This document shows, in pieces, positions 1 to 64,000 of a DNA stretch of 64,000 nt. A program made the position numbers and the translations under genes. The notes under the pieces are model-generated. The model was not told the DNA's origin, did no database searches, and saw only the letters and a program-made list of their open reading frames with translations. The DNA is from an uncultured Chloroflexia bacterium (lineage in GTDB: Bacteria > Chloroflexota > Chloroflexia > QHBQ01 > JADMIH01), in the NCBI GenBank assembly GCA_963797095.1, contig CAWCNY010000003.1, forward strand, positions 352,001 through 416,000. Reading direction: 5' to 3'. Positions within the stretch are counted from its first letter, which is position 1, and each line of letters opens with the position of its first letter.

Positions 1-71
1 CTAAGCCGCGCATCACGCGCTGGGGAGAGCGTTCCTAACATATTCATCACGTCATAATGATGAACAAGCAT

Positions 72-103
72 AAGGGGTCGAGAGCACAACTCTCGACCCC
101 TCT
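72..103. terminator. GC-rich hairpin, possible terminator downstream of the MFS gene
   Basis: Inverted repeat AGGGGTCGAGAG/CTCTCGACCCCT. Confidence 0.4.
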
Positions 104-348
104 TTCCATCCAGATCGTGCGCGCAACTGCGAAGATATATGCCCTGCTAGGAGCGGACCCCCACCAGGCAACCACTGAATACCACCAACCAATAAGACCA
201 GAGCGCATAATCCCACAAGGACCACGCACCCCATTCACCATTCCCATCCACTAGAACCCAAAACCCAAAACCCCCAAAAACCTTCGTGCCCTTCGCCAAC
301 TCTTCGCATCTTCGTGTACAGGAAAACCCCAGTAAGCAATACGCAATA

Positions 349-1626
349 CTACTCAGCATGCGTATCCAACCTCCCCAACTTCCGCAGTTCCGGCGCAAGC
401 CAGGCCACCAGCCCCACCACCACCACCGTCCCCAACCCACCGGCCACCACCGCCCCCACGGTGCCGATTAACGCCGCCAGCACCCCCGACTCGAACGCCC
501 CCAGTTCGTTCGAGATCCCCACAAACACCGAATGCACCGAGTTTACCCGACCCCGCAACACGTCCGGCGTGCGCGTCAGCAGCAATGTCCCCCTGATCAC
601 CACGCTCACATTATCCAGCCCCCCGAGGAGAGCCAGCAGCGCCAGCGACAGCACAAAATCACGCGACACCCCAAACGCCACAGTCGCAAACCCGAACCCC
701 GTCACCACCAACAGCAGCGTGCGCCCGGCATACTTGAACGGTGGCCTCAGCGCAATAAACGGCACCGCCAGCACCGCCCCCACCGCCGGGGCTGCCCTAA
801 GCCACCCCAGCCCTTCGGCCCCCACGTGCAGAATATCCAGCGCAAACACAGGCAGCAGAGCAGTCGCCCCTCCCAGCAGCACCCCGAACATATCCAGCGT
901 GATCGAAGCCAGGATCACGGGCGTCCGCCGGATAAACTTCGCCCCCGCCAGCATCGATTGCAGATTGATCCGCTCCGTACTGCGCTCCACCGCGCGCGGG
1001 TGCATCAAACTCGCCAGCACCGCCACCACCAGCAACAGCCCCCCGGCGCACGCATACACCCAGGTCGCCCCGCCCCACACCGCGATCAAAACCCCCCCAA
1101 GCGCGGGCCCCAGAATAGCCGACGACTGCCACGCCCCACTCGACCACGTAGCAGCGTTGCCGTACAAGGCGGGAGGTACCACCTGCGCGCCCAACGCACT
1201 GAAAGCCGGGCTTTGGAACGACCTCGCCACCCCGATCCCGAACAACAGCCCATACACCACCGGCAGCGGCCCCTGGATCATCGAAATCCCAAACAGCCCC
1301 AGCACGCAAGCCGCGATCCCGCTCAAGGCCATCACCACGATCCACTTGCGTTCCCGGCGGTCGGCCACCTGCCCCGCAGGCAGCGCCAGCAGCAGCACCG
1401 GCACTATCTCCACCAGCCCGATCAACCCCAGCGACAGCGGGTCACCTGTGCGCAGGTACAACTCCCACCCTACCGCCACCCCCACCATCTGCTCGGCCAC
1501 CACCGCCAGGAAACTACCCAGCACCAGCAGCCGAAAATCACGAAAGCGCAGCGCCCCAAACGGGTCATGGCGCTGCGCTTCCAATCCCGGCAATCCGGGA
1601 ATCTCAGGCGTTTCTACAAGGCTCAC
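349..1626 (-). CDS. MFS transporter (DHA3/EntS-like)
   Basis: 425 aa with about 12 hydrophobic segments; motif-A-like GQVADRRERK; PDVLRGRVNS loop. Confidence 0.9.
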   Translation of the reverse strand: MSLVETPEIPGLPGLEAQRHDPFGALRFRDFRLLVLGSFLAVVAEQMVGVAVGWELYLRTGDPLSLGLIGLVEIVPVLLLALPAGQVADRRERKWIVVMALSGIAACVLGLFGISMIQGPLPVVYGLLFGIGVARSFQSPAFSALGAQVVPPALYGNAATWSSGAWQSSAILGPALGGVLIAVWGGATWVYACAGGLLLVVAVLASLMHPRAVERSTERINLQSMLAGAKFIRRTPVILASITLDMFGVLLGGATALLPVFALDILHVGAEGLGWLRAAPAVGAVLAVPFIALRPPFKYAGRTLLLVVTGFGFATVAFGVSRDFVLSLALLALLGGLDNVSVVIRGTLLLTRTPDVLRGRVNSVHSVFVGISNELGAFESGVLAALIGTVGAVVAGGLGTVVVVGLVAWLAPELRKLGRLDTHAE

Positions 1627-1652
1627 AATCTCTAATTATACAACCTTGCGAT

Positions 1653-3386
1653 CTACCCCACCAGCACGCTCTTGGTATGCCACCCCGTAGCACCGTCCGG
1701 GTACGTGTCCTGCGAATTCGAAGTCTGCACCTGCCCTGTGCCGTCGGTCGCCCTCACAACCAGCTTGTGCTCACCCGAAGTGGCAATCCACGGATACGTC
1801 CACTGTGTCCAGGCGTCCTTCCCAAGCGACGCTCTCAGGTTCGCATCCCCCCAGGTCTGCCCGCCGTCCGTGCTAACCTCCACGCGCTGTATCCCGCGAC
1901 TCCCCGCGAAGGCCACCCCACCTATATACACGGGTCCCGACGGCAGCCTGATATCCGGGTAGTCGATCCTCGACATCGTCTGGTACTCCGCCGTATCGCT
2001 CCATCCCTGCAACTCCCAGTAGCCCCTGAAGTCGCTGCTCGTAAGCTCAACCTCCGTAATCCACTTCACGTTCTTCATCCCGTAGATGTTCGGCACCAGC
2101 AGCCGCGTCGGGTATCCGTGCTTCGTCACCAGCGCCGCCCCGTTCATCTCATAGGCCAGCATACACCCGTTGTTCAGCGCCACCTCCAGCGGAATGCTAT
2201 CCGTATACCCATCCGCCGCAGTCATAACCACTTCCGTGGCGTTCGCCTTGGGTCCCGCCTTCTTCAGCATCTCCGCGAAGTCTACGCCCTTCCACTTCCC
2301 GTTGCTTATCAAACTCCCACCAACCGAGTTGCTGATGCATGCAAGCGTCTCCGTCCTCTCCTGCGAAGGCAGCGCCATCACGTCTTCCAGCGTAACTGTG
2401 TACGGATTGTCCACCAAACCCTTGAACGTCAGCGACCACGACCCACCATCCACCGTCGGGTCGATGATGTTCTTCGTAGTGATGTAGAAGTTCTCCACAG
2501 GCGTCACTTCAGGCACAAGCCGCGCCTTCACATCCGCGAAGCTATTTGACGGTGCTGGCGTGGCCTGCCCCCCGGCCACACTCGTTCCCTCAGGCATGGG
2601 CGTGGGTGTCCCTGTACTACCCGACACATCCACTTCCTCTACCGCCGCCACGGGAGGGGCCTGCAAAGCCTGCCGTATGATCACCCACAGCGCGCCACCG
2701 CCCAAAACAGCGACTGCTCCACCGCCCAGCACCTTCATGAAGTCGCGCCTCCCAGGCTCTGCAGGTCCATCCGCGGGCACCATCGCCATCTCGCCCTCAG
2801 CCCTTGCGGGCACGATACTCTTCCACGGCAGAAGCCCCACCAGCGTCAACCCGAACGCCAGGCTCAAGATGAACATATCCAGGAACACCGGCACCCCAAA
2901 CGGAGCCAGGTTCGAACCGTAAATCGCCTGCGCTATATCGGGAGGAGCTGTCACCATCTCCACCCGGGACCCGAAGAACCCTTGATCCACCAGCGGCAAG
3001 AACACAATGTTCAAGAACAACCCAAGCAATAGCCCGTACAGCACTCCCTGCACCCACTTCGGCTGATTCTCGAACGCCCGGAACGGCCAGAACCGCGCGA
3101 ACAGCCATCCCAATAGCCCGCCTAACAGCAGCGTGCCCTCCACAATCGACACCAGCAACAGTGCCTTCCCCCCGACCCCCACCGCGTTGATGATCTGCAA
3201 CTCCAACTGCCCGCCGGCCAGAGTGACCAGGCTGTTCTCCATCAACTCCGGGATCGAGATGGTGTTGGTTGTAAGCCGCAATACAGCCATCACCACCATC
3301 ATGGCGAGCGCCGCCCCAACGCCTGCCCCAAAACCCCCCTGGAGTCTCGTCGGTGTCATACTCCTCTTCTCAGTCATGTCGTCCAT
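1653..3386 (-). CDS. Membrane-bound molybdopterin-dependent oxidoreductase (sulfite oxidase family) with an internal twin-arginine motif
   Basis: N-terminal TM helices; RRDFMK plus helix; LACISN Mo-ligand Cys; HGYPTRLLVPNIYGMKNVKW; C-terminal Ig-like domain (VEVSTDGG, VRATD). Confidence 0.9.
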   Translation of the reverse strand: MDDMTEKRSMTPTRLQGGFGAGVGAALAMMVVMAVLRLTTNTISIPELMENSLVTLAGGQLELQIINAVGVGGKALLLVSIVEGTLLLGGLLGWLFARFWPFRAFENQPKWVQGVLYGLLLGLFLNIVFLPLVDQGFFGSRVEMVTAPPDIAQAIYGSNLAPFGVPVFLDMFILSLAFGLTLVGLLPWKSIVPARAEGEMAMVPADGPAEPGRRDFMKVLGGGAVAVLGGGALWVIIRQALQAPPVAAVEEVDVSGSTGTPTPMPEGTSVAGGQATPAPSNSFADVKARLVPEVTPVENFYITTKNIIDPTVDGGSWSLTFKGLVDNPYTVTLEDVMALPSQERTETLACISNSVGGSLISNGKWKGVDFAEMLKKAGPKANATEVVMTAADGYTDSIPLEVALNNGCMLAYEMNGAALVTKHGYPTRLLVPNIYGMKNVKWITEVELTSSDFRGYWELQGWSDTAEYQTMSRIDYPDIRLPSGPVYIGGVAFAGSRGIQRVEVSTDGGQTWGDANLRASLGKDAWTQWTYPWIATSGEHKLVVRATDGTGQVQTSNSQDTYPDGATGWHTKSVLVG

Positions 3387-3570
3387 AATACCCCCCGCTT
3401 CAATGCGAATTACTCAATATGGAAATGCCCATTACTATTACCCACCCATTCTATCGCACACAGGTTACACACTCTCTTACAGTTATTACACAGCTATTAA
3501 CAATACGCTCTATTACCCGCTTTCGATCTATTACCGACAGTGTAGATCACCTTACCGGCCTTGTCCATTC

Positions 3571-3579
3571 TGCTATAAT
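3571..3579 (+). promoter_or_regulatory. Extended -10 promoter element upstream of arcC
   Basis: TGCTATAAT in the AT-rich divergent intergenic region. Confidence 0.5.
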
Positions 3580-3663
3580 TAACGCTTGTGGAAACGCCCA
3601 TCGGACCTCAAGAATGGGTCGCCGGTAGTCGAAACAAGAAACTCGTTACTAAGGAAGACAGCG

Positions 3664-4647
3664 TTGTCTGACACACCCAACGTGCAAGCACGCAACTACA
3701 TAGAGACCCTGGTAGTTGCCCTGGGCGGGAATGCCATCCAGCAATCGGGCGACAAAGGCACCGCCGCCGAACAACTCGCCAACATAGTCAGCGCCATGAC
3801 CTCCGTAGCCGAGCTTGCCGACCGTGGCTATCGCGTCGTACTGACCCACGGCAACGGCCCTCAAGTCGGCACAATCCTCCTCCAGCAAGCCGCAGCCGAG
3901 GCTACGGAGGGCATCCCTTCCATGCCAATGGATGTTGCCGGGGCCATGACCCAGGGTGGGATCGGCTATATGATGCAACAATGCTTACAAAACGAGTTGC
4001 GTAAGCGTGGAAGGCCCTGGCCCGTCGCCACCGTTGTTACCCAGGTGGTCGTTGACAAAGACGACCCCGCCTTCGCCAACCCCACCAAGCCAATCGGCCC
4101 CTTCTACACCGCCGACAAAGCAGACGACCTGCGCGCAGAGGGCTACACAGTTGTTGAAGATAGCGGCAGAGGTTATCGCCGCGTGGTCCCCTCGCCCCAA
4201 CCCGCCGCACTCGCCGAAATCTACGCCATCCGCACCCTCGTCAATGCTGGTGCTCTGGTGATCTGCTCAGGTGGGGGCGGCATCCCCGTGGTTCGCGACG
4301 CGGATGGCCTGCTTCACGGCGTCGAAGCCGTCATAGACAAAGACCTCGGAGCGTCCCTCCTAGCCCAGCGTCTCGACGCCGACCGCCTGCTCATCCTCAC
4401 CAACGTCGAAAGGGTAGCGATCAACTTCCGCAAACCTGACCAACGCGACCTCGACACCGTCACAATCAAACAAATGAAGCAGTATATAGCCGAAGGCCAC
4501 TTCGCCGCTGGCAGCATGGGCCCCAAAGTACAAGCCGCCCTCGCCTTCGTAGAGTCGGGCGGCCAGGAAGCCATAATCACCCACCTGCACAGCGCTCTAC
4601 CCGCCCTGGAAGGCAAAACAGGCACGCACGTGGTACGCGATGCGTGA
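3664..4647 (+). CDS. arcC: Carbamate kinase
   Basis: VVALGGNA, THGNGPQVG, PTKPIGPFY, RRVVPSP, EAVIDKD, GSMGPK; TTG start after AAGGAAG (start inferred). Confidence 0.95.
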   Translation: MSDTPNVQARNYIETLVVALGGNAIQQSGDKGTAAEQLANIVSAMTSVAELADRGYRVVLTHGNGPQVGTILLQQAAAEATEGIPSMPMDVAGAMTQGGIGYMMQQCLQNELRKRGRPWPVATVVTQVVVDKDDPAFANPTKPIGPFYTADKADDLRAEGYTVVEDSGRGYRRVVPSPQPAALAEIYAIRTLVNAGALVICSGGGGIPVVRDADGLLHGVEAVIDKDLGASLLAQRLDADRLLILTNVERVAINFRKPDQRDLDTVTIKQMKQYIAEGHFAAGSMGPKVQAALAFVESGGQEAIITHLHSALPALEGKTGTHVVRDA

Positions 4648-4654
4648 TCTGGCG

Positions 4655-4719
4655 CGTACTTCGTACTGCTTATCTTATACTCGCTACTCGTCACTCGTCA
4701 CTCGTCACTCGTCACTCGC
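4655..4719 (+). repeat. Heptamer tandem repeat (ACTCGTC)n with CGTACT units
   Basis: Seen directly between arcC and argF. Confidence 0.85.
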
Positions 4720-4756
4720 AATAATCCTCTTTCGCCCATCAAGAAAGGAGCACACC

Positions 4757-5686
4757 TTGGCAGTAAGCATGAAAGGCCGCAGTTTCATCTCGGTAGCCGA
4801 TTTCACATCAGAGGAGATCTGGAACGTCTGGCAGTTAGCTGCCCAATTGAAAATGAAGCAGAAGATCGGCGAGCCACACCGCATCCTTGAAGGCAAGCAG
4901 CTTGCCATGATCTTCCAGAAGCCGTCCCTGCGCACCCAGGTCAGCTTCGAAACCGGCATGTCTCAGCTTGGAGGCCATGCTATCTTCCTCGGCCCCGATC
5001 ACATCCAGCTTGGCAAACGCGAGAGCGTGCCCGACGTAGCCCGTGTTCTCGGCAGGATGGTAGATGGCATAATGGCCCGCGTCTTCGCCCACAAAGACGT
5101 CGAAGAGCTTGCCGAGTACGCAGGCGTGCCCGTGATCAACGGCCTCTCAGATAGCGAGCACCCTTGCCAGGTCCTGGCCGATCTCTTCACCATCTGGGAG
5201 AAGAAGGGTCGCGTCGAAGGGGTCAATCTCACCTACATTGGCGACGGCAACAACGTAGCCGCCTCCCTCCTTCTCGCGGCGGCGCGTGTCGGCATGAACT
5301 GCACTCTCATATGTCCAGGCGGCTATAAGGTCCCATCTCACTATATACAGGTTGCCCGCGCGGACGCCGTCCACACCGGCTCACAACTGCGCTTCACCGA
5401 AGATCCAATGGATGTCGCAGGCAGCGACGTAATCTACACAGACGTGTGGGCCAGCATGGGACAGGAAGCCGAGGCCAAAGAGCGCGCCCACGTTTTCAAG
5501 CCCTACCAGGTAAACAAAGCCCTGATCGTGCAGGCCGGAGGCCTCCCGTTAGTGATGCACTGCCTGCCCGCCCATCGCGGTCACGAGATCACTGATGAAG
5601 TGATGGACAGTGCCCACTCCGTAGTGTTCGAGGAAGCCGAAAATCGCCTACATGTTCAGAAGGCAGTGATGGCCCTCCTCATTTAA
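4757..5686 (+). CDS. argF: Ornithine carbamoyltransferase
   Basis: KPSLRT, HPCQ, GDGNN, DVWASMG, HCLP, EAENRLH; TTG start after AAGGAG. Confidence 0.95.
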   Translation: MAVSMKGRSFISVADFTSEEIWNVWQLAAQLKMKQKIGEPHRILEGKQLAMIFQKPSLRTQVSFETGMSQLGGHAIFLGPDHIQLGKRESVPDVARVLGRMVDGIMARVFAHKDVEELAEYAGVPVINGLSDSEHPCQVLADLFTIWEKKGRVEGVNLTYIGDGNNVAASLLLAAARVGMNCTLICPGGYKVPSHYIQVARADAVHTGSQLRFTEDPMDVAGSDVIYTDVWASMGQEAEAKERAHVFKPYQVNKALIVQAGGLPLVMHCLPAHRGHEITDEVMDSAHSVVFEEAENRLHVQKAVMALLI

Positions 5687-5788
5687 TGGCCCTCAAGTAA
5701 TGGGCTTCAAGCCCGCTCCGCACAACCTTCTTACAGAAAACCTTGAAAGCCATGCCCATTTATGGGCTGTGGTTCGGCTGATAAAAGG

Positions 5789-5818
5789 TTGCTCATAGTC
5801 TCTCCTTTGTCGTATAAT
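5789..5818 (+). promoter_or_regulatory. Sigma70-type promoter inside the mini-IS
   Basis: TTGCTC-N18-TATAAT. Confidence 0.6.
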
Positions 5819-5823
5819 TGAAG

Positions 5824-6043
5824 TAACGTGGAAGCTAACCAATGCTACACGCCACTATTGCCTTCGGGTAGTAGTCCGCACTTTGATAATGCAAGATGTT
5901 AGCGGGTTGTTGCACGAAACCCTTGTGCAGCGTAAAAGCATCTTAGGTGTCTCCTATAGTGCAACCTTAATGGCATATGGATGAGTATGCATCGGTGCAA
6001 AACCGTAGAAGCTGCTGGCGTTTACGCCATGCGGAGTCATCAC
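5824..6043 (+). ncRNA. Putative structured ncRNA (omegaRNA-like) within the mini-IS
   Basis: cUUCGg hairpin 5854-5875; nested stems 5893-5900/5937-5944 and 5909-5917/5923-5931; right-end hairpin; no convincing ORF. Confidence 0.45.
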
Positions 6044-6594
6044 AAATCGACAGCAACCGTGCGTGTAGCGGTCCCGCGCCTGACCTCCAGGTTCGTACGG
6101 CCCGCGCTCAACCTGCCAAGCGTAGCGCTCAGGTCGTCCGCTGAACGCACAGGCGTGCCCCCCACCTGCACGATAATGTCACCGGCCCGTATCCCAGCTG
6201 CATCCGCAGGCGACCCCGGCCTCACCGCGCCGACATAAGCGCCCGGCACCGGGTCGCCGCCAGGTAACGCATACTTACTTGCATCCGCCACCTTCGCGCC
6301 TAGCAGCTTGCGCCCTCCTGGGCTACCTTCCGCCGCTTGCCCACCGTTCGCAGCCATCGAATTGATAATCCTCTCCAACCTGCGCTGGTCAAACCCGACC
6401 ACCACCTCACCCCCGATTACCGTCACAGGCACACCCTGCTGTCCTGACTTTCTGATCATCTCGATCGCGGCGGCCCTGTCCTGGTCCACGTACTTCTCTG
6501 TGTACGGCACCCCTCGCTGTGAAAGATACTCCTTCACACGATAGCACCACGGTCAGGTATGTGTTGAATACACCACTGCTTGCGTGTCGTCCAT
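6040..6594 (-). CDS. Selenocysteine-containing glutaredoxin (UPWC) fused to a C-terminal PDZ domain
   Basis: ATG 6594 with AAGGAG RBS; reads MDDTQAVVYSTHT-UGA-PWCYRVKEYL in frame into the 6040-6537 ORF; GQQGVPV and VVGFD glutaredoxin motifs; GSPADAAGIRAGDII PDZ motif. Confidence 0.88.
6518..6538 (-). promoter_or_regulatory. Putative bacterial SECIS hairpin
   Basis: UGUGAAGG-AGUAU-CUUUCACA stem-loop starting 14 nt after the in-frame UGA (6553-6555), with G early in the apical loop. Confidence 0.65.
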
Positions 6595-6666
6595 CGCTCA
6601 GTCTCCTTTACTTTGCCTCCCCTTCTGTCCCCGCAGATAACCGCACATTACCCATATTATGATAAC

Positions 6667-8598
6667 TCATAGCTTAGCAGAATGCATGCCCTGATTCGCC
6701 AGGACCTCACCGAGCGCCTCCTCAAAATCCCGCCAATCTGAGACAATCCCGATGTCACACATCTCAAAGATCGGCGCCTTACGATCCCGGTTCACAGCTA
6801 CAACAGTGCCGGCACGTATGGTTCCTGCCATATGATTGAAGTTGCCCTGCAATCCCAGCCCCACGTACACATTGGGCGCGACCGATCTCCCCGTAAGCCC
6901 TATCTGCTGTTGGCGCGGCAGCCACCCTTCATCCACCACTTTACGCGTACCACCAACCGCCACCTGATCGGGCCTCAGCCCCATCCACTCGCCCAAGCCC
7001 AAAGCCAGCTTATACACCTCCGGCAACGCCTCAGGCCCCCCGATCCCCATCCCCACGCACACAATCAGCCGGGCCGTGTCGAGCGCCATCCCCTCCTCCC
7101 CACCACCCTCAATCGACAACACCTTCACACGAGCATCAGGCAGCCCAGCCACATCAAGATTAGTGACACGGGGCACAACCACATCACCCATCGCGTAAAC
7201 CGGAAGCGCACCTGGGCGCAGCGTCGCCATATGAGGCAAGGTTCTGCTCAAAATCGGCGCGATCACCTGCCCACCAAACGCAGGCTTCAACCCGAGCAGA
7301 TGCCCCTCGCGATCCACCTCGAAACCAATACAATCCCCCGTCAATCCCAATCCCAGGCGAGCCGCTACTCTCGCAGCTACATCTCGCCCAAACGAGGTAG
7401 CCGGCACCAACACCGCCCACGGTTTGCGCTCCTCCATAGCCCTGCTCAATACCCACGCATAGCTCTCCACGTCCATAAACCGCAAACGTGGATCGTCGGC
7501 TAACAGAACTTGATCCGCACCGTGCCGCCCCAGCTCGGCTACCACACCTGCTCCAATCTCGCTACCAATCGCCACCGCGACCGCTTCGCCTCCAATCTCC
7601 GATGCTAACCTGGCTGCCTCATCAAGCAGTTCCACCGAAACAGGACGCAGTTTGAGATCACCGGCTTTCGTTGCAATGCCTGCTTTTCCCTCCTTTGGGC
7701 CGGCCAGAAACTCGGCAACAGCCCATACCGCCTTCTCAGGATCAGGAGCGCCGCTCTTGGAAGGCAAGGTCCTATCCTCGTCAAACTCTCTTGCATCACT
7801 CCCACGCGCCCCGAGATCTTCCAATTGCACCAGCAAGCTCTCAGCCGACGAAAGCGCATCTCCTTGCAGAATGATCCCCCTGCGATCCACCTCAACAGGC
7901 CGCAACGCGGCCACCCATGTCGGCGACCCCGACAGCCCAACCTCCTCGGCCTTCAATCCCAGGTCGTACGCGCTCCAGATCTCGATCAAACCTGGCTCTT
8001 CCGCGATCCGCCTTTCGCCCTCCGCGATAACAGGAGGCTTTGTCTTCACAGGCTTGATCAACTGTTCCGAGGCAGTAAGCAGCGCAGGAAATAGACACTC
8101 CACCTTCTCAAACCCGCTGTCCGTCTCCCTGACGATTATCAACTTATCCCCCAGCTGTTCGATAGCCGAAGCTCCGGTCACCTGCGGCAAATCGAGCATC
8201 TCAGCCAACTCCGGTCCCACCTGCCCCGTCTCCGAGTCCGTACTGAACTTACCCAGCAACAGCAGGTCGAACGACAGCCGCCTGAGCGCAGCGGCCAGCG
8301 TGCGCGCGGTCGCCAGCGTATCCGCGCCCGCGAAAGCCCTGTCCGTCAGGTGTATAGCCCGATCCGCTCCTCTACCTAGGCACTCGACAAGCGCTGCGCG
8401 TGCCTGAGGTGGCCCCATAGTGATCGCTATCACAGACCCGCCATATACCTCGCACAAACGCATGGCCTCCGTGAGCGCACGCTTATCATACGCATTGATC
8501 ACCGAGGTTACTCCCTCGCGCACCAGCGTGCGCGCCACAGGGTCATACCTCAACTCGTCGGTCTCAGGAACTTGCTTTATTGGAACAATGATCTTCAT
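6667..8598 (-). CDS. Fused electron transfer flavoprotein beta+alpha (FixA-FixB-like)
   Basis: N-terminal KQVPET...ADTLATA...DSETGQVG (beta); C-terminal LTGDC, PAFGG, QQIGLTGRSVAP, GNFNH (alpha). Confidence 0.9.
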   Translation of the reverse strand: MKIIVPIKQVPETDELRYDPVARTLVREGVTSVINAYDKRALTEAMRLCEVYGGSVIAITMGPPQARAALVECLGRGADRAIHLTDRAFAGADTLATARTLAAALRRLSFDLLLLGKFSTDSETGQVGPELAEMLDLPQVTGASAIEQLGDKLIIVRETDSGFEKVECLFPALLTASEQLIKPVKTKPPVIAEGERRIAEEPGLIEIWSAYDLGLKAEEVGLSGSPTWVAALRPVEVDRRGIILQGDALSSAESLLVQLEDLGARGSDAREFDEDRTLPSKSGAPDPEKAVWAVAEFLAGPKEGKAGIATKAGDLKLRPVSVELLDEAARLASEIGGEAVAVAIGSEIGAGVVAELGRHGADQVLLADDPRLRFMDVESYAWVLSRAMEERKPWAVLVPATSFGRDVAARVAARLGLGLTGDCIGFEVDREGHLLGLKPAFGGQVIAPILSRTLPHMATLRPGALPVYAMGDVVVPRVTNLDVAGLPDARVKVLSIEGGGEEGMALDTARLIVCVGMGIGGPEALPEVYKLALGLGEWMGLRPDQVAVGGTRKVVDEGWLPRQQQIGLTGRSVAPNVYVGLGLQGNFNHMAGTIRAGTVVAVNRDRKAPIFEMCDIGIVSDWRDFEEALGEVLANQGMHSAKL

Positions 8599-8807
8599 AG
8601 ATTGGTATTCTATCTTGGATTGGATCTTTTAGAAGAGACGAAAGCTATCACTAGCATACAACAAAGCCATCCGCAACCCCAATCGGCTGCAAGCTCAATA
8701 TGCATGACCTGCTTGACGCTGCTCCTCCCACTCCATATACTGACCTTGTAGCCTCGAAACTCAGGAGCGTCCGAGGCGCTCGCATTCATCGCCCGAAAGG
8801 AAACATC

Positions 8808-10274
8808 ATGCGTCATCGTGCGCTCTTCACCTGCGCCTTAGCGCTACTCCTCCTGCCAATGATGGCCGGTTGCGATACCTCCGGCCTCCCCGAATCTCTT
8901 GCCTCTACTCCCACCGCTATCCCTCAACCAACCGCCACCGAAATCGCCCTCGTTGAGCCACAGCTAAACCCCACCGCCACCAACGCGCCGAACGCAAACA
9001 CCCCTACCACCCGGCCACAACCGAGCAACACCACACCCCCGCAGCCCACCGATACTACCTCTGTGGGCGCACAACCCACCGACACCGCCGGTGCGCAGGA
9101 CACCCCGGCCCCGGCTGCCACGATCTCCGCTGACAAAATACAGGAGATCCAGCAGATCGAAAGCGAGACTGCCGCTTTCCGCGGCCTCCAACCCCTCTCT
9201 GACGTGCCTGAGACCTTCCTTACCGAAGACCAGCTTCGCGCAGATATCATCAATGAGATGAAAGAGGATTATCCTCGCGCCGAAGCAGCCCAGGATTCCA
9301 AAGAGCTGTGGCTTATGCGGCTCTCGGACGACCCGAATCTCGACCTCTTCCAGCTTGATATAGACTTGCAGAGCGAGCAGGTGCTGGGTTACTACGACCA
9401 GGTCAAGAAGGAGCTTTTCGTGCGCAACAATGGGAGCGATCTAAGCCCGACCGCCCGCGAGACCCTTGCCCACGAGTACACCCATGCCCTCCAGGACCAG
9501 CACTACGACCTCAAAAAGCTCCTCCCGACCGAAACTACCGACGATGATAAGGCACTGGCTGTACGTTCCCTCGTTGAGGGCGACGCAACCGTCACAGGCA
9601 TCCTCTACGCTCAGACCCACATGACCCCAGACGAATACCAGAGCATCATCGATGAGAGCCAGAACGCCGATACCAGTGTGCTCGACAGCGCTCCGCGCTA
9701 TATTCGCGACAGTCTTTACTTCCCGTACAACGAAGGCGTCGAGTTCGCGCTCGCCCTCGGCATCCTCCAGGGTTACAGCCAGATCGATAAAGCCTTTACT
9801 AACCCTCCTGTCTCCTCCGAACAGATCATGCACCCTGAAAAGTACACGAGCCGCACCCCTGACCTGCCCAAGCCCGCGCCTATCGTGCCTCTGACCGACA
9901 CCCTCGGCACAGGCTGGACCCACGGCGATAACGGCACCCTCGGTGAGTTCGACCTCAAGATCATCCTTGAGGAGAACGGCGCTGTTGACGGCGAAGGCGC
10001 GGCGGCAGGCTGGGGCGGCAGCACCTACGAATACTACGCCAACGGCGACGACGCCTTGATGATGATCAGCACCGTTTGGGACACGAAGCGCGACGCCGAC
10101 GAGTTCGAAGACGCCATCAACGAGACATTCGCCAACTACGACAAAGACGGCATCATACTCAAAGACCTCGACGGCCAGCGCTTCTTCAGTGTCAAACGCG
10201 TCAACGACCAGATCACCTTCGGAGCCTCCACCAACTCAGCAGCCCTCGAACACGCTATGGCAGCCATAAAGTAA
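8808..10274 (+). CDS. Lipoprotein with Pro/Thr-rich linker and putative zinc metallopeptidase domain
   Basis: Lipobox MAGC; HEYTHALQDQ (HExxH) with downstream EGDA; PPVSSEQIMHPEKY. Confidence 0.75.
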   Translation: MRHRALFTCALALLLLPMMAGCDTSGLPESLASTPTAIPQPTATEIALVEPQLNPTATNAPNANTPTTRPQPSNTTPPQPTDTTSVGAQPTDTAGAQDTPAPAATISADKIQEIQQIESETAAFRGLQPLSDVPETFLTEDQLRADIINEMKEDYPRAEAAQDSKELWLMRLSDDPNLDLFQLDIDLQSEQVLGYYDQVKKELFVRNNGSDLSPTARETLAHEYTHALQDQHYDLKKLLPTETTDDDKALAVRSLVEGDATVTGILYAQTHMTPDEYQSIIDESQNADTSVLDSAPRYIRDSLYFPYNEGVEFALALGILQGYSQIDKAFTNPPVSSEQIMHPEKYTSRTPDLPKPAPIVPLTDTLGTGWTHGDNGTLGEFDLKIILEENGAVDGEGAAAGWGGSTYEYYANGDDALMMISTVWDTKRDADEFEDAINETFANYDKDGIILKDLDGQRFFSVKRVNDQITFGASTNSAALEHAMAAIK

Positions 10275-10322
10275 CCGAAAAATACGCCTGCATCCCGGCT
10301 CCAAACGTGCAATCTGATGCTA

Positions 10323-10412
10323 AAACATGAAACATCCCGAATTTTAGATTCAGCTTCGCAGGCGTGCAATCTGCTTTACGCACGAATTTAAAATTCTGGG
10401 TGACCTATGTTT
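10323..10412. repeat. Short, degenerate copy of the MITE-like element at 23962-24164
   Basis: Shares AAACATGA-CATCCCGAATTTT-CAGCTTCGCAGGCG-GCAATC and TTTACGCACGAAT-AAATTC blocks; imperfect terminal inverted repeats. Confidence 0.7.
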
Positions 10413-10418
10413 CAGAAC

Positions 10419-10447
10419 TTGAACTTCAACCCCCTAACTGCTATACT
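10419..10447 (+). promoter_or_regulatory. Promoter of the cobalamin-riboswitch operon
   Basis: TTGAAC-N17-TATACT with TG extension. Confidence 0.6.
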
Positions 10448-10479
10448 CAACGCAGCACAACCGAATATCCAAAGGTCAA

Positions 10480-10590
10480 GCAGAGGTCACCCTAAGCCCG
10501 GAAGCTGGGGGTTAATGGGGGAAGCCGGTTAGAGTCCGGCGCTGTCCCGCAACTGTAATCCACCTGGAAAGCCAGGATACCCACCTCTGC
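10480..10590 (+). ncRNA. Cobalamin riboswitch
   Basis: P1 GCAGAGGT/ACCTCTGC; GGGAAGCCGGTTAGAGTCCGGCGCTGTCCCGCAACTGT core; AAGCCAGGATACC B12-box. Confidence 0.93.
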
Positions 10591-10725
10591 TCTCTCATAC
10601 AACCTTCGCGCGAAAGGGGGTAGGAGCTATGCCAACAGCATTGATGCACCTTCTCACTGCACCACCGTAGTCCCTTCACTCCACATCACATGCAGTAAGC
10701 AGAGATCAGCAGGCACTTCTCGTAA

Positions 10726-10757
10726 CCCTTGTCGCAATCGACAAGGGCTTTTTGTTT
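10726..10757 (+). terminator. Intrinsic terminator/attenuator in the riboswitch leader
   Basis: CCCTTGTCG-CAAT-CGACAAGGG followed by a T tract. Confidence 0.8.
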
Positions 10758-10846
10758 GTACAGAACGAGGGAAGTTGGGATATCCCCAGCCTCTCCTTCA
10801 CCCCTCAATGCCCTGCCAGTGGGCTACCCTTTCAGGAGGAATCACT

Positions 10847-11938
10847 TTGAGAAATAAACTCATCACACTAGCGGTCGCGGGTCTGACCGCCCTGGCGGTG
10901 TTCGCCCAGGCCGCCCCAAGCCTGGCCGCGCCGCAAGCCGCCCAGTACGCCGCCCAGTACACAGACGCAGCCAACAAAGCGCTCGCCTGGATGAAGACAC
11001 AGCAACAGCCGGATGGCTCGTTCGCCGGTTTCGGCGCAGGCTCTACCATTGATGCGCTCCTCGCTATCATCGCGGCCAACGGCGACCCTGCTTCTTACAC
11101 CCAGGACGGCAATAGCCCCGCTACCTACCTCGAAAGCAACGCAGGCACTATTGTCGCCACATCAGGTGGCGCGGGCAAACTCCTTCTCGCCGCTCACGCC
11201 CTCGGCCAGGACGTTCACTCCTTCGGCGGCGTTGACCTCGTCGGGGCTATCAACGCCAGCTACGGCATCTCCGCCACCGGGCAGTACGGCCCCGACACCA
11301 TCGGCCACGCGTTCTCGATACTTGGCCTCTCTGTCGCCGGGGAATCCGTGCCGTCTGCCGCCATCGACAGGCTTAAGAGCCTGCAATCCCCCGAAGGAGG
11401 CTGGTCTTTCAGCGGCGACACCTCGGCAGGCGCAGCCGATACCGATACCACCGCCGTAGCCATCCAGGCCCTGGTAGCCGCAGGCGCTAACCAGCCCGGC
11501 GACAACACCATCAAATACGCTGTCACCTACCTGGCCGACCAGCAGAACTCGGACGGCGGCTGGCCCTACCAGCAGGGCAGCCAGTACGGCAGCGACAGCG
11601 ATGTCAACTCCACCTCCTACGTGGTCCAATCCATGCTGGCCCTCCAGAATGCCACCATAGCCGAGGCCGGTCAGCGATTCATCGCCTCCCTCCAAAACCC
11701 AGGTGGAGCGTTCGCCTACCAGAAAGCCGACCCCACCGATAACGCCGGGGCCACCTACCAGGCGATCCCCGCCCTCCTCGGCGCAACCCTGCTCAACCCT
11801 GTAGCCGCAGCAAGCCCGGTAACCCAACCCGGTATGCCCGTCACCGGGGCAGCGCCTGAATGGGCCTATCTCGCCGCTCTTATACTCGTCGCCGCGCTCC
11901 TGTCAGGCGCCGGTCTGTTCCTTCGCCGCACTCGCTAG
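10847..11938 (+). CDS. Secreted alpha/alpha-barrel (prenyltransferase/squalene-oxidase-repeat) protein with sortase-like tail; probable corrinoid-binding surface protein
   Basis: Signal peptide; repeated QxxDGGW/F motifs; DTDTTAVAIQAL; C-terminal PGMPVTG + TM + RRTR; first gene after the B12 riboswitch. Confidence 0.75.
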   Translation: MRNKLITLAVAGLTALAVFAQAAPSLAAPQAAQYAAQYTDAANKALAWMKTQQQPDGSFAGFGAGSTIDALLAIIAANGDPASYTQDGNSPATYLESNAGTIVATSGGAGKLLLAAHALGQDVHSFGGVDLVGAINASYGISATGQYGPDTIGHAFSILGLSVAGESVPSAAIDRLKSLQSPEGGWSFSGDTSAGAADTDTTAVAIQALVAAGANQPGDNTIKYAVTYLADQQNSDGGWPYQQGSQYGSDSDVNSTSYVVQSMLALQNATIAEAGQRFIASLQNPGGAFAYQKADPTDNAGATYQAIPALLGATLLNPVAAASPVTQPGMPVTGAAPEWAYLAALILVAALLSGAGLFLRRTR

Positions 11939-11961
11939 ATCACAGGAAACAGGGGCGGCCT

Positions 11962-12939
11962 ATGGGTCGCCCCTCACGCACCATGCGTTTATCGCCCCGC
12001 CGGATACTAATATCTCTACTATGCTTGCTCACTCTCGGCATGGCGGGATCGCCCGTGCCATCCGCCGCGCAATCCACGGGTAACCGGGCCGGAATGGTGA
12101 TCCAATTCCCCGACGGCACCACTCAAACCTACTGCCTGACCTTCGAAGGCGACGACATCACCGGCCTTGACCTTCTTCTCAAGACCAACCTCGACGTGAA
12201 GGTGGAGGTGCAGGGGCTTGGCGCGCTCGTTTGCCGGATCGGCCCCACAGGCTGCCCATACCCCGCCCAACCGTGCCTGTGCCAGTCCTACGGTCCCAGC
12301 GGCGTCTACTGGAGCTACCACCACCTCAAGGACGGTCAATGGAAAGCCTCCATCGTCGGCGCGGGAAGCTACAAAGTAAGCCCGGGCGACGTGGAAGGCT
12401 GGGCGTGGAGCAACGGCTCGCCGCCGCCCGTCTACACCTACGGCGAGCTATGCCAGGCCACCGGACCACCCACTTCTACCCCCATCCCAACGCCCCTCCC
12501 CACGGACACACCGCAACCACCACCCACATCCACGCCCCGACCTCCCGCACCAACCTCGACGTGGGTGGCGCAGCCCATGAATACTTCTCAACCCACGCCG
12601 CAAGCGCCACAATCCACTGCTGTGCTGACCAATACGATGCTCCCAGCAACATCTACGCCAACCTCCACACTGACCAATACACCTTCTTCAACCGGCACTC
12701 CACAACCTACGGCCACGCCCTCACCCGTAAGCACAGATACACCTGTGCCCACCCCTACCGCCACCATCGCGGCTCCTGTGACGCCAACTCCCACACCACC
12801 GGCAACCTCCAGCGAAGCCACCGCCCGCACCGTCGGCATCCTCATTGCAGGCAGCGTACTGGGGCTGCTCGCGATCTGGGGCTGGCTTACCTTCCTGCGC
12901 AGACGCACACCGCCCCGCGACGGCACAGGAGCGCCCTGA
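11962..12939 (+). CDS. Membrane-anchored surface protein with DUF4430/transcobalamin-C-like domain and Pro/Thr stalk
   Basis: Signal peptide; GALVCRIG...YWSY...GAGSYKVSPGDVEGW; long P/T linker; C-terminal TM + RRR. Confidence 0.7.
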   Translation: MGRPSRTMRLSPRRILISLLCLLTLGMAGSPVPSAAQSTGNRAGMVIQFPDGTTQTYCLTFEGDDITGLDLLLKTNLDVKVEVQGLGALVCRIGPTGCPYPAQPCLCQSYGPSGVYWSYHHLKDGQWKASIVGAGSYKVSPGDVEGWAWSNGSPPPVYTYGELCQATGPPTSTPIPTPLPTDTPQPPPTSTPRPPAPTSTWVAQPMNTSQPTPQAPQSTAVLTNTMLPATSTPTSTLTNTPSSTGTPQPTATPSPVSTDTPVPTPTATIAAPVTPTPTPPATSSEATARTVGILIAGSVLGLLAIWGWLTFLRRRTPPRDGTGAP

Positions 12940-12941
12940 CC

Positions 12942-14051
12942 ATGTGGAGCCGCGACACAGGCACATACGAGTTCCACGTAGGCTCATGGTCCTTATGGCT
13001 GCTGGCCGCCATGTTCGCCTCCCTCGGCACGCGCAACCCCTTCTACCTGGTCCTCGTGATCGTCATCTCTCTAATGGTAGGCAGAGCCATAGCGCGCCCG
13101 CCATCCACCACCGAAGATAAGCAGTATGCAGTGAGCAACTCGCAATCAGGCTTCTCCAGCCTCTGGCGCATCGTCGTGATCATCACTATCGGGGTGGCCG
13201 TTCTCAAAGGTCTCAGCTACCACATCGGCGCGACCGTCCTGTTCACTCTGCCCGATTGGCTCCCTGTGATCGGCGGCAAGGTCGCCCTGGAAGATATGCT
13301 GGCCGCAGGGCTTGACGCGCTGGCCCTCCTGACCGTGCTCGCCGTATTTGCCGCCTTCACCGCCGGGGCCGACTACTACGCCATGCTCAGATCTGTGCCT
13401 GCTGCTATGCACGGCGCGGGCCTTGTAACTTCTATCGCCATCACCTTCGTCCCCCAGACCATCCAGCGGTACACCGAGATCCGGGAAGCCCAATCGCTCA
13501 GGGGCCACCGGGTGCGCCGCGTAGCCGACCTTCTCCCCATGATCATCCCCCTTTTGGCAGGGGGCATGGAGCGCTCCATGAACCTCGCCGAAGCGATGGA
13601 AGCGCGCGGCTTCGGCAGAACCACCACTTCCCGCTCGATCTCTCCCCTGCTCGTGCAGGTGGGCCTCATCCTCGGCCTCGGACTGCTCCTGGTCGGAAGC
13701 ACCATGTTCGCGTTCGCCCCGGACACACCCCTCCTGGGTTGGCTCCTCATTGCGTTCGGCCTCTCCCTGGTCACGTATACCCTGTGGGCAATCGGCAGGG
13801 GCACCCATCGCACCCGCTACCGCCGCACCGTCTGGCGCGCCTACGATACCCCCCTGGCCGTCGTTTCGGCAGGCATCCTCGCCATACTCCTCGTCTTCAA
13901 ACTGCTTGCACCTTCCCTGCTGGCCTACACCCCGTTCCTTCGCATCTCAATGCCCGATTTCGATCCCCTGGTCGCGCTGACCCTCTGCGCTCTGGTCGCG
14001 CCCACCCTTATGGTCCGCTACCTCCCCAACACCAGACAAGGCAACTCATGA
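12942..14051 (+). CDS. ECF transporter transmembrane (T) component
   Basis: Multi-TM; IREAQSLRG and LAEAMEARGFG Arg motifs. Confidence 0.9.
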   Translation: MWSRDTGTYEFHVGSWSLWLLAAMFASLGTRNPFYLVLVIVISLMVGRAIARPPSTTEDKQYAVSNSQSGFSSLWRIVVIITIGVAVLKGLSYHIGATVLFTLPDWLPVIGGKVALEDMLAAGLDALALLTVLAVFAAFTAGADYYAMLRSVPAAMHGAGLVTSIAITFVPQTIQRYTEIREAQSLRGHRVRRVADLLPMIIPLLAGGMERSMNLAEAMEARGFGRTTTSRSISPLLVQVGLILGLGLLLVGSTMFAFAPDTPLLGWLLIAFGLSLVTYTLWAIGRGTHRTRYRRTVWRAYDTPLAVVSAGILAILLVFKLLAPSLLAYTPFLRISMPDFDPLVALTLCALVAPTLMVRYLPNTRQGNS

Positions 14052-15694
14052 ACACACCCCTTATCTCGCTATCCAACATAACCTACACCTATCCCGGCAC
14101 CACCAACCCTGCCCTGCGCGACCTCACCCTCCAGGTCGAAGAAGGGGAGTTCCTGCTGGTAGCCGGCGTCTCCGGCGCGGGCAAATCCACCCTCCTGCGC
14201 CTCTTCAACGGCCTCGTCCCCCATTTCTACGGAGGCGAGCTTGCAGGCACGATCCGCGTTACCGAGCGCGACCCCGTGGCCCTGGGTCCCGGCGAGATGA
14301 GCAGCGATGTCGGTCTTGTTTTTCAGGACCCCGAAGCCCAGTTCGTGGCCGAAATTGTTGAGGACGAGATGGCCTTCGCGCTCGAAAATGCCGGCCTCCC
14401 CCTGCCCACCATGCGCAAACGCGTCGAAGAAGCACTCCACGCTCTCGGCATCGATCACCTGCGCGCCAGGCGTGTAAACACCCTCTCCGGAGGCGAGCGC
14501 CAGCGTGTAGCCATCGCCGCCGTGCTCACCCTCCAGCCTCGCGTGCTCGTGCTCGACGAACCTACCTCCCAACTCGATCCCCAGTCCGCCGAAGAGGTGC
14601 TAGACTCCCTTGTCAAGCTCAACAAAGACCTCGGCCTCACCATCATCCTCTCCGAGCATCGCCTTGAGCGCGTTGTCCAGTACGTCGACCGCATCTTCTA
14701 CATGGACATAAATGGCACGACCCTCGACGGCCCTCCCCGCGATCTTCTCTCGCACATCCCATTGGCCCCGCCCATCGTACAGGTTGCCAGGCTCCTCGAC
14801 TGGCAACCCATCCCTCTCACTATCAAAGAAGCCCGCAAATTTGTCGCGACAAAAATCGGCCAGCAAATCCCCAGCCCAACTCCTGACAATTCGGACATTC
14901 AGATCCCCTTAGCTCCCACGCGCCAGCCCCATCAACCGCCTGCCAGCCAACTCGATTCCGTCTGGTTTGGCTATGGCGGGCGCGAAGTACTCAAAGGGAT
15001 GTCGCTCGATTTCCGCCAGGGCGAGATCACCTCCCTCATGGGGCGTAACGGCGCTGGCAAAACCACCATCCTCAAGCTCGCGCTCGGCCTCCTCAAGCCT
15101 CACCGCGGCACCGTCCGCACCCTCGGCAACGATACCCGCCATACGCCGTTGGACGCACTTTCCAGGCTTGTGGGATATGTCCCACAACAGCCCGACCTGC
15201 TCCTCTTTTCCGATACTGTCCAGGGCGAGGTCGATTTCACCCGCCGCACCCACGGCCTCCCGCCCGACGGTGCGGACCTCCTGGCCAGCCTCGGCCTCAT
15301 TCCCTACCGCCTCAGCGATCCCCGCGACCTGAGTGTTGGCGAGCGCCAGCGGGTGGCCCTGGCCGCCGTGCTCGCTGGCTCCCCTCCTGTTCTCATCCTC
15401 GACGAGCCGACGCGCGGCCTAGACTACCTGCAAAAGGAGGTGCTGGCCCGCATCCTCCGAGACCTGCGCGATCAAGGGCGCACCGTCATCCTCACAACCC
15501 ACGACGTAGAACTGGCCGCACACCTGACCGACCGTGTGATACTACTCGGCGACGGCGAAGTAATAGCCGACGGCCCCGCCCGCGAAGTAATGACAAACTC
15601 CCTGGTCTTCTCCTCCCAGATCAGCAAACTCTTCCGCGACCCCACCCTCCTGACAGTAGAAGATGTAGCCCAACGAATAACAAGCAACGAGTGA
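14048..15694 (+). CDS. ECF transporter duplicated ATPase
   Basis: Two ABC domains: GVSGAGKST/LSGGE/LDEPT and GRNGAGKTT/LSVGE/LDEPT; overlaps the T gene. Confidence 0.93.
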   Translation: MNTPLISLSNITYTYPGTTNPALRDLTLQVEEGEFLLVAGVSGAGKSTLLRLFNGLVPHFYGGELAGTIRVTERDPVALGPGEMSSDVGLVFQDPEAQFVAEIVEDEMAFALENAGLPLPTMRKRVEEALHALGIDHLRARRVNTLSGGERQRVAIAAVLTLQPRVLVLDEPTSQLDPQSAEEVLDSLVKLNKDLGLTIILSEHRLERVVQYVDRIFYMDINGTTLDGPPRDLLSHIPLAPPIVQVARLLDWQPIPLTIKEARKFVATKIGQQIPSPTPDNSDIQIPLAPTRQPHQPPASQLDSVWFGYGGREVLKGMSLDFRQGEITSLMGRNGAGKTTILKLALGLLKPHRGTVRTLGNDTRHTPLDALSRLVGYVPQQPDLLLFSDTVQGEVDFTRRTHGLPPDGADLLASLGLIPYRLSDPRDLSVGERQRVALAAVLAGSPPVLILDEPTRGLDYLQKEVLARILRDLRDQGRTVILTTHDVELAAHLTDRVILLGDGEVIADGPAREVMTNSLVFSSQISKLFRDPTLLTVEDVAQRITSNE

Positions 15695-15747
15695 CGAGTG
15701 ACGAGTGACAAGTAACCGAATACGCAGTACGGAGTACGCAATAAGAA

Positions 15748-16614
15748 ATGTCCACCCCAGCCCGGGCAATCCAAAATCCAAAATCTAAAATCCACAATCG
15801 CAACGCTCCTCGCGCCTCGCTCAGCGTTGCCATCATGGTCCTTACCACTTTGCTCGGCGCGTGGGCCTTCCTCTACCCGTTCTTCGTACCCCCTCCCACC
15901 GGAGACGATGTCGGAGGCTCGCACGCAGCCGACGCCCCACTCATCTTCCTGCTTGTCATGGGCCTTTGCCTGGTAGCCATCGTCGCCGACCTTGAGACCC
16001 GCGCCATAGACAGCAAGACCATCGCCCTTCTGGGCGTGCTTGTCGCCACCAACTCCCTCCTTCGGCCACTACAGGGGCCGGGGGGTTTTTCAGGCTTCCA
16101 GGTGCTCCCCATCCTCTGCGGCTACGTCTTCGGTGGCGTCTTCGGCTTCCTCCTTGGTTCCCTTTCCGTGTTCGTGTCGGCCCTTATCACGGGAGGCGTG
16201 GGGCCCTGGATGCCCTTCCAGATGCTAGCCATCGGCTGGATAGGCATGTCCTCCGCCGCCCTCCCCCGCAAAGCCATCAAGAGCCTATGGGGCGGCAAAG
16301 CCGAAAAGTGGATCCTCGCCGCCTGGGGTGCGCTCCTCGGCCTCGTCTTCGGCCTGATCATCAACCTCTGGTCCTGGCCCTTCATCGCCGCAGGCACCAC
16401 CGACCTACCCACCAACCAGACCTGGCAGCCCGGCGCAGGACTCCCTCAAGCCCTGGCCCGCTATTCAGCCTACTACCTGGCCACTTCTCTCCCCTGGGAC
16501 ATCTGGCTAAGCATAGGCAACGTCCTCCTGATCCTCTTCCTGGGCCCACCCATCCTCCGCCTCCTGAGACGCTTCAAACAGCGTTTCTTCTTCTCGGTAG
16601 TCGGTAGTCGGTAG
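15748..16614 (+). CDS. ECF transporter S component (CbrT-like, predicted corrinoid substrate)
   Basis: Hydrophobic; KTIALLGVL, GGVGPWMPFQM, TSLPWD motifs; B12-riboswitch context. Confidence 0.85.
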   Translation: MSTPARAIQNPKSKIHNRNAPRASLSVAIMVLTTLLGAWAFLYPFFVPPPTGDDVGGSHAADAPLIFLLVMGLCLVAIVADLETRAIDSKTIALLGVLVATNSLLRPLQGPGGFSGFQVLPILCGYVFGGVFGFLLGSLSVFVSALITGGVGPWMPFQMLAIGWIGMSSAALPRKAIKSLWGGKAEKWILAAWGALLGLVFGLIINLWSWPFIAAGTTDLPTNQTWQPGAGLPQALARYSAYYLATSLPWDIWLSIGNVLLILFLGPPILRLLRRFKQRFFFSVVGSR

Positions 16615-16717
16615 TCAGAAGTTCCTGGTTCCTGGTTCCTGGTTGTTCTTCGTCTATCATCCTCTCGACTACCGACTACCGACTACCGACTACCGACTAC
16701 CGACTACCGACTACCGA
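16598..16717. repeat. Composite heptamer repeat: (TAGTCGG)n, (GTTCCTG)n, inverted (ACTACCG)n
   Basis: Seen directly; the outer arms are reverse complements. Confidence 0.9.
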
Positions 16718-16742
16718 CCCCCAAATCTGCTACAATACACCT

Positions 16743-17855
16743 ATGACCACCGACGCGAACCGCTACCGCATAAACTGGCAGGACGAGATCGATAGCGCCG
16801 CTCTCTATCGTGCCGTGGCCGATGCCGAATCCAACCCTCAGCTAGCCCAGGTCTATCGGAAACTGGCCGACACCGAAGAAGCCCACGCAGCCTTCTGGGA
16901 AACCCGGCTTCGCGATGCCGGCCAGCCTGTGCCACCTCGCCGCGTTGGCTGGCGGGCGCGCGTGCTTGCCATGCTGGCCCGGCGCTTCGGCGCATCCTTC
17001 GTCCTCCCCACCATCAGCAACCTGGAACGTTCAGACAGCGCCGGCTACAGCGCCCAACCGGAGGCCGCAGGCACTCCTATGCCCTCAGAAGAGCGCTCGC
17101 ACGCCCGCCTCCTCCGTACCATCACAGGGGGTATGGAAGGGAGCGACATCGCCCAGATCGAGGGTCGGCACAGGGCCAGCAGCGGCAACGCCCTGCGCGC
17201 CGCCGTGCTCGGAGCCAACGACGGTCTCCTCTCCAATTTCAGCCTCATCATGGGCGTCGCCGGGGCGCAACTCAACGCCACCACCATCCTGATCACGGGC
17301 TTCGCTGGCCTCCTGGCGGGCGCAGGCTCTATGGCGATGGGCGAATGGATATCGGTCCAAAGCTCCCGCGAGCTTTACACGCGCCAGATTCGCGTTGAAG
17401 AGATGGAGCTTGAGGAGGTGCCCGAAGAAGAGGAAGAAGAGCTTGCCTTGATCTACCAGGCGAAGGGCGTGCCCGAAAAAGAGGCCCGCAACATGGCCCA
17501 CCGCATCATGGCAGACCGGGCCAGCGCCCTCGACACCCTATCGAGGGAAGAACTCGGCATTGATCCCAAAGAATTAGGCGGCTCTGCCTGGGAGGCCGCC
17601 ATTACATCGTTCGTGCTGTTCGCCCTCGGTGCGATTGTGCCCGTGGCCCCCTTCATCTTCTTCACAGGGTGGGCGGCGGTCCTCACCAGCGCCGTGCTCA
17701 GCGCCATCGCGCTCTTCGGCATCGGCGCGATAATCACCCTCCTCACAGGTCGCAGCGTGCTTTTCTCCGGCACACGCCAGGTGGTGATCGGTCTCGCGGC
17801 AGCGGCCCTTACCTACGGCCTGGGCCAACTCCTGGGCGTTGCTATCAAAGGCTGA
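16743..17855 (+). CDS. VIT1/CCC1-family metal transporter with N-terminal rubrerythrin/ferritin-like domain
   Basis: EIDSAALY, EEAH, ERSH di-iron-like motifs; LRAAVLGANDGL; SMAMGEWISV. Confidence 0.9.
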   Translation: MTTDANRYRINWQDEIDSAALYRAVADAESNPQLAQVYRKLADTEEAHAAFWETRLRDAGQPVPPRRVGWRARVLAMLARRFGASFVLPTISNLERSDSAGYSAQPEAAGTPMPSEERSHARLLRTITGGMEGSDIAQIEGRHRASSGNALRAAVLGANDGLLSNFSLIMGVAGAQLNATTILITGFAGLLAGAGSMAMGEWISVQSSRELYTRQIRVEEMELEEVPEEEEEELALIYQAKGVPEKEARNMAHRIMADRASALDTLSREELGIDPKELGGSAWEAAITSFVLFALGAIVPVAPFIFFTGWAAVLTSAVLSAIALFGIGAIITLLTGRSVLFSGTRQVVIGLAAAALTYGLGQLLGVAIKG

Positions 17856-17856
17856 C

Positions 17857-18984
17857 CTACTCCCCCAACAGCCACTTGTCCATCAGCGCCCGCGTCACAG
17901 GCCCGGTCTGAATATACCGGATGATCCCGTCCTTATCTATAAAGAAGGTGGTCGGGATCGGCAAAACGTGGTAAGTGCTGACCACCCCGCTATCCAGGTC
18001 GGGCAACAGCGGGAACCCCATCCCGAATTCATCGGCAAACGCCTTGATCGTGGAGGTGTCGCTCTGCGTCGCCACCCCCAGTATCTGGTAACTCCCCCCG
18101 CCCTCAGTTTCCTTGTACATCTGGGAGATTATGGGTATCTCTGCGCGGCAGGGTGGGCACCACGTCGCCCAGAAGTTGATCATCACCGGCTTGCCTTTCA
18201 GGCTTGACAGCGTGACCGCCTTCCCATCTACATCCCTCAGTGTGAAATCGGGCGCTTCCGCTCCCACCCTGGGCGCAGGCCCCGACCCCGGCGCTTTAAA
18301 TCGCTCGATCTTGGTGGTATCGGCAAGGCTCTGGAACCACTGGTTTGACAGGTTTTGCCTGTCGGTCTGGGTCTGCCCGCTCCCGGTCACCATCTGGATA
18401 TCTTTCAAAATCAGCAGCGTGTTCGCGCTGTACTGGCGAAGATCGTCCATAGTCAGGTTGTACCAACTCAGCATCTCGTCCAGGTCCCCAAGTTCGTGCC
18501 CCGATCCCGAAGCTATCTCTGTGACATCCTTATCTACCTCGCTGTTGGTCACTACCATGCCCGCTCTTTGGGCGTCCTGCACCTCCATTAGCTCGGTAAT
18601 CATATCTTCCAGGGCCGAAGTAGCGTTGGGCGGGTTGGTCACCGCGCGGCTGTACAGTTCGTTCAGGAACTTGAGCAGATCCAGCCTCTTCGCTACATCC
18701 TGCTGGTATATGAACTGGCCGTTCACCCGCGCCACCGCGCTATCCGGTATATTGGCGAGAGGGTTCGTGATCCAGGCCCACGCTATCGCCGCCGCCAATA
18801 CCACAATGATACCCACAGCAAGGACCGTGTATCGTCTGCGCGCCCTGGCTTTGGCCGCCGCCCTCGTAGGAGAAAGCACCACCGGGGTTTCCCTCACAGG
18901 CTCCGCCTCGCGGTGCGCCCTACCCCCGCTCTCGATCTCCACCTCGAACGTGATTCTCTTTTTGGTCGGTTCTGTCTTACTCAT
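17857..18984 (-). CDS. Membrane-anchored SurA-N-like domain fused to TlpA/ResA-type thiol-disulfide oxidoreductase
   Basis: TM; VARVNGQFI, ALEDMITELM SurA-N-like segment; APDFTL, NFWATWCPPCRAE, PTTFFID. Confidence 0.85.
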   Translation of the reverse strand: MSKTEPTKKRITFEVEIESGGRAHREAEPVRETPVVLSPTRAAAKARARRRYTVLAVGIIVVLAAAIAWAWITNPLANIPDSAVARVNGQFIYQQDVAKRLDLLKFLNELYSRAVTNPPNATSALEDMITELMEVQDAQRAGMVVTNSEVDKDVTEIASGSGHELGDLDEMLSWYNLTMDDLRQYSANTLLILKDIQMVTGSGQTQTDRQNLSNQWFQSLADTTKIERFKAPGSGPAPRVGAEAPDFTLRDVDGKAVTLSSLKGKPVMINFWATWCPPCRAEIPIISQMYKETEGGGSYQILGVATQSDTSTIKAFADEFGMGFPLLPDLDSGVVSTYHVLPIPTTFFIDKDGIIRYIQTGPVTRALMDKWLLGE

Positions 18985-19688
18985 ACCAGTGCCACTTCAT
19001 GATGTATCCGGTCCACGATGTACACGTGAGCCTCGCCGCCCAGCTTCCCCACTACCAGCGAAGCCAGGTCATCACAAGCCCTTCTCAACGGCTCGCTCCC
19101 CATCTCCGGCAGCGCCTCTATGCACAGAAATGCCCGTTTCGTGCCCTCAGTCAGCTTCGTACGCTCGGCTTCGCGCCAGTTCCACGAGCGGCATAGCACC
19201 CCCACATCGTCGCGGTAGATCACCTCTCCGGGCTGCGGCGGCTGCTCCTCCTCGGAGCCAAGCGGCACAAAATGCTCCCCACCCTCGGCGCGCATCAATC
19301 TTATGTCGCCTCTGACGCTATCGAGGTCCTCGCCACCGCAAGGCAAGAAGTACTTGAGCGACACACTATTGTAAAGGTCCACCAGCGGGTTGATGCTCCG
19401 AACGTTCCCGTTGCGGGCCGACCTCAGCAAGCTCTCAATTGATGACCTGTACTTGTTCGGCTTCATGCCAAATGCCGCGTAGGCGCTCCGCCAGGGGGCT
19501 ATGGCGGGGTGTCCCGCGATCTCCTCGTCCCCGATACGCGATGCCGCTTCGCGCATCCGGTTCGCAAGCAGAGGGGCCGTGATCTCGCTGGCCTCCCCTG
19601 TATTGTCGAGACCACTTACCGTTACTATCCCGATAACAGTCCCAGCAAAGAGGGACCGCAAACTCTCCTCAACGCGAAAGCGCATCAT
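18981..19688 (-). CDS. Free-standing B3/B4 (PheRS-beta editing-like) domain protein
   Basis: WRSAYAAFG, SSIESLLR, INPLVDLYNSVS, GGEDLD, WNWRE. Confidence 0.9.
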   Translation of the reverse strand: MMRFRVEESLRSLFAGTVIGIVTVSGLDNTGEASEITAPLLANRMREAASRIGDEEIAGHPAIAPWRSAYAAFGMKPNKYRSSIESLLRSARNGNVRSINPLVDLYNSVSLKYFLPCGGEDLDSVRGDIRLMRAEGGEHFVPLGSEEEQPPQPGEVIYRDDVGVLCRSWNWREAERTKLTEGTKRAFLCIEALPEMGSEPLRRACDDLASLVVGKLGGEAHVYIVDRIHHEVALV

Positions 19689-20480
19689 TTAGGACTGCGG
19701 GGTTATATCAATAGCGGGGCCGAACTGAGCCAGGAACGCCATCGAATTGGTAACGATCAAAATACCCATGAGCACCAGGAACACGCCGCTGACCAGCGAC
19801 ACGATGTTCACATGGTCGACCACCTTCCAGTTGCCCACCTTGACCGTATACATCTTGCGCGTGACCTTCTTGAGCCACCCCGCGATCTGTCCCATCGCCA
19901 ACCCTGCTACCAGGAACGGGATACCCAACCCAATCGAATAAGCCAGGAAAGGCACAAAAGCCTTGTCAGGCTCCCCATTCAGCGCCAGTGTGATCAATAT
20001 GCCAAGCCAGTAGCTTATGCACGGCGTCCACCCGATGGCGAAGCCGATCCCGATCAGAAACGACCGCAAATATCCCAGGTTCGACGCTGGCCGTATATCC
20101 AACCGGCGGGTGTAATCGAGAAAGGGTATTTTGATCACGCCCATCGCGTTCAAGCCGAACACGATCAGCACCAGGCCCATAACCCATTGCAGAAGCGACC
20201 TGTTGGCCCTGAACAACTCGCTGACCGCGCCCGCCAGGCTCCCCACTACCACCACAAAGATGAAGGTAAATCCCAGCACGAACATCAGCGAATGCAGCAG
20301 CGCGATCCACCGCACATTGGCTGTGGAAACAGTCGCTGCCGCCGCCCCACCACGCCGCGCGTCGGTCACAACCGACCCACCGAGGTACCCGATATAAGCA
20401 GGTATGAGCGGCAGCACACACGGCGACAAGAACGACAGCAGCCCAGCCGCGAATGCTACAAACAGTGATGGTGCTTCCAT
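19689..20480 (-). CDS. ccdA: Cytochrome c biogenesis protein CcdA
   Basis: LSFLSPCVLPLIPAY and FAIGWTPC motifs; 6 TM. Confidence 0.92.
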   Translation of the reverse strand: MEAPSLFVAFAAGLLSFLSPCVLPLIPAYIGYLGGSVVTDARRGGAAAATVSTANVRWIALLHSLMFVLGFTFIFVVVVGSLAGAVSELFRANRSLLQWVMGLVLIVFGLNAMGVIKIPFLDYTRRLDIRPASNLGYLRSFLIGIGFAIGWTPCISYWLGILITLALNGEPDKAFVPFLAYSIGLGIPFLVAGLAMGQIAGWLKKVTRKMYTVKVGNWKVVDHVNIVSLVSGVFLVLMGILIVTNSMAFLAQFGPAIDITPQS

Positions 20481-20505
20481 AGGCTATCTCCTCAGTGAAT
20501 AATGC

Positions 20506-20757
20506 TCAAACCTTGCGCGCCCTGTCGAAGTAGGCCCTCAAATCATGCTCGGTAATCGGCGCGCTCAATCTGCCCTCACGCGCCCCCACCACTTCCACCA
20601 CAGGGATGACGTTCCTAAGCTCCTCATAGATTGCCATATCATTGAGGATGTTCACCTCCGTAAGCTCCATCCCGTATCTCGGTGTGAGCTTGTCCAACAG
20701 GAGAAGAGCCTCGTCACACAGATGGCAGCCAGGCTTGGTGTAAACAGTTACGCGCAT
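20506..20757 (-). CDS. Glutaredoxin-like protein (DUF836 type)
   Basis: YTKPGCHLCDEA, IPVV. Confidence 0.85.
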   Translation of the reverse strand: MRVTVYTKPGCHLCDEALLLLDKLTPRYGMELTEVNILNDMAIYEELRNVIPVVEVVGAREGRLSAPITEHDLRAYFDRARKV

Positions 20758-20934
20758 AAGGACCAGGGAAAGGGGTCAGAGACCATACATAGATTGGGCA
20801 ACAAACATGGTAGCCGCTATTGGTCATTATACGGAGCGTGCCGCCGGGGTGTCAACAACTCGCCGGTATGTTACAATGGATGTTGCCCCCGTAATGCGGG
20901 CTACAGCGTTGTATCCACCAATGGAGGTTCAAAT

Positions 20935-22293
20935 ATGGTCATGCAATCCGATCTCTCCAGCGAGATCAAGTCCGAAATGCCCGACATCCACACACCGCTC
21001 CCGGGCCCCGAGGCCAAACCTGTATTGGAGCGCGATGAAGCCGTTATCTCACCGTCCTACACCCGCTCCTATCCCTTCGTGATGGACCACGGCAAGGGGA
21101 GCCACGTCTGGGACGTAGACGGCAACCGCTACATAGATTTCACAGCAGGCGTAGCCGTGCTCGCCACGGGCCATGCCCACCCTGAGGTCGTAAAAGCCAT
21201 CCAGGAGCAGGCCAAGCGCTACATCCACATGGCGGGCACAGATTTCTATCTGCCCAACGCCGTCGAGCTTGCCGAAGCCCTCACCCGCATCACCCCCGGC
21301 AGCTTCGACAAGCAGGTATTCTTCACCAACTCCGGCACCGAATCGATAGAAGCCGCCATGAAGCTCTGCCGCCACCATACCGGCAGGCCGGTGTTGATCT
21401 CCTTCATGGGTGGGTTCCACGGACGCACCTACGGCTCGATGTCGCTCTCCTCAAGCAAGTACTTGCATCGCACCGGCTACCAGCCCCTTGTCGCCGGTAT
21501 CTATCAAGCGCCATACCCCAACACCTACCGCCCGCCCCTCGATGCCGCCCCCGACAAGTTGGGCCGCGCGTGTGTCGATTACATTGAGAAGACCATGTTC
21601 CGCCACCTGGTATCGCCCAAAGAGGTCGCGGGTATCTTCGTGGAACCGATCCAGGGCGAAGGCGGCTACATCGTCCCACCCGACGATTTCTACCCCGCCC
21701 TCCGCGACCTTTGCGACCGCTACCACATACCTCTGGTTATGGACGAAGTGCAGTCGGGCATGGGTCGCACAGGCAAGATGTTCGCAATCGAGCACTGGGG
21801 TATCGAGCCTGACATCGTCTGCATCGCCAAGGGGATCGCTTCCGGTATGCCGATGGGCGCTATCGTGGCTCGCAAGACCATCATGGAGACCTGGCCCTCA
21901 GGCGCGCACGCCAACACCTACGGCGGCAACGCCCTCGCCTGCGCCGCTGCCCTCACCACCATCCGCCTCCTCGAAGAAGGGATGGTCGAGAACGCCGCTA
22001 AGGTGGGCGAGCACATGAAGGCCCGCCTGCAAACCTGGATGGACCGCTATCCCTTCATTGGTGACGTGAGAGGCAAGGGCCTCATGCTCGCCGTCGAGAT
22101 CGTCTCCGACCGCGTGAACAAGACCGCCGATCCCGCTCTCCGCGACAAGATCGTAGACCTATCGTTCGAGAACGGCCTCCTTCTCCTCGGCGCAGGACTC
22201 AACGCCATCCGCTTCTGCCCGCCCCTCAACATCGATGAAGCAACCATCGACGCGGGCCTTGAGGTAATGGAAAAGGCGATGGACTCGCTCTAG
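20935..22293 (+). CDS. Class-III PLP aminotransferase (4-aminobutyrate/acetylornithine aminotransferase family)
   Basis: DVDGNRYIDF, NSGTES, FHGRT, EPIQGEGG, DEVQSGMGRTG, AKGIASG; ATG after GGAGG. Confidence 0.92.
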   Translation: MVMQSDLSSEIKSEMPDIHTPLPGPEAKPVLERDEAVISPSYTRSYPFVMDHGKGSHVWDVDGNRYIDFTAGVAVLATGHAHPEVVKAIQEQAKRYIHMAGTDFYLPNAVELAEALTRITPGSFDKQVFFTNSGTESIEAAMKLCRHHTGRPVLISFMGGFHGRTYGSMSLSSSKYLHRTGYQPLVAGIYQAPYPNTYRPPLDAAPDKLGRACVDYIEKTMFRHLVSPKEVAGIFVEPIQGEGGYIVPPDDFYPALRDLCDRYHIPLVMDEVQSGMGRTGKMFAIEHWGIEPDIVCIAKGIASGMPMGAIVARKTIMETWPSGAHANTYGGNALACAAALTTIRLLEEGMVENAAKVGEHMKARLQTWMDRYPFIGDVRGKGLMLAVEIVSDRVNKTADPALRDKIVDLSFENGLLLLGAGLNAIRFCPPLNIDEATIDAGLEVMEKAMDSL

Positions 22294-22316
22294 TATTCGA
22301 CTCCTGTAATAACGGA

Positions 22317-22343
22317 AATGGGCCGCCCGCCGGGCGGCCCATT
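22317..22343. terminator. Hairpin between convergent genes
   Basis: AATGGGCCGCCC-gcc-GGGCGGCCCATT. Confidence 0.7.
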
Positions 22344-22364
22344 GCATTTAGCTCAGTGTTGCTT

Positions 22365-22727
22365 TTATAGCCCGTGCGAGTTGTCCAACAGATAGGTATA
22401 GAACCCATATGCCGCGATACACACCAGCGACGAAGCCAGCGAAGTCGCCAGTACCCGCAAAAGGGCCTGCGCGAAACCTGTAATCGAGTGATCCGCCTGC
22501 CCGGCAAAGAGTGCCAGCATTACGAGGAACACCACCAATGGAATAAGCGAGAAGATCCGCCGGGCTGTGTGCAGCCTGGGGTCATTGTTGCGTGTTGAGT
22601 TGCTTGCCCAGTCAGATTGTCGAGAAAGCTCTACGTCGAGCGAGCGTAGTATCGTCGAGATCGTGCTGTAGTTGCGCTGTCCGGCCTGTTGTAACACTGC
22701 GGTTGCCCCCTGCGTTGTAGAACGCAT
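22365..22727 (-). CDS. Hypothetical small membrane protein
   Basis: Two C-terminal hydrophobic helices; start uncertain. Confidence 0.5.
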   Translation of the reverse strand: MRSTTQGATAVLQQAGQRNYSTISTILRSLDVELSRQSDWASNSTRNNDPRLHTARRIFSLIPLVVFLVMLALFAGQADHSITGFAQALLRVLATSLASSLVCIAAYGFYTYLLDNSHGL

Positions 22728-22923
22728 GTGAAAAGCTAAGGGGAGCGGCCCAGCTGCCAAGCCAAGCTAGCGAAGTGCCACACGCCAACTGCTCGTCTCA
22801 AATCAGAACCCTGAGATACCCTGACCAGCAGGCCGCTCTAGCTGTTCCCAGTGTACCCCAGCGAACTACCCTCGTATATAGCTAACTTGGGCTATTCTCA
22901 CACAGACAGAATTACCAGGACCC

Positions 22924-23115
22924 CTACTGTCCGATGGTCCCGATGTGCGAAATAGCCCACACAATTATCATCCCTCCGAGTACCACAAACATGGCGATCA
23001 TGGCCCAATACATGCAGCTAGGACCTATCAAATCGTCCGGGTTCAGGCGCGACCTTCGACGCGCCATTTCTTCCGAGAGCTCAACCGTCTCATTCGACTC
23101 AGGATCGACTGACAT
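22924..23115 (-). CDS. Hypothetical small single-TM protein
   Basis: AGGAG RBS; 63 aa with a C-terminal TM. Confidence 0.65.
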   Translation of the reverse strand: MSVDPESNETVELSEEMARRRSRLNPDDLIGPSCMYWAMIAMFVVLGGMIIVWAISHIGTIGQ

Positions 23116-23178
23116 AGCTTCTCCTCTGGTGTAGTTTTAGGTTCACAAAAGTATAGCACAAGGCAAGCCCGGCGCTCA

Positions 23179-23862
23179 CTACGCTTTCGGCCTGCTTACA
23201 TACACGTGCTGCGCGATCTCCCTCTCCACCCTCTGCGGAACGCTACTTTCCTCCAATATGTCATCACCATCCAGTACTACTTCAACAGAGCCATCCGAAG
23301 AATCATGCCCTCTAACCCTGAGAGCCACATTTGGAAGCAAGCCAAGCTCCGCCGCGTGCCGCAACAGCTCAGGGTTATCATCCGGTATGTGCTGCACCAC
23401 CGATGATGTACCGGGTGTCAGATCGTACAGTGTGATCATGTCGCGCTCGGTTACTGTTCCAGAGGAACTCGGGATCGGTGCGCCATGAGGATCGAACTGC
23501 GGATAGCCTAACCTGGCATCGATCCTCTCCTCCAGGTAGGGCGAGATCGCGTGCTCCAACCTCTCCGCTTCATCATGCACTCGATCCCACGGCACGCCGA
23601 GATACTGGTTGAGGTACAACTCGATAAGCCTATGTCGCCGGATTACCCGCAGGGCCTCGGCCATCCCTTTGTCCGTCAGGATCACTCCCTTGTACCTGGT
23701 GTAGTCGACCATAGCCTGGTTCTGGAGCCACTGCAACATGGAGGTAACAGAAGCCGCGCGCACACCAAGCGCCTCAGCGATCGCGTTGGTGGTGGCGGGT
23801 GCGCCGTCTCGCTGAAGCTTATAAATAGCCTTCAAATAGTCTTCAACAGCCCGTGTGACCAT
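23179..23862 (-). CDS. DtxR/MntR-family metal-dependent transcriptional regulator with FeoA-like C-terminus
   Basis: EDYLKAIY, RRHRLIE, HDEAERLEHA, DPHGAPIP. Confidence 0.93.
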   Translation of the reverse strand: MVTRAVEDYLKAIYKLQRDGAPATTNAIAEALGVRAASVTSMLQWLQNQAMVDYTRYKGVILTDKGMAEALRVIRRHRLIELYLNQYLGVPWDRVHDEAERLEHAISPYLEERIDARLGYPQFDPHGAPIPSSSGTVTERDMITLYDLTPGTSSVVQHIPDDNPELLRHAAELGLLPNVALRVRGHDSSDGSVEVVLDGDDILEESSVPQRVEREIAQHVYVSRPKA

Positions 23863-23961
23863 GATGCTATTGTATCACACAGGCATGGAACGCGGGCTAG
23901 TGCGTACTGCGTACTGCGTATTGCTTATCTTGCTTTCTCTATGTGGCGTGGGAATTTGTAT

Positions 23962-24164
23962 CACAAACATGAGGCATCCCGAATTTTAAATGCAGCTTCG
24001 CAGGCGCGCAATCGGGTTCTAAAAAGAGCGATATTGGCGGCGACGCCGCCAATATCGCTCTTTTTAGAAGGCCCCTCCCCAAATTTCGGGGAGGGGTGGG
24101 GTCTTTGACCATTTCCAATCTGTTTTACGCACGAATCCGAAATTCGGGATGCCTCATGTTTGTG
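23962..24164. mobile_element. MITE-like element with perfect 25-bp terminal inverted repeats and internal hairpins
   Basis: CACAAACATGAGGCATCCCGAATTT at 23962-23986 and its reverse complement at 24140-24164; internal long palindrome at about 24019-24067. Confidence 0.7.
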
Positions 24165-24175
24165 GTTCGACAGAG

Positions 24176-26908
<2,733 letters not shown>

Positions 26909-26976
26909 CGTCGTAGTCTCCCTTTCAGGTTTGTCTCACCGCAGAGGCGCAGAGAGCGCGAAGGGTTCTGGAGGTT

Positions 26977-27245
26977 AAACAAAAAACCCTCTCGTCCGCG
27001 CAGGACGAAAGAGCATGCTTTCGTGGTACCACCTTGCTTCGGCGACCCGCCTACTCATGTACGCGAGTTCACCCTCTGACGGCTGTATCGGGCCTACCCG
27101 TGCGGGCTGAGAGGTATTTTGACCTGTTCACCCACAGGCTCCGGAGTGACCTTCGAACGCTTTTACCGCAAGAGGCTTACAGCCGGTGGCCTCTATTCTC
27201 TGTTAGCGGTCGGGAGCGTCCTACTCCTCTCCTTCACTGCCTTGC
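26977..27245 (-). ncRNA. T-box riboswitch (Val, specifier GUC) with terminator
   Basis: AAGGTGGTACCACG T-box; stem I with AGAGA and GCTG motifs; specifier loop GAAG-GTC-A (27148-27150); terminator hairpin with T tract at 26977-27013. Confidence 0.93.
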
Positions 27246-27265
27246 GTGTATGCGGTTGTAGGGGT

Positions 27266-27295
27266 ATTATACGTGCGTGTACGCCCTTTTGTCAA
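27266..27295 (-). promoter_or_regulatory. Consensus sigma70 promoter for valS
   Basis: TTGACA-N18-TATAAT. Confidence 0.85.
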
Positions 27296-27357
27296 TCGGT
27301 CGGGAGATGTAAGCAGGCGTATGCAAAGCCGTTGTCTGCCCCACCAGGATGAGCTAC

Positions 27358-27442
27358 GTCATTCTGAACAGTGAGATTACAGAATTGTTTCAGAAAACGA
27401 ACCAACAAAGAGGTTGTCATCCTTCACTTCGTTCAGAATGAC
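27358..27442. repeat. REP-like inverted repeat GTCATTCTGAAC...GTTCAGAATGAC
   Basis: 12-bp inverted repeat; related half-sites at about 45113 and 56162. Confidence 0.6.
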
Positions 27443-27590
27443 AAAGCCTAGTCAGGTAGCATTCGCCATTCGTACTATTGATTTTGCATTCGCCTTACAT
27501 GGGATCTTGACTCTTACGCAACGTCACGCCTTAGTATAGGTATTGTGCTTGCAAGCACCCCACAACCTATCACTGAGGAGTAACACTAGA

Positions 27591-28064
27591 ATGGAATCGA
27601 CCGAAGAAATCTACCCAATGCCCTCATTCCCGATACTGAACGTCGCGGATCTCGCCGTTTCGTCGCGTTGGTACCAGGAAGCCCTCGGTTTTCGGCATGT
27701 GTTCACCATGTCGGGGCCGGGCGGGGTGCCTCTGCTGGCGCACCTGCGATGGGTGAAGTACGCCGACCTGTTGCTCGGCGCACGTCCTGTGGAGCCTGGG
27801 CAGCGCGGGCTTGGCATGATCCTCAGTTTCAGCGCATTTCTGGCCGAAAGAAAGGTGGACGATATAGCAGCTCAGGCGGAAAAGTATGGAGCGCACATCG
27901 TCGCGCCCCCGGCTGATATGCCCTGGAACGCGCGCGAGTGCACTATTGCAGACCCCGACGGCTTCAGGCTCACCTTTACCGAGCCTATCAACATCGGCAG
28001 AAACTTCGAAGATGTGATCCAGCAAGCCAGCAGGGCGGAGATGGAACGCCCAGGGTCAAACTAA
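27591..28064 (+). CDS. VOC/glyoxalase family protein
   Basis: LNVADL, WYQEALGF, PWNARECTIADPDGFRL. Confidence 0.85.
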   Translation: MESTEEIYPMPSFPILNVADLAVSSRWYQEALGFRHVFTMSGPGGVPLLAHLRWVKYADLLLGARPVEPGQRGLGMILSFSAFLAERKVDDIAAQAEKYGAHIVAPPADMPWNARECTIADPDGFRLTFTEPINIGRNFEDVIQQASRAEMERPGSN

Positions 28065-28096
28065 GCTCGAATATATCGGATAGAGAGGACCATCAA

Positions 28097-29191
28097 ATGG
28101 CAACCGAGCGAATACCCTTCGTCAATCTCGTGGAGCTTGAGGCGCTGGCCCGCGAACAGCTCCGGCAGGCTCACTTCGACTATATAGCGGGCGCAGCAGA
28201 CGATGAAGTTACCCACCGCCGCAACCGGGAGGACTTCGAGCGCATCACCCTGCGCCCCCGTTACATGGTCGACGTGAGCAACATAGACACGACTACCACC
28301 GTGCTTGGCGAGTCTCTAGCGTTCCCGGTGCTGCTCGCGCCCGCCGCAGGCCACAAGCTATGCTGCCCCGACGGCGAGGAGGCAACGGCCAGGGCCGCCG
28401 CGAGCGCGGGCATTGCGATGATCCTCTCTACTCTCTCCACAGTCTCTATGGAAGATGTGGCCGCCACCTCGGACGGTCCCAAGTGGTTCCAACTCTACGT
28501 CTACAAGGACCGCGAGATCACCCGCCAGTTGGTGCAACGGGCCGAGGCGGCAGGCTATAAAGCTCTCTGCCTGACGGTGGATGTGCCCGTCATAGGCAAC
28601 CGCGAGCGCGACCTGCGCAACGCCTTCTCGCTCACCGACGAGTACCCTCTCGCCAACTTCCTTGGCATGGATATGGCGCAGATGCCCGCAGGCGTAATCA
28701 ACGAGTTGTCAGGCTTCACTGCGTACATCTCCTCTAAATGGGACCCCTCCCTCACCTGGGCCGACTTCGACTGGTTCCGCTCGATCACCAGCCTGCCTAT
28801 AGTGATCAAAGGGATCCTCACAAGTGAGGACGCTAAAGAAGCGGCGCAGCGTGGCGCGGACGGCATTATCGTGAGCAACCACGGCGGCAGGCAGTTGGAC
28901 AGCACCCCTTCCGGTATATCGGCCCTTCCCGAAGTGGTGGAGGCCATAGATGGCAAGTGCGAGGTGCTGGTAGACGGCGGGGTGCGCCGGGGCACCGATG
29001 TAATCAAAGCGCTCGCCTTAGGAGCACGCGCCGTTCTCATAGGTCGCCCCTATATGTGGGGCTTGGCAATAGCAGGAGAAAATGGCGTCAGCTCGGTGCT
29101 GGAAGTCCTGCGCCGCGAACTTGTAACCGCCATGGGCCTGACAGGTCGCCCAACCATAGCCAGCATAGATCGGACGCTGGTAAGTTGCTAG
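28097..29191 (+). CDS. FMN-dependent alpha-hydroxy acid oxidase/dehydrogenase
   Basis: WFQLY, LTVDVP, RERD, KGI, SNHGGRQLD, DGGVRRGTD. Confidence 0.95.
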   Translation: MATERIPFVNLVELEALAREQLRQAHFDYIAGAADDEVTHRRNREDFERITLRPRYMVDVSNIDTTTTVLGESLAFPVLLAPAAGHKLCCPDGEEATARAAASAGIAMILSTLSTVSMEDVAATSDGPKWFQLYVYKDREITRQLVQRAEAAGYKALCLTVDVPVIGNRERDLRNAFSLTDEYPLANFLGMDMAQMPAGVINELSGFTAYISSKWDPSLTWADFDWFRSITSLPIVIKGILTSEDAKEAAQRGADGIIVSNHGGRQLDSTPSGISALPEVVEAIDGKCEVLVDGGVRRGTDVIKALALGARAVLIGRPYMWGLAIAGENGVSSVLEVLRRELVTAMGLTGRPTIASIDRTLVSC

Positions 29192-29285
29192 TTCCGAGTT
29201 CCAAGTTGCTGGTTCCTGGTTGTTCATCGTCTATCGTCCTCCGACTACCGACTACCAGGAACTTGGAACTAGCAACTTGGAACTA
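29190..29285. repeat. Composite heptamer-repeat hairpin between convergent genes
   Basis: (AGTTCCA)-type arm, spacer shared with 16635-16680, inverted (GGAACTT) arm. Confidence 0.85.
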
Positions 29286-29873
29286 CGGAACATATCCAAG
29301 CCGCTGCTCAAGCGCGGCTTTCACTTGGGGCCACTCGGCTTCTATTATGCTGAACATCACGCTATTGCGGTAATAACCGTCGGGCAGGATGTAGTGGTTG
29401 CGAAGCGTGCCCTCCAGTTTCGCCCCTAACTTCGCCATAGCGCGCTGGCTCTGGACATTGCGCTCGTCAGTCTTCAATTGGACCCTAATCGCACCCAGAG
29501 TCTCAAGTGCGTGGCGCAGCAGCATGTATTTATTCTCAGGGTTTACCTGCGTCCCCTGGTATGCCTTGCCGAGCCACGTATAACCGATCTCTAACCCTCG
29601 ATGCTCAGAGCGTACATCCATGTAGGAGGTCGTACCGACAGCCTGCCCAAGTTCTTTCAGGATAATCGCAAATGGCATGCGTCCCGGCACGCTCAACGAC
29701 TTGCGCATATACTCGGCCCAGGCCTCATCGGAAGCATCGGCGGGAGCGAGAGGGTGCCAGCGCAGAATAGTCTGATCTTGAAGCCAGGATGCGTGCAAAC
29801 CCGCGAAGTGCTCCGGCCCAAGAGGCTCCAGCCGCACAGTCTTGCCCTCGAGAGTAACAGGCTCAACCCACAT
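29283..29873 (-). CDS. GNAT N-acetyltransferase (RimJ/RimL-like)
   Basis: VRLEPL, EIGYTW, KTDERNVQSQRAMAKLGAKLEG; ATG after AGGAG. Confidence 0.9.
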   Translation of the reverse strand: MWVEPVTLEGKTVRLEPLGPEHFAGLHASWLQDQTILRWHPLAPADASDEAWAEYMRKSLSVPGRMPFAIILKELGQAVGTTSYMDVRSEHRGLEIGYTWLGKAYQGTQVNPENKYMLLRHALETLGAIRVQLKTDERNVQSQRAMAKLGAKLEGTLRNHYILPDGYYRNSVMFSIIEAEWPQVKAALEQRLGYVP

Positions 29874-29953
29874 AAATGCTCCTATTGGACGAAGGACGAA
29901 GGACGAAGGACGAATGAACCAAATTAGCATTCGCCTTTCGTCTTTCGTCCGTT

Positions 29954-29990
29954 AAAGCCAAACACCCGCCGGGCAGAGCGGGTGTCTGGT
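29954..29990 (-). terminator. Probable terminator hairpin
   Basis: ACCAGACACCCGC...GCGGGTGTTTGGC followed by TTT on the minus strand. Confidence 0.5.
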
Positions 29991-30175
29991 TGCAAGGAAG
30001 GAGCGAAGAGCCATGCGGCGCAAAGTACATGTGATCTCCGTTCACCTATTACGACGAACGACCCCAATCCTTTATTACACCATTACAACGAATTTGCCGG
30101 AAAATTCGCAGATTCTGCCGTTTTCACGCTCTAACTATCGGCTTCTGCGGTCCCGGACAGGGAATTCCATGGGCA

Positions 30176-30910
30176 CTACCGTCTTATACCCATCGCTGCC
30201 TGTTCTCTTTCCATCTCGCTCTTGAGATAGAATCCGGAGATCAGAGGGATCGCCAATGCCGCAAAGAGCATAACACAACCGACCAGCAGGATAGTCAAGG
30301 CCCACGACATGCCGAGATATATCCAGTACCCGACCAGCAGGGCCACTCCTCGCGTAGTCTTGCCCGCCCAGATGTGCCCTATACCCAGGAAGCCCACATA
30401 CCCTAACAATTCAAGCAGCAAGCCGACCGTAGGGTCTTTGGGCTGAGCATACCCGTACTGAGGTTGCGGATACTGCTGGTACTGTGGATTTTGCGGATAG
30501 TAAGGCTGCTGCTGTTGAGGGTACTGTTGCTGCGGGTAGGGTTGCTGTGGAGGCGGTGCATACTGTGCAGGTTGCCCCTGTCCCTGCCCGTACTGAGAAG
30601 GATTGTACTGAGGTGGCGCGGTATATTGCGTTGGCTGCCCCTGGCCTCCGTAGGCCCCTGCACCGCTGCCGGGCGTTTCACTACCCGGTGAATACTGTCC
30701 GGGCTGCCAGGAATACGGATCGCGGGCTGGCACCCCCGGCGTTTCCAGGGGCGAAGCAGGCATGGGTGAAGTCGAATAGGGTGGGTTTGGTGAGCTATAG
30801 GAACCACCAATATTTACGGTTGGCGTACCTTCCGCTGGTGGGGTCGAGCCGCCGGCATCTGAGCGGGCTTTCTCCTCACCGGAGTTGGGCACTTCGGGTT
30901 TGTCGTTCAT
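30176..30910 (-). CDS. Pro/Gln/Tyr-rich membrane protein with TM2-like C-terminus
   Basis: Low-complexity N-terminus; KDPTVGLLLE...GFLGIGHIWAG; GAGG RBS. Confidence 0.75.
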   Translation of the reverse strand: MNDKPEVPNSGEEKARSDAGGSTPPAEGTPTVNIGGSYSSPNPPYSTSPMPASPLETPGVPARDPYSWQPGQYSPGSETPGSGAGAYGGQGQPTQYTAPPQYNPSQYGQGQGQPAQYAPPPQQPYPQQQYPQQQQPYYPQNPQYQQYPQPQYGYAQPKDPTVGLLLELLGYVGFLGIGHIWAGKTTRGVALLVGYWIYLGMSWALTILLVGCVMLFAALAIPLISGFYLKSEMEREQAAMGIRR

Positions 30911-31142
30911 AGAGTAACCTCCTCTTCTATTTAGGCAGGAACACGCCGCCATTATAGCTTAAGGCCTGCCCGTCGTATATAAATACGGACCCCATGCGTG
31001 CAAAGTTGCGGCTTTCGCCGCCCGAAAATGGTAAAATAGAAGTGATATTGCCCCTTGTCGCCTCCCCCGATGCCAGGCACACAGGCTGTTTGCCCCATTT
31101 ACAGGGAAGGCGTCAATCCCCTTGAGAGGAGAGTTGCCCGCC

Positions 31143-34100
31143 GTGGCAAAGAAGACCCCCGCTACCGACCCCGCTTTCCAACAGAGCTTCGGTTTCACAG
31201 CACCCGCCGCCGACCCTGAGCTACCTTCAACCCCTGAGGAAACGCTCCCCGATGAGCCTGCCTGGCTGAACGATGCCCCCACTCCGGACGACAACGACAC
31301 CGTAGCTCCCAACGAGGATGCCCCACGTAAATACATCCACCAGCCCGACCCCGCAGCCCGCGAGCGCATCCTTGCGGGGTTGAATTCGAGGCAGCGCGAG
31401 GCCGTCGAAACCACCTCCGGCCCACTCCTCATTATTGCGGGCCCCGGCAGCGGCAAAACCCGCGTGCTCACGCACCGCATCGCCTATTTGATCGAGGTGG
31501 AAGGCGTGTGGCCGAGCCGCATATGCGCCGTTACGTTCACTAACAAAGCCGCTTTCGAGATGAAGCACAGGCTGGAGGGGCTGATTGGCTCAAGAGTCAA
31601 GGAGCTGACGGTGGGCACGTTTCACAGCCTCGGCGTGCGTATTCTGCGCCAGGATGCCGATGCAATCGGCTACCCGCGCGACTTTGCCATCTACGACGAC
31701 GACGACCAGTTGGCCCTGGTCAAGCAGGCCATTAAAGATATCGGCCTCGATGAGAAGATGTATCCCCCACGCTCGTTCCTCTCACGAATTAGCGACGCCA
31801 AGGCGGTGCTTGCGGGGCCTGAAGAGGCCCTCCGGCAGGCCGAGAACTACCGGCAGGAGATCGCGGCCCGTGTCTACCGCCGCTACCAGGAACTTCTACA
31901 GGGCAACAAGGGGATGGACTTCGACGACCTGATCAAGCTCACTATCGAGCTTTTCACCGAGCGGCCCGATATCATAAGGCGCTACCAGGAGAGATTCCTG
32001 CACGTGCTTGTGGACGAGTACCAGGACACAAGCCACTCTCAGTACGTGATGATCAAGATGCTGTCGGGCATCCACAAAAACCTGTGCGTTGTTGGCGATG
32101 ATGATCAATGCCTGCCGCCTGGCACGCGAATACTCACGCCCAGAGGGGAAGCCCCAATCGAGCAGATAGCAATTGCGCATGAGGTAGTAGTAGGAGCAGG
32201 CAAGGGCAGTGCCTCCACCGGGCACGTATCGGAGGTCAAAGAGCGCCCTTATCGTGGCAAGCTGCTTGAGATAAAGCTAAAGAGCAGGCGAACCTTACGC
32301 GCTACCCCCAACCACATGTGCTTCGCCCGTTTCAATCAAAGCCAGATGGCTAAAAATCAGGGGCTAATTCACCTGATGGCATTTGATGGCAACAGTCTGT
32401 CGACGCAGACTCCAGGGTTCGAGCATCGTGTTGTGATTGATCCCATAAGCCACGCAAAAGGAGGACAAAGAGCCCTGGATGCATTAGTCTCCGGCACTGG
32501 CAATGCATATCCCGAGCCTTCTAGAGAGTCTTATGTCAATCTTGCTGAGGCCATCCAAGTTACGGAGAAACTTACCCAAACAACGGGTCTGGAAGTAGCA
32601 CGCTGGGCAACACTTACAGAAGGCGATAAGTTTGCCTTCCATCCGGCCTCACACCTCCACCCAACCATGATAGTACCTGTCTGGCAGGATGGGCGCATTG
32701 TTGAAGATGAGATCGCGTCGGTCGAATCCGTTGATTACAGCGGGCCTGTGTATGACCTGAATGTGCCGCAGTTTCACAACTACATCGCTAATGGCATTGT
32801 AGTCCACAACTCTATTTACGGCTGGCGGGCGGCTGACATCCGCAACATCCTCGACTTCGAGCGCGACTACCCCGACGCCAAAGTTGTAGTCCTCGGCCAG
32901 AACTACCGCTCCACCCAGACCATCCTGAAGGTCGCCGACAAGGTGATCCAGGGCAATACCGAGCGCAAGCCCAAAGATCTCTGGACCGAGAACGACGCGG
33001 GCCTCCCCATCACCCTGTTCGAGGCGTACAACGAGACCGAAGAAGCCCAGTACGTGGCCCGCGAGGTCATGCGCCTGAACGCCCAGGATTACGCCTACAA
33101 AGATATAGCAGTCATGTACCGCACCAACGCTCAATCCCGCGAAATCGAGCAGGCGTGCATGCTCTACCGCGTCCCGTACCAGTTGGTGGGCGGCGTGCGC
33201 TTCTATTCCCGCAAAGAGGTCAAGGACGTGCTGTCGGTGCTGCGCGTGGTCCACAACCCTGCCAGCAACGTAGACTTCTTGCGCATGGTGAACAACACGC
33301 CGCTCGGCAAGGGAATTGGCTCGAAGACCCTCGCCGACCTGGAAGCCTACGCCACCAAGCTGGGCGTTTCTCTCTACGAAGCCATGCACCAGGCCCTAAA
33401 AGAGAGCAAGCGCGGCAAAGATGAGCCTATAGAGCCGGGTGCCCCTGTCTTCACGACCTCCACCGCCCGCTTCGTGCCCCTCCTCGCCAGCGTCGCAGAA
33501 CTGATAGCGTCCAGGGTCGATCTACCTGTGGTGGGCTTGCTCGACCTGCTTCTAGCCAAAACCGGCTACCAGGAATTCCTACAGGACGGCACCGAGGAAG
33601 GCGAAGAACGCTGGCAGAACGTAATGGAGTTGCGCACCGTCGCCGAAAACTACGCCGAGCTATCTGTATCCGAGCAGTTGGCGCGCTTCCTCGAAGATGT
33701 GGCCCTGATGTCAGACGTGGACACCCTCAAAGAAGAGAAGGATGCAGTCACGCTCATCACCCTCCACGCCTCCAAAGGGCTTGAGTTCCCCGTGGTCTTC
33801 ATCGTCGGCATGGACGAGGGCATCCTGCCCCACAGCCGCGCCCTCGAAGCCGAGGAGGCGGGCAAGCTCGACAGCATGGAGGAGGAGCGCAGGCTAGCCT
33901 ACGTTGGCATCACCCGCGCCAAGCAGCGCCTCTACATGGTATACGCCTTCCGCCGCACCCTCTACGGCATGACCCAGGTCAACGGCCCCTCGCGCTTCAT
34001 TGCCGATGTGCCCTCCGAACTAGTGACCGGACGCGATCCGGGCACAGCCTTCAACCCTTCGCGCACCACCCTCAAGCCCAACAGCGTGCCCGAAAAAGGC

Positions 34101-34505
34101 TTTACCGCCGAGGACATCCTTGGTGGCAACGTCAGCATCTACGGCAGCGGCAAGTCCTTCGCAAAAAGCGGGCAGGCTCGCCGCCCCGGCACTGACAGAA
34201 TCCAGCCCGGCCTGCGCCCCTCCTCCTACCGCACCGAGAAGCGCCGGGAAGAGCGTCGCGATGAGCGCAGCACCCGCCTCAACATCACATCTGCCTCCGA
34301 CCTGCGCGACCGAAAGCAAGGCAACGCCACAAGCGCACCGTCCAACGGCTTCAAGGTGGGCGACCGGGTACAACACCCCACCTTCGGCGAAGGCCAGATT
34401 TTGCAGGTCAAAGAGAGCGGCCCAGATCAAGAGTTGACTGTGATGTTCAAGAGCCACGGCACCAAGCGTTTGCTCGCCAGTATGGCGCGCCTGGAGAAGA
34501 TTTAA
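31143..34505 (+). CDS. pcrA: UvrD/PcrA-family helicase containing an intein
   Basis: AGPGSGKT, TFTNKAA, DEYQD, GDDDQ|SIY, NYRST, YRTNAQSR, TLHASKGLEF, EERRLAYVGITRA; C-terminal Tudor-like domain. Confidence 0.95.
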   Translation: MAKKTPATDPAFQQSFGFTAPAADPELPSTPEETLPDEPAWLNDAPTPDDNDTVAPNEDAPRKYIHQPDPAARERILAGLNSRQREAVETTSGPLLIIAGPGSGKTRVLTHRIAYLIEVEGVWPSRICAVTFTNKAAFEMKHRLEGLIGSRVKELTVGTFHSLGVRILRQDADAIGYPRDFAIYDDDDQLALVKQAIKDIGLDEKMYPPRSFLSRISDAKAVLAGPEEALRQAENYRQEIAARVYRRYQELLQGNKGMDFDDLIKLTIELFTERPDIIRRYQERFLHVLVDEYQDTSHSQYVMIKMLSGIHKNLCVVGDDDQCLPPGTRILTPRGEAPIEQIAIAHEVVVGAGKGSASTGHVSEVKERPYRGKLLEIKLKSRRTLRATPNHMCFARFNQSQMAKNQGLIHLMAFDGNSLSTQTPGFEHRVVIDPISHAKGGQRALDALVSGTGNAYPEPSRESYVNLAEAIQVTEKLTQTTGLEVARWATLTEGDKFAFHPASHLHPTMIVPVWQDGRIVEDEIASVESVDYSGPVYDLNVPQFHNYIANGIVVHNSIYGWRAADIRNILDFERDYPDAKVVVLGQNYRSTQTILKVADKVIQGNTERKPKDLWTENDAGLPITLFEAYNETEEAQYVAREVMRLNAQDYAYKDIAVMYRTNAQSREIEQACMLYRVPYQLVGGVRFYSRKEVKDVLSVLRVVHNPASNVDFLRMVNNTPLGKGIGSKTLADLEAYATKLGVSLYEAMHQALKESKRGKDEPIEPGAPVFTTSTARFVPLLASVAELIASRVDLPVVGLLDLLLAKTGYQEFLQDGTEEGEERWQNVMELRTVAENYAELSVSEQLARFLEDVALMSDVDTLKEEKDAVTLITLHASKGLEFPVVFIVGMDEGILPHSRALEAEEAGKLDSMEEERRLAYVGITRAKQRLYMVYAFRRTLYGMTQVNGPSRFIADVPSELVTGRDPGTAFNPSRTTLKPNSVPEKGFTAEDILGGNVSIYGSGKSFAKSGQARRPGTDRIQPGLRPSSYRTEKRREERRDERSTRLNITSASDLRDRKQGNATSAPSNGFKVGDRVQHPTFGEGQILQVKESGPDQELTVMFKSHGTKRLLASMARLEKI
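32109..32810 (+). mobile_element. Intein (234 aa) in helicase motif III
   Basis: Starts CLPPGT; block B ATPNH; ends YDLNV...IANGIVVHN before Ser; removal restores GDDDQSIYGWR; more AT-rich than flanks. Confidence 0.95.
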
Positions 34506-34589
34506 GCAACTTATCCTTCTCCCGGATCGTCATAAGGATGCGGGGCACATCCGTTGTGGCTGGTCGCCCTGCGGGAAAGGAGAGTTACA

Positions 34590-35594
34590 ATGCACAAACA
34601 TCTTCCCAAAAGATTCGCTTCACTGGTGGCGCTGCTGGTTTTCGCCTCGATGATCGGTGCGCCCGCCCGTGCATCATACGCGCAAAGCAACTGCCGGACC
34701 TTCAACGAAACAGGCAAGACTGTTTGCGACAAGTTCCTCGACTACTGGAACCGGCATGGCGGCCTGCGCCAGCAGGGCTATCCGATCTCCAACGAATTCC
34801 AGGAAGTATCCGATACTGACGGCAAAATCTACACTGTCCAGTATTTCGAGCGCGCCGTATTCGAGCTACACCCTGAGAACCCACCGCCCTACGACGTGCT
34901 CCTCTCCCTGCTGGGCACAATCACCATGCAGCAGAAATATCCCGGTGGCCCGCCCGCCCCGCCCACTGCCGTCAACCCACAGGTAGGGCAGTATTTCCCC
35001 GAAACGGACCAGTGGGTCAGCGGCGAGTTCCTCGACTACTGGAAGGCCAATGGCGGCCTCGCCCAGCAAGGCTACCCTATCTCGCAGCGCTTCCCCGAAA
35101 AGAGCGACCTCGACGGCAAGACCTACACCGTCCAGTATTTTGAACGCGCAGTATTCGAGCTACACCCCGAAAACGATCCGGGCAATCAGGTCTTGCTCAC
35201 GCAGTTGGGCACCGAGCAATACAAGAAGAAGTACCCCAACGGGGAGCCGCCACCGGGAGCCCCTACCCCTCTGCAAACGGGGCGGTGGGGCAATGAGGGC
35301 GTGACCATGGATGTGTCGGCAGACAGCGCCTTCCTTGAGTTCGACTGCGCCCACGCCAACATACCGGTCGCGCTGGTGGCGCATGGAGGCCAGGTGGATG
35401 TGGAGGGCACTTTCGTGCAGGAGCACGGCGGACCAGTTGTGGACGACAACGACAACCCGCAGCCCGCACGCTTCACAGGCACCCTCAAAGGCGATACCCT
35501 GACCTTGACGATCACCTACACCGCAGACAACTCAACCGTAGGCACATTCACGCTGATCTACGGCAATGAGGGCAGGCTGCGCAAGTGCCTGTAA
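34590..35594 (+). CDS. Secreted protein with duplicated Chloroflexi-type module (GGLxQQGYPIS...YFERAVFELHPEN) and C-terminal beta domain
   Basis: Signal peptide; two internal repeats; AAGGAG RBS. Confidence 0.8.
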   Translation: MHKHLPKRFASLVALLVFASMIGAPARASYAQSNCRTFNETGKTVCDKFLDYWNRHGGLRQQGYPISNEFQEVSDTDGKIYTVQYFERAVFELHPENPPPYDVLLSLLGTITMQQKYPGGPPAPPTAVNPQVGQYFPETDQWVSGEFLDYWKANGGLAQQGYPISQRFPEKSDLDGKTYTVQYFERAVFELHPENDPGNQVLLTQLGTEQYKKKYPNGEPPPGAPTPLQTGRWGNEGVTMDVSADSAFLEFDCAHANIPVALVAHGGQVDVEGTFVQEHGGPVVDDNDNPQPARFTGTLKGDTLTLTITYTADNSTVGTFTLIYGNEGRLRKCL

Positions 35595-35597
35595 ATA

Positions 35598-35661
35598 ACG
35601 AGTGGCGAGTGGCGAGTGGCGAGTGATTATGCAGTACGCAGTACGCAATACTCACTCGTCA
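35598..35661. repeat. Composite heptamer repeat (CGAGTGG)n + (GCAGTAC)n
   Basis: Same organisation as at 15686-15742 and 62596-62662. Confidence 0.8.
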
Positions 35662-37596
35662 CAACCCCTCAATCTCCACAGGCTCTACTGGCTCCGCCAA
35701 CTCGAAGCCCAGTATCCTGGAGTAGAAGTACAACTCGGCATCAATTGAACGCATGATGTTGGCGGCCTGGCGGAAGCCGTGCCCCTCTCCCTCAAACTCT
35801 ATGTAGGCCACCGGCACCCCCTTCTTCCTGAGGGCCTCCACCATCATTTGCGATTGGGCGGGCGGCACCACCAGGTCGTCCAGCCCCTGGAAGAAGATAA
35901 TCGGACAGTGCAGACGCTCGGTGTGGTACAGGGCCGACCTCTCAATATAAAGGTCGCGCATTTGGGGATAAGGGCCGACCATGCTGTTGTTGTAGCGCGA
36001 CTCGAACTTGTGCGTATCCTTCTCCAGCGCCTCCAGGTCGCCTATCCCATAGTAGCTTGCCCCCACCTGGAACGCGTCGCGGAAAGTGAGCGCGCATAGC
36101 GTCGTGAACCCGCCCGCGCTCCCTCCTCTGATCGCCAGCCTGTTGCCATCCGCCAGCCCGTGCCTCACCAGATACAGAGCGCCGTTCACACAATCGTCCA
36201 CATCCACCACGCCCCATTGGCCGTTCAACCGCTGCCTGTATTCGCGCCCGTAACCTGTGCTCCCCCCGTAATTCACGTCCAGCACCGCGATCCCTCGCGT
36301 GGTCCAGTACTGGATTTTGAAGCTCAGGCTTGGCGAAGTTGACGAGGTAGGCCCGCCGTGGCTCATCACCAGCAGCGGTGGCTTCTCCCCCTCCGGCGCT
36401 GTGAAGTCGGGGTTGGTCGGCGGGTAGTAGAATCCATAAGCTGTTCGCCCGCCCTCGGTCGGGAACTCCACTGGCTGCGCCACCGATATATAGCCGGGGT
36501 CGATATCGACCGTCCCGGCCCGCTTCAAGACCTCGGTCTGCCCGCTCTCCACATCCAGCCGCACCAGCGCGGTTTCGTCGCTGCTCGATCCCGCTATTAA
36601 CACTGCATAGCCTGGCATCGCCCACACCTGCGTGAAATCCACAAACGGCAGTTCCAGGTCTGTAAGTTGAGAGGTGCGCGCATCGAGCAGTCCAAGCCTC
36701 CACCCATCCTTCTGCCCGTAGGCGCACACGATCCGGTTGGCCGACTCGAACGCATACAGCGAGTTGCCGAACTGCCACATCGGCGCGCCGAACTCGGCCT
36801 CCGTCGGGTGAACCGCCTCCGCGCTCCCATCTCGCCACCGGTAGATATTCCACCAGCCCGTTTCCTCTCCAACAAAGTAGAGCGTGCCGTCTGGCGACCA
36901 CACCGGCTGGCAAACCAACTCGGTCGGCCCACCCGCGATCTTCAGGCGATTGGTCACGCGCCCATCTTCATCGAAATCTCCAACCCACAACTCGCACCCA
37001 TCCCACGGCATGTTAGGGTGGTTCCACTGAAGCCAGGCCAATCGCGAGCCATCAGGGCTGGTGCGCGGCGCTGAGTAAAAGTCGCAACCCTCCACAAGCA
37101 CAGCCCCACCTTCGGAATCTTGGTCAGAGTTTACGGCCACTATAGTATTCACAGCCTCGCGGCCCACAACGGTGTGGTCCTCGCGCACGCATACCAGCCT
37201 GTTCCTCGCCTTGTCCATCCTGGCGTCGGCATACCGCAATTGGGCTTCGGGGGTGATCGGCCTCGGCTCCCCGACCCCGCGCTCCAGCCTGTAGACCCGT
37301 TGGTCGGTAAAGTTGGAGAAGAAGAGCGTCCCATCCGAAACGGTGAAGGAGATACCCCCGTACTCATGTACTCGACTACGGGCGTTCCACGGCGCGGGCA
37401 GTAGCTCCTCAGACTCGCCGCCCGGCACCGATCGCATCACCGTCTGACGCCCCCGCTCCTGCGGCCTCCCCTCGCTCCAGTAGATATCCTTGCCGTCGAT
37501 CCACACATGCGCAAGCCCTACCCGGTCGGCCACCAGCATTTGCGACGAAACAGGCGATTTCCAGGATCCATAGGGCGCGACTTTCACGTTTGCCAT
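35659..37596 (-). CDS. S9 family (prolyl oligopeptidase/acylaminoacyl) peptidase
   Basis: APYGSWKSP, HGGPT, NYGGSTGYG, GGSAGG nucleophile, EGHGF. Confidence 0.95.
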   Translation of the reverse strand: MANVKVAPYGSWKSPVSSQMLVADRVGLAHVWIDGKDIYWSEGRPQERGRQTVMRSVPGGESEELLPAPWNARSRVHEYGGISFTVSDGTLFFSNFTDQRVYRLERGVGEPRPITPEAQLRYADARMDKARNRLVCVREDHTVVGREAVNTIVAVNSDQDSEGGAVLVEGCDFYSAPRTSPDGSRLAWLQWNHPNMPWDGCELWVGDFDEDGRVTNRLKIAGGPTELVCQPVWSPDGTLYFVGEETGWWNIYRWRDGSAEAVHPTEAEFGAPMWQFGNSLYAFESANRIVCAYGQKDGWRLGLLDARTSQLTDLELPFVDFTQVWAMPGYAVLIAGSSSDETALVRLDVESGQTEVLKRAGTVDIDPGYISVAQPVEFPTEGGRTAYGFYYPPTNPDFTAPEGEKPPLLVMSHGGPTSSTSPSLSFKIQYWTTRGIAVLDVNYGGSTGYGREYRQRLNGQWGVVDVDDCVNGALYLVRHGLADGNRLAIRGGSAGGFTTLCALTFRDAFQVGASYYGIGDLEALEKDTHKFESRYNNSMVGPYPQMRDLYIERSALYHTERLHCPIIFFQGLDDLVVPPAQSQMMVEALRKKGVPVAYIEFEGEGHGFRQAANIMRSIDAELYFYSRILGFELAEPVEPVEIEGL

Positions 37597-37675
37597 CCTT
37601 TCCTAACCTCCAAACACAACCTTGTCGTAACTGAGATCCAATGGCCCGCCTCCTCCGACCACCGACTACTGTTCG

Positions 37676-39574
37676 TCACTGCCCTCCATACCGCCAGTCG
37701 TAATAGTGCCTCCCAACGTTCCCGAACTGCACCTGGAATCCTTCAGGAGCCTGCGGGTCGTATGTCACGGTGCGGCGCTCGAACACCTGCATCAGCACGT
37801 TGTGTGACTCGCCCCCAACCTGCACCGTAGCCCAGTAAGCCTCCGAGATCGGGTAGCCTGCGATATAGATCCAATCCCAGGTCTGCGACTTGAACCAGTT
37901 CAGGAACACATCTGGCACATTATGTCCCGTTTCGGGCAAATACGCGCCTACCGTCACGGTCGCGCCCAGGTCGGCGTTCTGCCCCACGGTGCCATCCCTG
38001 GCGAGGGTTGCATCCACGGGTTGCCCTGTCCTGTCCTCCGCTTTCGCCGCGTCGGTCCCCGCGCCCAACGAGTTGAACGTGGCGTAGGTAGGCGCATTGG
38101 CATCGTCAATATCGCCCGCCACCGGCACTTCGGCGGGCGTTCTCGCCTCGGACGCCGTCTGGCCCGTCGAGATCCGCCCCGTCACCATATCGCGCGCCAG
38201 CGCGCCGGGCACTACCACGAAGCGCGAAGGCTGGGGCGGGTTGGCAACTGGCAGGTCCATCCTCCCCTTGTCGAAGTACACCACCTGCTGCTGGCCGTCC
38301 TGCCCCTCGGCATAAGGCTCGGTCCCCGAGTAGATCGCGGTCGGCCCCCACAGATATGGCCGCTGAGCCGTACCGTTCGCCACAGGCAGGTCGGCCACGC
38401 GCCACTGGTACCAGAAGCCCGCGTCGGGCAATTGCAGGCGCGGCTTCGGCTGCCAGTTGGCGTTGAACCCGTCCACGATCTTCTCGCCACCCGACCCGTC
38501 CGTACGCACCAACCACGACTCGTGTGTATAGAGGAGGCTGCCGTCCTTCTGCCTGGTGGTGCGCGACACGCGCACAAGCATCGTCTTGGAATCCGCCGAG
38601 AAGAATGGAGGACCATAGTCGGTCACTTCGCCCTTGTAGGCTATGCTGTGGGGGTGCGACAGGATGATCTTGGCGTTCTCCCCATTGAAATCGGCCAGGA
38701 ACAGGCGCTGCCCATCGCTGCCCGCGCTATTGATCGCGTAGGCCACCTTGTTGATCCCCGTGGACCACGACACGCCCGCCCGCGCGATTGCCGTCTGCTT
38801 GACCGACTTTGCCACGCTCACGAACTGCCCGTTGGTCAGGTCGAGCACGCCGTACTCGATGCCGTCCGTGACCGCCAGGTAGCGCCCGCCCGGTGCCCAC
38901 CCGCCCGCGATCACGAACCAGTTGCGCGGCTCCCCAGGCAGGGCTTCCACGCCTACCGGCGAGCCGACCCCTCCCGCCACCTGCAGGATGCGCCCAGGCC
39001 ACCCGGCGGCTATGCGCGTGCCATCGGGCGACCACGCCACCGCCGCTGCCCCCGGCGGCAGTGAGGGGATATCCTCGCCACCCGGCACCAGCCACGAATC
39101 GCCGCCGCCTGACGGGATGATGTGCAGATTCCCCTTCGCTATCGGCGTGCCGTAGTTCGAGCTATCAACATAAGCGATGAAGTGCCCATCCGGCGACCAG
39201 AACGGCGGCGATGCCACACCCGTTGCCAGCATCTTGAGGTCCGAGCCGTCGGGGTTGACGGTGTAAAGTTCGGTGCGCTCGGTGGTCACGGCCAGCTTTT
39301 TGCCGTCGGGCGACCACGAAGCAAACCACACCCGCAACCCCTGCGTGACCTGCCGCTTGTCGGTGCCATCCAGGCGCATTACATAGAGATCACGCGCACG
39401 ATCAGGCAGGGAGTCGTCGGCATAAGAGAAGAAGTCGGGGGGAGATGTCGCGGCGGGAGGTTGCGTCTGCGCCGCTACAGTGGTGGCATGGAAGGCCGGT
39501 GCCGACAACAACACCAGGGAAACGAACACAAGCAAAAGCCGCGCAATGCGCTTCGGGAGGAGGTTAGCTGACAT
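37676..39574 (-). CDS. Secreted TolB-like beta-propeller fused to a C-terminal Chloroflexi-type module
   Basis: Signal peptide; WSPDG repeats; YFDKGRMD, GYPISEAYW, QVFERR, GNVGRHYYDWRY. Confidence 0.8.
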   Translation of the reverse strand: MSANLLPKRIARLLLVFVSLVLLSAPAFHATTVAAQTQPPAATSPPDFFSYADDSLPDRARDLYVMRLDGTDKRQVTQGLRVWFASWSPDGKKLAVTTERTELYTVNPDGSDLKMLATGVASPPFWSPDGHFIAYVDSSNYGTPIAKGNLHIIPSGGGDSWLVPGGEDIPSLPPGAAAVAWSPDGTRIAAGWPGRILQVAGGVGSPVGVEALPGEPRNWFVIAGGWAPGGRYLAVTDGIEYGVLDLTNGQFVSVAKSVKQTAIARAGVSWSTGINKVAYAINSAGSDGQRLFLADFNGENAKIILSHPHSIAYKGEVTDYGPPFFSADSKTMLVRVSRTTRQKDGSLLYTHESWLVRTDGSGGEKIVDGFNANWQPKPRLQLPDAGFWYQWRVADLPVANGTAQRPYLWGPTAIYSGTEPYAEGQDGQQQVVYFDKGRMDLPVANPPQPSRFVVVPGALARDMVTGRISTGQTASEARTPAEVPVAGDIDDANAPTYATFNSLGAGTDAAKAEDRTGQPVDATLARDGTVGQNADLGATVTVGAYLPETGHNVPDVFLNWFKSQTWDWIYIAGYPISEAYWATVQVGGESHNVLMQVFERRTVTYDPQAPEGFQVQFGNVGRHYYDWRYGGQ

Positions 39575-39654
39575 CAAGGTTCTCCTAACTCATGATCTGG
39601 GGGAAAGGTCCGGAAAAGGACAGGAGATTATAACACACATCCCCGTACAGACAG

Positions 39655-39687
39655 GAGCAGGGACGACCTCTAAGATCGTCCCTGCTC
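39655..39687. terminator. Hairpin after the paralog pair
   Basis: GAGCAGGGACGA/TCGTCCCTGCTC. Confidence 0.55.
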
Positions 39688-39709
39688 ACCCCTCGACGTG
39701 TGTGTTCCT

Positions 39710-41678
39710 CTATTGCCTGGCGTAGATGAAACTTTGCTCCGTACCGTTACTGTCGTTCCTGACCACAAGTTGCAACCTATTGCCCCGAGAGTTATCGAGG
39801 CTGATAGTGATCGAAGTCGCAGGCAATGAAGGGTGGGTAAAGGTCAGAGGCTCGCCGTCAAACGTGGTATTCAACGTGAGGATGGGAGTTGGGCACGGCA
39901 CCCCACTGCACGAGTCGAAGAGGTCCATATTCAGGGCATCGCCCTGTGCTGCTATCTGGAGCTTCAGGATGCCCCGAGGCTCCGGATCGGCGGCGACTTG
40001 CAACCAGGTGCCGGCGTAGTTGGCCGCTACGACCTTATGGAATCTGAGCTCCTGGTTGCCATCAAAGACGACCGCCAGCCTGTTCTCCGCCGCGTTGTTG
40101 AGCGCGATTCTGAACTGGTGGCCGTCAATTGTGATGTCGAACGGCTCGTTATTATATGCGGCGACGGCAGGCGGGCGGGGGGCACAGGCTCGCGCCGCAC
40201 GACTGGAACCATGTGACTCTGAGATTGGCAACATCCGGCTCGATCCAGAGCTTGCCCACGCTGCCGACCGTGTTATCATCGTTGAGCCATGTCCCGGCGT
40301 AGTCAGCGGGCCTGGCCAGGTGGAACGTGAGGTTCTGGCTGCCCCTGAACAACACGAACAGCTTGGGCGGCACATCGGCCACCAACGTCATGCTGAAACT
40401 GAACCCATTCAGCGTCACATTGAGGGGCACCCCGCTGAATGCGACGGTTCGCTGCTGGTTGCCGCACAGGCCGGTGCTACACGGGCTGAACCATTGCACG
40501 GTCAGGTTGTTATTGGCCGCCAGCTTGATCCATATCTTGCCGACGGTAGTTGTGCTTGCATCGTCGTTCACCCAGGTGCCTACAAAGCTGCGCGGGTCGG
40601 GCTGGATAATGTTGATAGTAGGCGTGGGAGAAGGTTGCGGCTGGCCTGTGGTGGGCGTGGCGGTTGGCTGCTGGGGCTGAGGCTGCGGCGGTGTGCCGGT
40701 CGGTGGCGCGGCGGTCGGCACAGGTGCTGTGGGCGGAGGAAGCGCACCTCCATACCGCCAGTCGTAATAGTGCTGCCCGATATTGCCCATCTGCACCCTG
40801 AACGCTGCGGGAAAGCTCGGCACATAAGTGACCACGCGCCGCTCGAACGCCTGGATCATCACATCCACGTTCGGCACATTGGCTATTTTCACCTTTGCCC
40901 AGTACGGTTCCGAGATCGGCAGCCCCGTCGCATAGAACCAGGGGTCCGATAGGCGGGCGTTGACGTTGCGGCCCGTAACAGGGTCGTACACTGGGCCTGT
41001 CTGGTTCAGGAAATCCCAGATTACCTTCGGGATGTTGTGCCCGGTGCTCGGCTCATAAAAGAGCATCTGGGTTCCTGGGTCTGCCGCCTTGCCGGGGTCT
41101 ACGCCCGTCTGTCCGTCCTTGTTGATAGTATCGGTGGCAAACTGACCGCCCCTGTTGTTGGCCCGATGGTCGCCAAGGGGAGTGTTGCTCACGCCCTGGA
41201 AGCTGACGTAGGTGGGGGCGTTGGGGTCGTCGGTGTCGGAAGCGAGAGGGATGTCGGCGGGAGGGCGATCTTCATAGCTGGAATTGCCGACCTGCATTTT
41301 GCCTGAGATAAGTTCGACCGTCAGCAGGCCGTTGGTCACGAAGAATGGGTTGCTCTGGTCCCCGTTGGGGTCGTTGATCTCCATGCGGCTCTTGTCGAAG
41401 TATTGGACAAGACGCTTGCCATCGACACCTTCAGCGTAGTCTTCGAGCAGCCCACCAGTGTTGGGAGCGGGCCCCCAGTAGTAGGAGCGCTGCACCTCCC
41501 CCGACGAGACCGGCAGGTCGGTGCGCTCCCAGGTGCGGAGGAACGCGGGGTGCGCGTAACCCGCCGCCTGGGCAGGCGCATCGAGCGTGCGCGCCACGAC
41601 CCCACCTGAGGTCGGCAGGGCCGCGCTCACTATTGCCAACAGCGCCAATAATGAAAGAGCTCGTCGCTGGCCTCGCAT
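39710..41678 (-). pseudogene. Frameshifted secreted protein (paralog of 41850-43760): Chloroflexi-type module plus three GTW-type repeats
   Basis: ORF 40152-41678 continues in another frame to 39710; deleting one base around the G6 run at 40177-40182 restores repeat spacing C-x8-Y. Confidence 0.75.
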
Positions 41679-41698
41679 CGCTTTGCTCCATTCTCAGG

Positions 41699-41722
41699 CT
41701 CACAGGCAGATCTGCCTGTGAG
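41699..41722. other. Perfect 24-bp palindrome upstream of the frameshifted paralog
   Basis: CTCACAGGCAGATCTGCCTGTGAG. Confidence 0.6.
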
Positions 41723-41849
41723 GCGAGCAATAACCAACACTGTGGCACGATGTAGTGCTTGGCGCGTGCTGACTCTACTTCATCGTTTTGCAGCCGGCGG
41801 GGAGAATCCTACATAGGATTGTCCCCGGCAGCCACTATGCTCTAAATCC

Positions 41850-43760
41850 TCATTGTTTCTTGAGCCTGTTCGTACGGTCGCCGCCGGGGGCATTCGTCAC
41901 ATCCACTCGCAACAGGGTCCCTCCCGCGTTGTCGAATGTAATCACAAATGTCCGGGTGGGCAATACGGTAGTATTGATCGTCAAAGGCTCACCGTCATAC
42001 GTGCCGCTGACGGTGCCGTTATCGCAGGGCGAGCCGCCGCATACGCCGAACCAGTGCACGTTGACTGTATTGCCGGAGGACGTGACCTCAAACCGGGCTA
42101 TGTCGCTGCTGTTCGCATCGACGTTTACCCAGGTGCCGTTGTAGTCCGAGGCTTTCACTTTGTGGAACCTGAGCAGCGTAGTGCCCTGATAGATCACAAG
42201 CAGTTTGGTGCCCCCCGCGTTGTCAAACGTGATCCTGAAGGAGCGGGTATCAAGGGTGATGTTGAACGGCTCACCGCTGTAGGGGGCGGTCTTCTCCTCG
42301 TTGTAGCAGAGGCCGGGCGAGCAAGCACCGAACCACTTGACCTTCAAGTTACTGTTGCTACCGGTGATCCACAGCTTGGCCGCGCTCGCTGTAGCTGCAT
42401 CATCGTTCAGCCAGGCACCCGAATAGTCCTCGGCTTTGACCTTGTGGAACAACAGGGTATCGGTCCCCTGATAGACTACCTTCAGCTTTGGAGGCGAGTC
42501 GCTGGCTATCGACAGGCTGAAACTGCGTCCGTCGAGAGTGATGTTGAACGGCTCGCCGTTGTAGGGGGCGGTCTTCTCCTCGTTGTCGCAGAGGCCGGGC
42601 GAACAGGCACCGAACCACTTGACCTTCAGGCTGTTATTGCCCACCTGGCTGATCCACAGCTTGGCCGCGCTTCCCGTATTGGCATCGTCGTTCAGCCAGG
42701 TGCCAACGAAGGCATCGGCTGTGTGCGGCACCAGCGTAGCGGTGGGGGTAGCCGTGGGCTGCGAGGGAGGAGTGGTCGGTGGAGGCGTGGTAGTAGGCGG
42801 CACCGTCACGGTGGCCGGTGGTGTGGAACTCCCATATCGCCAGTCGTAGTAGTGCTGTCCGATGTTGCTCATCTGCACCTGGAAGCCTGACGGCGCGCTA
42901 GGCACATAAGTGACCACGCGCCGCTCGAACGCCTGGATCATCACATCCACGTTCTGCACGTTAGCTATTTTCACTTTGGCCCAATAGGGGTCCGAAATCG
43001 GGTAGCCCGTGGTGTAGAACCAGGGGTCTGAGAGGCGCCCGTTCTCGTTATGTCCGGTTGACGAGTTATAGATCGGCCCGCTCAGGTTCAGGAAGTCCCA
43101 CACGATCTGCGGGATATTATGCTGGGTGGCAGGCTCGAAGTAGGCGAACCTGGTGCCCGGCAGATTAGCCATCGCCGGGTCGTCACCCACCTGCCCGGCC
43201 TTGTTTATGGTAGCAGTGGCAAACTGGCCCACTTTGTTAGGCGCATGATGGTCACCAAGGGGAGTGTTGCTCACGCCCTGGAAGCTGACATAAGTGGGAG
43301 CATTGGGGTCATCGGTATCGGAGGCGAGAGGGATGTCGGCGGGGGCGCGGTCCTGGTAAGCGAAGTTGCCCACCTGCATTTTGCCTGAGATAAGCTCGAT
43401 GGTCAGCAGGCCATTGGTCACGAAGAATGGGTTGGACTGGTCCCCGTTGGGGTCGTTGATCTCCATGCGGCTCTTGTCGAAGTATTGGACAAGGCGCTTG
43501 CCGCCCGGTCCTTCGGCATAGTCCTCAAGCAAGCCGCCGGTGTTGGGGTTCGGACCCCAGTACCACGAACGCTGAACCTCGCCGAACGACACTGGCCTGT
43601 CGGTGCGCTCCCAGGTGCGCTGGAACGCGGGATGGGCAAAGGCCTCGGCCAGTGAAGGCCCATTTAGAGTGCTTGCGGTTGCACCACCCGATCCGACCAG
43701 AGCGGGCGCGGCCAGCACCGCCAGGGCCGCGTAGGATAGATATCGCTGTTTGTTCCTCAT
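41850..43760 (-). CDS. Secreted protein: Chloroflexi-type module, P/T linker and three ~95-aa repeats (GTWxNxD...WFGxC)
   Basis: Signal peptide; WERTDRPV, YFDKSRME, QAFERR, HYYDWRY; GAGGAGG RBS. Confidence 0.82.
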   Translation of the reverse strand: MRNKQRYLSYAALAVLAAPALVGSGGATASTLNGPSLAEAFAHPAFQRTWERTDRPVSFGEVQRSWYWGPNPNTGGLLEDYAEGPGGKRLVQYFDKSRMEINDPNGDQSNPFFVTNGLLTIELISGKMQVGNFAYQDRAPADIPLASDTDDPNAPTYVSFQGVSNTPLGDHHAPNKVGQFATATINKAGQVGDDPAMANLPGTRFAYFEPATQHNIPQIVWDFLNLSGPIYNSSTGHNENGRLSDPWFYTTGYPISDPYWAKVKIANVQNVDVMIQAFERRVVTYVPSAPSGFQVQMSNIGQHYYDWRYGSSTPPATVTVPPTTTPPPTTPPSQPTATPTATLVPHTADAFVGTWLNDDANTGSAAKLWISQVGNNSLKVKWFGACSPGLCDNEEKTAPYNGEPFNITLDGRSFSLSIASDSPPKLKVVYQGTDTLLFHKVKAEDYSGAWLNDDAATASAAKLWITGSNSNLKVKWFGACSPGLCYNEEKTAPYSGEPFNITLDTRSFRITFDNAGGTKLLVIYQGTTLLRFHKVKASDYNGTWVNVDANSSDIARFEVTSSGNTVNVHWFGVCGGSPCDNGTVSGTYDGEPLTINTTVLPTRTFVITFDNAGGTLLRVDVTNAPGGDRTNRLKKQ

Positions 43761-43926
43761 CCTCCAGCCTCCTCTTTGAGTATAAAAGCAGCCTTCAGGG
43801 CGGCATGATACGACGCTGCTGCACAATTATGGGTACGCGATTGCCCACAATTATACAACGTAATCACAAAGATCGCGGTCTCGTTGAAAACAGCAAGATC
43901 TTCGCGCCTGGTGGTACAATTACGGC

Positions 43927-45063
43927 ATGACGAGCTATGATCCTACGGCGGTTGCGACCGCCGTCAGCGCGGTTATCTCTGCCATCGATCTTCCTCATGG
44001 CCGCCTCGCGCTCCCTGTCTTCCTTCCCGATGCCACTGTGGGCGTGGTCCGCACCCTCGACGCGAGCGACCTGGAGGCGTGCGGCGTGCAGGCCCTCGTA
44101 ATGAACACCTTCCACCTGACCCAGCACCCAGGCTCGTCTACGGTGCAGGCGTTGGGCGGACTTCACAGGATGGCGGGCTGGCAGCGTCCTATCATCACCG
44201 ACTCGGGGGGCTTCCAGGCGTATTCCCTCATACGGCAGAACCCCAGGTTCGGCTCGATGAGCGAGCGCGGGATCATCTTCCGCCCCGAAGGCTCCGACCG
44301 CAAGTTCCAGCTTACGCCCGAAAAAGCGGTACAACTCCAGATCAGCTACGACAGCGATGTAGTGATAGCGCTCGATGATTGCACGCATGTGGACGCCACC
44401 TATGAGGTGCAGAAAGAAGCCGTAGAGCGCACCATCAAGTGGGCCAAACGGTGCAAGTGCGAGTTCGAGCGATTGCTCAGCGGCAAGCGTGGCGAAGCCA
44501 GGCCGCTACTCTTCGGAGTGATCCAGGGCGGGGGCTTCCACGAGCTTCGAAAGCGATGTGCCGAGGAATTGCTTGAGATCGGGTTCGACGGGTTCGGGTT
44601 CGGCGGCTGGCCCCTCGATTCGGAAGGGCATTTGCTGACCGATATCATCTCCTACACGCGACAGCTTGTGCCCGCGCACCTGCCGATGCACGCTCTGGGC
44701 GTGGGCCACCCGGCCAACGTCGTGGAGTGCGCGAAAGCGGGCTACAACATGTTCGACAGCGCCCTCCCCACCCGCGATGCCCGCCATGGCCGCCTCTACA
44801 TGTTCATCTCCGAATCCGACCCTTCGCGAACATCCCCCCATGCCTGGTTCGCCTTCCGCTACGTCACGGACGACAAGTACATCAAGTGCGAGCACCCTGT
44901 TTCAGCCCTGTGCGATTGCCTCACATGCACTCGCTACCCGATGGGCTATCTCCACCACCTCTACAAAATAGGCGATGCGCTATTCATGCGCCTGGCGACG
45001 ATCCACAACCTGCGCTTCATGACGATGCTGATGGAAAAGCTTGCCCCAAACGCAGGTAAGTAG
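43927..45063 (+). CDS. tgt: tRNA-guanine transglycosylase family protein (divergent)
   Basis: NTFHL, TDSGGFQ, LDDC, GVIQGG, LGVG, MFDSALPTRDARHG; Zn site CDCLTC...HN. Confidence 0.88.
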   Translation: MTSYDPTAVATAVSAVISAIDLPHGRLALPVFLPDATVGVVRTLDASDLEACGVQALVMNTFHLTQHPGSSTVQALGGLHRMAGWQRPIITDSGGFQAYSLIRQNPRFGSMSERGIIFRPEGSDRKFQLTPEKAVQLQISYDSDVVIALDDCTHVDATYEVQKEAVERTIKWAKRCKCEFERLLSGKRGEARPLLFGVIQGGGFHELRKRCAEELLEIGFDGFGFGGWPLDSEGHLLTDIISYTRQLVPAHLPMHALGVGHPANVVECAKAGYNMFDSALPTRDARHGRLYMFISESDPSRTSPHAWFAFRYVTDDKYIKCEHPVSALCDCLTCTRYPMGYLHHLYKIGDALFMRLATIHNLRFMTMLMEKLAPNAGK

Positions 45064-45147
45064 GGACAACGTAAGCCTCACCTTGATAAGCTACAAATGC
45101 TAGACGAGGGCCTGTCATCCTGACTACACCATCAACGAAGCAAAGAC

Positions 45148-45179
45148 TTGTAGGGGCGAGGCATGCCTCGCCCCTACAA
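45148..45179. repeat. GTAG-type REP palindrome
   Basis: TTGTAGGGGCGAGGCATGCCTCGCCCCTACAA is a perfect palindrome. Confidence 0.8.
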
Positions 45180-45297
45180 CGAATTCTTCCTTCAACGCTG
45201 TAGATTTGTACTCAAGATGACACAGATGTTGACAACACAAAATGAGCTAAACTACATCCAGTCTTCCCAATAAGCTTGAGACCGTTCTTCTCGAAAT

Positions 45298-46137
45298 ATG
45301 GCAGAAGTTGAGGAGCAATTGCTGGATAAGGTGGTGCAGACGGTGCTGGCAAGCGCAAAGTACCGCCATATTAGCCCTGCCCTCGTTCGGGATCTCAGTC
45401 GCGCCGAGATAGGCAAAGGGCGCGGGCTGAAAGACACTATCAAGGCGGTCAAGAACAAGTTACACCAGGTGGCGGGGGCCTATCTCGACGGCGGGGGCGA
45501 CCTATCGGCGCATACATACGAGCGGTGGCTAACCGAGTTAAAGGACGCAAGCAGCTCGCCCAACGCGGACGACCTGAAGCGCGCGTGCCGCGAGATCATG
45601 GCGCACCATAGCTCCACCCGCGAGCGCCTGCCCATCCTGGATGAGTTCTACAGCGCCATCTTTGACGCATTACCCCCCGTGCGCTCGATGGTCGATGTGG
45701 CGTGCGGCCTCAACCCCCTTGCCATCCCCTGGATGCCACTCGCACCCCGTGCAGAGTACCACGCATACGACATCTACAGTGATATGATGGCGTTCCTGGG
45801 CGACTTCATGGCTTTTACAAGCGTGCGGGGAGACGCCGAAACACGCGACGTTGTCGCACAACCGCCCTCGGCACAGGTGGATCTGGCGCTGGTACTGAAA
45901 GCGATCCCCTGCCTTGAGCAGATCGACAAGTCGGGGGGCCGCCGCCTGATCGATGGCCTGAGCGCCCTGCACATGGTCGTGTCGTTCCCCGTCGCCAGCC
46001 TGGGCGGCAAGAACAGGGGCATGTCCGCAAACTACGAAGCACAATTCTGGGAACTGGCTGCTGACCGGAATTGGAGCGTCAGAAAGTTGGAGTTCAAGAC
46101 TGAACTGGCCTTTCTGATTACAACACAAACAACCTGA
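45298..46137 (+). CDS. 16S rRNA (guanine(1405)-N7)-methyltransferase homolog (Rmt/ArmA/Sgm/FmrO family)
   Basis: KNKLHQVAGAY, HSSTRERLP, DVACGLNPLA (SAM binding), YDI, LKAIPCLEQ, VVSFPVASLGGKNRGMSANY, terminal ELAF. Confidence 0.9.
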   Translation: MAEVEEQLLDKVVQTVLASAKYRHISPALVRDLSRAEIGKGRGLKDTIKAVKNKLHQVAGAYLDGGGDLSAHTYERWLTELKDASSSPNADDLKRACREIMAHHSSTRERLPILDEFYSAIFDALPPVRSMVDVACGLNPLAIPWMPLAPRAEYHAYDIYSDMMAFLGDFMAFTSVRGDAETRDVVAQPPSAQVDLALVLKAIPCLEQIDKSGGRRLIDGLSALHMVVSFPVASLGGKNRGMSANYEAQFWELAADRNWSVRKLEFKTELAFLITTQTT

Positions 46138-46148
46138 GGAGAAGCACC

Positions 46149-46490
46149 ATGTCAACAGATCCACGCGCGGAATACGACAGGATCGCCGATGAGCTTGCGA
46201 GCGAGGCATCGGCGATCAGCAGCAAGATGTTCGGCATGCCCGTTCTCAAAAAGAACGGCAAGGCCTTCGCGGGGTTCTACGGAAAGAACGACGCCATGAC
46301 CTTCAAGCTGACGGGCGCTGCACACGCAGAGGCGCTGGCCTTGGCTAGAGCGAGGCTCTCTGACCCATCAGTGATGGGGCGACCGATGAAAGAGTGGGTG
46401 GAAGTGCCGGCCGAACACGCCAGCAGGTGGCCTGAACTTGCCAGGCAAGCCCTGAGCTACCTCGACGCGAGCCTGAAGAAAGAGAGCTAG
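46149..46490 (+). CDS. Small TfoX-N/MmcQ-YjbR-like protein
   Basis: KMFGMP...NGKAFAG...GRPMKEWV; GAGGAG RBS; begins 11 nt after the methyltransferase stop. Confidence 0.7.
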   Translation: MSTDPRAEYDRIADELASEASAISSKMFGMPVLKKNGKAFAGFYGKNDAMTFKLTGAAHAEALALARARLSDPSVMGRPMKEWVEVPAEHASRWPELARQALSYLDASLKKES

Positions 46491-46990
46491 CGCCTGCTTC
46501 GCGCCTTCTGCTCCAGCACACCCTTCACCCGCATATGGTCGGCCAGCGAGGCTTTGCGCCGCCTGCGGGCATACAGTCTCTGCCTCATCGTATTGAGAGC
46601 TGAGCTTTGCGCGTCCACCAGCATGTTCACCGTAAACTCTGTGCGCGTTGGCGACACCGCTTCATACACAAACCTGTTGATCAGGTGGTTGCCCACAAGG
46701 TAGCGGAAGGTGATCTCTTCCTTAGCAGCGTAATAGATCAGTTCCATCCGCACCACCCCCACAGACGATTCCGTGCCATCCTTTCGCACCGGGGAGAGCA
46801 CCATGACCGAGCCGGGTTTGTAAGGTTTGCCCTCCCATGCAAGCTTGAGCTGGGGCAGAGGTTCCCCTTCGAAGTCGCGCGCCCAGTAATCGGGGTTCCC
46901 GGTCAGATTGAATACCATCTCGATCGGGGCCTCGATATACATGGTGTAAGCGTAAAGGAGCCGTGCTCCCTGCAAGGCTTTTTCTAGCAT
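46487..46990 (-). CDS. Hypothetical protein, SRPBCC-like
   Basis: IEAPIEMVF start motif; basic C-terminal helix. Confidence 0.6.
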   Translation of the reverse strand: MLEKALQGARLLYAYTMYIEAPIEMVFNLTGNPDYWARDFEGEPLPQLKLAWEGKPYKPGSVMVLSPVRKDGTESSVGVVRMELIYYAAKEEITFRYLVGNHLINRFVYEAVSPTRTEFTVNMLVDAQSSALNTMRQRLYARRRRKASLADHMRVKGVLEQKARSRR

Positions 46991-46994
46991 TAGG

Positions 46995-47110
46995 AGTTCC
47001 AAGTGCCAAATTCCAAGTTCCAAATTCCAAGTTCCAAGTTCCAAGTTCCAAGTTCCTGGTTGTTGCGATAATGGACAACAGACGATAGCCTCAACCAGGA
47101 ACTTGGAACT
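46995..47110. repeat. Composite heptamer repeat (AGTTCCA)n with inverted arm
   Basis: About 8 tandem units, GTTCCTGGTTG, spacer, CAACCAGGAACTTGGAACT. Confidence 0.9.
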
Positions 47111-47111
47111 C

Positions 47112-48926
47112 TCACAAAGGTCCCGGGCCTACAAGCTCATCGAGCCTGTTGATCATACGCTCCAGGATGCTGAAGGCTCGTTCCACAGGCTCAGGGGTGG
47201 TCATGTCTATGCCAGCCAATTTGAGCGCGTCGATAGGGTAGAGGGCATCGCCCGTTTTCAGGAAGCTGAGGTAGCGGTCAACGGCGGGCTTGCCCTCTTT
47301 CAGCACCTGGTCGGCGAGGGCGTTGGCTGCCGATATGCCGGTTGTATACTGGAACACGTAGAAGTTGCCGAACAGGTGGGGGAACTCAGCCCAGGTGATG
47401 CCGACGCGCGCGTTGTCCACATCCACCGCATCGCCGTAGGCCTCCTTATAGAGGTCGGCCATCAGAGTGCTCATGCTCTCCGCCGTCAGACCCTCGCCAC
47501 GTTCCTCTCGTTCGTGGCATTCAATCTCGAACCGGGCCAGCGTTGGCATAATAAAGAGGTAGCGGTGGAAATTGCTCATCGCCTCGGCCAGAATCTCAAG
47601 CTCGAAATCTACATCCTTCGTCTTCGCCAGGAGGTCGGCACGCATCAGCGCCTGGTTGAAGTTGGACGCAGTCTCGGCCACAAACATCGAATAATTACTG
47701 TACACCGGGGGTTGCGTCTGCCACGCGAAATATGAGTGCATCGAGTGGCCCATCTCGTGTGCCAGGGTACTGACATTCTCCAAAGTGTCGTCGTAGCTGA
47801 GCAGCAGGAAAGGGTGAGTGCCGGGCGCTCCCGACGAGAACGCACCGCCCGCCTTCCCTTCGTTGGGCAGCACGTCCACCCAGCGCTCTTGATAAAGACC
47901 GCGCTTCATCGGCACAGCATACTCGTCGCCCAGCGGGGCCAGCCCTTCCACCACCATCTGCATCCCCTCTTGATACGGGATCTTCTTCTGCGAGCGGATC
48001 ATCGGCACATCGATATCATATCCGTGCAGTTTGTCCACCCCCAGCCCCCGCCGCTTGATATCCCAGTAACGGTGCCACAGGGGAAGCTTGCGCTTGAAGG
48101 TATCAATCGTTGTGTAGAACACCTCGACAGGTATGTTGGTGGCCCCCAGGGCAGCTTCCAACGAATTGGCGTACTTGCGAGCACGCGCGTAGAAGACATC
48201 GCGCTTGATGCCTATACTGAGCGCGGCGGCGAAGGTGTTCTTCATGCCGATGTACGCATCGGCCTGCGCCTCCCATGCAGCTTTGCGCACGTCGCGGTTC
48301 GTGTTCCTTATCAAGGTCTCGATGTTGCCCTGCCCCAATTCTACGTCGTGGTCGCTGTCGTCCTTGATCCTGCCGAATTTGAGGTCCGAGTCGGCCAGGG
48401 CGCCATGCACGCGATCTCCCATATTCGCCAGCTCAAGCACATTGGCAAGCACCTCCTCCACCTCGGCGGAGCGGATGTGCTCTCGCCTGCGGGCCAGCTT
48501 ATCGAAATAGTGGGCGTAGCCGCGCAGGCCCTCCGATTCCTGCTGCATCGCGTGCAAGCGCGACGGGTCAATAGTCAGGATCTCAGGCTCGAAGAAGGCC
48601 GACGCCGACAAATATCTCCCGATCAGGCCCACAGACTTACCGTAGCGGGCGATAGACGCCTGGTCGTTCATATCGCCGAAGTGGTACATCCCGGCGTACT
48701 GGTAGATGTGGAACACTTGCACGGCCAGGTCGTCGCGCCGTTTGAGCGCCTCCAGCAACGTATCTGCCGACTCGCCTAACCTTCCGGCGTATTTCTCCAG
48801 GTCGCCGAAACCGGCTGTAGCCTCGGCGACCGCCGCCTCCCAAGCCTCGTCCGACGAGAAGATGCTGCGGGCATCCCAGGTCATATCTTCGGGTACTTCG
48901 CTGCGTTTCCGCAATGCTGTGGTCAT
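47112..48926 (-). CDS. pepF: Oligoendopeptidase F (M3B)
   Basis: RWVD...GKAGGAFS, TLAHEMGHSMH, FVAETAS, FYVFQY. Confidence 0.95.
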   Translation of the reverse strand: MTTALRKRSEVPEDMTWDARSIFSSDEAWEAAVAEATAGFGDLEKYAGRLGESADTLLEALKRRDDLAVQVFHIYQYAGMYHFGDMNDQASIARYGKSVGLIGRYLSASAFFEPEILTIDPSRLHAMQQESEGLRGYAHYFDKLARRREHIRSAEVEEVLANVLELANMGDRVHGALADSDLKFGRIKDDSDHDVELGQGNIETLIRNTNRDVRKAAWEAQADAYIGMKNTFAAALSIGIKRDVFYARARKYANSLEAALGATNIPVEVFYTTIDTFKRKLPLWHRYWDIKRRGLGVDKLHGYDIDVPMIRSQKKIPYQEGMQMVVEGLAPLGDEYAVPMKRGLYQERWVDVLPNEGKAGGAFSSGAPGTHPFLLLSYDDTLENVSTLAHEMGHSMHSYFAWQTQPPVYSNYSMFVAETASNFNQALMRADLLAKTKDVDFELEILAEAMSNFHRYLFIMPTLARFEIECHEREERGEGLTAESMSTLMADLYKEAYGDAVDVDNARVGITWAEFPHLFGNFYVFQYTTGISAANALADQVLKEGKPAVDRYLSFLKTGDALYPIDALKLAGIDMTTPEPVERAFSILERMINRLDELVGPGPL

Positions 48927-49006
48927 ATATGCTCCTTTCTACGACGAAGGACGAAGGGCTAATGGGTGCGACCTTCGTCGTTCGACTTCCATCTTCGTTC
49001 TCGAAG

Positions 49007-50155
49007 TTATCGTGCGTTCGCCAGTGCAACCGCTCTCTGGGCAGCTTCGTCCAGGGTAGTAGCGGAGGGGAGGTTGGCGGCTTCGAGGATCTTGCGTCCT
49101 TCTTCTGCGTTGGTACCTACCAGGCGCACCACCATCGGAACATCCGGCTTGAGAATGTCCAGCACGTTGATTATGCCTTTGGCGACCGCATCGCCCCTGG
49201 TAATGCCTCCAAATATGTTGAACATGACGGCTTTCACGTTGGGATCGGACAGGATGATGCGCAGGGCGGCCTCCACCTTGTCCTCGCGCGCCCCGCCGCC
49301 GATATCGAGGAAGTTGGCGGGCGTGCCGCCGTACTCCTTGATGGTGTCCATGGTCGCCATCGCCAATCCCGCGCCGTTCACCATGCAGCCGATGTTGCCA
49401 TCCAGTTTGACGAACGAAATACCGGCGGCGCGGGCCTGCCGCTCCGACTCTTCCTCCTCGGCGGGGTCGCGCAGTTCCTCGGCCCAGGGCTGGCGGAAAA
49501 GGGCGTTGTCGTCCAGCACCATTTTGGCATCGAGGGCCATCAAACCGTTGGAGGTCATAGCCAGCGGGTTGATCTCCACCAGCGAAGCATCGTGGTCGAT
49601 AAGGGTGCGCACCAGGCCCTTGGCAATTTTCATGAAATCGCGGACGTACGCCCCCAGGCCCATCCCGAAGGCAAGCTCGCGGGCCTGAAAATCGAGCAGG
49701 CCCATGCGCGGATCGACCGACACTTTGATGATAGCATCGGGGTTTTCTTTGGCTACCTGCTCGATCTCCACGCCGCCTTCCGCGCTGCCCATCACTATGA
49801 TCGATTTAGTCCCTCGGTCCACCGTCGCGCCCAGGTAATATTCCTTCTTAATATCGGCGGCGTCGGCCACCAGCACGCGCTGCACTACCTCGCCTTTGGG
49901 GTTCTGCTCGTTCTGCAGGAGCCTCCCCAGGATGTTTTCGGCGTTGTGTCGGGCGGCCTCCACATCCTTCGAGTATTTGACGCCCCCGGCCTTGCCCCGG
50001 CCGCCCATCATCACCTGTGCCTTGATCATCACAGGCTTCCCGATCCTGCGGGCGATCTCCTCCACCGCGTCGAGCGTATCGGCCACGTAGCCTTCGTTCA
50101 CGGGCACCCCGGCGCGCGCCAGCAGTTCTTTAGCCTGATATTCGTGGAGCTTCAC
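49007..50155 (-). CDS. sucC: Succinyl-CoA synthetase beta subunit (ADP-forming)
   Basis: [52 protein letters not shown]; GTG after GGAGG. Confidence 0.95.
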
Positions 50156-50380
50156 GGTAACCTCCAATCGTTCTTGTAGTAAGATGCAAGCGGTCGATTA
50201 TAACACGCACTCGCGCTCTCGAACAAGATATTACTAACGTCCCGAAACGGGGGTGCCAAAGGTACGCGATCGAATAACTCGGTCGGGCGATACGCCCACT
50301 TGCATCCGTGTGATATTATTGCTACGGACGCGCCGGGTTACGCATACCGGCGTGGCAATCATTCTAAGTACGGGGTCACA

Positions 50381-50596
50381 ATGACCGAAGAGATATGGCA
50401 ACTGGCAAGGGCCGTCGTGTGGGCGGCTACACCCGAAGAGATAGCAGCGGCGCAGGCCCGGCTGTGGAGCACCGTATCCCCGGATATGGACCTCTACCAC
50501 CTTGCCCTGTGGAAAGCAGGCCTTGAAAAGACTGATTTTCTGCGCTGGGAGCGCGTCAAGAAGCAGGCCGAGCGCGCCAGTTGGCGGTTTGCCTGA
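50381..50596 (+). CDS. Hypothetical small protein
   Basis: 71-aa ORF with genome-typical codons filling the gap between genes. Confidence 0.5.
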   Translation: MTEEIWQLARAVVWAATPEEIAAAQARLWSTVSPDMDLYHLALWKAGLEKTDFLRWERVKKQAERASWRFA

Positions 50597-50599
50597 CCG

Positions 50600-51724
50600 C
50601 TAGATCACTTTCTCAAGCAGACGCGTGATCAGCCAGATGATCACGGGCAGGAAGAGCGCGGTGGATAAACCACCCACCGTCTCGCGCTGCCAGGGCCAGG
50701 TGTGTATCTTATCGAGGATATCGCGCTCGCGGCCCACCGCCTCCATGCCATCCTTCATCTCTGCCATACGCGTAAAATCGGCTGCGTCGGTGCGGCGTCG
50801 GAATTCGATGCTGAGCGCCTCAAACGACTGGTTGGCTTCGTAGATCCTTTCAGATTTGGCGTGTTCCAGCTTGCGGTGTATACCCACCAACGGCCACCCA
50901 AACGCTATTACCGCAAAAACGATATTGAAGAGCATGATCCCAAGCGTAATCACGTTCTGCATCAGCCCTGGGGCGGTCAGGATGAAGGCGTAGGTCGCAG
51001 CTATCCACCCTATCCCGGTGCGGGCGGTCAGCCAGGAGAATGCATAGAGAGGGTCGAGGTTGAACAGGTCGATGCGCGTATAGGCACTGTAGATCTGGCT
51101 CACCAGCCTTAACTGCCTGACCGTGTGGTAGGTCAGCGTGCCCCATACAAACCAGAGCAGTATGAACACCCCTGACTCGATAGCGATAGCGGCGGGAGAC
51201 GTGAAAAGAAGCAGCTTCGCCATAAACTCAGGGAGCAGGTAGCCGAGCGCCAGCAGCACCAGCGCGGCAAACACTGCACCCGCCAAACCCGCCATAAAGG
51301 CGGGCAGAGCAGGGAGAGTGGTCAGCCTGTATTCCAGGTCGCGATAGGTCTTCTCGTCCAGGTCCATAGCTGGGCAATAGGTGCGGAGGGCGCGCTTCGC
51401 CACGTCGTCCAGGTAGTGTATCAGAGCCAGGGCGTAGAAGGTCACAAGCTCAGGCACCAGGTGAAACGGGTAGAAGTAGAAAGGCCCGACCTTATAGAGT
51501 CCAGCCTGGTTGCCCGCTTCATAAGCGGCCTGGTAGCTGCCATCGGCCCATTTGATCATAGTCGTAAGGGCAAAGAGGGCCAGCGCAGGTATCAGATAGA
51601 CGATGGGGTAATCCAGGCGCAGCCCACGCACCCAATCGTTGACACGGTCAACCCAGCTTGGCGCATAAGGCCGAGCCTGGGCATCCGTCATATCCGCAAG
51701 CGCGGTTTGAGCAGTAGTTGCCAT
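50600..51724 (-). CDS. Hypothetical multi-pass membrane protein
   Basis: About 8 TM; C-terminal TWPW motif; GAGGTG RBS. Confidence 0.75.
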   Translation of the reverse strand: MATTAQTALADMTDAQARPYAPSWVDRVNDWVRGLRLDYPIVYLIPALALFALTTMIKWADGSYQAAYEAGNQAGLYKVGPFYFYPFHLVPELVTFYALALIHYLDDVAKRALRTYCPAMDLDEKTYRDLEYRLTTLPALPAFMAGLAGAVFAALVLLALGYLLPEFMAKLLLFTSPAAIAIESGVFILLWFVWGTLTYHTVRQLRLVSQIYSAYTRIDLFNLDPLYAFSWLTARTGIGWIAATYAFILTAPGLMQNVITLGIMLFNIVFAVIAFGWPLVGIHRKLEHAKSERIYEANQSFEALSIEFRRRTDAADFTRMAEMKDGMEAVGRERDILDKIHTWPWQRETVGGLSTALFLPVIIWLITRLLEKVI

Positions 51725-51775
51725 AGGCGTCACCTCAATACATATATGGGTCGAGGCTACCCCTCAATTTTACGG

Positions 51776-53179
51776 TTATCCGGCCCTGCCGTGGGCCACG
51801 AACTCCAACAGGTCGCTGCGGGTGATCAGGCCGACCGGCTTGCCCGCTTCTTCCACCAGCACCGCGCTGTTGTTGGCGAGCAGGGCTGGCACCACGCGCT
51901 CCACAGGCTCCGCCACGTCCATCAGCGGGAAGGGCGGGTCCATCACGCTCGATACTTTGCTGTCGATCACAGTCGGGTCGCGGAACACACGCTCAAGGAG
52001 GTTGCGCTCCTGGATCGAGCCAACCATAGATTGCACGTTATTGAAAGGCCCAGCGCCGTTGCCGTCGCCACTGCCCGGCCTCGTTACCGGCAATTGGGAG
52101 ATATTATACTGCTGCAACAGGTCTATCGCCTCGCGCACCGTCCTATCCGCCTGCACAGTCACCAGCTTGGGGATCTCGCGGCTCTGCCTGTTCACCAATT
52201 CGCGCACCCGCGCCTGGATAGGCAGCCTGTCGAGGAACCCGTTCTCGCGCAGCCAGGCATCATTGTACACCTTCGATAGATAGCCGCGCCCCGTGTCGGG
52301 CAGCAGCACCAGCACCGTCTTGCTCTCGTCGAGGCGCTTCGCCACCTGCATGGCCGCGAACATAGCAGTCCCCGCCGACCCCCCCACCAGGATCCCCTCT
52401 TCGCGTGTGATCCTGCGCGCTATCTCGAACGAGTCGCGGTCGCCCACCGTCACCCACTCGTCCACCATGCTCATGTCCATCGTGCCGGGCATGAAGTCCT
52501 CGCCGATCCCCTCCACCTTATAGGGCCGCGCCACGTCGCCCGTATAGAGAGAGCCTTCGGGGTCGGCACCCACCACCCACACGTTGGGGTTCTGCTCCTT
52601 GAGGTAGCGCGCCACCCCGGAGATCGTGCCACCGGTGCCCACGCCTGCCACGAACACATCGATCTTACCATCCAGTTGCCGCCAGATTTCGGGGCCTGTG
52701 GTGGCGTAATGCGCCTCCGGGTTGGCGGGGTTGAAATACTGGTTGGGCTGAAACGCACCAGGTATCTCGCGGGTGAGACGGTCGGCCACGCTGTAATAGC
52801 TCTCCTGACTCTCGCGGGGCACCGCCGTCGGCGTGGTGACCACCTCAGCCCCATAAGCCTTTAGCAAAGAGATCTTTTCCTGCGATACTTTATCGGGCAT
52901 CACGAACACGCACTTGTACCCCAGGATGGCGGCTGCGATGGCAAGCCCGGTCCCGGTGTTCCCCGATGTAGGTTCTACGATGGTGCCGCCACGCTGCAAC
53001 ACTCCATTGGCCTCCGCATCCCTGATCATCTTTATGCCGATGCGGTCTTTGACCGAGTTGCCTGGGTTGAACATCTCCAGCTTCGCAAGCAACGCCGGTC
53101 TGAACCCGCGATTCAGGCTTGGCAGCCGCACTATTGGAGTATTCCCGATCAACTCAAGAACGTTATCATAGACTTCCAT
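51776..53179 (-). CDS. Cystathionine beta-synthase (PLP domain plus CBS pair)
   Basis: IGNTP, NPGNSVKDR, EPTSGNTG, GVGTGGT, EGIG, C-terminal CBS domains. Confidence 0.93.
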   Translation of the reverse strand: MEVYDNVLELIGNTPIVRLPSLNRGFRPALLAKLEMFNPGNSVKDRIGIKMIRDAEANGVLQRGGTIVEPTSGNTGTGLAIAAAILGYKCVFVMPDKVSQEKISLLKAYGAEVVTTPTAVPRESQESYYSVADRLTREIPGAFQPNQYFNPANPEAHYATTGPEIWRQLDGKIDVFVAGVGTGGTISGVARYLKEQNPNVWVVGADPEGSLYTGDVARPYKVEGIGEDFMPGTMDMSMVDEWVTVGDRDSFEIARRITREEGILVGGSAGTAMFAAMQVAKRLDESKTVLVLLPDTGRGYLSKVYNDAWLRENGFLDRLPIQARVRELVNRQSREIPKLVTVQADRTVREAIDLLQQYNISQLPVTRPGSGDGNGAGPFNNVQSMVGSIQERNLLERVFRDPTVIDSKVSSVMDPPFPLMDVAEPVERVVPALLANNSAVLVEEAGKPVGLITRSDLLEFVAHGRAG

Positions 53180-53428
53180 AGTCTGTCCTCTCTGAACGGG
53201 CGACGCTGCCCGTATGCGGAATGTAGAATGTGGAGTGCGGAATGCCTGCATTGGGTGCTTCCGCGTTGCCATCATTTATCTATCTGATTATAGTTTCGGG
53301 TGGGGTGTAAGTCAAACCTTGAATAGAACCCTCCGGGCCTGGGCGCGTTATACTAAGAGTTCATCAGCCCACACTGCGGGCTGCCCTGCCGTTGAACCAC
53401 AACACCCGTGCTATTGTAGAGGGTACGT

Positions 53429-56095
53429 ATGAGTAAGAGGCATCTTTTCACAGTTGTCCTGGTCGCGGCGCTCTTGCTTACATTTGGAAGTGCAGCGCAA
53501 ACACCACCAAGCAATCAGGAGGCGCTTGCCGGTGCGCCCACCGGCTGCCTGGGCATCCTCCCCACGCCCCCGATAAACGCCCAATCGAGCGAAATTACAG
53601 CCCTCAGTCCCCTCTCAACCACCGACGTATGGGCCGTAGGCAACACTCACACTACGGAACCCTCCGACCACTCAGACGGCTTCTCCATGCACTACAACGG
53701 CACCGACTGGCAGATCATATCGACCGACGCGATCACGCAGTCATATACCCTGCAAGATATCGCCGCCACCTCACCAAACGACGCATGGGCTGTCGGCTCC
53801 TACGATAACGGCTCGACTGCCTCCAACCCCGGCATAGGCAGGCTCGTGCTGCACTGGAACGGCAAGACCTGGGGCGCGTCCCTGAAGGGTGCAACCGGCG
53901 AACTCAACGCGGTATCAGCCACCTCCTCAGGCGATGTATGGGCGGTGGGCGATGCTGGAGGTCCCGGCATTGTGCATCACTGGAACGGCCACGCATGGAC
54001 CGAAACGCCGATCAACAGTTACGCCCTGAGAGATGTGGTTGCCCTCGCCCCCGACGATGTGTGGATAGCAGGCTCGGCAAGCCCCGCAGGCGCATCAGTC
54101 TATCACTGGGACGGCGAGCGATGGTCTGCTACCAATAGCCCGATCCTCGACGCCTACGGTCTGCTTGCCCTCGACCACAACAATGTGTGGGTGATCGGAA
54201 GCCGGACGTACCAGCCCGAAACCTTCCATTGGGATGGTACCACCTGGACCGAAGCGCCATCGAGTTACAGCATTGACGCGCAACTGAACGCGGCTGCGGC
54301 CTACGCCCCCGACGACATCTGGGCGGCAGGTACCCTCGCTTCGAACGCTTTGCTCGCCCACTGGGACGGCACCACCTGGTCCGGTATCCCCAACCCCGTC
54401 CCTGGCTTCCAGTCCGGCCTGAACGACATAGTGAGGGTGGGCGATGAGCTTTGGGCGGGCGGCTCGCGCGTAGTGAGAAGCTCAGGCGACGCGGACGCCG
54501 CAATCGCACGCTACACGACGTCGCCGTGCCCCGCGCCCGGCCCCTCCGGCCCGCTAAATCCGCCCGTGCCTGTGCCAGGCTCCGAAAGCCTCCCCTTCGC
54601 CACCGGCAAGAGCATCAACGGTGTGTTCCTCAAGTACTGGCAGGATCACGGCGGCCTGCAACAACAGGGCTACCCCATCACCGATGCAATAGGCGAGATA
54701 AGCGACCTCGATGGCAAGGTCTACACCATGCAATATTTCGAGCGCGCGGTGTTCGAGTACCACCCTGAGCACAGAGGCACACCCTACGAAGTGCTGCTAT
54801 CCCAGCTTGGCACCTTCCAGTACGCCCAAAAGTACCCGGACGGCGCGCCCAACCAGCGTCCCAACCAGGACGCGGGCACGCTCTACTTCCCCGAAACGGG
54901 CAAGCGCCTCGGCGGCAGCTTGCTACAATACTGGCAGCAGCACGGCGGCCTAGCCCAGCAGGGCTATCCCATCTCCGACGAGTTCACAGAGGTATCGGAC
55001 ACAGATGGCAAGCCCTACACCGTCCAGTACTTCGAGCGCGCGGTGTTCGAGTGGCACCCCGAGAACCCGCCTCCCTACAACGTGCTCCTGAGCCTGCTGG
55101 GCAACTTCCGGTACAACGACAAGTACCTCAGCAAGCCAACATCACCGCCATCAAGCCAGCCTCGCGTGATCTCAGGCGATATAGGCGGTGGCCTGATGGG
55201 CGGGGGCCATTACCTGTTCTGGCACGACGCCCCCAACTCCGGCTCCAACGTCAACCTTTTCCGGGCATACAACGCCCAACAAAATATGCAATTCTCTGTC
55301 GGTGGAGGTGATAATCGCCCGATGAGCTTCCCGGCGGCTGCCGATAGTAAGAGGGCGATCTGGCGCGTCAACTCCGATCTGTTCGAACTGTTCGACTTCG
55401 GCACTGGCGCCACCTTCACAGTCAACGTACCCGCCGGATCGTCCTCTCCCACCCCGAACATCAACGAGCTTGCCCTCGATGACAACACGCTCTATTACAT
55501 CACATCCGATTCTTTGGGCTACCGGGTGATCTCACAGGATTTGATCCGGCAGGAAGACAAGGTCGTTACCACCTCGAAGAATCCGCTATCCAACCTGTGG
55601 GAGAGGGATGGCATCGCCATGTGGCTCGAAACGGTCGCCGCCACCCCCCGCGAGCAAGCCCTCCATGTGTGGAACGCCTCCGCCCGCAGCGAGTTCGTGC
55701 CCGCCCAGGGCATCGGCGCATTCACAGGTTTCGGGGCGTCGGGCGACTACCTTGTGTGGTCCTTCTACACCACCATCTCCGACCAGGCCACCTATCTGCT
55801 AGACACGCGCACAGGCGCACGCAAAGTGCTCAATTCAGGCGCGGCAAGCAAGCCCATTATCGCAAGCAACAAAGTGGCCTGGATCCAATGGCCCGATCCC
55901 GCCAAAGGCGAAACCGGCGGCTGGAACATCGAGATATACAACGTAGAAACAGGCAAAACCACCACCGCCGTAGCCAACCTACCGGCCATGCCCCAGGATC
56001 TCATGCTGCTCGACGGCGACAAGTTGGCATTCACAGCCGACACAGACATATCAGCAAACGGTTCAGAACTCTTCATAGTAGACCTGGCGCCATAG
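53429..56095 (+). CDS. Large secreted protein: beta-propeller repeats, duplicated Chloroflexi-type module, second propeller-like region
   Basis: Signal peptide; DVWAVG/HWDG repeats; two GGLxQQGYPI...YFERAVFExHPE units. Confidence 0.82.
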   Translation: MSKRHLFTVVLVAALLLTFGSAAQTPPSNQEALAGAPTGCLGILPTPPINAQSSEITALSPLSTTDVWAVGNTHTTEPSDHSDGFSMHYNGTDWQIISTDAITQSYTLQDIAATSPNDAWAVGSYDNGSTASNPGIGRLVLHWNGKTWGASLKGATGELNAVSATSSGDVWAVGDAGGPGIVHHWNGHAWTETPINSYALRDVVALAPDDVWIAGSASPAGASVYHWDGERWSATNSPILDAYGLLALDHNNVWVIGSRTYQPETFHWDGTTWTEAPSSYSIDAQLNAAAAYAPDDIWAAGTLASNALLAHWDGTTWSGIPNPVPGFQSGLNDIVRVGDELWAGGSRVVRSSGDADAAIARYTTSPCPAPGPSGPLNPPVPVPGSESLPFATGKSINGVFLKYWQDHGGLQQQGYPITDAIGEISDLDGKVYTMQYFERAVFEYHPEHRGTPYEVLLSQLGTFQYAQKYPDGAPNQRPNQDAGTLYFPETGKRLGGSLLQYWQQHGGLAQQGYPISDEFTEVSDTDGKPYTVQYFERAVFEWHPENPPPYNVLLSLLGNFRYNDKYLSKPTSPPSSQPRVISGDIGGGLMGGGHYLFWHDAPNSGSNVNLFRAYNAQQNMQFSVGGGDNRPMSFPAAADSKRAIWRVNSDLFELFDFGTGATFTVNVPAGSSSPTPNINELALDDNTLYYITSDSLGYRVISQDLIRQEDKVVTTSKNPLSNLWERDGIAMWLETVAATPREQALHVWNASARSEFVPAQGIGAFTGFGASGDYLVWSFYTTISDQATYLLDTRTGARKVLNSGAASKPIIASNKVAWIQWPDPAKGETGGWNIEIYNVETGKTTTAVANLPAMPQDLMLLDGDKLAFTADTDISANGSELFIVDLAP

Positions 56096-56161
56096 CTAAG
56101 CGCCAGAGTCTTGCCACGTCGAATTGTGAAAATGCACGCGACGACGCCCCATCTATGAGGT

Positions 56162-56190
56162 TGTCATCCTGAGCGAAGCGAAGGATCTCG
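56162..56190 (+). repeat. REP-like element TGTCATCCTGAGCGAAGCGAAGGATCTC
   Basis: Related to the 27358-27442 inverted repeat. Confidence 0.6.
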
Positions 56191-56232
56191 CTCTTCAACC
56201 TCGATACAGGTCTGCAAGTGGAGATCTCCACC

Positions 56233-57324
56233 TTATTCATGCAGCGAGCCGTCGGGCATGACTGTGCTGCTTGAGGAGCGTAAATTACCGAGTTGCCCCT
56301 CGATTATCCTTGCGCCTTTAAGGTGGTTCTAAAAAGGTCTACCCTTTCCAGGTCGACGGATGTTAAATCTGTATCCTCAAAGTCGCACCCTATAAGTGTG
56401 GCGCCTGCAAAAGCTAGCATCTTCGGACTCGCGCCCAGACGTAGTAGATTGTAGGTTCGCACCATGAAAGCTAACCTCTTCAAAACGTGCCTTGAATATA
56501 TCTGATCCGTACAAAATGGCGCCCTCCATAGATATATACCCTAAGTCCGCATGGCGTAAGTTGCAATGGCTCAAATCACATTTACTATAACTCCCTGAAG
56601 TTAGCACCAAGTTGCTAAGATCAGCAGCCTCCAAGGAAACAAGCGGACGCTCACCTTCCGATGCAATTAGCCCAGCCTCTGACAAGAAGCTAAGAACAAA
56701 GCCCTTTCGCGTGCCATCCAGGCGAGTCAGCAATGACAGTGTGCGCGCTCGAATTATGATCGCCGAGTTATCTGTTGATTGCCTAGCTGTTGGCGAGTTA
56801 CTTGTTGAATTTCTAGCAATGTCCGAAACCAAGTCGGACATTCTGTCCATATATGTTTGGAGAGCGCTTTCTTTGAGTCGATCATCTTCGAGTTCCCTTT
56901 CCAGCTTGGCACGAGCTTCATCTCTTGCTGCCTCTTGCTGCGCTCTTTCCTCTAGTCGGGATGCATCTTCTTGAGAGCGTATGTCTGCCATCCTACGATC
57001 ATTCTCTCGATCGGCTTTGCTAAAAAGTAGTCCTCCTCCCGCTAGCACAAGTGGGACTATCAGCAAATCCAACCAATCCCACAAAGACTCTGGCGTTCCA
57101 CTAGGCTGTCCGGAAATGTCGGGCTGATTGGGGAGTCCTGTCCACGTCCAATTCAGCCAATAGCCCAACATAATAAGCAAAGCAAATGCGATAACTCCGA
57201 CAATGCTCGCAATCACCCAGCGATTTCGCCCCACCAATTTGGTTGTCGTTCGTCGCCCATAATCAACTGCCCCGCTGTCATCTACGCAACCGAGAATAGC
57301 TCGGTCGCAGGTGATGTGCAGCAT
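56233..57324 (-). pseudogene. Membrane-anchored pentapeptide-repeat protein with two C-terminal frameshifts
   Basis: WDWLDLLIVP, ALQTYMDRMS, RARTL, pentapeptide repeats; repeats continue out of frame (AGATLIGCDFEDTDL) and end in MPDGSLHE-stop at 56233; start uncertain. Confidence 0.7.
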
Positions 57325-57536
57325 TGTACACTTCCTCTCTCAGCGCACCTCTTGAAAAATGTGCTCTTTGTACGCGGGCGCTGTCTGTCGCTTCTTGTGC
57401 ACCTCGGTATCTGACGGTCAACACTCCTGAGACTTCCATCTCGACCGATCCAAACCAGGTGCTCGCAACTTCGTGCACGTCGAATACGCCGTCGTTATAG
57501 GGACGGCGATCACTGACATGTCGGGGTGCTCCACCA

Positions 57537-58946
57537 CTAACCTACCGGCGCAACCTCTCCTTGCCGCACCTCAAGCAAAGTAGCTTTTTCCAAGAAGGCC
57601 GGGTCGAACCCCGACAAATCCGTCGCCGTGATCAGCGCCTGGTACTGCTGGTTCCCTATAGTACTCAGCAAATAACCGCGCCTTCTTATGTCAAGCTCAG
57701 ACATAATATCGTCCAGCAGCAGGATCGGAGTATCCCCTGTCTCGGCGGTCATCAAATCCACCTCCGCCAACTTCAACGCCAGCACAGCCGTTCGCTGCTG
57801 CCCTCGCGACCCATACGCTCCCAGCGCCAGCGCCTGCCCCGAACTCACCTGCGGATCGCCAAGCTGGAATAGCAGATCGTCCCGGTGCGGTCCTAACAAA
57901 GACACACCGCGCCTCATTTCCTGCACTCTTGTCTCCTGTAGTTGGCTCCTGAACTCATTGGCTATCGCATCGACGTATTTTTCCAGGTGCGGAATGCGCC
58001 CGCGCAACAGGTGACTATCCGGCGTAGCCGTGAACTCGTCCTGACCAAGGTCTGCCACCGCGCTATCCGCCTCCATCTGCGCCAGCAAATCCGGCAGAAA
58101 CTCGGCCCGCGCCTTGGGCGCTACCCCCGTTTCGTACGCCACATGCAATCGAAGCTCGGCGGTCGGACGCCGCTCGCGCAACATGCGACGAGTGTCGGTC
58201 CTGCCGTTGGCGGCCTCCGTGCCCACCAACAGGTGATGCACCGCCTCCGCCCTGCTCGAAAGCCGCGCCGCGAACACATCGCGCCTCAGCACCACATACG
58301 CGCCGTGCTTCACCAACTCGTCGTCCCAGTAAGCAATCTCCTCGGCCACGTCCCGCGAGTGGGGGTTGCGTCCTTGCTCCTTCAACGACTTCAGCAGCGA
58401 GTTGCGCTGCGCCAGCACCTTCATATACTGCGACAGCAGCCGCACATACCTGTGGTCCATCTGCGACACCGTCACGTCCATGTAGCGCCTGCGAAGGGCG
58501 GGAGGCCCGGTCACAAGATCAACATCCTGTGGCGTGAAGAGCACCACGTTCACCTGCCCCACCAGGTCGATAGCCCGCCTCGGATTCCCGTTCACTTTGA
58601 TCCGCTTGCGGGCCTGCGCCGAACCCTGCAAGCCTCCCGGCCCCTCGGGCGCTTCGTCCCGCACCACCAGCACCTCCACCTGCAACGGCCCACGCTCGCG
58701 CTCCACGCTAGCCACCACCCGGCTGAAAGGCGGCGATCCCAGGTCGTTGGGCGCAGCGAAGTTGATCAACTCAAGGTCTGATGTGGTGCGCGGCGAGCGC
58801 GTGGTGGCGAGCAAATACAACGCCTCCAGCAGCGATGTCTTGCCGGAGGCGTTATCGCCTTGCAGGACGGTCACGCCCGGCGAAAGTTGCAGCGAAAGGT
58901 GCCGGTAGTTGCGGAACTCGTCCAGTGTCAGCGTTTGGCAGTACAT
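57537..58946 (-). CDS. recF: DNA replication/repair protein RecF
   Basis: FRNY, GDNASGKTSLLEA, RRRYMD, GPHRDD, SRGQQRT, LLLDDIMSELD. Confidence 0.96.
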   Translation of the reverse strand: MYCQTLTLDEFRNYRHLSLQLSPGVTVLQGDNASGKTSLLEALYLLATTRSPRTTSDLELINFAAPNDLGSPPFSRVVASVERERGPLQVEVLVVRDEAPEGPGGLQGSAQARKRIKVNGNPRRAIDLVGQVNVVLFTPQDVDLVTGPPALRRRYMDVTVSQMDHRYVRLLSQYMKVLAQRNSLLKSLKEQGRNPHSRDVAEEIAYWDDELVKHGAYVVLRRDVFAARLSSRAEAVHHLLVGTEAANGRTDTRRMLRERRPTAELRLHVAYETGVAPKARAEFLPDLLAQMEADSAVADLGQDEFTATPDSHLLRGRIPHLEKYVDAIANEFRSQLQETRVQEMRRGVSLLGPHRDDLLFQLGDPQVSSGQALALGAYGSRGQQRTAVLALKLAEVDLMTAETGDTPILLLDDIMSELDIRRRGYLLSTIGNQQYQALITATDLSGFDPAFLEKATLLEVRQGEVAPVG

Positions 58947-59003
58947 TTGGACTCGAAGGTGAAGGCCGGAGGCCCCGGTCGGGGAGCCTCCAAATCTCTA
59001 CAC

Positions 59004-60410
59004 TTACCTTCTGTAGCGGATACCCCCCGCCGTCCTGTCCTTGTTCAACCGGCGGCTGAGGTGCAGACCTTCCAGCACGAACTCTACCGCCGCAGCCACG
59101 GCAGCCGGGTTGCCCTGCGCTTCCAGCTTGGTGATCGCGCTCTTTACCCCTTTGAGGTCGGCAGCCTGGTGCACATACTCCATCGCTGGCATCGAATCCG
59201 CGATCTCGATTGTGAGGCCATTGTGGAACCGCGTCACCACGTCGTCGAAGTCGCTCAGCGAGAAGCGGCGATTCCAGGCAGCCAGCACAGCCCCCTGCAC
59301 CAACTTCTCGATCACCTTATCCTCACGCACGTCGCCCACCGACTCAAGCTCGATCTTGCCCGCCGTGGACGCGATCAGCGAGTGCAGGTCCGAAACGCGG
59401 GGCACCACCCGGTGCTCGCCCAGCTTGATTGCGCGCTTGAGGGCGTTGCTGATCATGTTCTCGTAGTTGGAGATCGACACACGCACCGATACGCCTGAGC
59501 GCTGGGATATGTCGGGGTGGCGGCGCGCCAGGTGCGTGATCTCAGCCACTATCTCCTTCATATACTGCGGCACATCGATCTCGTAGCCTGAGGTGGCGAA
59601 GTGGTTGCGCTCCTGCTCCATAATATCCATCTCATGGTCAAGCGTCGTCGGATAGTGGGTCCTGATCTGCGAGCCTGCGCGGTCCTTCAGCGGCGTTATA
59701 ATCCGCCCTCTGTTCGTATAGTCCTCAGGGTTGGCCGATGCCACCAGGTAGATGTCGAGCGGCAGCCGCACTTTGTACCCGCGTATCTGCACGTCGCGCT
59801 CCTCAAGGATGTTGAGCAGGCCCACCTGTATCCTCTCCGCCAGGTCGGGCAGTTCGTTGATACAAAAGATGCCCCGGTTGGTACGGGGCATCAAGCCATA
59901 GTGGATGGTCATCTCGTCCGAAAGGTAGCGCCCTTCAGCCACCTTGATAGGGTCCACCTCGCCGATCAGGTCGGCGATGGTGATGTCGGGGGTAGCAAGC
60001 TTCTCACCGTAGCGTTGGTCGCGCCCGATCCACTCGATCTCAACTGCGTCGCCCAACTCCTCGACGAGGGCCTTGCCCATGGCGCTGATCGGCTCGTAGG
60101 GGTCATCGTTCACCGGGCTTGCCTTGATAACCGGGATCTCCTCATCAAGCAGGTTGACCAGGGCGCGTGCCATGCGGGTCTTGGCCTGCCCGCGCTCTCC
60201 CAGGAAGATTATATCCTGCCCTGACAGTATGGCGTTCTCGACCTGGGGAATAACGGTATCGCTGTAGCCAACTATCCCCGGAAAGATTATCTGGTTGTCT
60301 CTCAGTTTCTGTATAAGGTTCTTGCGCATCTCCTCCTTGACGGGGAGCACGCGATATTCACTCTGACGAAGTTCGCCCAGCGTGCTTGGCCGGGCCGGTT
60401 GGTTGGACAT
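59004..60410 (-). CDS. Magnesium-chelatase-like AAA+ ATPase (Rv0958-like)
   Basis: GERGQAKTR, EKLATPD, INELPDL, SANPEDYTNRGRIITPLKDR, SGVSVR. Confidence 0.88.
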   Translation of the reverse strand: MSNQPARPSTLGELRQSEYRVLPVKEEMRKNLIQKLRDNQIIFPGIVGYSDTVIPQVENAILSGQDIIFLGERGQAKTRMARALVNLLDEEIPVIKASPVNDDPYEPISAMGKALVEELGDAVEIEWIGRDQRYGEKLATPDITIADLIGEVDPIKVAEGRYLSDEMTIHYGLMPRTNRGIFCINELPDLAERIQVGLLNILEERDVQIRGYKVRLPLDIYLVASANPEDYTNRGRIITPLKDRAGSQIRTHYPTTLDHEMDIMEQERNHFATSGYEIDVPQYMKEIVAEITHLARRHPDISQRSGVSVRVSISNYENMISNALKRAIKLGEHRVVPRVSDLHSLIASTAGKIELESVGDVREDKVIEKLVQGAVLAAWNRRFSLSDFDDVVTRFHNGLTIEIADSMPAMEYVHQAADLKGVKSAITKLEAQGNPAAVAAAVEFVLEGLHLSRRLNKDRTAGGIRYRR

Positions 60411-60749
60411 AAGAAAAGTTCCTTCTATATATTACTCTGGTCGCGAAATTGGGGCTGCAAAGTGCGAGACTGGACCGCGTCGAACAGGTCCAGGGGATTT
60501 GCGTGCGGCTACACCCTCACGCACATACTATAAGATTAACGGGGCACGCGGTCAAGCCGGACAAACGGCTACTCGGTCGCTACTACGACCCTCTTATACT
60601 CCTCCAGGACCCCCTGTAAATCTATCTCCAGGCCGATTTCATAGACCAAAAAACCGCATATACTCGTTGCATACAAACAGGACTCTCCACATTAGACGGC
60701 TGCCCAACTGAACGGGAGAAGATACAACAAACCGAGGAGTAGAGAGAAG

Positions 60750-60965
60750 ATGAACCCTCCATTCGCGATGATCCAACAATTAGCTCAATATAGAGAAGAC
60801 GAAATACGCAGATCGGTAAATCAGCAAGAGATTCACCCCGCAAGGCAATCCAGGCCGCAAGGTCGATTTGCTACATCACTCAGCACCGTTTTCCAGAAGC
60901 GCGCACCGGCCCACAACTACGATGTCGTGTGCGCCGCCGAACAGGTTATCCAGCGCGTAGCGTAA
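60750..60965 (+). CDS. Hypothetical small protein
   Basis: GAGGAG RBS; 71 aa. Confidence 0.55.
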   Translation: MNPPFAMIQQLAQYREDEIRRSVNQQEIHPARQSRPQGRFATSLSTVFQKRAPAHNYDVVCAAEQVIQRVA

Positions 60966-61023
60966 TCTTCAGGCGCACGGTAGAGATAAGCGGGTGGAGA
61001 TAGCGAACCAGGGGCCTTTGGCC

Positions 61024-61860
61024 TCACGCTCGAAATCTCGCCAGCGCTGCCCGTGTCGAACTGATCCCGATCGCGCCGCTATCCTGCAAATCATCCAGGT
61101 GCTTTTTGCGACGCGCCACGTCCGCCTCCCAATTCTGAGGCGAAACCCCCGCCCAGCGTGCAAGCTCGGCAACCACTTCAGGCCGGATAAAGCGGTGGTC
61201 GAACGTATCGCTTTGTCTGTCCCATGAGGAGAGAAGAAAGGGGCACACACCCGGCAGAATGCCGGACGAACGGCCATCCACAGCCGGCAGGAGCAGGTGT
61301 ACAGCGTTGAAGCGCCGCACCGACGAGCCATAAGTACCGCTAACATAGAGGTTGATCACCAGGGTCAGCTTCGAGATCCATTCGTCGGGCACGAACAACG
61401 GGTCAGAATTGAGGATGCCGATCACATCGTCCACCGTTTCGGCGTGCATGGTCGAGCCTATGGCATACCCATTGTTGAGCAACTCGAACGTCTTGTAAAT
61501 ACGCGACCCCCACAGATAAATAGCCAGGTGGTCGCTCATCTCGTTCGCCAGCACATAGGTATGCGCGGGGTCGGCGTCGGGGGCCTGCGCGAACTCGAAG
61601 CTCTCGTAGTGCCCCCTCAGATAGACTTTTTTGTTGTCGGGCGGTATCAGGTCGAGCAGCGCGGTGAGCGTGGTGGTCTTTCCCGCCATCGGAGGCTCGG
61701 CGGCCACGATCAATGATGCCCGCTTCGATAGCATGGTCCACAGTAAGGACATGAGCGTGGTATCGGCACTGCCGGCGCTGATTATCTGCATAATCGAAAG
61801 TGGCACCGGTGCTTGCCAGTGCCAACCCCACCAACCAAACGGCTCCTCATTTTCGTCCAT
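61024..61860 (-). CDS. Short PilT/VirB11/CpaF-like P-loop ATPase
   Basis: PPMAGKTT Walker A; VLANEM Walker-B-like; GSTMHA His-box. Confidence 0.75.
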   Translation of the reverse strand: MDENEEPFGWWGWHWQAPVPLSIMQIISAGSADTTLMSLLWTMLSKRASLIVAAEPPMAGKTTTLTALLDLIPPDNKKVYLRGHYESFEFAQAPDADPAHTYVLANEMSDHLAIYLWGSRIYKTFELLNNGYAIGSTMHAETVDDVIGILNSDPLFVPDEWISKLTLVINLYVSGTYGSSVRRFNAVHLLLPAVDGRSSGILPGVCPFLLSSWDRQSDTFDHRFIRPEVVAELARWAGVSPQNWEADVARRKKHLDDLQDSGAIGISSTRAALARFRA

Positions 61861-61972
61861 AATGCTATCCCCTTTCTGCCTGTATTATACGACGAAAGCC
61901 GATATGGTATAATTTAACGGCGCGCAAATCCCCTTCCCCACTTCGATGGGCTGAGAATGTGGAGGAGACTCG

Positions 61973-62596
61973 ATGATCTGGGAAAGCCGCAAGTGGCGGT
62001 TAATTACGAGAATCCTGGCATTGGTGACGGCCAGCATCCTGATGTTTGCGGTGGCGGGACCGGTTTCCTATGCTTTGCAAGACGATACGCCAAAGCACAT
62101 CACCTTAGCCCGCCAGCTTTACGACGAAAAGGGCAGCCCCGTCACCAATCGCTATATCTACGTGGAAGCTCCACCCGATCTGACGCACGTGGTGGCGACG
62201 GGCGAAGGCGATAGCACGCGCTATCTGATCCCCATCAGCGGCTTCAATCATGAGCTTTTTATTTACACAGACAAAGGCGGCTACCTCTTCCCGTTCGACT
62301 ATACCCCGGAATCGGGCTTCCTCACCGACGCCACCCCTGTCCGCTATTTCGGCAAAGTAACCACCCTTCAGAGCCAACCCAACTCGGACCAAGCAATCGA
62401 GGGCCTGGCCGCGCAAGGGATCAATATCGACAAAGATAACGCAATGGTGCTCGTCCAGGGCGAAGAACCAAGCGACTACCGGCCAATAGTGCCGGTAATG
62501 CCCGCCCTGGCCCTGTTCTGGGGCGCGACCCTGATAGGAGCCTGGCAAATCTGGCGGGGCCGTCGCCCCAGGCGCAGGCCGACTTATGCAGCATGA
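61973..62596 (+). CDS. Hypothetical membrane protein (N- and C-terminal TM)
   Basis: GGAGGAG RBS; hydrophobic ends; basic tail. Confidence 0.7.
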   Translation: MIWESRKWRLITRILALVTASILMFAVAGPVSYALQDDTPKHITLARQLYDEKGSPVTNRYIYVEAPPDLTHVVATGEGDSTRYLIPISGFNHELFIYTDKGGYLFPFDYTPESGFLTDATPVRYFGKVTTLQSQPNSDQAIEGLAAQGINIDKDNAMVLVQGEEPSDYRPIVPVMPALALFWGATLIGAWQIWRGRRPRRRPTYAA

Positions 62597-62675
62597 CGAG
62601 TGACAAGTAACGAGTGACGAGTAACAAGTACCGCAATACGCAAGACGCAATAATCACTCGTCACCAACCATCACC

Positions 62676-64000
62676 ATGTACTTCAAACAATTCATAGCCG
62701 ATGATCTCGGGTGCGCATCCTATCTTATAGGTGATACTGAAGTGGGCCGGTGCGTGGTAGTCGATCCCAGGTGGAATATCACCGAATACGTCGAACTGGC
62801 CGCCGCCAGGGGGATGCAAATCAGCTATGTGATCGAGACGCACAACCACGCCGACCACGTATCCGGCCACGGCAAGCTGGCCGCGCTCGGCGCTCAGGTG
62901 GCGCTATTCCACACGGCGGATGTCGAATATCCTCATCTTCCCCTCAAGGATGGCGATACTATTACGCTCGGCAGTGTGCGCCTGCAAGCGATCCATACGC
63001 CCGGCCACCGCCCCGAACATATAGCAATCGCGGTCAGCGACCTCTCACGCACCGAAGAGCCGTGGCTTGTGCTCACCGGCAATTCCCTGTTCGTGGGCGA
63101 TGTTGGCCGTCCCGACCTTGCTATCGAGCCCAAAGAGGGGGCATCCCAGCTTTACCATTCATTGCGCGAGCGCCTGCTGGCCCTGGGCGATGGCGTCGAA
63201 GTCTATCCCGCGCACGTATCAGGCTCCCTCTGCGGCAAGGCCATGAGCGATAAAGGCAACTCCACTATCGGCTTTGAGCGCCGCTGGAACTCTCCCCTGC
63301 GCCACCACAGCGAAGCCGCATTCGTCAGGGATGTCACAGCCGAGCTACCCCCGCAGCCCCCTCAGTTTGCCCGCATCGTAGCCAAGAATCGCGGGCCTTT
63401 TCTCACCGAGGACCTGAAGGCAGGGCCAATCACCGCGAATGAAATCCAGAAGATGCAGCAGCAAGGCACGCTGGTGCTTGACACGCGCTCGCCCGATGCT
63501 TTCGGCGGCGGTCATATTCCTGGCGCTCTCGACGTCCACCTGTACGGCGGCCAGTTCGCCACCCGCGCTTCGTGGGTGATCCCCACCGGTGTGCCCGTTA
63601 TACTTGTGCTCGAATCCGCAAGCGACCTGGACCCGGCACTGGAGTGGCTGGCGATGGCCGGGCAGGACAGCGTGCGAGGCTATTTACTGGGCGGTATGAT
63701 CGCCTGGGAGAGCGCCGGCTTCTCACTCGAAACCATCCCTCAAATGGATGTCGAACATCTAAAGGCACACGTAGATGCCCACCATGCCAACCTCGTCATA
63801 TTGGACGTGCGCGAGGATTCGGAGTGGCGAGAAGGCCACATTCCGGGCGCGATACACATTCCCTTTCACGCCCTCAAAGACCACCTATCCGAGCTTCCCA
63901 GAGGCCGCGCTCTCGCCACCATCTGCGGCGGCGGCACACGAAGCAGCATAGCCGCCAGCATCCTCAAATCCCGCAACTTCAATGCCGTCAACGTCCCAGG
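62676..64000 (+). CDS. MBL-fold hydrolase with tandem rhodanese domains (persulfide dioxygenase/CstB-like), 3' truncated by the window end
   Basis: MYFKQF...GCASY, ETHNHADHVSG, TPGH, GDVGRPDL, YPAH; GHIPGA twice; ICGGGTRS; not in the ORF track because it has no stop in the window. Confidence 0.92.
   Translation, partial: MYFKQFIADDLGCASYLIGDTEVGRCVVVDPRWNITEYVELAAARGMQISYVIETHNHADHVSGHGKLAALGAQVALFHTADVEYPHLPLKDGDTITLGSVRLQAIHTPGHRPEHIAIAVSDLSRTEEPWLVLTGNSLFVGDVGRPDLAIEPKEGASQLYHSLRERLLALGDGVEVYPAHVSGSLCGKAMSDKGNSTIGFERRWNSPLRHHSEAAFVRDVTAELPPQPPQFARIVAKNRGPFLTEDLKAGPITANEIQKMQQQGTLVLDTRSPDAFGGGHIPGALDVHLYGGQFATRASWVIPTGVPVILVLESASDLDPALEWLAMAGQDSVRGYLLGGMIAWESAGFSLETIPQMDVEHLKAHVDAHHANLVILDVREDSEWREGHIPGAIHIPFHALKDHLSELPRGRALATICGGGTRSSIAASILKSRNFNAVNVP

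Follow-up and report, generated by a model that had tools for sequence, protein, structure and literature searches.

Why does a bacterium keep a second gene of the TGT family, textbook base exchangers on tRNA and, recently, on DNA, upstream of a gene for a methyltransferase of the FmrO/Rmt/Sgm family? This question is raised by a locus within the 64-kb stretch of DNA analysed here (hereafter, the window) from an uncultured Chloroflexia bacterium. An earlier note on this DNA had described three co-oriented ORFs, all of which are present as first described (Table 1), and had proposed that the two enzymes are functionally coupled.

Layout and surroundings of the tgt2–rmt locus

Table 1. Features of the tgt2–rmt locus, with positions counted from the first nucleotide of the window.
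Feature	Position	Strand	Description
TGT2	43927..45063	+	378 aa; TGT-family base-exchange enzyme paralogue with GG-W-P-L-D pocket loop
Spacer	45064..45297	.	234 nt between tgt2 and rmt
Perfect palindrome, 28 nt	45150-45177		in tgt2–rmt spacer; one copy of a dispersed repeat
rmt	45298..46137	+	279 aa; FmrO/Rmt/Sgm-family SAM methyltransferase, predicted 16S rRNA m7G1405 enzyme
Small ORF	46149..46490	+	113 aa; starts 11 nt past rmt

Both enzymes are small and of a soluble type. Genes within ~8 kb of the pair are of the housekeeping kind (a PepF-type M3 peptidase, succinyl-CoA ligase beta and a PALP+CBS enzyme), and the lack of mobile elements reported previously holds in the window, no transposase being present among the ORFs scanned. 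The distance from the aligned tgt2 end to the start of the aligned rmt segment is usually 2–110 nt in related loci. A promoter/terminator scan revealed the palindrome alone to exceed shuffle expectation; neither a sigma-70-like promoter between tgt2 and rmt nor a T-run following the hairpin on the + strand was found. The palindrome occurs once in the window and at 11 sites of the genome when ≤3 mismatches are allowed, compared to 0 for the reversed control. An Rfam search of window positions 40000–50000 returned two sub-threshold, chance-level matches and nothing more, and among 13 related loci no riboswitch or other known RNA reached the gathering score.

The third ORF had been regarded as a tightly coupled, TfoX-like gene. 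Its location 11 nt after rmt stands, but the TfoX label is weak, with 17.2 bits against TfoX_N (E 0.006) and a cut-off of 30.1. A search of NCBIfam with this ORF gave no match, tblastn at 1e-5 detected no homologue in 85 other loci, and the small ORF downstream of rmtE2, itself of no family, was not matched by the window's ORF in tblastn. Being below the cut-off and devoid of homologues in the other 85 loci, it was rejected as a third component; as judged from these searches, it is lineage-specific and outside the conserved tgt2–rmt unit.

The TGT2 subfamily and its methyltransferase partner

TGT2 scored 309.8 bits against the Pfam TGT family (PF01702) and 313.6 bits against TIGR00430, the Q34 equivalog, barely over the cut-off of 306.75. 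Identity as an ArcTGT or DpdA was rejected, as the NCBIfam scores were far under the cut-offs for both the archaeosine TgtA model TIGR00432 (94.7 vs. 350 bits) and the DpdA model (21.9 vs. 200 bits). A check for a canonical tgt elsewhere in the genome retrieved one of 540 bits (contig C5:194423-195484), the other PF01702 gene being that for TGT2 (309 bits), which is consequently not the sole TGT. Since both this canonical tgt and queA (C5:555954-557018) sit away from TGT2, the latter is not the cell's queuosine enzyme. Of the 31 other genomes with TGT2 in the phylum sample, 30 likewise have at least two PF01702 matches. A drug-insensitive duplicate ('resistant target copy') was considered and rejected by reasoning: tgt is dispensable in E. 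coli, so little selection for such a copy is expected.

Phylogenetic analysis, as suggested in the earlier note, placed the GGWP-type enzymes in a deep clade that co-occurs with rmt. Specifically, in the tree, built from 106 TGTs, the window's TGT2, those of 80 related loci and four plasmid copies make up one side of a branch with a support of 100 and a length of 0.71+0.92, opposite to E. coli, Bacillus and 19 TGTs from the window's phylum. In the TGT branch bearing Clostridia names, the G-G-W-P motif is invariant (21/21).

Alignment of TGT2 to Z. mobilis TGT chains with HMMER confirmed retention of the catalytic aspartates and the Zn site. D92, D150, Q200 and D277 are equivalent to the catalytic and base-binding residues Asp102, Asp156, Gln203 and Asp280, all conserved in 81/81 clade members, and C329/C331/C334/H360 are the Zn ligands (81/81, save Cys320 at 79/81). 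As to the pocket, Gly229-Gly230-Leu231-Ala232-Val233-Gly234-Glu235 of Z. mobilis is replaced by GGWPLDS and FMPVGT by FLPDAT (Val45→Asp, Gly46→Ala), in agreement with the initial observation; the third change then highlighted, Leu (L257) at the position of Met260, is real yet not diagnostic, as Leu occupies this position in 6 of the 17 canonical TGTs compared and the plasmid relatives retain Met. Within the clade, Trp231, Pro232, Leu233, Asp45 and Asp287 are each present in 81/81 members and Asp234 in 80/81. The Leu231/Ala232 peptide of the Z. mobilis enzyme is described to flip, its NH meeting guanine N7 via water, with Glu235 holding this switch, which reads guanine N7 and the aminomethyl group of preQ1 in turn (PMC3660597). 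TGT2 lacks the switch altogether, given Trp-Pro in 81/81 and Glu235 in 0/81 members.

Invariant changes specific to the clade cluster in the substrate pocket, whereas the protein is otherwise strongly constrained (60–82% identity over 41 aligned relatives; 87 invariant columns) and retains Arg286/Arg289, the Zn subdomain and the whole tRNA-type architecture. The RNA-contact loop, which in E. coli TGT becomes ordered on flipped A37 (PMC13416341), is 4–5 residues longer in TGT2 and almost invariant. TGT2 hence represents a distinct TGT subfamily and is predicted to be an intact base-exchange enzyme.

The partner, the only FmrO gene in its genome, reached 205.3 bits against FmrO (PF07091; cut-off 27) and 215.1 bits against the generic Rmt model NF000466, under the cut-off of 250. 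Among proteins of solved structure, it is closest to Sgm (E 4.6e-46, full length), followed by RmtB and RmtC. Seven residues are reported as critical in RmtC (Lys20, Arg50, His54, Arg211, Lys236, Arg241 and Met245; bioRxiv 10.1101/712810), five of which are kept or conservatively replaced in the window's enzyme (Lys20, Arg50 as Lys, His54, Arg241 as Lys, and Met245). The remaining two, Arg211 and Lys236, are not kept, corresponding to Gln208 and Ala233. Because of the sub-cut-off Rmt score and this five-of-seven match, we infer, rather than assign, G1405 as the target. Uncharacterised homologues from Chloroflexi are named in the Fig. 1 legend of the study on RmtC (bioRxiv 10.1101/712810).

Co-occurrence of tgt2 and rmt in genomes and on plasmids

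A set of 151 genomes from the window's phylum contained TGT2 in 32 cases and FmrO in 33 (31/150 and 32/150 without one unpublished genome, G038), related genomes not being independent in these tallies. All 32 TGT2 genomes also carry FmrO, and the two sets are identical but for one genome (G128), which harbors a broken FmrO fragment with two stops and no TGT2. Both genes track each other within six families polymorphic for both. In line with the expectation that the adjacency is conserved elsewhere, they reside on one contig ≤1.4 kb apart in 30/32 genomes, with rmt downstream of tgt2 in 67/80 genome loci; where they are unlinked, both are still present (10/10 genomes tested). Divergence of the two proteins is correlated (Mantel r 0.78, 69 pairs, 0/999 permutations as high), a value to be read in view of genome relatedness and of the trivial co-divergence of adjacent genes. 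TGT2 is the slower-evolving partner, with a mean distance of 0.40 compared to 0.57 for Rmt.

A metagenome scan with a Clostridia-type alignment and generic patterns yielded 80 loci, 71 of which were canonical tgt and were taken as negative control. None of these (0/71) had an rmt, compared to 5/9 GGWP-type loci. Three of the four GGWP-type loci devoid of rmt are cut at or just after tgt; at GGWP-type locus L122, no rmt was found ≤4 kb upstream or ≤2.2 kb downstream. Soil bacteria as well as hospital plasmids carry the pair, and its cultured carriers include Thermogemmatispora and Longilinea arvoryzae (loci L041, L049, L033). Two close TGT2 homologues, P0007 and P0052, are 'uncultured bacterium' records that, we assume, may stem from functional resistance screens.

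Natural fusions comprise TGT2::FmrO (P0121, P0122) and RsmH::TGT2 (P0123), with GGWP in all three. Canonical-type TGTs, in contrast, are fused to QueA, MnmC-type or Mpl-ligase domains among the 120 longer proteins listed. An 896-aa frame with FmrO in G135 was rejected as a fusion, since it is open from stop to stop only and overlaps tgt2 in another frame. Across the window's phylum, tgt2 and rmt have been gained, kept, lost, moved and, at times, fused together. Extended neighbourhoods contain a gene for an RsmF-like enzyme (C1407) directly after rmt in 32 related loci, RsmI (C1402) directly before tgt2 in 12 and RsmE (U1498) in 23, as well as a co-oriented queuosine-precursor transporter gene in 19. 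These rRNA methyltransferases all modify nucleotides around the codon–anticodon pair.

The statement in the earlier note that a tgt lies next to rmtD and rmtG proved true and applies more widely: a tgt of the same type was located directly upstream of rmtB2, rmtG, rmtD2 and rmtE2 in 5/5 plasmid records opened. It shares 45–53% identity with the window's TGT2 (vs. 35% for canonical tgt), has Pro232 in 5/5 copies, overlaps rmtG and rmtE2 by 8–11 nt and, when linked to rmtE2, is 5′-truncated. IS91-family elements, which pick up adjacent DNA, flank every plasmid copy opened, and the order on pKP13f is rsmH-tgt-rmtG-rsmI'. The nearest natural relatives of the plasmid tgt bear Clostridia and Christensenellales names, not Chloroflexi as is the case for those of the window. 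While 1589 plasmid records carry an Rmt-family gene, only the 16 best-ranked tgt matches were TGT2-like. In two publications, the plasmid adjacency features as an annotation remark only (PMC3904158; PMC9311965, section 3.8), the latter stating, after its reference 101, an 'rmtG operon with rsmH, tgt, rsmL'. Our literature search for a functional link between TGT and Rmt gave annotation-level remarks only.

Candidate functions of the pair

Given their co-occurrence, persistence when unlinked, gene fusions and co-divergence, the coupling proposed at the outset is well supported, and TGT2 and Rmt are quite probably linked in function in some way. As far as genome comparison can tell, the pairing points to a joint task at the ribosome's decoding site. 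We tentatively favor a reading in which TGT2 and Rmt have one RNA segment of the decoding centre as their common target, with TGT2 exchanging a base. Rmt would methylate N7 of G1405 in helix 44 of 16S rRNA, and TGT2 would then attack the N7-methylated, glycosidically labile guanine, or the guanine beside it, through the usual Asp280 covalent ribosyl-enzyme intermediate. The incoming base could be plain guanine, amounting to erasure or proofreading, or else a 7-deazaguanine-type base obtained by salvage. The pocket would fit such an exchange, as Pro232 offers no backbone NH to guanine N7, Glu235 is gone, and Trp231 together with the newly acidic Asp45, Asp234 and Asp287 lines the region; besides, TGT is competitively inhibited by 7-methylguanine (PMC9299380).

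Of the components of this reading, 16S rRNA instead of tRNA as the TGT2 substrate falls slightly short of an even chance, and m7G as the leaving base is doubtful. An rRNA substrate is at odds with the tRNA-type architecture of TGT2 and its passing, if barely, the Q34 cut-off. Moreover, G1405 is base-paired within helix 44 of a large particle, in a C-G-U context. This weakens the rRNA reading, as TGT is known to require U-G-U in a hairpin loop, and eukaryotic rRNA (bovine, rat liver) was excluded for E. coli TGT in earlier studies (PMC4425180). Also against this reading, Rmt-family genes work in the absence of TGT2 in most of the plasmid records that carry them, and the queuosine-precursor transporter is as compatible with an ordinary 7-deazaguanine substrate as with an exotic one. 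Rather improbable is a methylation-primed exchange, in which TGT2 would swap m7G1405 in helix 44 for an imported 7-deazaguanine-type base supplied by the YhhQ-type transporter of the extended operon. If true, transglycosylation and a queuosine-family base would each be on record in an rRNA for the first time, and the clinical rmtD, rmtG and rmtB2 cassettes would hold half of a larger natural pathway.

Alternatively, TGT2 might be a transglycosylase of tRNA position 34 with another base preference (such as preQ0, a different 7-deazaguanine from salvage, or solely guanine) that retunes wobble decoding where m7G1405 is present, its link to Rmt being physiological (compensation) rather than chemical. 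This scenario, possible if on balance unlikely, would account for the full TGT architecture with catalytic residues, Arg286/Arg289 and Zn subdomain, for the narrow pass of TIGR00430, and for the homodimer's four-residue aromatic hot spot (PMC5395182), of which three are kept or conservative (Trp326→Tyr337, Tyr330=Tyr341, His333=His344) and Phe92 is Met. The co-oriented transporter of the 19 loci is consistent with it, as is the window's own genome, which resembles a precursor salvager (Vut_1 transporter and QueA present; QueC and QueF matches marginal), and the decoding-centre tuning theme of the neighbouring methyltransferases covers tRNA position 34 too. It leaves unexplained, however, that TGT2 was never found without FmrO (32/32; 10/10 when unlinked) and that its fusions are to 30S-acting methyltransferases, those of canonical TGTs to tRNA-34 enzymes. 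Position 34 is, furthermore, already served by the canonical TGT, and loss of the NH donor to guanine N7 through Pro232 would be expected to weaken ordinary G34 binding.

Decidedly unlikely is a reversed order, in which the FmrO-family enzyme methylates a base previously inserted by TGT2, or a non-catalytic role of TGT2 as a 30S-binding or assembly partner presenting helix 44. Fusions to 30S methyltransferases in both arrangements and the higher conservation of TGT2 relative to Rmt would agree with either, and the missing two of seven RmtC-critical residues and sub-cut-off score suggest that the substrate of the window's Rmt may differ from plain G1405. Yet the annotation of plasmid RmtB, RmtD, RmtE and RmtG is that of G1405-N7 methyltransferases, resistance is reported to be conferred by acquired members of the family (bioRxiv 10.1101/712810) and most of their plasmids are devoid of TGT2, while strict conservation of the TGT2 catalytic residues argues for catalysis. 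Finally, the absence of any functional link, with TGT2 a drifting, redundant tgt paralogue inherited and transferred with its old neighbour by chance, would be compatible with the trivial co-divergence and co-transfer of adjacent genes, with IS91 flanks that make plasmid linkage a mere mirror of donor synteny and with rmtE2 functioning next to a truncated tgt, but is very unlikely in view of the 10/10 persistence of unlinked genes, their joint presence or absence in the six polymorphic families with a broken rmt exactly where TGT2 is missing, the three fusions, and strong constraint on TGT2 with changes concentrated in the pocket.

Among aminoglycoside-resistance genes, those of the Rmt family do the greatest damage in Gram-negative pathogens. 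In the present data, they emerge as one partner of a two-enzyme unit conserved on chromosomes, in some lineages amid housekeeping decoding-site methyltransferases, which bears on the origin of rmtB2, rmtD, rmtE and rmtG and on any fitness role of the co-mobilised tgt. Should a TGT subfamily depend on a methyltransferase for guanine N7 of 16S rRNA, TGT enzymes would gain a new class of substrate or a further way of recognising a modified base.

Comparison with known systems

With the bacterial Tgt of Z. mobilis, E. coli and T. maritima, TGT2 shares the PF01702 fold (~35% identity), Asp102/Asp156/Asp280, Gln203, Gly229-Gly230, Arg286/Arg289 and the Cys3His Zn site. It differs in having Trp-Pro for Leu231/Ala232, no Glu235, Val45→Asp, Gly234→Asp and an acidic residue 287, in its longer, conserved A37-contact loop and separate deep clade, and in being linked or fused to 16S rRNA methyltransferases rather than QueA, as an extra copy in 30/31 other carriers. 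Precedent for the fold changing target and base by way of pocket changes is provided by ArcTGT (tRNA position 15), DpdA (DNA) and QTRT1 (queuine). Use of queuine by TGT is enabled by Val233Gly together with Cys158Val (PMC4425180); position 233 of TGT2 becomes larger (Leu), not smaller, and a queuine-sized base in its pocket is therefore unlikely.

Compared to Sgm, RmtB, RmtC and ArmA, the window's Rmt, which aligns over its full length to Sgm, RmtB and RmtC, is chromosomally encoded in a housekeeping setting of a non-producer, stays under the Rmt equivalog cut-off and has Gln and Ala as its Arg211 and Lys236 equivalents. The tgt genes accompanying plasmid-borne rmtD, rmtG, rmtE and rmtB2 belong to the same subfamily as TGT2, forming a sister clade with Pro232, Asp45 and the tgt-then-rmt order; the plasmid form, however, resides on IS91-flanked resistance islands in Proteobacteria, keeps Met260 and Tyr258, and has Trp or Phe at position 231.

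The tgt2–rmt pair and its genomic setting

The three co-oriented ORFs described in the earlier note are present at the positions listed below and lie, as it had claimed, among housekeeping genes (PepF-type peptidase, succinyl-CoA ligase beta, PALP+CBS enzyme). Its further statement that mobile-element genes are lacking nearby agrees with our scan of window ORFs, which revealed no transposase. The third ORF is real; its assignment to the TfoX family is not sustained, with a score below the family cut-off.

Features of the tgt2–rmt region (window coordinates)
Feature	Position	Strand	Details
TGT-family ORF (tgt2)	43927–45063	+	378 aa; PF01702, 309.8 bits
FmrO/Rmt-family methyltransferase ORF (rmt)	45298–46137	+	279 aa; PF07091, 205.3 bits
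Small third ORF	46149–46490	+	113 aa; TfoX_N, 17.2 bits (cut-off 30.1)
Palindrome in tgt2–rmt spacer	45150–45177		perfect, 28 nt; 14-bp stem
Large neighboring ORF	41850–43826	–	apparently secreted
Large neighboring ORF	40152–41678	–	apparently secreted
Large neighboring ORF	37676–39577	–	apparently secreted

TGT2, the window-type TGT paralog, scores barely above the cut-off of the NCBIfam Q34 equivalog (313.6 vs. 306.75 bits), and the methyltransferase stays below that of the NCBIfam Rmt model (215.1 bits; cut-off 250). Among solved structures, Sgm is the closest to the latter (E 4.6e-46), with RmtB and RmtC next; since it keeps five of the seven residues critical in RmtC, G1405 is no more than its presumed target. 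The palindrome within the 234-nt spacer belongs to a dispersed repeat (11 genome sites at ≤3 mismatches; none for the reversed control), looks like a REP-like element and probably accounts for the spacer being longer than in related loci. The three large minus-strand neighbors (window 37676–43826) appear to be paralogs, two without a Pfam match and one with a PD40 repeat only; by eye, the ORFs at 41850–43826 and 40152–41678 share repeated C-terminal modules and a long N-terminal region, resembling a C-terminal region of the third.

As to whether a canonical tgt exists elsewhere in this genome (6.0 Mb, eight contigs, 93% complete), a question raised by the earlier note, one was found on another contig (540 bits vs. 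309 bits for the window copy). The genome also encodes QueA (contig C5:555954–557018) and a Vut_1/YhhQ-type transporter (C3:273473–273985), but for QueC (27 bits, 58 residues aligned) and QueF (27 bits) there are only marginal matches (C5:279185 and C5:210268). Given this gene complement, at 93% completeness, the organism may rely on salvage instead of synthesis for its queuosine precursors.

Base pocket and phylogeny of TGT2

Aligning the window TGT by HMMER with TGT chains from Z. mobilis bore out the residue mapping proposed earlier: it retains Asp102, Asp156, Gln203, Gly229/230, Asp280, Arg286/289 and the Zn site (Cys318/Cys320/Cys323/His349), and carries Trp-Pro-Leu-Asp-Ser for Leu231-Ala232-Val233-Gly234-Glu235 and Asp-Ala for Val45-Gly46. 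The Met260-to-Leu exchange, listed alongside, exists as well but is of no diagnostic value, since Leu occupies this position in 6 of 17 canonical TGTs.

In a FastTree tree of 106 TGTs (window, 80 related genome loci, four plasmid copies, 19 further TGTs from this phylum, and those of E. coli and Bacillus; locus L008, whose copy is truncated, was excluded), window-type and plasmid TGTs fell on one side of a branch with a support of 100 and a length of 0.71+0.92. The GGWP-type enzymes (Trp-Pro at 231–232, Z. mobilis numbering) of these loci form a supported clade, a point that the earlier note had suggested examining together with its co-occurrence with rmt (see below). Within the window-type clade, Trp231, Pro232, Leu233, Asp45, Arg52 and Asp287 are each found in 81/81 members, Asp234 in 80/81 and Glu235 in none of the 81; canonical TGTs have Leu231 (15/17), Gly234 (17/17), Glu235 (15/17) and Val45 (17/17). 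As described in PMC3660597, the Leu231/Ala232 peptide of Z. mobilis TGT points its NH toward N7 of guanine-34 via a water molecule and flips to turn its carbonyl toward preQ1, Glu235 stabilizing both states. With Pro232 devoid of an NH and Glu235 lost, such a peptide switch would be inoperable in TGT2.

A third TGT type in the phylum (loci L103–L106; G007:C13, G097:C75, G115:C43, G012:C27) forms its own supported group within the canonical side of the tree. Its Pfam match is limited to positions 92–355, the Leu231 position is deleted and Glu235 is absent.

Co-occurrence of TGT2 with Rmt and candidate targets

Conservation of the tgt–rmt adjacency beyond the window, another point at issue in the earlier note, is evident from two samples. 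Among the 80 genome loci that the window TGT retrieved (names mostly Ktedonobacteria, Anaerolineae or Chloroflexia), 67 possess a downstream, co-oriented Rmt homolog, with aligned rmt segments mostly starting 2–110 nt after tgt2; three of the remaining 13 end early or leave little downstream room. Cultured carriers include Thermogemmatispora and Longilinea arvoryzae. Whole-genome searches for ten loci without a flanking rmt retrieved exactly one FmrO gene elsewhere in each. In a phylum sample of 151 evenly drawn genomes (at least 85% complete), 134 contained PF01702, 32 a window-type TGT (E ≤ 1e-90) and 33 FmrO; when the unpublished genome G038 is left aside, the latter two counts become 31 and 32 of 150. 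The TGT2 and FmrO sets are identical except for one genome (G128) with only an FmrO fragment containing two stops. Both genes occur in 21 of 99 genera, and their counts agree in the six families polymorphic for the pair (f2, f8, f12, f14, f15, f23). They share a contig within 1.4 kb in 30 of 32 carriers, in reversed order in three, and a higher-scoring canonical TGT is also encoded in 30 of the 31 other carriers. As a metagenome control, rmt was found in the flanks of 0/71 canonical-tgt loci vs. 5/9 GGWP-type loci. Two of the remaining four GGWP-type loci break off within tgt, a third ends ~60 nt past it and the last is L122. The latter (L122:2165–5086) encodes a divergent GGWP-type TGT (motif GYGGWPIKN) preceded by genes for TspO, a 2H/CPDase-like phosphoesterase and a cupin; rmt was not found nearby, and the locus may represent a different use of this pocket.

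Across 69 paired loci, pairwise protein distances of TGT2 and Rmt correlate (Mantel r 0.78; 0/999 permutations as high), much of which is explicable by shared descent alone, and TGT2 is the more conserved partner (mean distance 0.40 vs. 0.57). At L121:985–2495 and in genomes G069, G123 and G140, two FmrO-family genes lie in tandem, the downstream one being more divergent. In two lineages (L004:5140–5949; L114:2507–3670), an intervening gene separates tgt2 from rmt; it encodes a metallophosphoesterase on the rmtB2 plasmid and a 387-aa protein without a Pfam family in G050/L026. Two TGT2 homologs (P0007 and P0052; 79% and 70% identical) are "uncultured bacterium" records in nr, AIA13179.1 (mislabeled "RibD C-terminal domain protein") and AIA10754.1, an accession series that we presume might stem from functional resistance selections.

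Among the longer relatives of the window TGT in the matches listed are two TGT2::FmrO fusions (P0121, 709 aa; P0122, 663 aa) and one RsmH::TGT2 fusion (P0123, 671 aa; PF01795, 340 bits), all three with GGWP. Fusions are widespread among the canonical-type long forms of this list (P0124–P0240), the partner being QueA, an MnmC-type SAM methyltransferase domain (PF05430) or Mpl-type murein peptide ligase domains. In related loci, genes for an RsmF-like m5C1407-type methyltransferase lie directly 3′ of rmt (32 loci), for RsmI (C1402 2′-O) directly 5′ of tgt2 (12), for RsmE (U1498) near the pair (23), and for a queuosine-precursor transporter (TIGR00697, 116 bits; cut-off 51) in co-orientation (19). 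As many of these loci come from Anaerolineae, they represent few independent events; none of the four genes adjoins the pair in the window itself.

Judged by sequence and gene content, TGT2 is a conserved and constrained, predicted base-exchange enzyme with intact catalytic residues, and its presence hinges on that of an Rmt-type methyltransferase. We infer a common target region for both enzymes and favor helix 44 of 16S rRNA: Rmt would methylate N7 of G1405, and TGT2 would exchange a base in that region, the incoming one being G (for erasure or proofreading) or else a 7-deazaguanine obtained by salvage. N7-methylation turns guanine into a good leaving group, which argues for this reading, as do the 30S-acting fusion partners (Rmt, RsmH) and a pocket that lost exactly the element reading an unsubstituted N7 and gained Trp and acidic residues. 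In addition, 7-methylguanine is a competitive ligand of TGT (PMC9299380). Against helix 44 count the tRNA-type architecture retained by TGT2, the U-G-U hairpin loop that TGT normally requires (PMC4425180) and the location of G1405, paired inside a large particle. Nearly as likely, TGT2 would act at position 34 of tRNA with a different base preference and compensate for a methylated decoding center.

TGT2 on clinical plasmids and in the literature

A tblastn search with the window TGT matched 71 of 72,556 plasmid records, the best 16 at 45–53% identity, compared to ≤37% for canonical tgt among the matches listed. Gene order, inspected in five of the 16, is tgt–metallophosphoesterase–rmtB2 on a Providencia plasmid, rsmH–tgt–rmtG–truncated rsmI on K. 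pneumoniae pKP13f (tgt and rmtG overlapping by 8 nt), tgt–rmtD2 on K. pneumoniae plasmid 2964TF and 5′-truncated tgt–rmtE2 in two further records, each flanked by IS91-family elements. The proximity of tgt to rmtD and rmtG, mentioned in the earlier note, is thereby recovered for rmtD2 and rmtG and extends to rmtB2 and rmtE2. In the tree, the plasmid copies are sister to the window-type genome clade, with which they have Pro232 and Asp45 in common; their nearest natural relatives (64–81% identity) include Clostridia- and Christensenellales-named records, with G-G-W-P invariant in 21/21 aligned. It is the rmtB2-linked tgt to which the Clostridia-named branch is closest.

An Rmt/ArmA-family gene was present in 1589 plasmid records, implying that most acquired methyltransferases (RmtB1, ArmA, RmtC, RmtF) travel without TGT2. 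Together with rmtE2 residing behind a truncated tgt, this indicates that Rmt needs no TGT2 for resistance. As Rmt without TGT2 exists and TGT2 without Rmt was not found in our searches, TGT2 may act after, or because of, Rmt.

The plasmid adjacency has been published, as annotation only: PMC3904158 notes that rmtG is preceded by a "putative tRNA ribosyltransferase", and a review (PMC9311965) assigns rmtG, rsmH, tgt and "rsmL" to one operon. Uncharacterized Chloroflexi methyltransferase homologs figure in a legend of bioRxiv 10.1101/712810. Our literature search retrieved no publication defining the TGT2 subfamily, its pocket, its co-occurrence with Rmt or the fusions. New here are the association of TGT2 with four clinical rmt lineages and the counts of TGT2/FmrO co-occurrence across the phylum, as well as the persistence of both genes when unlinked and the canonical-tgt control.
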